Positions 1 to 55,820 of a stretch of DNA of 55,820 bases are shown in pieces. Source of the DNA: Macrostomum lignano (Eukaryota); NCBI GenBank assembly GCA_002269645.1, contig NIVC01002650.1, positions 1 through 55,820 on the forward strand, given 5' to 3'. The position numbers were made by a program, and so were the translations under genes. The notes beneath the pieces were generated by a model, which saw only the letters and a program-made list of their open reading frames with translations, was not told where the DNA came from and ran no database searches. Within the stretch, counting starts at the first letter, position 1; every line of letters starts with the position of its first letter.

Positions 1-605
1 CGGAAAGCCTTTTTCCGCATCCCCGGTCCTCCAGCTGAATTCAGCTACACTGGTACACTGTGTGAAGTCGCGTTAGCTGAAGCTGCCAAGCTACACAGTA
101 AAGATTCTGCATCGCGCATGCAGAAAAACTGAACTTACATGGTACCAGTGAGAGGATTTCTGCCACGGTTCCGTCCACTCTATTGGGAAATATTCTTTTT
201 GCTTAAGATAAAGTCAACTTCAATATTTCTCTGCTTCTTTGGTTTGTTCTTTCCTGTCTCGGTATAAATTTTACATTGGTGCTTAAACACAAAGAATTAT
301 TAAACTTTCATTGCTTTCTGTTAGCCTCGAGGGCTTCCACTCTTCATTACAAGCCTTTCAAAGTCTTCTGTCGATGAGTGGTGATTCAATTCAGTCCTGT
401 ATTATATAGAATTTATAGCCCGTCCTTTTTAATAATTCTTAAGCTGTGCTTCACTAGCTTTCATGAATTAATTCAATGGTAAGCAACTATTATGGGATGC
501 TTTACAATTACAAACTGGCAAACAGCCAATTAAGGACATCGTGTCACTCAGGAGGGACATCAAGTTCAGTCAAGAGGCAACCATGCATTCATAAAGGACA
601 TCGTG

Positions 606-2126
606 TCAGTCAGAATTGCCTCGCGAACCATCCCGACGCAGAAGCAGCGCAATCAGTAGCATCAAGATGAGGCCAAGGAAGCTGAGAAAGGCCATCGTGG
701 CGCAAATAATCTTGCCAGCATCGCCGGCTGCCCAGCCTGTGCCGTCGTCTCCGACGTGCCCGTCTGAGCTGCCTCCTTGGCCGCCGCCGCTGCCGCCGAA
801 GGCGCCGGCCGCTTCGCAGCTCCAGCTGTCGCCGCAGACTCGGCGCAGGCTCCGATTCCAGTCTGGCGGCAGGTTGGCCGGCGTCTCGCTGCTGCACTCC
901 TCGGCATCGTTACTGCTCAGCCGCTCGCTGGTCACGGATCCAGTGGTTGAGTCATCAGGGCCATTTCGTGCAGGCTGAGCATGGGCAAGTCGCTCTTTGT
1001 CATCGTTATGGCTGACTGGCTTTTGTCTGCGTTTAGTCTGTTAGCGGAATACAATTCGGTCATCAGCAGCCGGTTAACTCCAGTCAGAGACGTGGATCAT
1101 AATCCTGTGCTGTGAGACGTTGCTGGCAAATATGCACATTTACATTACATCGGCCGATAACGACGTCATACCTCGGCCGAACGTCGGTGCAATGTAAAAG
1201 TACGTATCTATCAGCGACGTCGTTAGACGTCGGAAACGTCGGTCGACGTTATCGACGTCGAATAAATGTAATTAACTATAAAGTGAGCAAGAATAAAATG
1301 AATTCATAAAGCTTACCTTTGCACCTTGAAGCAGAGTTCATTAGCTTATGCACGGCGGTTAATGCACTTGACTAATATACAGATCAAGCTGGTGCAGAAG
1401 GGACTCTAATTGAGCAGTTCTCATGCGCACTCATGAGCATGCAATGAGCAGATCTAGAGGAAAGCAAATAGCAATTAATGATTACACGAGTCTATCCGAC
1501 AATGGAATACAGCCAATGGCCAAGCTCGACTGCCGATCATGCAGTTCGAATCAGATTGCTCGAGCGCGAACGAGGCCGATCTCCTCTCCTCCTCTCTCCT
1601 CTCCGGGGTCCCTAATCTCCTTTGCATGGCTGCGCCTGTGCTGCTACTTAATTCCAGATAAGAATTGTCAAATCCGATGCGCTGGGGCGGCAACTATTTG
1701 ATCTACGGCGTTAATCCGTCCGCGCTTTCAATGCTCTCGTGTCGGCTTGTGTTTGGTATTAAAAAACCCTGATTTTACCACTGCTACACATGTACCAGCT
1801 CGTATCTGCAAATTTTCGGTTTTATCTGCTGGCCTTCTGAAAAGTTCCATTTCCAGAATCATGACAAGTGCGAACGTAAAATATTTTTACTCACTTGGTG
1901 TCGGGCTTGTCCCTGCGGCTGCTAAGCTTACCTACTCACTTGGTGTCCGGGCTTGCTCCCTGCGGCTGCTAAGCTTACCTACTCACTTGGTGTCCGGGCT
2001 TGCTCCCTGCGGCTGCTAAGCTTACCTACTCACTTGGTGTCCGGGCTTGCTCCTGCGGCTGCTAAGCTTACCTACTCACTTGGTGTCCGGGCTTGCTCCC
2101 TGCGGCTGCTAAGCTTACGTCTTCAA
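606..2126 (-). CDS. Partial single-pass membrane protein of unknown family (exons about 2126-2080 and 1037-606)
   Basis: The frame is open from the acceptor ctaacag| at 1037 to TGA at 606. It encodes a Gly/Ser-rich stalk and a hydrophobic segment (IICATMAFLSFLGLILMLLIALLL) followed by RR. A 47-nt exon at 2126-2080 (ctaatctaacag| ... CAA|gtgagt) is phase-compatible. The start codon and any downstream exons are unresolved. Confidence 0.45.
1887..2118. repeat. 47-bp tandem repeat (about 5 copies) made from an exon end plus splice donor
   Basis: Unit ttacctactcacttggtgtccgggcttgctccctgcggctgctaagc. On the minus strand each copy reads ...CACCAA|GTGAGTAG|GTAAGC. Confidence 0.9.
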
Positions 2127-2669
2127 CTGTTAGATTAGGAAGAGGTGCAAATTTTTATCCAGTTGTGTTGCACCAGCATGACACAAGACACACAACACAA
2201 GGTAACCTGGGCTGGGCCATTATCGTAATAATCGCTTCATCAATATAAAGGCTGCGCGTGAGAAGCACAACAGGTTCGCAAAGAACTCTGAGCATGTTTG
2301 TTATCTATAAAACTATGATTGAAAAGCAGTACAGGTACTTGAAATGCCCAAAGTGCTTTAGAAATAATTTAAACTAACAAGCAGTTTCGAATTAGATTTC
2401 CACTAGAAAAAGGCATTAGTATAAACGATTAATAATTCAGCTGTATTTATGATAGAACGGTTTCGTACATGTACATAATAATTATGAGCATATTAAGACA
2501 CAAACTGAAGACTGCTATGCTGATTAAATGAGCATTAATAAAAGCGTATAGAAATGCAAAAAAGCTTGTACTTTTAGTCTCGCGAATCCAGTGTCGATTA
2601 AACTAGCTATTTTATTTACAAATCGATAAATCGATAACAAAATATTGATCAGAGTTGAATCTGGATCTT

Positions 2670-5560
2670 TCAGGCCTTCCCGACTGTTCTCTGCCGCGGC
2701 CCCGTGACTGAGGGCTCCGCTCCGATCGGCTCCGCCTCTGGCCTGCAAAAAAAACAAAATAAAAAACCTTACTTTTCTCGTTTCAAGTGAATGGCAATAA
2801 TAGAGAATATGTACTATAGACGCTACTTTCAATAGAAATAATTTTTTCGAGCTTAACTAAAATAATAATATTACACAGCAGTAGCAGCACACCTACTGAA
2901 GAGCACCGAGGGCAGCAGCACACCTACTGAAGAGCCCTGAGGGAAGCAGCACACCTACTGAAGAGCACCGAGGGCAGCAGCACACCTACTGAAGAGCCCT
3001 GAGGGAAGCAGCACACCTACTGAAGAGCACCGAGGGCAGCAGCACACCTACTGAAGAGCCCTGAGGGAAGCAGCACACCTACTGAAGAGCACCGAGGCAG
3101 CAGCACACCTACTGAAGAGCCCTGAGGGCAGCAGCACACCTACTGAAGAGCACGAGGGCAGCAGCACACCTACTGAAGAGCCCTGAGGGCAGCAGCACAC
3201 CTACTGAAGAGCACGAGGGCAGCAGCACACCTACTGAAGAGCCCTGAGGGCAGCAGCACACCTACTGAAGAGCACCGAGGGCAGCAGCACACCTACTGAA
3301 GAGCCCTGAGGGCAGCAGCACACCTACTGAAGAGCCCTGAGGGCAGCAGCACACCTACTGAAGAGCCCTGAGGGCAGCAGCAACCAGCATGGACCCACAC
3401 TCACTCATCGTCAGGCGCGTCCAAATCGACCAGTTCCGGCGGTTCATCGCTGTCGTCATAATAGTCAGCCTCCGCAGCTGCCGGCGCCGCATCATCGACA
3501 AGATCATCATCGTCATCTTCGTCATCCTCATCATCATAATCATAGTCATCGTCTCCGTCTGTTTTCTTTCGCCTAGCCCGAGCGGCGGCGGCGGCGGCCT
3601 TCGAACTTGGGGAGCTCTCGCGCAGACAGCAACAGTAAGCAATGAGTAGCACTAGCGGTAGTACAACTCCAACTAGCAGCGCCGCCCAAATCCACGGCTA
3701 TCGTTGGTGGCATCGCGCACCGCGTCAAAAACAGCCTGCAGAGCCGAGTCCTGTTGGCGCTCAGCCTGGCGCTTTATCGACCAAGTCTGATCGGCGAAGG
3801 AGTCGGCTAGCGGCTTGCGATCGACTATCAGCAAATTGTCAAATGCGACGCCTTCAGTCACGGACCAGAGCTCAAAGCCGATGGCACCAATGGGTGAAAA
3901 TTTCCAAGGCTGCTTGTCCACGAACCCATCCGCATTGGCAATCCGGCGGGGTCGCCAGGCGCCTCTGTAGGCCGGATTGTCCACCAATGGCGGAGTCCAC
4001 TGGCCACGGTACAGGGGATTCCTCACTTTCGGCCGAGTCCATGGCCCGCAGCCGGGCGCGTTTTGCACCTTGGAATTCAAAGTGTGAGTGGGTAGGGCAC
4101 TTTCTGATAGTTGAGAGGTAGAGGCGCCCCTGAAGTAGCTGAGGGTGTAGAGGGGCTCTCTGAAGTAGCTGAGGGTGTAGAGGTGCTCTCTGAAGTAGCT
4201 GAGGGGGTAGAGGTGCCCCCTGAAGTAGCTGAGGGTGTAGAGGGGCTCTCTGAAGTAGCTGAGGGTGTAGAGGTGCCCCCTGAAGTAGCTGAGGGTGTAG
4301 AGGTGCTCTCTGAAGTAGCTGAGGGGGTAGAGGTGCCCTCTGAAGTAGCTGAGGGTGTAGAGGTGCCCCCTGAAGCAGCTGAGGGTGTAGAGGTGCCCTC
4401 TGAAGTAGCTGAGGGTGTAGAGGTGCTCTCTGAAGTAGCTGAGGGGGTAGAGGTGCCCTAAAAGAGTAGCATGAAGAGCACGCATTCACCGGCCTCTCAC
4501 TTGGGATTTTCGATGTGCGCCGGCTGCCAGGCTCCGTCGATGTCGTCATCCCAGTCGGCCGGCTTTTTAGCCGTCGTGTCGGGCACGGTCGGCGGCTCGT
4601 CCAGCAGCCAGCCGGCCGGCACGCTGGCCTGGGCATCGTCGATGAACTCCGACTGCGACTCGTCCCAGTCGGCCGGCCGGACAGCTTTGGGATCTGGGAT
4701 TTTTTCTCGATCATCCCAATCGGCCGGCTTCTGGTCGGTGGAATCGTCCGCATCCGGCGGAGGATTCACTGGCGGCTGGAGGTCCTCCAGAAGGCTGCCA
4801 TTGTTAACTAGCACTTGATCGATATACACTTGGAAACTGTTGTCCGAGCTGACAACCAGAGTGTACAGGTGAGTTCGCTTGTCATTGAAGTAGGCGCTCA
4901 AATCTACTTGAGGCTTTCTGGCGTGTTTCTCTTCTACATTGCCGGTTGCTGGGCAGCGGTGGCGCAGTATAAAGTGCAGCTTGTGCTCCGGGCCGCATTT
5001 GTCAGGCCCGAACATGATAGTGTAGGCTGTCCTGTCAGTGAACTCTGTCAGGTTAAGGCTGGGACTGTCAGTCAGCAGTTTCAGATAGGCGCCGCCGCAC
5101 TCCATGCCGTGCTGGAATTTCACATCGTACTGCAGAACAAATTGCTTGTCGGCTGGTCGAACACAAATGGCCGGTCGAGCTTGGCCGAGATGGCGTAGTG
5201 CTTTGCTGGACTCTTCATCACGAGAGCGTAGTCGCCCTCGATGGCAGAGCTATCCGGCACCTCTACGGACCACTGGCCATCGTACTTGTCTGCCAGCTCA
5301 TCAGAGTCCTTCTTTGACTGGGACAGAACTAGACCATGGTCGGCTGGACTTCCTGGGCCGGGAAAATACTGCGCATAATATGCACCATCTGGTAGCTTTG
5401 GTGGAGCGAATCTTGGCTTGGAGCCTACTGCGGTGGCTGGAGTCGGCTGTCCACTAGCTTTAAAATTATCAGCCTTGTTGATTTTGGTTTCAGGCTTATG
5501 AGCATGCAGATGAGTACAGAACAAGTAGAGTAGTGCAATAATTGAGTTGTGCCACTTCAT
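2670..5560 (-). CDS. CANX: Calnexin (exons 5560-4501, 4068-3405, 2742-2670), with three apparent -1 frameshifts near 5151, 4062 and 3698
   Basis: Signal peptide MKWHNSIIALLYLFC. Lectin motifs YDVKFQHGMECGGAYLKL and IMFGPDKCG. P-domain repeats KPADWDD, NAPGCGPW and NPAYRGAWRPRRIAN, followed by IGFELWS. TM segment PWIWAALLVGVVLPLVLLIAYCCC, then an acidic tail ending GPRQRTVGKA*. GT-AG junctions are phase-consistent. Confidence 0.95.
2884..3381. repeat. 31-bp minisatellite (about 16 copies) filling calnexin intron 2
   Basis: Unit cagcacacctactgaagagc(acc/cct)gaggg(c/a)ag. Confidence 0.95.
4128..4460. repeat. 30-bp minisatellite (about 11 copies) filling calnexin intron 1
   Basis: Unit gaagtagctgagggtgtagaggtgccctct. 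It generates spurious repetitive ORFs. Confidence 0.95.
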
Positions 5561-6262
5561 TGCCAAGTTTGGATGATCAACTTCACTGTCAATAAATTCT
5601 GGAGAAAGGCAAAGATGGAATGAATGCTTTTAATATTAAAAACCGAAGTATATAAAATGGTATGTTATGTACTTGAAATATGAGTTTTTCAATAGAAATC
5701 AGTAATATATTTGTTTTATCTATTTAAATATTTAAAAAATATGACTAATACAACACTTACAGTATCATATAGCTATTTCATTTCTATGTTAGCACATATT
5801 TTGATGGAATGATTTGTTCAATTGATATAGTCTATAATATTAGTTATTAGTTAATATTGAAAAAATATTCAATTATTAAATTTATAAATTATATAAAATT
5901 ATGTCATCTTATTTTAACATTTCAAAAGTTTGTGACTACAAATTTTAGAGGTTTAGGTATAAAAGGTACCAAAGCCCGAAGTGTATAATGTTAACTGATA
6001 GACACTCTACCCATCACATCAGATCATTGTATTTGTCTGCTGTAAATTGTAGACAATTGTTGCCAACCCAACTGCAGACACGCGATCAAAAACCAAAAAG
6101 GATTTTTTCGCCTAGCAGGCCGAGGTGTGATTTGCTTGATCTCCTTTCCCAAAAACATAAAGTGGTGAAGATTTTGTATCAGTAAAAGATAATGTATTTT
6201 AGATAACTAAATGTGTCATTGACTCATTACAGTAGCCGTTTATTGTAGTCTTAAATTACTAG

Positions 6263-6311
6263 GGGGTTCCAGCAGGGGGTTCCAGCAGGGGGTTCCAGCA
6301 GGGGTTCCAGG
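6263..6311. repeat. 13-bp tandem repeat (about 4 copies)
   Basis: gggggttccagca repeated. The same core occurs in the 19.5-20.7 kb array. Confidence 0.8.
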
Positions 6312-7140
6312 AAAAAAAGCGAAAAATTCAGTAATGTTAAAATTTGTGATCTAAGCTTTTACGCTGCTAGTTAAAAGCCATTTACTTAATTTATACACAT
6401 TTTGTTTTCTTAAGACTGAGGCACATAATATGTTATGCAATATTGTTCTGGTCAATATAACGTTGTTGTTATAACTTGTAGTATAGTTCTAAATCAAATG
6501 TAAAAAAGAAATTACAAAATTGCAATTGCTAAAATAAGAGTTCGACGAAGGTTAGTTCAGCATCAAATTCTATGCTTTCATGTTTGTAGAGCTTATACAT
6601 GATGCTATGGTAAGGAAATTATTGTCGGCGTAGAAGTCGGTTCTGTCCAGATCATGTCTAATATACTGCTTCCACTTATCCTTAGGCCTATCTTCATGTG
6701 TACATTATGTACATGCATTAGGGGCTTTTAGGGCTATCCCACTTTTACCTTTAGTCTACCTACTACTACCTAGTACCTAAGGCCTAGGCTAGGCCTATGC
6801 TATGGATGGCTATGTGTATAAAATTTTGTTATAGTGGGACCCTTTCTATTTAAATTTTGTAGGCTTGTAGGTCTTTGTTAATTTTTAAATCTATTTTAGG
6901 CCCTATTAATAATTTTATAGCATTCCTAGTGCTAATCCACTCTCCCCAAGATGCTGTTTCTCCACAAATTTGTGGCATGCATGAGGGTTTTTGGCCCCTG
7001 CACTGCGTGCATTATCACGTGCAGTGAGACTTCATGCACAGTGCATATATAAAATTTTTGTATGCAGCTGTGCCATAGCCTCATAGGCCTAGTCTCAAAG
7101 ATGTTCCATGCATGCAACCCATGGTCAGGAAGGTGCAGCG

Positions 7141-7680
7141 TGTGCGCCGGAATAACATCCATCAAAATTTTTGTTGTGCCCGCGTGCGCCGAGAAAAAAA
7201 AATTACTTGTGCGCCGCGTGCGCCGAGAAAAAAAAATTACTTGTGCGCCATGCGCCAAGAAAAATACACTTGAAAAAGCACCATCAAGTATTAAGTATCT
7301 AAATTGAATCAATATCAATGGAAGTTCAAGCAGTTCAATCATAGCTTCTATTTGCAAAATATAAGCAAAAAGATGCAACAAAAGCCGCGAAAGGCGCAAA
7401 TTTGTTAAGTTTGTTAAGTCGATTAATGAAATTTGAAATAGAAACAACATTGGAAATAACGACTATCGTATCGACTATCGTTTATTTTATTAATTGATTG
7501 ACATTTAATATACAATATCATTATTATATTGTCACGTACACTGACGTACCTTGTGCGCCATGCGCCGAGCCATGCACCAATGCACCGAGCCATGCGCCGA
7601 TGCGCCGAACCCATGCGCGCGGCGCAGTGAAGTGTGCGCCGTGCGCCGGCAAATTGCTGATTTGCACCGGAAAATTCCGA
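7141..7680. repeat. TGCGCC/TGCACC-motif-rich repeat, probably a decayed non-autonomous element
   Basis: Two clusters of tgcgccg/tgcgcca motifs (7141-7260 and 7550-7650), including a duplicated gtgcgccgagaaaaaaaaattactt. No termini were identified. Confidence 0.4.
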
Positions 7681-7739
7681 GGATTCTACCGTCTTCCTGG
7701 CTGTGGCATGCAACAAAACTTTTTGACTCTATGGCCTAT

Positions 7740-8768
7740 GCCACATGCTGAGATTATTTGGAAATATCATGTGCACTGCATGCTGCATAGGCCTACCTAA
7801 GGCCTTATTTGCATTGTGCACCATATGTGAAGCATTGACTAGGAGGAAAGGGTTGAAAGTGAAAATGTGCTCATATTTTAATAACCACTTTGCTCTCATG
7901 CTTATATAAATGCAGCGAAGCCTATTTAAACAAATTAAATATTTTTTATTGATTGGATTACTTTTTTGTCTTTTTCTGCTACAAAGTAACAAAAAAAGCT
8001 ATTATATTATAATTATTTAACAAAAATTTTATAATTAAAATATCAAAAATAATAATTAGAATCAAGATTTTACCAATTAAATTTTTCATAGTCTAGCTAA
8101 ATCCAAACCTTTAATTTTATTTTCAAATCTATTTTGCATGTGGCTAATAAGCCTTAAAGCCTTAAAAAATTTCCTGTTAACCTTCTAACTAGTGTTCTAT
8201 TATAAGGAGGGTCTATGTGCCATAGCCATAGCCATAAGCAAAATATATGGCTTATTCCAATTCCAATTCTCTATATTCCTTAGCTAGCTGTAGGGACCCC
8301 AATATTACCATATTCCTATATCTAAGTCTATAATACAGTTTACTAAAGTATTTTTGTTTTATTCTACCTGTTTCTAATATTTTTTTAAATTAACAACTAT
8401 GGCTATATGAATCTACAGAATATGACATCAACTACCATATTTCTATAGTTGTAGCTATAAGAGCAGCATATCTACCAAAGGCAATCCATAATTGCTATAA
8501 GCACCTATTTTACCATAGGCCCCCCTTATTTGTATGCCGCATGCTAAGATTATTTGGAAATATCATATGCACTGCATGCCACATAGGCCTACCTAAGGCC
8601 TTATCTGCATCGTGCGCCATATGTAAAGCATTGACTAGGAGGAAGGGGTTGAAAATGAAAATGTGCTCATATTTTAAAAACCACTTTGCTCTCATGCTTA
8701 TATAAATGCAGCAAAGCCTATTTAAACAAATTAAATATTTTCCATTGATTGGATTACTTTTTTGTCTT
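7740..8768. repeat. About 230-bp dispersed direct repeat (7740-7970 and 8536-8768)
   Basis: Both copies read gattatttggaaatatcat...taggcctacctaaggccttat...gattggattacttttttgtc, with scattered substitutions. Confidence 0.85.
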
Positions 8769-10080
8769 ATTTGCCAAAGGATCCCATAGCTATAGCATTA
8801 GCATTTTAGCAATTCTCCCTAAGAGTCATTATAGCATTATAGCAATCTCTTCCAAGCTTTGACAGTGCAGCAATTCCCAAATGAATCTCTTAACTTCAAC
8901 ATGACACTTTTTCTATCAATGACCCCCCTTATAAAGAGCCAACAAATAATGTAATTAAAAGTTTTGAATAAACTACATTTACTGTAGCTTCTGACTTTAG
9001 CCTTGATATCTTAGTTATTCTCCCATAAGCTATGTATAGCTATATACCTTGGGCCTAGCCTTAGGAAAAAGTAATTTAGTAAATCCAATGTTAATAGGCA
9101 AAATATAAATTTTACAAATTTTAAAAACAAAAAACAAATAAGGATTTTTTAAACTTTAATTTATAGTGAGGCCTAAGCTAAAAATATTTGTTTTAATATT
9201 GATTATTAATAACTTAGTTTTAACATAATATCAAAATTTACCTATATCTATGATAACTATATCTAATTAATTAACTTTAGTCCCTGCTAAACAAACCATA
9301 ATATGCATTTGGTATAAAAAGTAAAGTAAAGAAAAGTAAATAGTACAATAAAATGTAAATTTTCTTAAATCTGATTGATCCTAATGACTGTATAAGTAGG
9401 ATTTAGAGCTCCTTTTGTATAGGAAATGAAAATATCTATCTTAACTTAAACCTTTTAGTATATAACCCCAACCACACAATATACATATATAGAGCTTTGT
9501 TGTTTTTTAGTCTTTGACCTTAAGATATTTAAAAGCTCTCCTTATCTTTCTATTAAAAGTGAAAACATAACTTTAGCTCCCTTCAATATATAAGTTCTAA
9601 GAAATTTGATAGGATAAAAAACCTGTCTTTGGAAAGATTCCAATATCTTCCTACCTCTAGCCAAAAGTATCTTGACCCCTTAAAATAGCTAACTATCAAT
9701 ATTTCATATCTTTACTATGTCTACTTTAGTCATTAAAATATAAAGTTAGTCATTTGATCACTCAAATAACCTCATTCAGTCAATATGATCTCAAGGAATG
9801 CTAGATGGTTTTATCCCCTTGTATATTGTAGCCTTCATAGAACTTCCTAGAGTATTGTATTTTAGTCCTTTATCTTAACTAATTAATTTATATACTGGCT
9901 ATGGACATTTGCAATTGCATGAATGTCAATACCCACTGCATTGAATAAACAGGCAATTACCAGAGATTATATAATGCTAATTTATCATATCCATGCATGC
10001 TTAATCATATCTAAACTTGTTTTGCCAATCAAAAATAGCATTGAAAAAGCTTTCCCTATCAGTGAAACTGCACACAATAG

Positions 10081-16826
<6,746 letters not shown>

Positions 16827-17036
16827 CCAAGTTGCTTATATGTTCAGTAATTTTGTTTATCTATTTATGAGTAGTCTGTTGTGCCACATCCTGTGTGTCT
16901 CGTTGCGTAAGTTTTCTCTTGGAGCCGAAATTCTGCTGGTTAAGGGAGGGGCTTTTTGGGGCTTGATTCTAACGTAATAGTTTTTAATTCAGTTTCTTCT
17001 AAGTTGTCGGGTTATGTATCCGTGATAATTGTCGCC

Positions 17037-17472
17037 GTATCCATGGCAACTATCTCTGTATCAATGGTAACAATCTGGTATCCGTGTAAAAAGAGAACAT
17101 TTCAACCGTAACCTACAGTCTCCGTAACCATGGTAACAGTCCTGTATCTCTGGTAACAAGCTTCATATCCATGGTAACAAGCTTCATATCCATGGTAACA
17201 AGCTTCATATCCATGGTAACAAGCTTCATATCCATGGTAACAAGCTTCATATCCATGGTAACAAGCTTCATATCCATGGTAACAGTCCCATCCCGATATC
17301 TATGGTTACAATCTCCGTAACCATGGTATCAGTCCCATCCCCATATCTATGGTTACAATCTCCGTAACCATGGTAGCAGTCCCATCCCGATATCTATGGT
17401 TACAATCTCCGTAACCATGGTAACAGTCCCATCCCCATATCCATGGTTACAATCTCCGTAACCATGGTAACA
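17037..17472. repeat. CCATGGTAAC-core tandem array (21-bp units, then about 48-bp units) 3' of SRP54
   Basis: ccatggtaacaagcttcatat about 6 times, then longer units containing gtaaccatggta(a/t/g)c. Confidence 0.85.
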
Positions 17473-18562
17473 GTTATTAGTCACCATTTTCCTAGTTGAT
17501 GTCAGTATTGTTACGAGAAGAACTCGTGAAAAGTTGTAATATCTGATTGCCTTGAAGCAGAATTTCTTACCCCAGTGGCTAAGATGAAAGAAATGAATTC
17601 TGAGTTCGTTTTGTTTTTTTGTTTAAACTTGCTTCATTGAATTTATTGAAAAGTGGCGTCCTGCTCTCTGTGTCATTTCCTCTTATCTGTGCCCTCCAGC
17701 GTCATTTGATATTGTGTTCTACTAGACTAACTGAACAGTTGCAGGTATTCTGTCTATCCGGAACGGATTTCCGTGGTGAATGGGTTTCGCGAGTCTGTTT
17801 AGAGTATGTATATGCATGTCAGAGAGCCAGCTCTCCGCTGCTTTGCCTATCGTATTTTATTACTTTTTTCATGTGTTTGCCTGCCTACTAATGTAACTGT
17901 AAATGGCTACTGTCAGTAGTGTAGCCGGCGTTCATTCTCTCCTATTTTCGCATACTTGACAATATATATTCATACTACAGAGCATGCCTTCATCAATTGA
18001 GTATGGATTAAGTTTTTTTATGGATTCTGTTAATTATAACTCTAATGTGCTTGTACTACTACTTTCTTGCTGTGCAAACTAAATAGCTTTGTAATCGAGT
18101 GAAATCAAAATTTAACTAATTGCATGGCATAACCATCCAGTTGAAATACTGGCGTGTTTCAATTGACACATTCCCGACACAGTTTCTCTCTGGTTGTGTC
18201 GCCTGTCAACCTGCAATCAATATTCTAGCTACGGTTCTCTGTCTGCTCAGCTTATCTAACTCGCTTTAATTGCCTGCTGGTAGAGATCTCTTGTGCTTTT
18301 CATGTTGGCTCACTAGCTGTCCCCCTGATAGAGAGACTTTTTGCCTTGCCCTGTCCGTGTATTTGTCCTGCTCTCTTGGCGTGATTCAATTATATAATAA
18401 ACTGATTGCTTCATTCTGTTGGCCCTAAAGATTTCTGCTGGATTCGTGGTTGGATAAATGAAAAATGTGATTCTAAGAAAGTGATATTTCTTGTGTTTAT
18501 ATATTTAGGCATTAAACATCCGGGCTCTGCAGCTTTTGACTGCCAGCCACAGTTTCACTGCG

Positions 18563-18998
18563 AACCTAAACCCTACCGCTAAATCCTAACCCTAACCTAA
18601 ACCCTACCCCTAACCTAAGCCCTACCCCTTAACCTAAACCCTACCCCTAACATAAATCCTAACCTAGACCCTACCCGCTAACCTAAATCCTACCAGTAAC
18701 CTAGACGCTACCCCTAACATAAATCCTAACCTAGACCCTACCCCCTAACCTAAATCCTAACTCTAACCTAAACCCTACCCCTAACCTAAGCCCTACCCCT
18801 TAACCTAAACCCTACCCCTAACATACATCCTAACCTAGACCCTACCCGCTAACCTAAATCCTACCAGTAACCTAGACCCTACCCCCTAACCTAAACCCTA
18901 CCCTCTAACCTAAACCCTACCCCCTAACCTAAACCCTAGTTCCTAACCTAAACCCTAATTCCTAACCTAAACCCTACCCCTAACCTAAACCCTACCCG
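18563..18998. repeat. Degenerate interstitial telomere-like array (CCCTAA-related)
   Basis: aacctaaaccctacccct, cctaaccctaacc and aaatcctaacc variants, with ordinary sequence on both sides. Confidence 0.8.
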
Positions 18999-19494
18999 CA
19001 TCCCTGCTACAGATAAATATCGCTGCATCCAGCAGGACTTAATGTACATGCTAAACTTTCAGGCACTAAACTGTGAATTTCTGTTAGTTCGTTGAGGAAC
19101 AAATTTCTCTAATGGCAGTCCCAGTGTGGCAAAGGAAATTGGAATTTTTCTCAGTGCGCAGTTCTAAAATTAGCGGCCGAAGTAAATGCCGAGACAGACA
19201 GTTGTTGATTTTCACAGTTGCAGCGGATCCGCGGAATGCGGCAGCTTGCTTCGGCTAGTTGCCGGCGGTTTAGGAGTGACGGCTCTCCCTCATCTCTCTG
19301 CATGGCTAAAGTTGAATTCTTAGCCTCTGAAGGCTGTCCAAATCCCTCAGGCAGTTCTTGTCAGAAATGTTACTCCTTTGAAGGCGTGCATGCGCTTAAA
19401 CTGTGATTCGGGCAGTCTTTAAAGCCCTCTCCCTGAAACTGCCGAGGAGAGCTAAAATGATAGGATCTGAAATCTACTGAGGGGGTATCAGATA

Positions 19495-20730
19495 CAGAGA
19501 GGGCGCCAGCTACGAAGGGGGCGCCAGCTACGAAGGGGATTCCAGCTACAGAGGGAGACACCAGCTACAGAGGGAGGCATCAGCTACAGAGGGGGCGCCA
19601 GCTACAGAGGGGGTTCCAGCTACAGAGGGAGGCACCAGCTACGGAGGGGGTTCCAGCTACAGAGGGGGTTCTAGCTACAGAGAGGGCGCCAGCTACGGAG
19701 GGGGTTCCAGCTACAGAGGGGGCGCCAGCTACGGAGGGGGCTCCAGCTACAGAGAGGGCGCCAGCTACGGAGGGGGTTCCAGCTAAAGAGGGGGGCACCA
19801 GCTACAGAGAGGGCGCCAGCTACTCGTAGAGAGGGGCGCCAGCTACAGAGGGGGCGCCAGCTACAGAGGGGGCGCCAGCTACAGAGGGGGCGCCAGCTAC
19901 AGAGGGGGCGCCAGCTACAGAGGGGGCGCCAGCTACAGAGGGGGCACCAGCTACAGAGGGGGGCACCAGCTACAGAGGGGGGCACCAGCTAAAGAGGGGA
20001 GGGGGTTCCAGCTACAGAGCGGGAACCAGCTACAGAGGGGGTTCCAGCTACAGAGCGGGCACCAGCTACAGAGGGGGTTCCAGCTACAGAGGGGGTTCCA
20101 GCTACAGAGGGGGTTCCAGCTACAGAGGGGGCACCAGCTACAGAGGGGGTTCCAGCTACAGAGGGGGTTCCAGCTACAGAGGGGGTTCCAGCTACAGAGC
20201 GGGCACCAGCTACAGAGGGGGTTCCAGCTACAGAGGGGGCACCAGCTACAGAGGGGGTTCCAGCTACAGAGGGGGTTCCAGCTACAGAGCGGGCACCAGC
20301 TACAGAGGGGGTTCCAGCTACAGAGCGGGCACCAGCTACAGAGGGGGTTCCAGCTACAGAGCGGGCACCAGCTACAGAGGGGGTTCCAGCTACAGAGCGG
20401 GCACCAGCTACAGAGGGGGTTCCAGCTACAGAGCGGGCACCAGCTACAGAGGGGGTTCCAGCTACAGAGCGGGCACCAGCTACAGAGGGGGTTCCAGCTA
20501 CAGAGCGGGCACCAGCTACAGAGGGGGTTCCAGCTACAGAGCGGGCACCAGCTACAGAGGGGTTCCAGCTACAGAGCGGGCACCAGCTACAGAGGGGGTT
20601 CCAGCTACAGAGCGGGCACCAGCTACAGAGGGGGTTCCAGCTACAGAGCGGGCACCAGCTACAGAGGGGTTTCCAGCCACAGATTCTATATTATCTATAT
20701 AGAATCTGTGGTTCCAGCTACAGAGCGGGC
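19495..20730. repeat. 18-bp G-rich minisatellite that becomes a 36-bp dimer at its 3' end
   Basis: Unit ccagctacagagggggtt/ggca. From about 20280 the units alternate gagcgggca and gagggggtt. Confidence 0.95.
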
Positions 20731-21227
20731 ACCAGGAATGAGCTCTTATAATACTGAAGTCAGTTTTTGTTTAATACAAAATCAAGCTTGGAATTTTTTG
20801 ATGACTATTTTACGCCCGATTCTTATCACCGGATCTCCCAGACGGAGAAATACACGCGGCACGTGACAAAATGTTTTCGAATGTCCTCTTTTGGGGCAGT
20901 TGAAAAAGTGGTGCGTCAGAGTCAGTTTGGTATGGGTGTACTTTTGCATCTGGGCTAGCTATTTTAAGTAACAGCAAAGGTGAACCCTGCACACGTATCT
21001 GCAGTTCATTGGGTTCGAAAATAGTTTGATATTAAATTCCGCCTTAGCTAAGAACTTTCGTTCTGCTGCACTAGAGCGGAAATTAAGCGCGTTGCTTTCG
21101 GCATAACCCGGCAGTGCGCAGTGTCTTACAATTGGTTCGCATCGCATTTCTGGCGTTAAAGTTTTGCTTTTTGAGCTGCCATTACATTTCTACTCTCAGT
21201 TGATAGTGAAATTGGTTTTTCTGATGC

Positions 21228-23055
21228 CATTGGTGCCATTACAGTTGAGGTGGTGCCATTTTAGTTGAGGTGGTGCCATTTTAGTTGAGGTGGTGCCATT
21301 TTAGTTGAGGTGGTGCCATTTCAGTTGAGGTGGTGCCATTTCAGTTGAGGTGGTGCCATTTTAGTTGAGGTGGTGCCATTTCAGTTGAGGTGGTGCCATT
21401 ACAGTTGAGGTGGTGCCATTTTAGTTGAGGTGGTGCCATTTCAGTTGAGGTGGTGCCATTTCAGTTGAGGTGGTGCCATTTCAGTTGAGGTGGTGCCATT
21501 TCAGTTGAGGTGGTGCCATTTTAGTTGAGGTGGTGCCATTTTAGTTGAGGTGGTGCCATTTTAGTTGAGGTGGTGCCATTTCAGTTGAGGTGGTGCCATT
21601 ACAGTTGAGGTGGTGCCATTTTAGTTGAGGTGGTGCCATTTCAGTTGAGGTGGTGCCATTTCAGTTGAGGTGGTGCCATTACAGTTGAGGTGGTGCCATT
21701 TTAGTTGAGGTGGTGCCATTTCAGTTGAGGTGGTGCCATTTCAGTTGAGGTGGTGCCATTTCAGTTGAGGTGGTGCCATTTCAGTTGAGGTGGTGCCATT
21801 TCAGTTGAGGTGGTGCCATTTCAGTTGAGGTGGTGCCATTACAGTTGAGGTGGTGCCATTTTAGTTGAGGTGGTGCCATTTCAGTTGAGGTGGTGCCATT
21901 TCAGTTGAGGTGGTGCCATTTCAGTTGAGGTGGTGCCATTTCAGTTGAGGTGGTGCCATTTCAGTTAAGGTGGTGCCATTTCAGTTGAGGTGGTGCCATT
22001 TCAGTTGAGGTGGTGCCATTACAGTTGAGGTGGTGCCATTTTAGTTGAGGTGGTGCCATTTCAGTTGAGGTGGTGCCATTTCAGTTGAGGTGGTGCCATT
22101 TCAGTTGAGGTGGTGCCATTTCAGTTAAGGTGGTGCCATTTCAGTTGAGGTGGTGCCATTTCAGTTAAGGTGGCGCCATTTCAGTTAAGGTGGCGTCATT
22201 TCAGTTAAGGTGGCGCCATTTCAGTTGAGGTGGCGCCATTTCAGTTAAGGTGGCGTCATTTCAGATAAGGTGGCGCCATTTCAGTTAAGGTGGTGCCATT
22301 TCAGTTTGAGAGAGGCGCCATTTCAGTTAAGGTGGCGCCATTTCAGTTAAGGTGGTGCCATTTCAGTTAAGGTGGCGCCATTTTAATTGAGGTGGCGCCA
22401 TTTCAGTTAAGGTGGCGCTATTTCAGTTGAGGTGGCGCCATTTAAGTTGAGGTGGCGCCATTTCAGTTTGAGAGAGGCGCCATTTCAGTTAAGGTGGTGC
22501 CCTTTCAGTTAAGGTGGTGCCATTTCAGTTGAGGTGGTGCCATTTCAGTTGAGGTGGTGCCATTTCAGTTGAGGTGGTGCCATTTCAGTTGAGGTGGTGC
22601 CATTTCAGTTGAGGTGGTGCCCTTTCAGTTAAGGTGGCGCCATTTCAGTTGAGGTGGCGCCATTTCAGTTAAGGTGGTGCCATTTCAGTTGAGGTGGTGC
22701 CCTTTCAGTTAAGGTGGTGCCCTTTCAGTTAAGGTGGCGCCATTTCAGTTGAGGTGGCGCCATTTCAGTTAAGGTGGCGCTATTTCAGTTGAGGTGGCGC
22801 CATTTCAGTTAAGGTGGCGCTATTTCAGTTGAGGTGGCGCCATTTAAGTTGAGGTGGCGCCATTTCAGTTGATGGGGCGCCATTTCAGTTAAGGTGGTGC
22901 CATTTCAGTTAAGGTGGCGCCATTTCAGTTAAGGTGGCGCCATTTCAGTTAAGGTGGCGTCATTTCAGTTAAGGTGGCGTCATTTCAGTTAAGGTGGCGC
23001 CATTTCAGTTAAGGTGGCGCCATTTCAGTTTGAGAGAGGCGCCATTTCAGTTGAG
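21228..23055. repeat. 20-bp minisatellite (about 90 copies)
   Basis: Unit ttcagttgaggtggtgccat. Variants ttaagg and ggcgcc accumulate after about 22150. Confidence 0.97.
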
Positions 23056-23424
23056 GGGGGCGCCAGCACCAGAGGCACCAGCACCAGGGGCGCCAGCATC
23101 TCTAATAACTACCAATACTAAATAAGTTGGTAATAAAAAATCGCTTGAGTCGCTGCAATGGATTGAGCAACTGCTCATTAGTTAATAATTCCGAGCTGAT
23201 ATTTTTATTTAGTAGAGACAATTAACTTTTCAAAATGGTAAAATGTTTGTACACGCGCCATGCAGGGGGGACTGCAGTGTGGCTTCGAATTCTGGCTTTT
23301 AAAATAATGTTTTTTTATCGCAAGCAGCAGAACTTTTTCTCCTTGCTGTGGAGTCGCTGTGGGGCCACTACTTCAGCTGTGCTGAGTCTTTCAGACTGAA
23401 TACTGAGGCAAAACTGGGTGGCAT

Positions 23425-24904
23425 TCAATTTCTAGGAAAGCCATCGCGCAGGTCGGCTTGGATGGAGTTCTTCAGCCAGTCGAACAGCACGCTGACGCGC
23501 TGGAACACTCCGCTGTGATAGCCGCAGCCGCGCGGGTGCCCGAAGCTGGTGATGCCGTACAGGTACCAGCGCTCGGCGCCGTCGGGTGTGCCAGCCGGCT
23601 TGTCTGAGCAGAACAGGCCGCCGCCACTGTCGCCGGAGCAGGTGTCACTGCCGGAGGCTGAGGCGCACACGTGAGTCAGCGGGTTGATGCGGACGCTGGT
23701 CCTGGCGTACTCCTCCTGACAGCGGCTGTTGTCAGTCAGGTACAGCCGGGCCTCCCGCAGCGTCGGCGACATTGGACCGTCTTCGGCTTTGCGGCCTTGC
23801 CGACCGAAACCGATGGCGGTGCACATCGTGTTGGTGGGGAGCTCCGACACCCGATGGCGCTCCGGCGGCAGGCAGGCAAGCTTGACGTGATTGCCGAGCG
23901 TCACCGGCCAGTCCAGCTTCAGCAGGGCCACGTCGTACTCCAGGTTGCCGGCCCGGATGCCCGGGTGTGTGCGGATCTTCACCACCCGCCGTGTCTGCTC
24001 GTTCGGGTGTTTTTCACGCGTGTCGTGGTCGCCAACCACTGCGTACACTTGACGCAACCTGTGATTGCCAACAACGCAGTGCCTGGCGGTCAGCACGAAC
24101 TGCGGATGGATCAGGGTGCCACCGCAGATCTGCTGGACACCGCCGTAGCGACGGTTGCGACGGTTGCGCACCAGTCTGACCTGCGGGGGTGGGTGTGCCA
24201 TTGTGGTTGGATGGAACTGTCTCTGCTCTCTGCTCTCTCCTCTCTCCTCACATGCTTTCTAGCATGCGGAGTCAGCGAACTGGGCATGATGGCTTGCCGC
24301 CTCGCTGACTGCGGGTCGGCTGATGAGTGTCTGCGGCGCTAAAATGAGTGCCTGCGGCGCTATAGAAGCTGCAACTACAATCTGCAATCTTAGCTTTATG
24401 CATTTTTATACGGCTCAAAGGTGAGTTTCGAATTTTTTGTACTATTAATCGTGGCTTCTCTCAAAACAATGCAGGTCTAGTGGGGAGATCAAAGGGGTGG
24501 GGCAGACTCACGTGCCAAGGCCAGCTGTGCGGCTGCGACTCCACTCCGCCGAAGATTCTCTGCACCACGGGGTCGCGCCGTTGGCCGCATTCCACAGTGG
24601 TCAGATTGATGTTGATCAGGCAGTCCCCGGTGAAGCAGTCCTGCTGCTGGAAGATGTTATTGCAAGGCCAGAGAAAGTTTTTCGATTCGCAGGTCCGGCG
24701 CCTGTACTGCTTGCACTTGTTGGTGCAGAAGCCCCAGGCGTTCCACTCGCCGTAGGTAACGTAAGAGTCATAAGCGTAAGCGCCGTCCGCGGCTGCAGAG
24801 GTCAGGCAGCAGCAGACGATGAGCATCAGGGCTACGACTAGCTGCGTCAATCGTATTGACGTCGATGCGGCTGCGGCAGCTGCCGGCGCAAATGCAGTGT
24901 TCAT
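23425..24904 (-). CDS. Secreted trypsin-like serine protease with an N-terminal TSP1-like repeat (exons 24904-24512 and 24180-23425)
   Basis: Hydrophobic leader LVVALMLIVCCCLTSA. TSP1-like GEWNAWGFCTNKCKQYRRRTC. Activation site R|IFGG. Catalytic triad TARHC, YDVALL and GDSGG, with Asp189 in DTCSGDS. Phase-0 intron CAC|gtgagt...ccgcag|GTC. Confidence 0.92.
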
Positions 24905-26008
24905 ATTTCTGGTCCTGGAATTATTCCTGGATTTTCGATGCAGGGGATAGCGTACCGCCAAGCCACTACTGTGGAGGTCGGGAGCGAGGGCAGCTTTGGA
25001 CTATCGGCCAATATATACACGTAAAGATTGTCGTTCCTTTATCTGTGCCCTGTTGGCCTGCCAGAAATACGTCAGCTAGGCTATAGCTAGCGCCCAAGCT
25101 TTCCTTTCCCTACCATCCCAGTGGCGTCTGCACCGCCAATCCTAAGAAAGATCTGAACGGGGCGCGGGACCGAAACTGTGTGGCGTCATTTGTTTATATG
25201 GCCCCATCCGAATGCGTAAGCGCATGCAGGCACAGCCGCCCCCGATCTGCAGATGTTTTGACCTCTACATACTGCAGTCAGCCCATCGACCATAGGCAAG
25301 ACCTACTAGGCAATCAAGCGATATTGCTCTCTGAACGCAAATTATTTTATCTGTTGCAATGAATCATATGATCTATTGCAGCTACGAATTTCATGCAAAG
25401 AAATTTCCGACTATCAAAGGCAAAAACTTCCGACACACTATATGCCTGTACCTGTATAATATGGGTAAAAAAGCCTTACAAACACTTCAAAAAAAGAAGT
25501 TTTGCATCACCCACAATGAATATACAGAATTTAATTGACTTACACATGTACGATATAAAATTCAATTACAAGTGTAACTGTAGGTCCCACTTATCTGATA
25601 AAAGCAAGCCTTTAGTGTTAGAAAGACCCTGGACCTACTCACTCTTTGTTTTAGTTTTGAAAATGCAAATTTAAATATTACAAATAGCTAGGATATTATT
25701 ACTACATGTACATGTAGGCTACATAGTATATAAGGACCTGTACGGTACACATGTATACTGCCGAAGCTGATGATCTGCACCTGTATCTAATTAATGGCAT
25801 CATGGAACAACAAACTGGGTAAATTCAGAATGTTACGATGTACATGATGTACAATGCATTATGTATGCGCTTGTATAATGAAAAGACACCAAACTTAAAA
25901 CTACAATATACTTAGCTTGCAGTGTGTCAGTGTTATATATTGCATATAGTAACTGCATTATAAACTGCTGTAAACCTTCCAGTCTGACAAATGGAGATCT
26001 GATCAGAT

Positions 26009-27951
26009 TGATGAGGACGCACTTTTATCCAAATTTCACGCTCGCACATGGGCTCCAAACTGGCTAGCCTACTAACAGCAGGCTATGGGCATTTTTCTCC
26101 TTTTTTGTAATTTTTCTAGAATTCATACTACTAGTAGGACTTTTGTAGCTATATGAATCTGCCATACTTGTAGTTATAATAACATAGGCGCGGTTTTTTG
26201 CTGCTTTTGGGGTCATAAATCATTGCTTTTGAGCTGGTCTGACAGCCACCTGCGCCTCACTCAATGCTGAGGCCACGGACTACTTAATTGTCGTTTATTA
26301 ATTGTCTACTTAAGTAGTCCGTGGCTGAGGCTGGCGCCAGATGGTCTGAGAGGATCGATGCGGGCGGTAGCTTTTTTCTCATCATTTTTGACAGGCCATC
26401 AGATTTATGAGATCAGGGCCTATTGTTCGTGTTCACTCAAGCGTTTGACAGCTTTGACAGCTATGCGTTTTACCCCTAAAAGTACTTTGGGATTAGCGAT
26501 TAGCGATTCCTCTTCACCATCTTCACTTTCTACTTAATAAGAGCTTTCTAATGCATATTTTTCATTAATTTTTGTCATTCCTACGCGAAAGGTCATAAAT
26601 CATTATGTAGCGATTTTGAGTGAGTTATGACTGCACCTGGCGTATTTTTATGGCCTTGAGGGAACTGATAGGATCTTCTGGTCACGTGAGTTTGGGTGGC
26701 AACAAGCTCAGCCAATCAGAAAATTCGACGTCAGTTATAACTCATAACCATAACTTATAGCTCAGCCAATCAGCGTCGAGGTGTTCCGTTATAACAAATT
26801 GCGGTCCAGTTGGCGGCTATTTAAACCGGTGTTTTTGGCCCGCCCGGACCTCAACCTCCTGGGACCTTGGCCTACTAACTTAGACCTCCCGGAGCTCGAC
26901 CGTCGTCTCTTGATCCCCGGATCGCAACTTCCCCCGTCACCATCAAGGACGAATTCCCCCGGTCGTCAGCAGCGAACATCAAGGTTAAGATAATCACCTG
27001 CTAGCTATCTGCGAAGATTGTGACATCAGCATCATCCCGGGTCTACAGCTGCGAAGCACTAAGCCGATTCGGTCACTGTGGATTACCTGGTCTCCGGCTG
27101 TTGAGTTTCTGATTGGTTTGGTGAGAGGCTACCTAGACTTGCTTGATTGGGTGATCCCTTATCTGTCCCCTATTTCAGTAGCTGGATTAGGCGCACACAT
27201 TTGCTCATCTTGTTCAGTAGTGCTGTTGCTGAGGCAGAAGTCATTCAATAATACTGCTAGTAGTCTGAAACTCCAATTCAATCTGAAGTGTGAAGGGATT
27301 TAGTGAGAAGGTTAAATCTGACAGTTATTTTATCGGTTTTATTTCTTTATTCGCCTATGGCTCAGATGAGTAGCTCGGGTAATGAATCATGCGGTCTCTG
27401 AAGTTCGAGGTAGTCTATCATCAGCGCTACGAGAGGCTGGTTGGCGCGTTGAAAGCCAAAAGTACAACTCCTCGTATTTAGCTATGTATAGTACATGTAA
27501 CTACCCCATAGTCTCGCCACTGCAAGAATCCCCTGCACAAGTCCCCTCTGTACCTGCATGGCCAATGCGATCTAGTCCCAGCAGTGTCCCTTAACATCGG
27601 CTATGACTTCGAGATAGACAGCAAAAAGACACTAGTTGGCAGGTGAGTGCTAAGCCCCCTCTAGTCGGAAGCCCGATTTCGAAAGTTCCGGTTTGGTGAG
27701 CCAGGACGCAGGGGCTGGTGGCAGCGGGTTAGTTAATCTGCGGATTAGCTAATCTCTACCTTCAAAATTCTCCCTGCTTGTCTCTCGCTGTCCCTCTCTT
27801 AGCTATAGGACCTAGGCTGCTCGCCACAGATCAAGCTACCATGGGGCTGACCATCTGACAGGAGTGGGGGGCCAGGACTCTAATTGATTTATTTCTGAGA
27901 CCTGAGGCCCGAAGGCTTCCACAAAGGAGCCGAAAAGGCCGAAACCCATCA
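26009..27951 (+). mobile_element. Solo LTR-like element A (about 1.94 kb)
   Basis: Termini TGATGAGGACGC...CCCATCA (TG..CA with a TGATG/CATCA inverted end). Flanks AGAT/ATAT form a 4-bp TSD with one mismatch. CCAAT boxes and TATTTAAA at 26.71-26.83 kb. Homologous to element B in the opposite orientation. Confidence 0.8.
26273..26324. mobile_element. 52-bp hairpin mini-insertion inside LTR A
   Basis: Perfect 15-bp inverted repeat ccacggactacttaa/ttaagtagtccgtgg, flanked by the direct repeat CTGAGG (26267-72 and 26325-30). Confidence 0.6.
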
Positions 27952-28440
27952 ATATGAATGATGCAGCATTGCGAATTCGCATCATGATGCATGCAGATGT
28001 AACGAGGGGTGCACAAAACGTTTTGGCAACTGGGTTCCCAATTGCAGATAAATTGTTGGTAAATCTTTAAACTCTAAAGTCCTACAATGTGATCACCGCC
28101 ACGTTCTATGCATTTCTGATGACAACGGATCCATGCCTCGAAGGCAGCGCGGTACTCTGAAGCTGGCATGGTGTTCAGCTCTGAATTAATGCGGCGAGTC
28201 AGGTCTTCCGGGGCCGCTGAAAATGGCATCCAGCCATGCGTTCGGTCAGCTTTGGGAAGGCCCAGAAGCCGCAGGGCGCCAAGTCAGGACTGTATGGAGG
28301 GTGCGGTATCACCTTGAGCTTGTTATCGGCCAAAAAGCTCGTTGTCATGGCCGCAGTGTGGCTGGAGGCGTTGTCGTGGTGCAAGTGAATTCTGCCAAGG
28401 TTGGCTGCTTTTCCATGACTAAAGCCACGACTATAACAAA

Positions 28441-28905
28441 CAGTGGCGGCGCAGGACCTCCAGCTGGGGGGGGGGGGGGGGGGGGGTTGGGTGGTCACCC
28501 CCCCCCCCGGCTGGGTGGTCACTCCCAGAAAAAATTATCAAAAAAAACGTAATAAGTTCTTTGATTCTATGAATTAGGCTAATGGTGTTTTCCAAGAAAA
28601 ATAATTACATTCCAGCTTTCCAAAATCGTTAGGATTCGTTATCGCCCAGGCCCAGTTCGCGGTTCGCCCTCAAAGGGTGACCACCCTTACAGCCTACAGG
28701 CCCTACCGGGTGACCACCCCCTGAGGTCTCAGGTGACCACCCCCATGCCCCATGGGGTGACCACACTTTTGAAAAAATATGGTAAAGTACCAATTTTTTT
28801 TAAGTGGGTGGTCACCCCCTGGGGGTGGTCACCCCCTGAGGGTGGTGAGGGGTGGTCACCCGGGGCAGCCCGCCCCCCCCCCGCCCCCCCCCTGCACCGC
28901 CACTG
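28441..28905. mobile_element. hAT-type MITE (465 bp) inserted in the mariner
   Basis: TIR cagtggcggcgcagg/cctgcaccgccactg, perfect 8-bp TSD ATAACAAA (28433-40 and 28906-13), and subterminal ggtcacccc motifs. Confidence 0.92.
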
Positions 28906-29247
28906 ATAACAAAACCTCGCCAGTAAGCACTGGAAAAGTGCTTACATCGCAGCGAAAAAACTGCTGCCTCCTCTCGTCCAAAGGAAAAATAAAAAGAGCC
29001 GCCTGCGAACGCGTGATGCAGTTGACACGCTTTGCTTTGGGGGGCAGTATAGATGCTGAAAAAGATGACGAACATCATGCGTCCGTGAGCGAAAACCCAG
29101 GGCGCATAACAGTTGACGGTCTTCATCGGAACCAATCCAAACCAATTGTTTTGGTTATTGTTGGAAGTAGTAAAACCACTTCTCGTCACCAGTCACGACA
29201 CCAGTATAGTGCCACCTTCGCCGAAGCATCGCAGAAATTCTTGGCTG

Positions 29248-32200
29248 TGATGGGTTCGGCCTTTTTAAGCCTACAGCTTCGGGCCTCAGAACTCAGAAAT
29301 GAATCACTTAGAACTCTGGCCTCTCACTCCTGTCAGATGGTCAGCCCCATGGTAGCTAGACTGTGGGCGAGCAGCAAAGTCCTATAGCTAAGAGAAGACA
29401 GCGAGAGACAAGCAGGGAAAATTTGAAAGGTAGAGATTAGCTAATCCGCAGATTAACTAACCCGCTGCCACCAGTCCGTGCGTCCCGGCTCACCATACCG
29501 GAGCTATCGAAATCGGACTTCCGACTAGAGGGGAATTGAATTAACCTGCCATCTAGTGCCTTTTAGCTGTCTAAATCTCGAAGTCATAGCCGAATAGAAG
29601 GGACGCTGCTGGGACTAAGATCGCATTGGCCATGCAGGGACAGAGAGAACTTCTGCAGGGGGTTCTTGCGCTGGCGAGCCTCTATACACTACTAAATGTA
29701 CTATTTCAATACCAAATTCCCAGAAGTACATGTATCAGTACACGCAACTGCACGCTTTTGGCACTAAATGTGTTAACACGTCGACAGATAGGGATGATGT
29801 AGATGTATTTGTTACTTTTGGAGACCTTCTGACTAATATTTATCTCGTTCTAGCCGCTTAGCTGCCTGAGACCGCGCGAAGGCGCCAGTCTGGCACTTAA
29901 TTCGCATGCTTATCATGATTTCTGAGAACGACTGATTGACTGGGAACTGCGCCGCTTCCGGTCCACTGTGACCTCTGCCCCTAGATCTAGCCACTCATGT
30001 CAGCTGGTATTACGAAAAATAAAGAAAACATTAAGTCTTTAGCTTCCAGATTTAACTTTCTCACTTAATCCGCAATCCTAGACACTTTAGATTGAGTTAG
30101 AGCGAATGGCTACTTTTAATATTAACTGACACTTCTGCCTCGAGTTTGGCACACAAAAGCAAGTAAGCAAAAGTGCAAATCCTATCAGACTACCTAGGAA
30201 GGGGTCAGACAAAGGGCGCACCCAGTTGAGCAGGTCAAGAAAGCCTCACCAAACCAATCAGAGGACCTAACTGCCGGTAGCCAAGGAATCCACAGAGACC
30301 GCAGCGCTGTTGTCGTTGCCGGTTGTCGTTGCTGCTCTTAGATCACTGCCGGGAAATATCGATGATGCTTCTCAGGGGAACTTAGCTGCTGAAGCCGGAA
30401 CGGCCGGGGGAAGGGGGACCAGACGTCGAAGACGCAGCAGATGCCGAAGGGGCCGTCTAAGACAGGGGTTAGGACCGTGCAAGTGTAGAGTGTTCTACCT
30501 CCCGTAAAGAAGACATAAAAGTGTTAATGTACTACTCACACATTTTATTCAGTAGTAAGTCGAAGAGCATGAATAAAGGTATGCTTTGAATTATAAGTAT
30601 ATTCTGACTAACCAATAGAAAGAGAGAAATCTCGAGCATGCTAATTTTAGAAATCACCCAATCACGTGCGACCAACAACTGTCAATTCAAACCCACCTTC
30701 AAGTCATCATTTGGTTTGCACTCGGGTTGCACCCGGATGAACCAATCAAAGTCTACCAGCTACGGTAACCAATCATGCGCTTTTACAGTAGACTAGTTGC
30801 GCAACTTTCTACCCTGTCATGCTTGACAGCCACCGAATCGTGACCCTTTGACATTTGCGAAGACAGTGATGTACGACCTCGAGAGAGGTCTGAACGCCTA
30901 TAAATACAAGTGGTCCGGAACGGACTCAGAGCCAACAATTCCTCCGGAAGGAGAAGAGCTCCGAAGAGGAAGCCACTACAGGACTTCCTACAGAAGACTC
31001 GTCGAGTTCTTGCGGTAAGCCTTACTCATTTGCGCCTGTGTTTTGAGACGTCTCGTTGGAGTTTAGTTTGAGTCTGTTGAGACTCCTGAGTCTGTTTAGA
31101 CTCTACTGGTTGCAGTCTCCAGAAGGACTGCCCCTGATAGATCTTAGAAGACTATCAGTGGTTTCCGGAGCTATACCTAGAGTGCATAGAGGCACTGCTA
31201 GAAGGAGTAGGCTTATGTTAAACCGCAGTTTGGCGCAGGGTACCCATTGTTAATTTGGAAGCTTCTTATTGGTCCGAACGACAGATACCGGCCGGCAAAA
31301 GAAGAAAAGAGAAACTCGGACCAGGACTACAAGTCGAGTCGAATTCAGGCCTGAGCTACAGATCGAGATCTACACGAGATCTACGAAGGACTCAAAGAAG
31401 GAGAGATATCTCATAAGAAGTCAAGGTAATTGAATACCTTCGTTTGAATTACTGGGTTGCCTAGCTAAAGAGTTAGAATTGTGATTGTTCTTTGATTACC
31501 GAAGTCGGGTAATAAGGAACACATCACAAGAAGGGAGGTCCAAGCCGGCCTTTTCGAGCGCGGGTCGAGTTGCCGCCTTTTGTAGCTCTCATGCGGCCGA
31601 TTTGTTATAACGCGCGCCGAATTTTCTGATTGGCTGAGAGCTTTTGTTAAAATAGGCGCCGAATTTTCTGATTGGTCGAGCCGGGGGCAGTCAGGTCGAC
31701 TCTGGTTGGCTGAGCTCAAGACCCCAAAACCCACCCTACCAGGTGGCCTTCAGACCCCAGGGAAGATGACAGGTGCGGTCATAAATCATGCGCAAAACAT
31801 AATAAATGTCACTTGTCTAGACATCCTGGCGCCAAAAGTGACAGCAAAACACCCATAAATTAAAAGAAAAAGTAACAGAGCGAGTGGGGAGAAAGCTGGA
31901 AAGACCTCTTTGACCCAGACAGGCTGGAGCCAAAAGTGACAGCTAGACCGCCATAAATCAATGAAAACAGTGAAAAAGCCGCAAATCTGGGGTCAGAATG
32001 GGGTTGAAACCATTCCTTCCAGACTTAGTGTCGCCCGTCTAGACTGCTAGAGGTCAATCCGTCGTCTCAAACCCAGACAGTCTGACCTTCAAAGATGCGT
32101 AAACAATCCAAAATTAGAATCCTTAGAGAAGTACATTAAGTATTCATCATAATTAATAGTGATGGCATAAATTAGTGTTGAACTTAGCCTGGATGAGAGA

Positions 32201-32299
32201 ATGGAGAGAGATTCCTAAGCTAGCCTACTGACAGTAGGGGAAAAGCGCATCGAAGCGAAATGTGCGGTTTTAAGATTGCAAAAAGATGCGTCCTCATCA
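29248..32299 (-). mobile_element. Solo LTR-like element B (same family as A), inserted in the mariner
   Basis: Termini TGATGGG...GCGTCCTCATCA with a perfect 4-bp TSD GCTG (29244-47 and 32300-03). Removing it restores the transposase reading RVRCS|QEFLRCFGEGG. Confidence 0.88.
30484..31526 (+). mobile_element. Solo LTR-like element C (1043 bp) nested in B
   Basis: TGTAG...CATCA termini with TSD CAAG (30480-83 and 31527-30). Four CCAAT boxes, TATAAAT at 30899 and a donor GTAAGC at 31015. Removing it makes B collinear with A. Confidence 0.75.
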
Positions 32300-34219
32300 G
32301 CTGCATCGAACCCTCTCCTGCTTCTGCTCTGCTATGAGTGCATGAGGCACCCAACGGGCTGTGACCTTGTGGAGGCCAAGATGGTCATGCAGGATGGTTC
32401 GGACACTGCCATCAGAAATGCCGATTGTCTGGCTAAGTAAGTGCAACGGTGATATTGTTGCGATCTTTGTCCACCAGCTGTTGCACATCTACATGTACAT
32501 GTTCTGCTGCTCGATCAATGATTGGCCTCCCAGAACGACGGCTGTAGGTCATGGAGCGTCGACCAGCACTGACCAATTCAATCCTACGGTCGACGGTGCG
32601 GTATGAAGCTGGGGCCTGATCTGCTACAACTTTGGACTAGCTCGGCATTTTGGTGGCGTTTTCTCCAAGCGCGATCGCTTGAAAACATAAAATCTCCACA
32701 GATCAGCAGTGATATTTTCCATTTGAAGGCTGAAAACGAGACTGTACGTTAATCAAAATGCTCTAGGAAAAAATCCGTGGAATGAGCTGAAAAATTATGA
32801 ACAAACGCAAAATTATTACTCATTTCATGAGATTAAAAAACGGTTGCATTTATAAACATTATTTAAAAAGTTATGAGCTGCAGTTGCCTAAACTTTTTGC
32901 GCACCCCTCCTAGCGTAGTCGCACTGGTTTCTCAAATATCAGTTGCTGCATGATAGCTTGATGCGGTCGGTTTTGATTTTTTTGTGATTGATCCTACTAA
33001 TCTAAACTGTATGGGGCTGTGTGGGCGGTGATTACTTATAATACGCGAACTGTGAATTTTGAATTGTGATAAATGGTACATACGAGCTCGTATTTACATT
33101 ATGTACAGATATTGAAAGTTAAACAAGTTAAAAAGAGTCACATGAAATTAAATTGCTCCAAGGGTGTAGCAGCGCCCTTAGTCCGCACTTTAGTCGCCCT
33201 TTTGTACCTAATACGAGTACAGTCTTCCATTATCAAATAACCCTACGAACATATAGCTATTTAAAAGTGCGCTGTTGTTTTAAGCCTGATTTACCCATTT
33301 TAATTTAATTGTATTTTATTATGAACTTTTTATACATAATTATTGTTATACCAAAAAAAGTTTTTTAGTATTCAAAAATATTTTCTTGTAGTCACGAGGC
33401 CTGCTTTTATATTTGAAAATTACTTTATTGAACATATTTGGCACATTTTTATTTGAACATGTTGTAAAGGGCCCCGACCTCTCGCTCTCATACCTCGAAA
33501 ACAAGTGAATGTAAACCTATTCTACGCGACTGTATAAATATAATAACTAAAGTTTTTTTACTGAATATTTAAACCTATAATTCAAATTTAGGATCCTAAA
33601 TATCAAATCCTAGAATACAAGAAATACCTAACAAAGGTTGGAATTCTAATCATAATATTATAGTAATTAGTAACATTATATAATTACAAACAAAATATAA
33701 CAAGCTTATTAAAGTATAAACAAGGCCTAGTAAATTAGGCCTAATTATTAAGATTTGTGCAAGGTTAAAATATTGACAAGTCTTAAAAACAGTAATAGAT
33801 TGGCCCTGCAGTATAAAAATAGGTAATCTAATAATAAAATAGGGCCTATAGAATTTTTTAAATTTAATTTAAAAGTAGGCTAGGCCTATGTCTATGAATA
33901 TATAAAGTCAATGCTAGCATACATGCGCAACCTCTAAAATTCAGTCGGCCGTGCGACTTAGTTTTAACAAAAGTGCGACATAGTTTTTGGCCAAAAATGC
34001 AACTTACATGTAAAAAAAATCCTAAAGCAAAATTAACGCAACTTTGGGTAAATGGCAGGAGTAACCATAACTGTCTTATTAAGCCAAAATGCCTCATCAG
34101 CTACTTAGTACTACTACTTGGTGTTTTTTGGGTGCACATTTTTGTGACTTTCTTGGTTGGCCGCCAAATCGGTCGGCTGGATTGGCCAACTCGGCTGATT
34201 GTTACGCATGTATGAATGC

Positions 34220-35074
34220 TAGGGATGCCAATTCTGGTTAACTAGTTAACTAAAAAAAACAGTTTTTTATGTTTTTGTATTGTTATATTGCATGTTGTAA
34301 TTAAAACAAACTATTTCTATGCATAGATTTGTATTCAACCCTAATTTACAAATTATAGATCACAAATCACAATTTGTAGATAAAATATATAATGTAAAAA
34401 GGAATAAGACCTAATCTAATAATCATAGGCCTATCAATCAATCAAATGAACAAAGCAATATGAAATAGGGGCCTATATCTATTTTAATATCAAATTATTA
34501 ACTATTACTTATTGTCATTATTAAATATGATTTTGTTGTGTGGTTAGATTCTGATTTGATACCTCAACTAACTATGAACTATTAAGTCTGTGTTGTATAT
34601 AGCATACTACATGTTGAAAACTTGAAAGTAAATTTTCTAATTTTTTAAGCAAATTCATTATAATATTATTTATATGGCCTTTAAACAGTATAATTTCTAT
34701 TGATAATGAGATAATAAGATAAATTGAGAAAGCAAAGCATGTGTATTAATGTACTAATTTACTTTTTCTAATTATTATTCCACTTTATCTGTTTGCATAG
34801 GAAAAAACTGCTAACTTTAATAAAATTTCCAATCAAAAATGAATAATAAATTGAATGCACCTTTCATTTGGTGATAGACAAGTACGCTAAAAAAGAAAAT
34901 ATGATACAAAATCAATTTCAAGTATATTTTTATGGTGCAAGCATGCTAAATGACCTTTTTTGAGTTGTTTGGCAGCAAAAACTAGTATAAACTGGTTTTA
35001 AAACCTGTTATGGCCAAAAAGCAGGTAAAACCAGTTAACCAGTTCCACAAAATTGATGGTTTTTGGCATCCCTA
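34220..35074. mobile_element. hAT-type non-autonomous element (855 bp)
   Basis: TIR tagggatgcca/tggcatcccta (Ac-like TAGGGATG), subterminal aactggtt/aaccagtt motifs, and a degraded 8-bp TSD atgaatgc/atcagtgt (5 of 8 match). Confidence 0.7.
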
Positions 35075-35279
35075 ATCAGTGTCAAAGGACTTGCTTAGGT
35101 CTTTGGGGGTTAATAAAGTCTATCCTAGACCTAGTCTTTAGTCTTATAACTATAAGCATATAATTATAAATATATATAAAATCAAAGTTTTTTATTTATT
35201 AGTATATTTATTAAGAATAAATATTTTTTGAGCAGCAAAGAGCTTATTAAGATATTTTAATTAAAAATATACCTATTAA

Positions 35280-38200
35280 CAGTAGAACTACCAAGGGGGG
35301 GGGGAAAATTTCCCCCCCCCTGACAATTTTTTTTGCTGCGCCGGAATGGAGCAATGCAGGCACACAAAATTCAAGAACACAGGCTAACTTTTTGTTGCGC
35401 ACCTTCTCAAACAAGAATCAAGTCGCCAACCCTCCGGACCGTTGAGATATTCGACGATTCTGCCAGAAGGTCGGATTTTTCCCATAAGCGCTAGTGTATT
35501 CAGTATACCCCTGTGCGCCAAATAGCACTGCGCCTCAGTGCAGCCTTGCCAAGTCTCCAAATTTCATCAGCACGTCGACCAAATGTGTCTGCATCAGCTC
35601 TGACTTCGTTGGTTACTGGCCTTCACCAAGACGGAGCTTCTAGACCTTCAACAGGTGGCACCAGGTGACTATGAACACCTTGATACGAATTTCTCTAGTT
35701 TCGCCGATCAAGCCTCGACAGTAGGCAAGCCTCAACTGCCAGACACCCTCAGCTAGTCTCCTGAGCATTCATTCCTTCATCATCCCGACACCGTCGGCAC
35801 CTTCAACAGGTGGCATCAGGTGACTATGGACGTCCTGTTGCAAATATGTCAGGTCTTTCTTATCAAGCTTCAATAATGGGCAAACCTCAACCGACGGACA
35901 TTGTCAGCTAGTCTCTCAAGCATTCCGTCATCATCCCGACGCCGTCGGCTCCTTCAACAGGTGACATCAGGTGACTATGGACGTCCTGTTGCAAATATGT
36001 CAGGTCTTTCTTATCAAGCTTCAATAATGGGCAAACCTCAACCGACGGACATTGTCAGCTAGTCTCTCAAGCATTCCGTCATCATCCCGACGCCGCCAGC
36101 TCCTTCAACAGATTACACCAGGTGACTATGAACACCTTGATGCGAATTTCTCAAGTTTCACCGATCAAGCCTCGACAGTGGGCAAGCCTCAACTGCTGGA
36201 CATTGTCAGCTAGTCTCTCAAGCATTCCGTCATCATCCCGACACCGTCGGCACCTTCAACAGGTGGCATCAGGTGACTATGGACGTCCTTTTGCAACTAT
36301 GTCAGGTCTTTCTTATCAAGCTTCAATAATGGGCAAACCTCAACCGACGGACATTGTCAGCTAGTCTCTCGAGCATTCCGTCATCACCCCGATGACGTCG
36401 GCACCTTCAACAAATGACACCAGGTGACTATGAACACCTTGATGCGAATTTCTCAAGTTTCACCGATCAAGCCTCGACAGTGGGCAAGCCTCAACTGCCA
36501 GACACCCTCAGCTAGTCTCTCAAGCCTTCCGTCATCATCCCGACGCCGTCGGCTCCTTCAACAGATTACACCAGGTGACTATGGACAGCCTGTTGCAAAT
36601 ATGTCAGGTTTTTCTTATCAAGCTTCAATAATGAGCAAACCTCAACTGCTGGACATCCTCAGCTAGTCAGTCAAGCATTCAGCCATCACCCCGACGCCGT
36701 CGGCACCTTCAACAGGTGGCACCAGGGGAGTAAGGACACCTGAGCGTGATTTTTCATCATGCTATTAACATTTCTAAATCATTAAAAAATGAAAAAACGG
36801 ATTGAATTTACTGGCTTCTTAAAAGCATAACCCTTTCTGCATAAAAATTGGGTTCAATATTATAGTTGAATAAACTAAACAGCTTTTCGAATAAAATATG
36901 TATGTAGCTCGTATGCATAAAAGTATGTGTAATAATAATATAAATATACAGCAACATGAGTTCAAGCTTAACTATAGCAATGTCCGTGCTTTAAAAATTT
37001 TGAGAGCTTCAGAAATGTTAAGAGCATGATGAAAAATCACGCTCACGTGTCCTTACTCCCCTGGTGCCACCTGTTGAAGGTGCCGACGGCGTCGGGGTGA
37101 TGGCTGAATGCTTGACTGACTAGCTGAGGATGTCCAGCAGTTGAGGTTTGCTCATTATTGAAGCTTGATAAGAAAAACCTGACATATTTGCAACAGGATG
37201 TCCATAGTCACCTGGTGTAATCTGTTGAAGGAGCCGACGGCGTCCGGTTGATGGCTGAATGCTTGACTGACTAGCTGAGGATGTCCAGCAGTTGATTTTT
37301 GCCCACTATCGAGGCTTGATCGGCGAAACTAGAGAAATTCTTATCAGGCTGTCCATAGTCACCTGGTGTAATCTGTTGAAGGAGCCGACGGCGTCGGGAT
37401 GATGGCTGAATGCTTGACTGACTAGCTGAGGATGTCCAGTAGTTGAGATTTGCTCATTATTGAAGCTTGATAAGAAAAACCTGACATATTTGCAACAGGC
37501 TGTCCATAGTCACCTGGTGTAATCTGTTGAAGGAGTCGACGGCGTCGGGATGATGACGGAAGGCTTGAGAGACTAGCTGACAATGTCCGTCGGTTGAGGT
37601 TTGCCCATTATTGAAGCTTGATAAGAAAGACCTGACATATTTGCAACAGGACGTCCATAGTCACCTGATGCCACCTGTTGAAGGAGCCGACGGCGTCGGG
37701 ATGATGACGGAATGCTTGAGAGACTAGCTGACAATGTCCGTCGGTTGAGGTTTGCCCATTATTGAAGCTTGAAAAGAAAGACCTGACATATTTGCAACAG
37801 GACGTCCATAGTCACCTGATGCCACCTGTTGAAGGTGCCGACGGTGTCGGGATGATGAAGGAATGAATGCTCAGGAGACTAGCTGAGGGTGTCTGGCAGT
37901 TGAGGCTTGCCTACTGTCGAGGCTTGATCGGCGAAACTAGAGAAATTCGCATCAAGGTGTTCATAGTCACCTGGTGCCACCTGTTGAAGGTCTAGAAGCT
38001 CCGTCTTGGTGAAGGCCAGTAACCAACGAAGTCAGAGCTGATGCAGACACATTTGGTCGACGTGCTGATGAAATTTGGAGACTTGGCAAGGCTGCACTGA
38101 GGCGCAGTGCTATTTGGCGCACAGGGGTATACTGAATACACTAGCGCTTATGGGAAAAATCCGACCTTCTGGCAGAATCGTCGAATATCTCGACGGTCCG

Positions 38201-38381
38201 GAGGGTTGGCGACTTGATTCTTGTTTGAGAAGGTGCGCAACAAAAAGTCAGCCCGTGTTCTTGAATTTCGTGTGCCTGCGTTGCTCCGTTCCGGCGCAGC
38301 AAAAAAAATTGTCAGGGGGGGAAATTTTTCCCCCCCTCTTGGTAGTTCGACGGGCGGAAAAATGGCTTGGTATTCCTACTG
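35280..38381. mobile_element. Foldback-type element: about 1.4-1.5-kb inverted arms with 151-bp internal subrepeats, flanked by TTAA
   Basis: TTAA|CAGTAG...CTACTG|TTAA. The arms 35280-36778 and 37009-38381 are reverse complements around a spacer of about 230 bp. The anchor caggtgact recurs at 35662, 35817, 35968, 36119, 36270, 36421 and 36572. No transposase ORF. Confidence 0.9.
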
Positions 38382-38689
38382 TTAAGACTTATAACTTATG
38401 GTTTATAAAGCTATAAGCTATTGTTATTAAAACTTACAGATTTTGAACCCATTGAATTATAATCCCTAGAACTATTTTTGCATATATTCTTAAAGCTGAA
38501 GTCATAATCAAACAAATACTTCCTATTAGTAAATATACTACTTGCTAGTAGTAAAGATAGATATAAATATAATAGAAGTAAATTTGTATTAAATTAAAGT
38601 TTGAGATTAGCATTGATCTTGTTAGTTGGTTGAAAGTTGGAATGATTTATGATAGGTATGTCTATCTAAAGCATGCATTTACAAACTCT

Positions 38690-39010
38690 GATCTCTGGCT
38701 TTTGCTTCTCTCTCTATCCCTTAGGTCCTTTGAAACCTTTTTTATCTCTCATCTTTATCTCTTATTTATTGATAATTTTCTCTTTCCTCTCTTCTTTCCT
38801 TCTCTCTATCTTGTCTCTGATCTCTGATCTCTTTTCTCTTCTTTTATTACTGCTTTCTTATCTCTTCTAATTCCTTTTTTCTTTTTCTTCTTATCTCTTA
38901 TCTCTCTTCTCCTATCTTCTCTCTACTCTTCTATTGTCTCTTGTCTCTCTAAACTACTCTTTCCTACCTTCTCTCTACTCTCCTCTCTTATCTAATCTCT
39001 ACTCTCCTAT
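38690..39010. repeat. CT-rich low-complexity tract
   Basis: tctct, tatct and ttctct runs. Confidence 0.7.
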
Positions 39011-39018
39011 TCATACAT

Positions 39019-39179
39019 GCGCAACCTTGGGATTCACCCATCTGTTTCTATTGGCAACACACACACACACATGTAAGTCGCTATTGGCTGAGAGCAGTCA
39101 CGTGACTACTATTCCGTCCAATAGTGACTTACATGTGTGTGTGCCAATAGAAATGGCTAGGTGAATCCCTAGGTTGCGC
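39019..39179. mobile_element. About 160-bp palindromic MITE-like element
   Basis: The arm gcgcaaccttgggattcacc...acacatgtaagtcgctattgg pairs with ccaatagtgacttacatgtgt...ggtgaatccctaggttgcgc. The loop contains gtcacgtgac. Confidence 0.7.
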
Positions 39180-39808
39180 CCAAGCATGCTCCTATTTATC
39201 ATGTCTCATACATGCACAACTGCTGGCCAATCTGGCCACCATTATTGTGGTGGACCAGAAGTAAGTTGCAGAAATCTCCATCCAAAGAATATGGAAGTAG
39301 TACTAATTAGAAGAAGAAGCATTTAGCCTTTGTTCTGGCCAGATAAGGGAAGGAGACAGGCGGAGGTTGGGGTGGCTGTCTCGATGACAAAAAAACAGAC
39401 TAACTTTAAAAGTGCATAGCGCCATTCAGAATTAAGTTTGAGACTCGAAATTGTACACGATTGTGTCAAAGTAATTGATTGTTTGTGTCAAATTTGAAGA
39501 GGATTGGTAAAAGTGAAGCAATGATATTGACGATTTAGTAAAAAAAACCTGTTTTGAGCAGTTTTTTGCACTTTTAGGTAAGTTTAAAGGTAGCCTAAGA
39601 TATTCTCCGTAGTGAGTTTAGGGTGGGTGCAAAATGTGGTGTAATTTGGTTGAGCGGTTTGGGAGTCCATAGCGAACAAATTTGTCCACAGACACAGAGT
39701 TTTCATTTTTATAGGTAGAGAAGCTAGTACAATGCTATGCTTTCAGTTCAATTTTTATAGATTATTACAATAGATTCTATACATAATTAGCTTTTGCCTA
39801 AAACTTTG

Positions 39809-42800
39809 ATGATACAGCTTAGTAACCAGACTACAGAGGGAGGAGCGTGTCTGCTCACTGCTGTGCAGGACTCACTGCGCAGGGCTGGCTGCAGTAATGG
39901 CTCAATCAGCGGCCCAAGCACCTCCCGAGTTCGAAACCCGCTGATTGGCCACCTGCTAGAGCAGCGGCTAGAGTTTGTTCCATCGCCTGGCAACTGGGAT
40001 GCTAAGGTGCTTGAGAAACTAAAACAGCTTGGCGCTACAATACTGACTACTGCAGCAGTTCCTGCTGTGCCGCCTGCTCAACTACTGAGCAGCAAAGATT
40101 GCCAGGCTGTTAGCGAGGCTCCTAAGAAGCTAGCACAGCCAGTGCAGAAGTCGGACGCCAAGAAGCCGCAGTTCAGTTTTGCTTCTGTGCAGCTCGACCG
40201 GCCCTACCATGGCCAGCCCTGCGGATTCGCCAACGAGGGCAACTATTGCTACATGATCTCAGTGCTGCAGGCGCTCATTCACACCGCTCCGTTTGTCAAC
40301 TTTGCCTGCGAGCACCGGACCGTATCGGCCTGTCGTCAGGTGGACAATCGCGGCCTGTTTAACCAGCATGGGCAACGGCAACATCCGGGACACCAGCAGC
40401 GGCAGCATCAGCCAGCTCGCTGGTGCGCAGTCTGCGAGCTGGCCGCCTATGCCCAGCGACCAAGTGGCAGCGGCGCCGTCTATCCTCGCGCATTCATGGC
40501 CAGAGTGACCACCGTGTCGCCAACTTTGCGCCCAAATCGGCAAGAGGACGCGCACGAATTCATGCGCTGCCTGCTAGACTATATGGAGCGCAATTGCGGC
40601 GGGGATAAGCGCCGATCAGCCGGCTCGCCAGCTGGTCCGATCCGGGTGCTGTTTGGCGGCCGGCTGAAGTCCTCGGTGCTGTGCACCAGGTGCGGCACAG
40701 AGTCGCGCACATTTGAAGACTTCATGGACCTCAGCCTGTGCATCCAGTACAGCTCCAGCCTGGCTGACTGTCTGCGCAAATTCGTGTCCCCGGATCTGCT
40801 CAAAGATTCCAACGCTTATAAATGCGAGAAATGCCGGACTAAAGTGACCGCTAAGAAAAGTTTCAGCATTGCGTCTGGCCCGCCAATATTAACAGTGCAG
40901 CTGAACCGATTCCAGTGGGGCCATAGCAACAAGATCAGCCGGTTCGTGCAGTTCCCCCTCAGCATCGATCTCAGGCCGTACATGTCCAAGCCTGGCCGCC
41001 CTGTGCACTACGAACTTTACGCGTTGGTTATTCACCAGGGCTCCAGCACCAAGTTCGGGCATTATTATTGTTACGCTAAACGCGGCAACGCCTGGTGGTC
41101 GTTAAATGATTCCTGCGTCGATCGAATCAACGAGTCGCGTGTACTGCAGTCTTGCCCCTATATTCTGCTGTACAAACGGACCGATTTGAGTCCCCTGATT
41201 GAGTCGTCCACCGTTGCTTCCGCTGCGGCTTCCAGTAACCTGTCTGTTGGAGACGCTAATTCTCTATCCTCGCCGGTTGCCATGGCGACTGGCGGCGTTA
41301 CTAAAAGCCAATCGCTTGTCAAGCCAAAACTGGAATCTGCCAACTCGGTTGCTATGGCAACAGGAAATGATTCATTTTCTCCAAAGCGCGCCAAGTACGA
41401 TCTCACACCCTCCAACTCGGTTGCCATGGTAACCGGCAACGGTCCTTCTGGTCTGTCACAGACGAAGAAACATCAGACATCTAGCTTGGTTGCCATGGTA
41501 ACCGGTAACGGTCCTGTAGGCCTGTCGCAGGCTAAGCACAAGCAGGCGCCCTCCAACTCGGTTGCCATGGTAACTGGCAATGGTCCTGTAGGCCTGTCGC
41601 AGGCTAAGCACAAGCAGGCGCCCTCTAACTCGCTTGCCATGGTAACTGGCAATGGTCCTGTAGGCCTGTCGCAGGCTAAGCACAAGCAGGCGCCCTCAAA
41701 TTCGGTTGCCATGGTAACCGGTAACGGTCCACAAAGCTTGTCGAGTACTATGTCGCAACCAAAACTTAGTAACGGGCCTCAAAGCCAAGCGCATGCCAAA
41801 CCCAGATCAGGATCTGCCAATGCGGTTGCCATGGTAACAGGCAACGGTCCGCTATCCCCAGGGCATACCAAACCAAAACCTACATCTGCTGCTGAGACAA
41901 CCGTCAACGGGCCGCTAAGCCTATCCAGCTCTAAGCCACAACCGATTCAGCAACTAGCTCACGGCACCAAAGTTGCCATGGCAGCAGCAGCAGCCGGCTG
42001 TCAGCAGATGCGAAACAAGCCTAACAAAGAGCTGCGCCAATTGATGTCTGCCAGTCCGCGGCGCCCCGACCCGCTTCCGTGGAGCGCTAATTCCTCGCCA
42101 CAGAAATCGGAGTCTCTGATTCCCAATGGTGTGTCCATTAACGGCAGGAAGCGGAAAGTCAGCGACAGTCAATCTTCGGCCAGTTCGTCCCTGTGCGATC
42201 AGGTTTGTCTGTTTATTTATTATTGGTAGACAAACAAACACTATTATAGCGTTATAGGCAATGTTGTGTATATGCTGGAAATAGAATATACCGATAGAAA
42301 TATGCCTTACCCACTTACTCAGTAAATTAGCTATCCGCGACCAACTTTGCTTTACCTTTGCATAAATGCCGTCGGTGATAACCCACTGGGCTAAGCAACC
42401 CCAATATATTGCCAATTACTATTAGTAGGAATGAAAAAAATGGACATTATGGAGGATTGGGAAATGTATTTAAAAATATTTCTAGGCTGGTATATATTTT
42501 TTTCTCCATGGAATATTACTAATGGCGAGATCTACTTACAGTACGGTTTGATCAAAGTTATTGTGGGGTTTTTTTAGCTATAGGTTTACTGTTGATTAGT
42601 AGCATATAATGTAAAAATTATAATTCAGAAATGTGATAAAAAATTCTCTTTGCAGCTGTCCGCCCAAAACCAATCTGAGCTGGACAACAAAAAGCGAAAG
42701 AAAAAAGAAGCCAAACGCAAGCTCAAACTGTTGAAGCTGCAGCAGAGCTCTGGCAGTGCTGCCAGTCTTGTGAATGGAATCGATTCAGTGGTGTGCAACG

Positions 42801-42814
42801 GGCACGTCGACTGA
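39809..42814 (+). CDS. Ubiquitin-specific protease, USP36/USP42-like (exons about 39809-42202 and 42656-42814; 5' end uncertain)
   Basis: Cys box GFANEGNYCYMISVLQAL, QEDAHEF, zinc-site CTRC and CEKC, His box YELYALVIHQGSSTKFGHYYCY, and WWSLNDS. A low-complexity tail is followed by a basic KKRKKKEAKRK final exon. Phase-0 intron CAG|gtttgt...ttgcag|CTG, and AATAAA at about 42909. Confidence 0.92.
41276..41985. promoter_or_regulatory. Cluster of nine RFX X-box-like palindromes inside the USP coding exon
   Basis: GTTGCCATGGCGAC at 41276, GTTGCTATGGCAAC at 41348, GTTGCCATGGTAAC at 41420, 41489, 41561, 41705 and 41825, CTTGCCATGGTAAC at 41633, and GTTGCCATGGCAGC at 41972. The motif match is direct; function is untested. 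Confidence 0.5.
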
Positions 42815-42957
42815 GTGTTTTTGTTTGCTTCAATAGTTTTCACATCTTGGACAATTATTTATTTTCATTTGAACATACTCGTCTTCCTTGATTGCAAAAC
42901 ATCAATTAATAAACACTAATTAATACAGCAATGATCTAGACAAATTCTGTTCACTCT

Positions 42958-43375
42958 CCGGCTGCCTCCAGCCAGCCGAACCCCCACCCCACTCCCAATG
43001 TACACTGCCTCCAGCCAGCCGAACCCCCACCCCACTCCTAATGTACACTGCCTCCAGCCAGCCGAACCCCCACCCCACTCCCAATGTACACTGCCTCCAG
43101 CCAGCCGAACCCCCACTTCACTCCCAATGTACACTGCCTCCAGCCAGCCGAACCCCCACTTCACACCCAATGTACACTGCCTCCAGCCAGCCGAACCCCC
43201 ACTTCACTCCCAATGTACACTGCCTCCAGCCAGCCGAACCCCCACTTCACTCCCAATGTACACTGCCTCCAGCCATGGCCGAACCCCAACCCCACTCCCA
43301 ATGTACACTGCCTCCAACCATGGCCGAACCCCAACCCCACTCCCAATGTACACTGCTTCCAGTCAGCCAAGTCCT
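42958..43375. repeat. 43-bp minisatellite just 3' of the USP gene
   Basis: Unit tgtacactgcctccagccagccgaacccccaccccactcccaa. Confidence 0.93.
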
Positions 43376-44458
43376 GACCAATTCTAAATTTTGATTTTGT
43401 TTAAGCAACAAATTAATAAAGTTAGGCAATTTTTTCATGTGCCTTTTACGCGCTATCAAAAAGACAATAAAATTACTCGGAATAAGGACATCAATATTGT
43501 ACCTAATACTTGTTACAATTGATTCTTTGCCTAAATAATCACTCATTATGTAATATAGTAATCGATTTTTAATAAACTGACTTCTTAATGGTTCATTTCG
43601 CTTGATCCTATGTCATACATGGCAGTCATTGAAAGCTTATTTTTTGTCTGGTAATTTGGATCTACAATGTTTTTATAACTCCATAGTCATTTACCGCTTT
43701 ATAAATGAATAGAAATTACAGGACTGTCACTAATTCTATCACCGATCAGGTGTCAAGCAGTTTACCTGTCAAGCAGACCTATGTTTTCCTAAATTGTAAA
43801 AAAAACCATTTTAACTTATTTTTCCTATTATTCTTGAAGTTTAATGTTTTGAAGGTTGCTGCCAACGTGTTCTGTTGTATTGCAATTTTTTTAACAACTG
43901 TGCATAACTTAAGCTTTTGAGCAGTAAATGAATTATTTTAAATAAAAAATTGACATCATAATTTTATTTAAAATGGCTTAGATTTAAAGCAGTTTCAAAT
44001 AATTTCGATTCATATAAATATTTTTATCATAGTCAGTGTTAAAATTTAATGGTAGAAGTAGTTCTGGCTATCATAATAATTTTCTCTTCTCCTTTCTAAC
44101 TAATTTGGTGCCGTGGACCTCACAAAATGCTGATGGGGTTTTTGACACCTTTTCCTGCTTGATTGCTTGGTTTAAGGTTTTTTGTCTGTTATCTTTTATA
44201 TAGCAGCTCCTAGCTAATTTCACGCGTTGCTGCTTCATGTTAGTGCTTTTTGCATTTGTTTTGCCAAAATTATACTTCATTTATCCGCTTCGAGTTTGCT
44301 GGCAGACTGCCGGACGGCGTTCATTGAACTTTTTGGTGTATATTTTGGAGGAATAAAAATTGCTAACCTACTGGGCCTGAGCTCAGTCTGAAGAAATTTG
44401 AGCTTTTGTTCTTTGCATTGGCTTTTTGTTTGATTCTCAAGTCCATATGAAGCAATTA

Positions 44459-44800
44459 ATGATTGTCAGTGTCTATCTGTAGTAGCTGAGTGATTGTCAG
44501 TGTCTATCTGCAGTAGCTGAGTGATTGCCAATGTCTATCTGCGGTGGCTGGGGGATTGTCAGTGTCTATCTGCGGTTGCTGAGTGATTGTCAGTGTCTAT
44601 CTGCAGTAGCTGAGTGATTGCCAATGTCTATCTGCGGTGGCTGGGGGATTGTCAGTGTTTATCTGCGGTTGCTGAGTGATTGCCAGTGTCTATCTGCGGT
44701 GGCTGGGGGATGCTAGTAGGAATCTGCGGTAGCTGAGTGACGCCAGTAGGAATCTGCGGTAGCTGAGTGACGCCAGTAGGAATCTGCGGTAGCTGAGTGG
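44459..44800. repeat. 31-bp minisatellite upstream of STAT
   Basis: Unit gtgattgtcagtgtctatctgcagtagctga and variants. Confidence 0.9.
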
Positions 44801-44911
44801 CAGACAGCTATTCGCATTTGCAGTTTTCAATTCACAATGCTGGCTAATTCAAAAAGCCGCTCCGCTCGGCACCGCAGGTTGTGACGCAGCCCAATTGTCA
44901 TTTTCTGCCTC

Positions 44912-50217
<5,306 letters not shown>

Positions 50218-50228
50218 TTTAAGCTGAG

Positions 50229-50520
50229 CTTTCCAAGCCTCTGCATGTGCGGAATCTCTCCCTAATCTCATGAGAGATTTCCAAGCCTCTGCATGTGCGG
50301 AATCTCTCCCTAATCTCATGAGAGATTTCCAAGCCTCTGTATGTGCGGAATCTCTCCCTAATCTCATGTAAGATTTCCAAGCCTCTGCATGTGCGGAATC
50401 TCTCCCTAATCTCATGAGAGATTTCCAAGCCTCTGTATGAGTATGTGGGGAATCTCTCCCTAATCTCATGAGAGATTTCCAAGCCTCTGCATGTGCGGAA
50501 TCTCTCCCTAATCTTAGGTG
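50229..50520. repeat. 48-bp minisatellite immediately after the STAT stop codon
   Basis: Unit tttccaagcctctgcatgtgcggaatctctccctaatctcatgagaga. Confidence 0.93.
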
Positions 50521-51117
50521 AGATTTCCAATGATCTGATTTGCTTCATTCTGGAATCATGCCTAAGATTTTAAAAAATCCATTTGGTTTGTTTGGAAATG
50601 TTTTAAGAAATAATGAAGATGCTTCAATATTTTTGTATCGTTTTTACTAAAACTTTTTATCTTAACTTTCCAACTAACAGAACTTGTATTTTTGGAATTC
50701 CCTTCTTCTTAAAAGAACGATCAACACTTCGAGCGCCGTTAGTAACTAGGCAAAATTGTGACGAGTTTTAATTTAGTAGAACATTTGGTGCCTGTCTAGT
50801 CTAAAATCTGTATTCTATGCCTACATTCGTTTTGCTGGGAAAATGTACTAAAATTCTGTGAATAGCTTTCTTTGTATTTTATTAGTGTAATAATAGGCAC
50901 CATCCAAGTGCTATATATTCGTTCATAATGAATGTTTATCAAAAATTCAAAATTGACGCGTTAATTATTTGTTAAACAAGCCTTCAAGATCTGGGATATA
51001 TTGCTGAAATTATTATGTACAGTAGCATATATTGTATTGCTGCTTCGCTTGCAGACGCCAAAAAGCTGCAATGAAAAGCCTTCTCAGTGTAATGCTCATA
51101 GATAAGCTCATTTTGGC

Positions 51118-51555
51118 GCCTTCTCCTGATTCTTGAGCACCCTCTCCTGATTCTTGAGCACCCTCTCCTGATTCTTGAGCACCCTCTCCTGATTCTTGAG
51201 CATCCTCTCCTGATTCTTGAGCACCCTCTCCTGATTCTTGAGCACCCTCTCCTGATTCTTGAGCACCCTCTCCTGATTCTTGAGCACCCTCTCCTGATTC
51301 TTGAGCACCCTCTCCTGATTCTTGAGCACCCTCTCCTGATTCTTGAGCACCTCTCCTGATTCTTGCGCACCCTCTCCTGATCCTCGGGCACCCTCTCCTA
51401 ATCCTTGAGCACCCTCTCCTGATTCTTGAGCACCCTCTCCTGATCCTCAAGCACCCTCTCCTAATCCTTGAGCACCCTCTCCTGATTCTTGAGCACCCTC
51501 TCCTGATCCTCGGGCACCCTCTCCTAATCCTTGAGCACCCTCTCTTGATTCTTGG
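51118..51555. repeat. 21-bp minisatellite
   Basis: Unit gagcaccctctcctgattctt. Confidence 0.93.
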
Positions 51556-51784
51556 GGTAGACCCCCTGCCACCCTCCCTGATGCTGGGCGTGGGCCGCCC
51601 GTCACCCTTTCCTGACCGAACTTTGACGCTGTGACTTCATCTTGAATTCTCTTGAACCCCTTGATTTTCACCTTTTGTATGTTGACAAATTATTAATTAT
51701 CAAGTAACTTGTAGCATTCAAAATTTTAAGTCTTCTTATCGTTAAATATTGTTCTTTAAATCATTGGCTGTCCTGTTCAACTCT

Positions 51785-53574
51785 TTAAGTGCCGGTCACC
51801 AAGTCAACGAAACAGCGGCGGAGTCGTCGGCTGAACAGCAGGTACCAGAGCGGCACCAGCACCGTGTTGCAGTAGAACATGATGGTGACTGTCTTGTGCA
51901 CAGCCAGAAATTGTTGGGAACTCTTTTCGGCTGCCTCGGCCAGTAGGCCGGGCGCGCAGGTGACCAGGTAGGGCAGGGTCGGCAGCAGAAGCAGCAGGAA
52001 AGACACCAGGCTGCGCCGGACCGCCTGTCTCAGGCTCACTTGATCTCGGCGCCGTTTCAGCGCCTCTTGATGACTAAATCGGCGACTGCGGCTGATGTCC
52101 GTGAACTGAGGCTGTTGTTGTTGTTGTTGCTGCTGCTGCTGAGGCCACTCGGCTGAGGTTGCCAAACTGAGCCTTCGCGAGTCTAGCGAAGCCAAGCTCG
52201 GCTCGGCTGGCAGCTGCAGGAAGCTGTTCAACTGCATCATCGACGCGTCGCCGCCGCCGCCGGAGATGCGCTGGGGCCGGCTTAATCTGGCTCGAAAATT
52301 GGACTCGCGGTCGACCAAGATGGACACGGACTCCAGTCCGGTCTCGTAGCCAACCCGGACTGGTTGGCTCTCCGGGGACGGCGATGTCCTTGCCAACGAG
52401 TGCAGAATCGCATAGTAGCCACGGCAAATGTAGGCCACCAGACCCACTACCAGGATGATGAGGAGTGCGTATGAGGCCACTGAGCCCGCGTTTGTCTCCT
52501 TGATCACCTGGTTTTCGTGCTCCAGCCTGTATGGAACGGTTGATTAGCGGTAAAGAGCCGGTAGCTTTGACCTCGAGTCGGCTTGAACTGCCAAGTCCTC
52601 TTTCTAAAGCCAGTTGTTAGCTAATCCATCTAGACCACTCACTGTCCTGTCTGTAGCCCCCCCCCCATCTAGACCACTCACTGCCCTGTCTGTAAGCCCC
52701 CCCCATCTAGACCACTCACTGCCCTGTCTGTGGTCCCATCTAGACCACTCACTGCCCTGTCTGTGGTCCCATCTAGACCACTCACTGCCCTGTCTGTAAG
52801 CCCCCATCTAGACCACTCACTGCCCTGTCTGTAAACCCCCTCATCTAGACCACTCACTGCCCTGTCTGTAAGCCCCCCATCTAGACCACTCACTGCCCTG
52901 TCTGTAGCCCCCCCCCCCATCTAGACCACTCACTGTCCTGTCTGTGGTCCCGTCTAGACCACTCGCTGTCCTGTCTGTAGTCTCATCTAGACCACTCACT
53001 GCCCTGTCTGTAGCCCCATTTAGAGTCACACTAGAGAGCACTGAACTACCGCAACTTGCAATGGTGAATGGTGCACCAACCCAGAGAAGGCAGGCACAGT
53101 AAGCGGCAGGAATCTATTCTGCCGGCACTCCGACAGCGGCCTGAACTGCAGCAGCACCAGGAGCGAGGACAGCAGCAGCGACAGCACCCAGTCCAGCATG
53201 AGCAGCTTTCGCACTAACGCCTTCTTCCTGCTCAGCGTCACCTGGAATTGGCCCAGAACCTTGCCGCGGAAGTAGGCAATGCAGCCGAAGCATATCAGAT
53301 AGTGAAGCAGGCAGCAGACTATGATAAAACAGCTGAAGGTTTTCAGCACGACCGGCATTAGATTATGACAGGCTCGACGCTCCAGGCTAACGCGCAGTAT
53401 GGACAGGCCGATATCCACGCTAAGCAGCAGGTCGATTGCGCAGAAATTCAGCAGCAGACCGTTCGGCGGCGCGTGCAGACAAGGCGACTTGACAATGGTT
53501 AGAATCAGCGCCGAGTTGACTGTCGCTGATAGAACGAATAGCACGGCTAAAACGCTCGTCTCCCCTACTATCAT
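51785..53574 (-). CDS. Orphan rhodopsin-like (class A) GPCR (exons about 53574-53081 and 52526-51785; start and donor uncertain)
   Basis: Seven hydrophobic segments. TM1 ..SATVNSAL, TM2 NFCAIDLLL, TM3 end AYFRG (DRY position), TM4 DWVLS, a long ICL3 with polyQ, TM6 LLPTLPY, and TM7/helix 8 NTVLVPLWYLLFSRRLR. The acceptor ccatacag| is at 52526. Confidence 0.8.
52625..53020. repeat. About 33-36-bp minisatellite filling the GPCR intron
   Basis: Unit cccccatctagaccactcactgccctgtctgt(a/g). Confidence 0.93.
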
Positions 53575-54249
53575 GTCTATTATGTGGTGTATTCGATCTG
53601 CTTGTTCCGATGGCAACCTTTGCTGACAGCTGACTAGCTAAAGAGCTCAGTCTGCTAAGATCAGATGCTCAAGCAACGTGGATGGCAATCTTCGATCCTC
53701 TGCAGTTTAAATTGCGCTTCCTTTATGAGCAGTTGCTTCTCCCAATCCTTTTAACTAATCACAATCTGTTGCGCTGTGCGGGCGGAATTAGTGCCGAGTT
53801 CAGTCGCGCAATCAGATGCTGTTTAAACACAATATCAGGAAGCGATGCAAAGTGGCGGCTGTGGTCTCCTAACTCTTGTGCCCACGGCCCAACGCCACTT
53901 CGCCTCTTTCAAGACCATGTTAACGCTCTCGTGAATAGCGATAAGAGAGTTTGACTGCGGTCAACTCTGCATGTGGGCAGCAGGTCATGCGCGTTTCATC
54001 TCCTTCGTACTCGTACGATAAGTGACTTAGCTGTTTTACTATGTTTAGTTAAACACTGTTGCAGAAACAGCATTACAAAACTATTCAATATGATCCGATA
54101 TAGTATACAGTAGCGTATATAGTATTGTACCTACATGATTTACACCGTGTACTATATGATTTGCTGGTAGAGACCCATGCAGATATGATTATTAAGGTCA
54201 GCAAATCTTTAAAGAGCATGGTGGTTCCTTAATTTCTTTTAATTCAACA

Positions 54250-54950
54250 GCATAATGTACGAGTACACAGTATATATGTACATTTCGACTGTAACCAAAT
54301 TAGTTCGTCGAGCACTGACGACCACCCCTGACGCAGCGGCTGCTGTCTGAACTTTCTCAAATCATCACGAACCTGTTGAAAAAAACATACACTGCTGTCT
54401 TGGAGGAAACCCTGTTGATGCACACACTCCATCGCATATTTAAAAAAATGTTTCCAACCCAAGAGAGGACCGACGACCTTATGGCCCTGTGAACCAACGC
54501 GGCATCGCCCTTAATTATATGTACATGTACCTTGCATGGCCAAGTGCTCAACACAATCCTTCGAAATGGGCTGCTCCCTGGGCTTAACCCGCTCTCTCAG
54601 CCTTCAAATGGCTTCAGACCTGACAGATCATCGACTAACCGTCCTACAGTATACCCACGTACATATATACTGTACGAGTAGTCCCCTTGCTCGATCAAGA
54701 GCTTGCGAGCCCTAGCTAGCTGCCTCTCAGTGCGATTCTTCGACGAATGCGCCTGTCACTCGTTGGCCACGTCCTCAGACGCCACAATAGAGGCAAAGCA
54801 AAACCCTCTCGCTATAAATGGCTCTGCATGACTACCATGCACTGACATCCAGGCCATTGACCCATGTGACTGCCTCTTCTTGCTCCTCCAACTCTTCAGA
54901 AAGTTGGGTGCGATAGACCGACCCTTCCGTGTCTGAGCAGTGAGCATCTG
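54250..54950 (-). pseudogene. Possible decayed coding remnant (probably transposon-derived), unassigned
   Basis: A GC-elevated island with protein-like fragments in shifting frames (EELEEQEEAVTWVNGLDV, ERQLARARKLLIEQGDY, DDLRKFRQQPLRQGWSSVLDELIWLQ), broken by stops. Confidence 0.3.
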
Positions 54951-55820
54951 ATCAGCTGATATTATTAATATTATATATTAATCAATTGTTAGTTTATGTA
55001 GATTATTGACGCCGTATTCTTAAATAAATTTATAAAATTATTCCTAAAACTGTCGTAAAATACACAGCCTTGACATCTGTTTAAGTAGTTTTTCTGAAAA
55101 TTGTTTTACTAAAGATAAGGCTTTGGCTATTTTAAATGTTTATTATTTATTCGAAACGAGTTGCAGCGAGCGCTGTCTTATCCTGCAGAATCGTTCGTTA
55201 AATTCACTGTACGCACATTTTTTAACTATTGACATGAAACTTTCCAAAATTATGCTAAAATTATGCCAACATTTTAAAAATGTTTTGGCTATTAAATTTC
55301 ATTTGTGGGGGGTTGTAAGTTACAACCATATTAATAGCAAATATCGATGTAACTTTTATTCATTCATCATTTCAAAGTATCCAAAAATACCTTTTGAACA
55401 AGTATTTAATACATCGACTTATATTGGCCGAACAGGCTTTTTGCCAGAGCCAAACTTACTTACTCTACTACTACTAAAAAAGCTCACAACATAACATGGA
55501 ACTTTGTGCAGAAGATTTTGACTTTTGAGTGATGTCTGACTTCAGGTAGCCTCTCAGACTGGAACACACTTGGTCTATATTGCTTTCTGGCGGAGCTGCT
55601 GTTCCTGTAGGCTTGTAAATTAGTTTAATAGCTCATTAAAATGCTCGCAATACCTTTGTTTGGCATTGGGAGAAAGATTCCATGCTGTAGGCTAACTCGC
55701 AATGTTGCAATTTGTTCAGATTCAGCAGCTCAGCAGCAGGTACAACCTCAGCAGCTGGATTATAAATGGTTGTGCAGCTTGACGTCCTGCATGACTTGCA
55801 AAAATATTTTATATCTTAAG

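Follow-up and report, generated by a model that had tools for sequence, protein, structure and literature searches.

Nine X-box-like palindromes in a USP36/42-like exon of Macrostomum lignano lie in a coding minisatellite that may be kept for its peptide

When a short DNA word is repeated many times inside a coding exon, is it the word or the peptide that is being kept? This question is raised by a locus of Macrostomum lignano (assembly GCA_002269645.1, contig NIVC01002650.1; the window, a complete contig, is the whole stretch of 55,820 nucleotides analysed here), where the initial annotation had described nine RFX X-box palindromes in a USP36/42-like exon and read them as dual-coded DNA. The answer towards which we lean is a different one, namely that the ladder is a lineage-specific coding minisatellite in which the peptide is selected and the X-box match was inherited from the codons of the founding unit.

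The palindromes themselves, and their spacings, are exactly where they had been reported. Nine 14-mers with at most two mismatches to GTTGCCATGGYAAC start at 41276, 41348, 41420, 41489, 41561, 41633, 41705, 41825 and 41972, which places them 72, 72, 69, 72, 72, 72, 120 and 147 bp apart, all multiples of 3. The window holds 28 strand-matches to GTTGCCATGGYAAC, while shuffled versions of it yield 0.70 on average and never more than 4. All nine cores share one frame of the ORF at 39794..42229, and the peptide VAM[AV]T that had been assigned to every copy is found in seven, with unit 6 reading LAMVT and unit 9 VAMAA. The identification of the copies as RFX X-boxes also stands in part: under the fly consensus GYTRYYN1-3RRHRAC (PMC3414849), seven of the nine cores are full X-boxes on at least one strand, and six are the perfect palindrome GTTGCCATGGTAAC, but units 6 and 9 keep one half-site each. 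The cores and the two degenerate units between them are as follows.

41276 to 41289, unstranded: core 1, GTTGCCATGGCGAC, VAMAT; its wobble G sits where the consensus is degenerate
41348 to 41361, unstranded: core 2, GTTGCTATGGCAAC, VAMAT; the first base is A in locus copy L002, giving IAMAT
41420 to 41433, unstranded: core 3, GTTGCCATGGTAAC, VAMVT; followed by an overlapping zero-spacer site, GTAACCGGCAAC
41489 to 41502, unstranded: core 4, GTTGCCATGGTAAC
41561 to 41574, unstranded: core 5, GTTGCCATGGTAAC; within the 144-bp block (41510-41653) missing from copy L002
41633 to 41646, unstranded: core 6, CTTGCCATGGTAAC, LAMVT; left half-site broken; within the block missing from L002
41705 to 41718, unstranded: core 7, GTTGCCATGGTAAC
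41771 to 41824, plus strand: degenerate unit, NGPQSQAHAKPRSGSANA; NGP..K kept, VAMVT/X-box core lost
41825 to 41838, unstranded: core 8, GTTGCCATGGTAAC
41906 to 41971, plus strand: second degenerate unit, NGPLSLSSSKPQPIQQLAHGTK; core missing
41972 to 41985, unstranded: core 9, GTTGCCATGGCAGC, VAMAA; right half-site broken, flanks unrelated to the other units

An extended 18-bp palindrome, CGGTTGCCATGGTAACCG, was discarded as a conserved feature because it is found only where the Thr codon is ACC, in three of eight units.

The ladder lies in translated sequence, as the initial annotation had proposed. The ORF runs continuously from the UCH domain through the repeat, and the GenBank CDS of BOX15_Mlig028393g1 (P0001, 100% identical), a gene model from the transcript-based annotation of M. 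lignano (PMC5730564), spans all nine cores. This CDS is partial at its 5' end and has a splice donor (CAG/GTTTGT) at 42203/42204.

39821 to 42203, plus strand: large coding exon of the USP36/42-like gene BOX15_Mlig028393g1, within an 811-codon ORF (39794..42229); P0001 maps from 39821
40220 to 41173, plus strand: UCH (USP) catalytic domain (Pfam PF00443, E = 2.3e-54, 185 bits, ORF residues 143-460)
41264 to 41985, plus strand: coding minisatellite, nine units around (N)SVAM[VA]TGNGP, basic period 72 bp (24 aa)
42656 to 42814, plus strand: last coding exon of the USP gene, with a lysine-rich NLS-like tail and a TGA stop at its end

The best named protein matches are USP36 and USP42-like (29-38% identity), and the host gene is putatively assigned to this group by its UCH domain and closest similarity rather than by a phylogeny for orthology. 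An older M. lignano paralogue of the gene does not carry the repeat. The tail appears to be an orphan: an exhaustive HMMER search of 1.84 billion representative proteins gave no true homologue (P0124 to P0126 were rejected as spurious repeat matches), a protein search with the whole exon recovered only the M. lignano copies and the paralogue lacking the repeat, and a search with the tail on its own, a query swamped by low-complexity words, returned nothing.

In its structure, the ladder is a coding minisatellite (VNTR), with head-to-tail units in multiples of three inside an ORF and a copy number that varies. TRF reports a tandem array at 41408-41730, the young centre of the ladder (period 72 bp, 4.5 copies, 86% matches), and units 4-6 share 86-98% identity outside the core; thus, the cores are not independent copies. 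Towards the edges the identity outside the core drops to 38-60% in units 1, 2, 7 and 8 and to 26-34% in unit 9, so the claim that the DNA between the outer copies has diverged beyond recognition holds for unit 9 but not for the other four. Nine units are present in the window and in two further assembled copies of the locus (L001 and L003), while L002 lacks 144 bp, corresponding to two units, and has seven. Copy L003 also shows an apparent 1-bp deletion. Since these four assembled copies are 97-99% identical and differ at only 15 sites over 2 kb, they have no power for a test of constraint on the core, where one substitution was seen and about 1.2 were expected. Tandem repeats are exceptionally abundant in M. 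lignano: 37 tandem arrays make up about 30% of the contig, and simple and tandem repeats account for 15% of the M. lignano genome (PMC5730564).

In the explanation that we prefer, a 72-bp (24-aa) repeat would have arisen in the orphan C-terminal tail of the M. lignano USP36/42-like deubiquitinase and grown by unit duplication. The conserved item would be the 11-residue peptide (N)SVAM[V/A]TGNGP, most likely acting as a repeated short binding or beta-strand motif, while the X-box match would follow from the codons in which the founding unit chanced to be written (GTT GCC ATG GYA AC), passed on to the copies through duplication and repeat turnover. The conserved block NSVAMVTGNGP outruns the 14-mer X-box, continuing through TGNGP, and this peptide is the only hydrophobic patch in each unit. 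At the Thr, Gly and Pro codons, positions 1 and 2 are largely conserved between units and position 3 is free to vary, which is a signature of peptide-level purifying selection. Moreover, the six changes seen in the core (GCC>GCT, GCA>GCG, V/A, V>L, V>I and T>A) are all synonymous or conservative in the peptide, and three of them wreck an X-box half-site. We infer that the peptide is what selection acts on, and its role may be structural: an AlphaFold model of the tail, built from the single sequence without an alignment, gives every VAM core a beta-strand (central units: pLDDT 65-87). These strands may be an artefact of repetition, and a Foldseek comparison of the tail model with the PDB gave nothing meaningful (E above 4).

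One rival would keep the DNA as well. In this scenario, which we consider unlikely, the array would be a homotypic cluster of candidate sites for RFX, or for another palindrome-binding factor, serving as an exonic enhancer, a silencer or a sink, and selection on DNA and peptide together would hold GTT, GCC and GTA. Beyond the match of seven cores to the consensus, the codons bear on this idea, and the bases are as the initial annotation listed them: the first codon of the core is GTT in all eight units where it encodes Val and ends in T in 9/9, GCC is used in 8/9, and codon 3 ends in A in 8/9, while the Thr wobble reads T,A,C,C,T,T,C,A. However, fixation is not confined to the motif, because codon -1 is xCG in eight of the nine units and codon +7 is GnT in eight of the nine, the same degree of fixation. 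The three degenerate codons of the core have a pairwise wobble identity of 0.78, and seven conserved codons in the flanks one of 0.53; when the columns are permuted exactly, p = 0.16, with only three core sites and with paralogous units that are not independent, and a parsimony count of 2 synonymous events in the core versus 13 in the flanks gives a binomial p = 0.13. With the wobble excess not significant and xCG and GnT equally fixed, the argument that peptide selection alone would not fix these codons is not borne out by these comparisons.

The substitutions can be read on both sides of the dual-use proposal. Both synonymous core changes hit degenerate positions of the X-box consensus, which therefore survives them; against this, unit 6 and, in copy L002, unit 2 have each lost the G at position 1 of the X-box, and unit 9 is short of one half-site. 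Two observations in this area go against the explanation that we prefer: it is a priori unlikely that a conserved peptide would be spelled as a perfect 14-bp RFX consensus, and the core wobble does trend towards higher conservation, with synonymous changes that spare the consensus. As for the circumstances that the initial annotation had itself named as able to undo its reading, three or four of the nine copies are recent duplicates, and a further copy of the locus has seven units instead of nine. An argument from rare codons was dropped: GTT (16%) and GTA (9%) are rare in the coding sequence of the window taken together, yet they are not rare in the tail, where GC3 is 0.56 versus 0.70 in the catalytic domain. 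Conservation of the DNA motif rather than of the peptide is thus not established, and overall we cannot tell whether the dual-coding interpretation is right.

The position of the cores is also relevant here. Known functional X-boxes usually occur singly or in pairs, in the roughly 500 bp that precede the start of a ciliary gene (PMC4168999). The M. lignano cores are found within a gene body, about 1.5-2.2 kb in (1.46-2.16 kb past the first codon of the annotated USP CDS), with the start codon of the STAT-like gene 2.9 kb further downstream, and this counts against the dual-use proposal. So does the neighbourhood: no ciliary or RFX-programme gene is found among the genes identified in the contig, which are SRP54, a trypsin-like protease, the USP36/42-like gene and the STAT-like gene by searches, and a calreticulin-like gene and a GPCR-like ORF by reading of ORF translations only. 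On the other side, exonic enhancers are an established class (PMC3371700, PMC13216554), and a STAT gene about 3 kb downstream had been suggested as a possible target. A STAT-like gene is indeed present, with its CDS starting at 44912, 2.9 kb from the ladder, although its Pfam STAT_int and STAT_bind matches are below the cut-off. The USP and STAT-like genes are numbered as one transcriptional unit (g1 and g2 of Mlig028393), and there is a 1660-aa model in which they are fused, which fits the polycistronic, trans-spliced units described for M. lignano (PMC5730564). Because the two genes are apparently part of one transcriptional unit, the idea of an exonic enhancer acting on STAT is weakened.

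A role of the repeat in the RNA was given very little weight. The mRNA could form duplexes between the palindromes of different units, or translation could begin internally at the nine in-frame GCCATGG codons. The array folds better than shuffled sequences (z = -3.1), with cores pairing across units, and the ATG of each core has G at -3 and +4, as read directly from the sequence. However, such folding is expected of any repeated palindrome, a search of the window against Rfam gave no match, and internal initiation would yield only fragments of the tail, without the catalytic domain. Both the internal Kozak-type ATGs and the long-range mRNA duplexes were set aside as unsupported. Antisense coding over the array was likewise rejected: since the minus-strand ORFs are split into three pieces in two frames, they were treated as a by-product of the palindrome.

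The same contig carries a second array, 24 kb upstream of the coding ladder, that shares the CCATGGTAAC core.

17037 to 17474, plus strand: minisatellite in non-coding DNA (unit lengths 21, 26 and 47 bp), 211 bp past the stop codon of SRP54

It contains nine copies of CCATGGTAAC and three of GTAACCATGGTAAC, and in the other copy of this locus (L005, located with a trypsin query that returned one M. lignano locus) it has grown to 18 copies of CCATGGTAAC. The two arrays are possibly related. Their local alignment scores 30, when 116 control windows have a mean of 20.4 (sd 2.4) and a maximum of 27, and the similarity extends beyond the 10-mer CCATGGTAAC to GTAACC(AT)GGTAAC[A/G]GTCCTGTA, in one non-coding unit and over a short alignment. 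The non-coding array keeps alive the possibility of a DNA-level role for the X-box-like core, as the dual-use proposal would have it, but in the 47-bp repeat of the window's copy of this array the right half-site is mutated in two of three 26-bp GTAACC units. A non-coding array sharing CCATGGTAAC and GTCCTGTA in the same contig is something that the peptide account does not predict.

The coding repeat and the array at 17.0-17.5 kb could instead descend from a single X-box-like minisatellite family, the core being kept mainly by repeat turnover and concerted evolution with the help of the palindrome, and not by selection for the peptide or for the binding of a factor; either the ORF of the tail took in a minisatellite, or the non-coding array grew from a piece of the exon. 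We regard this as doubtful. In addition to the alignment score, copy number varies in both arrays (seven or nine units in the coding one, 9 or 18 cores in the non-coding one), the USP tail is an orphan and minisatellites saturate the genome. Nevertheless, the extended similarity hangs on that single unit and short alignment, and the greater conservation of positions 1 and 2 over position 3 in the Thr, Gly and Pro codons argues for real constraint on the peptide after the repeat came into being. No X-box and no further member of the family turned up in unrelated sequence from M. lignano (L004, about 24 kb), and a look-up of a possible repeat-element ORF found nothing. More improbable still, we think, is the bolder version in which M. 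lignano has an X-box minisatellite family made up of polymorphic arrays of RFX-type sites, one of which was captured by, or born in, the frame of the deubiquitinase tail, with the same 14 bp retained in two roles, as an array of factor sites and as the core of a new peptide repeat.

For the reading that we prefer, the coding minisatellite, the locus is a tidy case of a coding tandem repeat mimicking a cluster of regulatory motifs. It also carries a general lesson, as codon identity among paralogous units is no evidence of synonymous constraint unless it is set against neighbouring conserved codons and corrected for recent duplication. Should the DNA-level reading be true, this would be an unusually clean case of dual coding, with nine occurrences of the site of one known factor in a gene-body exon, in an animal amenable to transgenesis, and it would connect the dynamics of minisatellites with the origin of a new protein motif. 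Should the capture version be true, a protein repeat would have been made from, and would still be constrained by, a VNTR of transcription-factor sites.

How does this locus compare with known systems? Like the USP36 and USP42 deubiquitinases, the M. lignano protein has a UCH catalytic domain and a basic NLS-like C-terminus; in contrast, its repeat-bearing tail has no counterpart in the protein libraries searched. Coding minisatellites (VNTRs) are known in disordered protein tails, for example in mucin-type repeat exons, and the ladder resembles them in its head-to-tail multiple-of-three units, its young centre and decayed edges and its copy-number differences. It departs from them in having as its core a perfect palindrome that fits a transcription-factor consensus, and in residing in a USP36/42-like enzyme that has a repeat-free paralogue. 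Non-coding VNTRs can act as arrays of factor sites, as in the insulin VNTR and the GGAA microsatellites bound by EWS-FLI1; similarly, each unit of the polymorphic minisatellite at 17037-17474 holds a candidate factor site, although half of its units (ATATCYATGGTTAC) do not fit the X-box consensus. The RFX X-box (GTTGCCATGGCAAC, with the half-site RGYAAC; PMC3414849, PMC4168999) has complete sequence identity in the M. lignano cores, but known sites lie upstream of ciliary genes and are conserved across species, whereas here nine copies sit in frame in a deubiquitinase exon. Exonic enhancers (eExons; PMC3371700, PMC4207465, PMC13216554) are defined by chromatin marks, occupancy or reporter activity. 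As in that class, the M. lignano exon is translated and carries candidate transcription-factor motifs; one motif laddered in step with a peptide repeat would be an unusual architecture for them.

The X-box ladder is real and was accurately described: all nine 14-mers lie between 41276 and 41985 at the positions and spacings given in the initial annotation, whose list of the wobble bases within them also agrees with the sequence, and 28 strand-matches to the motif were observed against a mean of 0.7 in shuffles. By the published consensus forms (GTTGCCATGGCAAC and GYTRYYN1-3RRHRAC, with the half-site RGYAAC; PMC3414849, PMC4168999), seven of the nine cores are full X-boxes and the other two have one half-site left, and in several units a zero-spacer second site, GTAACCGGYAAC, overlaps the 3' side of the core. 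The encoded peptide is VAM[A/V]T, as had been proposed for all copies, in units 1-5, 7 and 8, but unit 6 reads LAMVT and unit 9 VAMAA. Because the core is a palindrome, V-T-M-A-T is readable in antisense at every unit (window 41158-41712, minus strand), where three ORFs of 75-93 aa occur; since these are three pieces in two frames and look like a by-product, we rejected an antisense gene across the array.

The protein across the ladder is PAA56227.1 (BOX15_Mlig028393g1, 100% identity), its closest named relatives being USP36 and USP42-like proteins. Its gene is laid out as follows:

39794..42229: single open frame of 811 codons holding the ladder
N-terminal two thirds of this frame: UCH/USP catalytic domain (PF00443, E = 2.3e-54)
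39821 to 42203: large exon of the annotated USP CDS, with splice donor CAG/GT
42656-42814: final USP exon, short and lysine-rich

The exon status of the ladder is supported, since the GenBank gene models of this assembly derive from a genome-guided RNA-seq transcriptome (PMC5730564) and about 340 codons downstream of the UCH domain contain no stop. A search of 1.84 billion representative proteins found no homologue of the tail that carries the repeat, and an older M. lignano paralogue with a 63% identical catalytic domain has an unrelated tail. This paralogue (Mlig003458, L004 1-8697) adjoins an SRP72 gene, and SRP54 lies upstream of the USP in the window; that both neighbours are signal-recognition-particle subunits is probably a coincidence. 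AlphaFold2, run on the tail as a single sequence, gives a model of low overall confidence (mean pLDDT 52) with no structural match in the PDB; it places a beta-strand at each (N)SVAM[V/A]T core and another, short one past GNGP, with block pLDDT of 65-87 in the central repeats, although perfect repeats can yield artefactual models. The model hints faintly at a structural or binding role of the hydrophobic VAMV patch.

TRF finds a 72-bp period across 41408-41730, and codon by codon the 24-residue unit reads (P)SNS-VAM[V/A]T-GNGP-x-x-LSQ-x-K-x-K. Outside the core, units 4-6 are 86-98% identical, units 3, 7 and 8 share 50-74% with other units, and units 1 and 2 share 38-60%. The suggestion that the flanks have diverged beyond recognition therefore holds for unit 9 (26-34%, the random level) but not for units 1 and 2. 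Two further units have decayed:

41771-41824: decayed unit, NGP...K kept, VAMVT core gone
41906-41971: decayed unit, NGP...K kept, VAMVT core gone

The whole USP locus occurs in three further assembly copies that are 97-99% identical, which fits the report of 180 Mb in duplicated blocks (>=95% identity) for this M. lignano line (PMC5730564). In one of them (L002) exactly two units, 144 bp in all, are missing (window-equivalent 41510-41653), which leaves seven copies instead of nine. From its tandem units, this copy-number difference, the orphan tail and the unrelated tail of the paralogue, the ladder reads as a young, lineage-specific coding minisatellite. Another copy (L003) has a 1-bp deletion in a C run inside the repeat (equivalent of window 41621) that shifts the frame, and the protein annotated for it (P0118) leaves out two units; the assembly may be wrong here, or the copy damaged. 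The array RNA is more stably folded than shuffled sequence (z = -3.1) through pairing of cores in different units, which is expected of any repeated palindrome, and no Rfam family was found in the window.

Repeats are common in the window, a complete 55,820-bp contig of the free-living flatworm M. lignano (GCA_002269645.1), with 37 tandem arrays (23 of them >=200 bp) covering about 30% of it. Most have 18-48-bp units and lie inside SRP54 and STAT-like introns. Examples of intronic and other arrays, and further repeats, are:

10439-11952, 14595-15985, 21231-23056 and 46728-47512: tandem arrays
18565-18997: interstitial degenerate telomere-like repeats (CCCTAA / CCTAAA variants), about 430 bp
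27510-27792 and 29397-29681: nested inverted repeats (arms 137, 99, 64 and 43 nt) enclosing about 1.6 kb with homopolymer runs of G and C, recurring GGGTGGTCACCC palindromes and an ORF of 202 aa with no gene on record; may be a non-autonomous transposable element
35435-36587 and 37048-38200: inverted repeat located some 1.6 kb before the USP coding exon, its 1.15-kb arms 90% complementary, 460 bp apart and made of 151-bp tandem units
45991-46094 and 48005-48382: (ACAG)26 and perfect (GACT)94 microsatellites, respectively, inside the STAT-like gene

The initial annotation took the ladder as dual-coded, the exonic DNA also serving as candidate RFX sites, and argued that peptide selection alone would not fix the codons. 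Three or more of the nine copies arose by recent duplication, which makes their identical codons uninformative, and the wobble comparison took in six independent lineages (units 1, 2, 3, 4, 7 and 8). Pairwise wobble identity averages 0.78 at the three degenerate core codons (1.00, 0.67, 0.67) and 0.53 at seven flanking conserved codons (0.27, 1.00, 0.27, 0.27, 0.67, 1.00, 0.27). This trend has the predicted direction, but the excess is not significant by exact permutation over columns (p = 0.16, 3 versus 7 columns) and by parsimony on the unit tree (2 synonymous events in three core columns versus 13 in seven flanking ones, binomial p = 0.13). Moreover, two wobble bases beyond the X-box are fixed as strongly as those of the core: codon -1 is xCG in 8/9 units despite its changing amino acid (P, S, L, A), and codon +7 is GnT in 8/9 (G, V, D). 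The argument that peptide selection would not suffice is not supported by these comparisons. GTT (16%) and GTA (9%) are minor codons in the window's overall coding sequence; codon bias is weaker in the tail (GC3 0.56 versus 0.70 in the catalytic domain), where GTT and GTA are as frequent as GTC and GTG.

The conserved block, NSVAMVTGNGP, spans 33 bp. At its Thr, Gly and Pro codons positions 1-2 are largely conserved among units and position 3 is free to vary, a textbook mark of peptide-level purifying selection. Since this mark extends to conserved residues for which the X-box gives no reason, selection on the peptide has to be assumed either way, and selection on the DNA would be an extra hypothesis on top of it. 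Six changes occur within the 14-mer among units and locus copies:

G1>C: V>L, unit 6, breaks a half-site
G1>A: V>I, unit 2 of L002 (equivalent of window 41348), breaks a half-site
C6>T: synonymous
T11/C11: V/A
A12>G: synonymous
A13>G: T>A, breaks a half-site

Each of these changes is either synonymous or conservative at the peptide level, and three destroy a half-site, which speaks against dual coding; both synonymous changes fall at degenerate positions of the X-box consensus, which speaks for it. On these few data there may be some DNA-level constraint on the core, but the tests run do not support dual coding, which we consider unlikely.

The setting also argues against it. Functional X-boxes have been described as single or paired sites within the few hundred bp that precede ciliary genes (PMC4168999, PMC3414849), whereas the ladder sites sit 1.5-2.2 kb inside a gene body and none of the genes identified on the contig is ciliary (SRP54, a trypsin-like protease, USP, a STAT-like SH2 protein and, from ORF translations only, a calreticulin-like gene and a GPCR-like ORF). 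The STAT gene, one of the two targets proposed, is where it was said to be, about 3 kb downstream, its CDS beginning 2.9 kb away; we call it STAT-like, as its Pfam STAT hits fall under the curated cut-off.

39821-42814: USP gene
44912-50217: STAT-like gene

The two genes are numbered as one transcriptional unit (Mlig028393 g1 and g2), and a fused protein model of 1660 aa (P0123) joins USP and STAT, which suggests one polycistronic, trans-spliced unit of the kind described for M. lignano (PMC5730564). If so, judging from the naming and the fused model, the STAT-like gene would have no separate promoter through which an enhancer could work.

One result is unforeseen by a peptide-only explanation, namely a second array:

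17037-17474: non-coding minisatellite 211 bp past the SRP54 stop codon, units of 21, 26 and 47 bp

Every unit is built on ATGGTAAC or ATGGTTAC, and CCATGGTAAC occurs nine times, GTAACCATGGTAAC three times and GTATCCATGGCAAC once; at a duplicated locus (L005, reverse complement, about 2718-3590) the array has grown to 18 copies of CCATGGTAAC. It may lie within the SRP54 3' UTR, since no AATAAA occurs between it and about 18396. The likeness extends beyond the core (coding GTAACC--GGTAACGGTCCTGTA, non-coding GTAACCATGGTAACAGTCCTGTA), with a local alignment score of 30 against a mean of 20.4 (sd 2.4, maximum 27) in 116 control windows, or about p = 0.004 by Gumbel fit. The minisatellites of the window together comprise about 1.2 kb of unique unit sequence, from which we estimate a chance of roughly 0.002 that one of them holds the shared 10-mer. 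The likeness could reflect a shared origin, a shared DNA-level function or coincidence. Non-coding units of the ATATCYATGGTTAC type, half of the total, do not match the X-box, and the 47-bp repeat of the window copy has mutated right half-sites (GGTATC, GGTAGC) in two of its three 26-bp GTAACC units, which argues against strong constraint. No further X-boxes were found in the remaining window, the flanks of the duplicated loci or the 24-kb paralogue locus. Under a shared origin, the minisatellite would have been captured into frame, or an exon fragment would have seeded the non-coding array; we regard this as an unlikely but live alternative, about as probable as dual coding.

The most economical explanation, and one that we favor with modest confidence, is that a lineage-specific coding VNTR would have arisen in the USP tail, its conserved peptide core being an X-box palindrome through the codons of the founding unit. 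Should dual coding prove true instead, the element would belong to a known class, the exonic enhancers (PMC3371700, PMC13216554), from which it would differ in its unusual homotypic, repeat-borne architecture.
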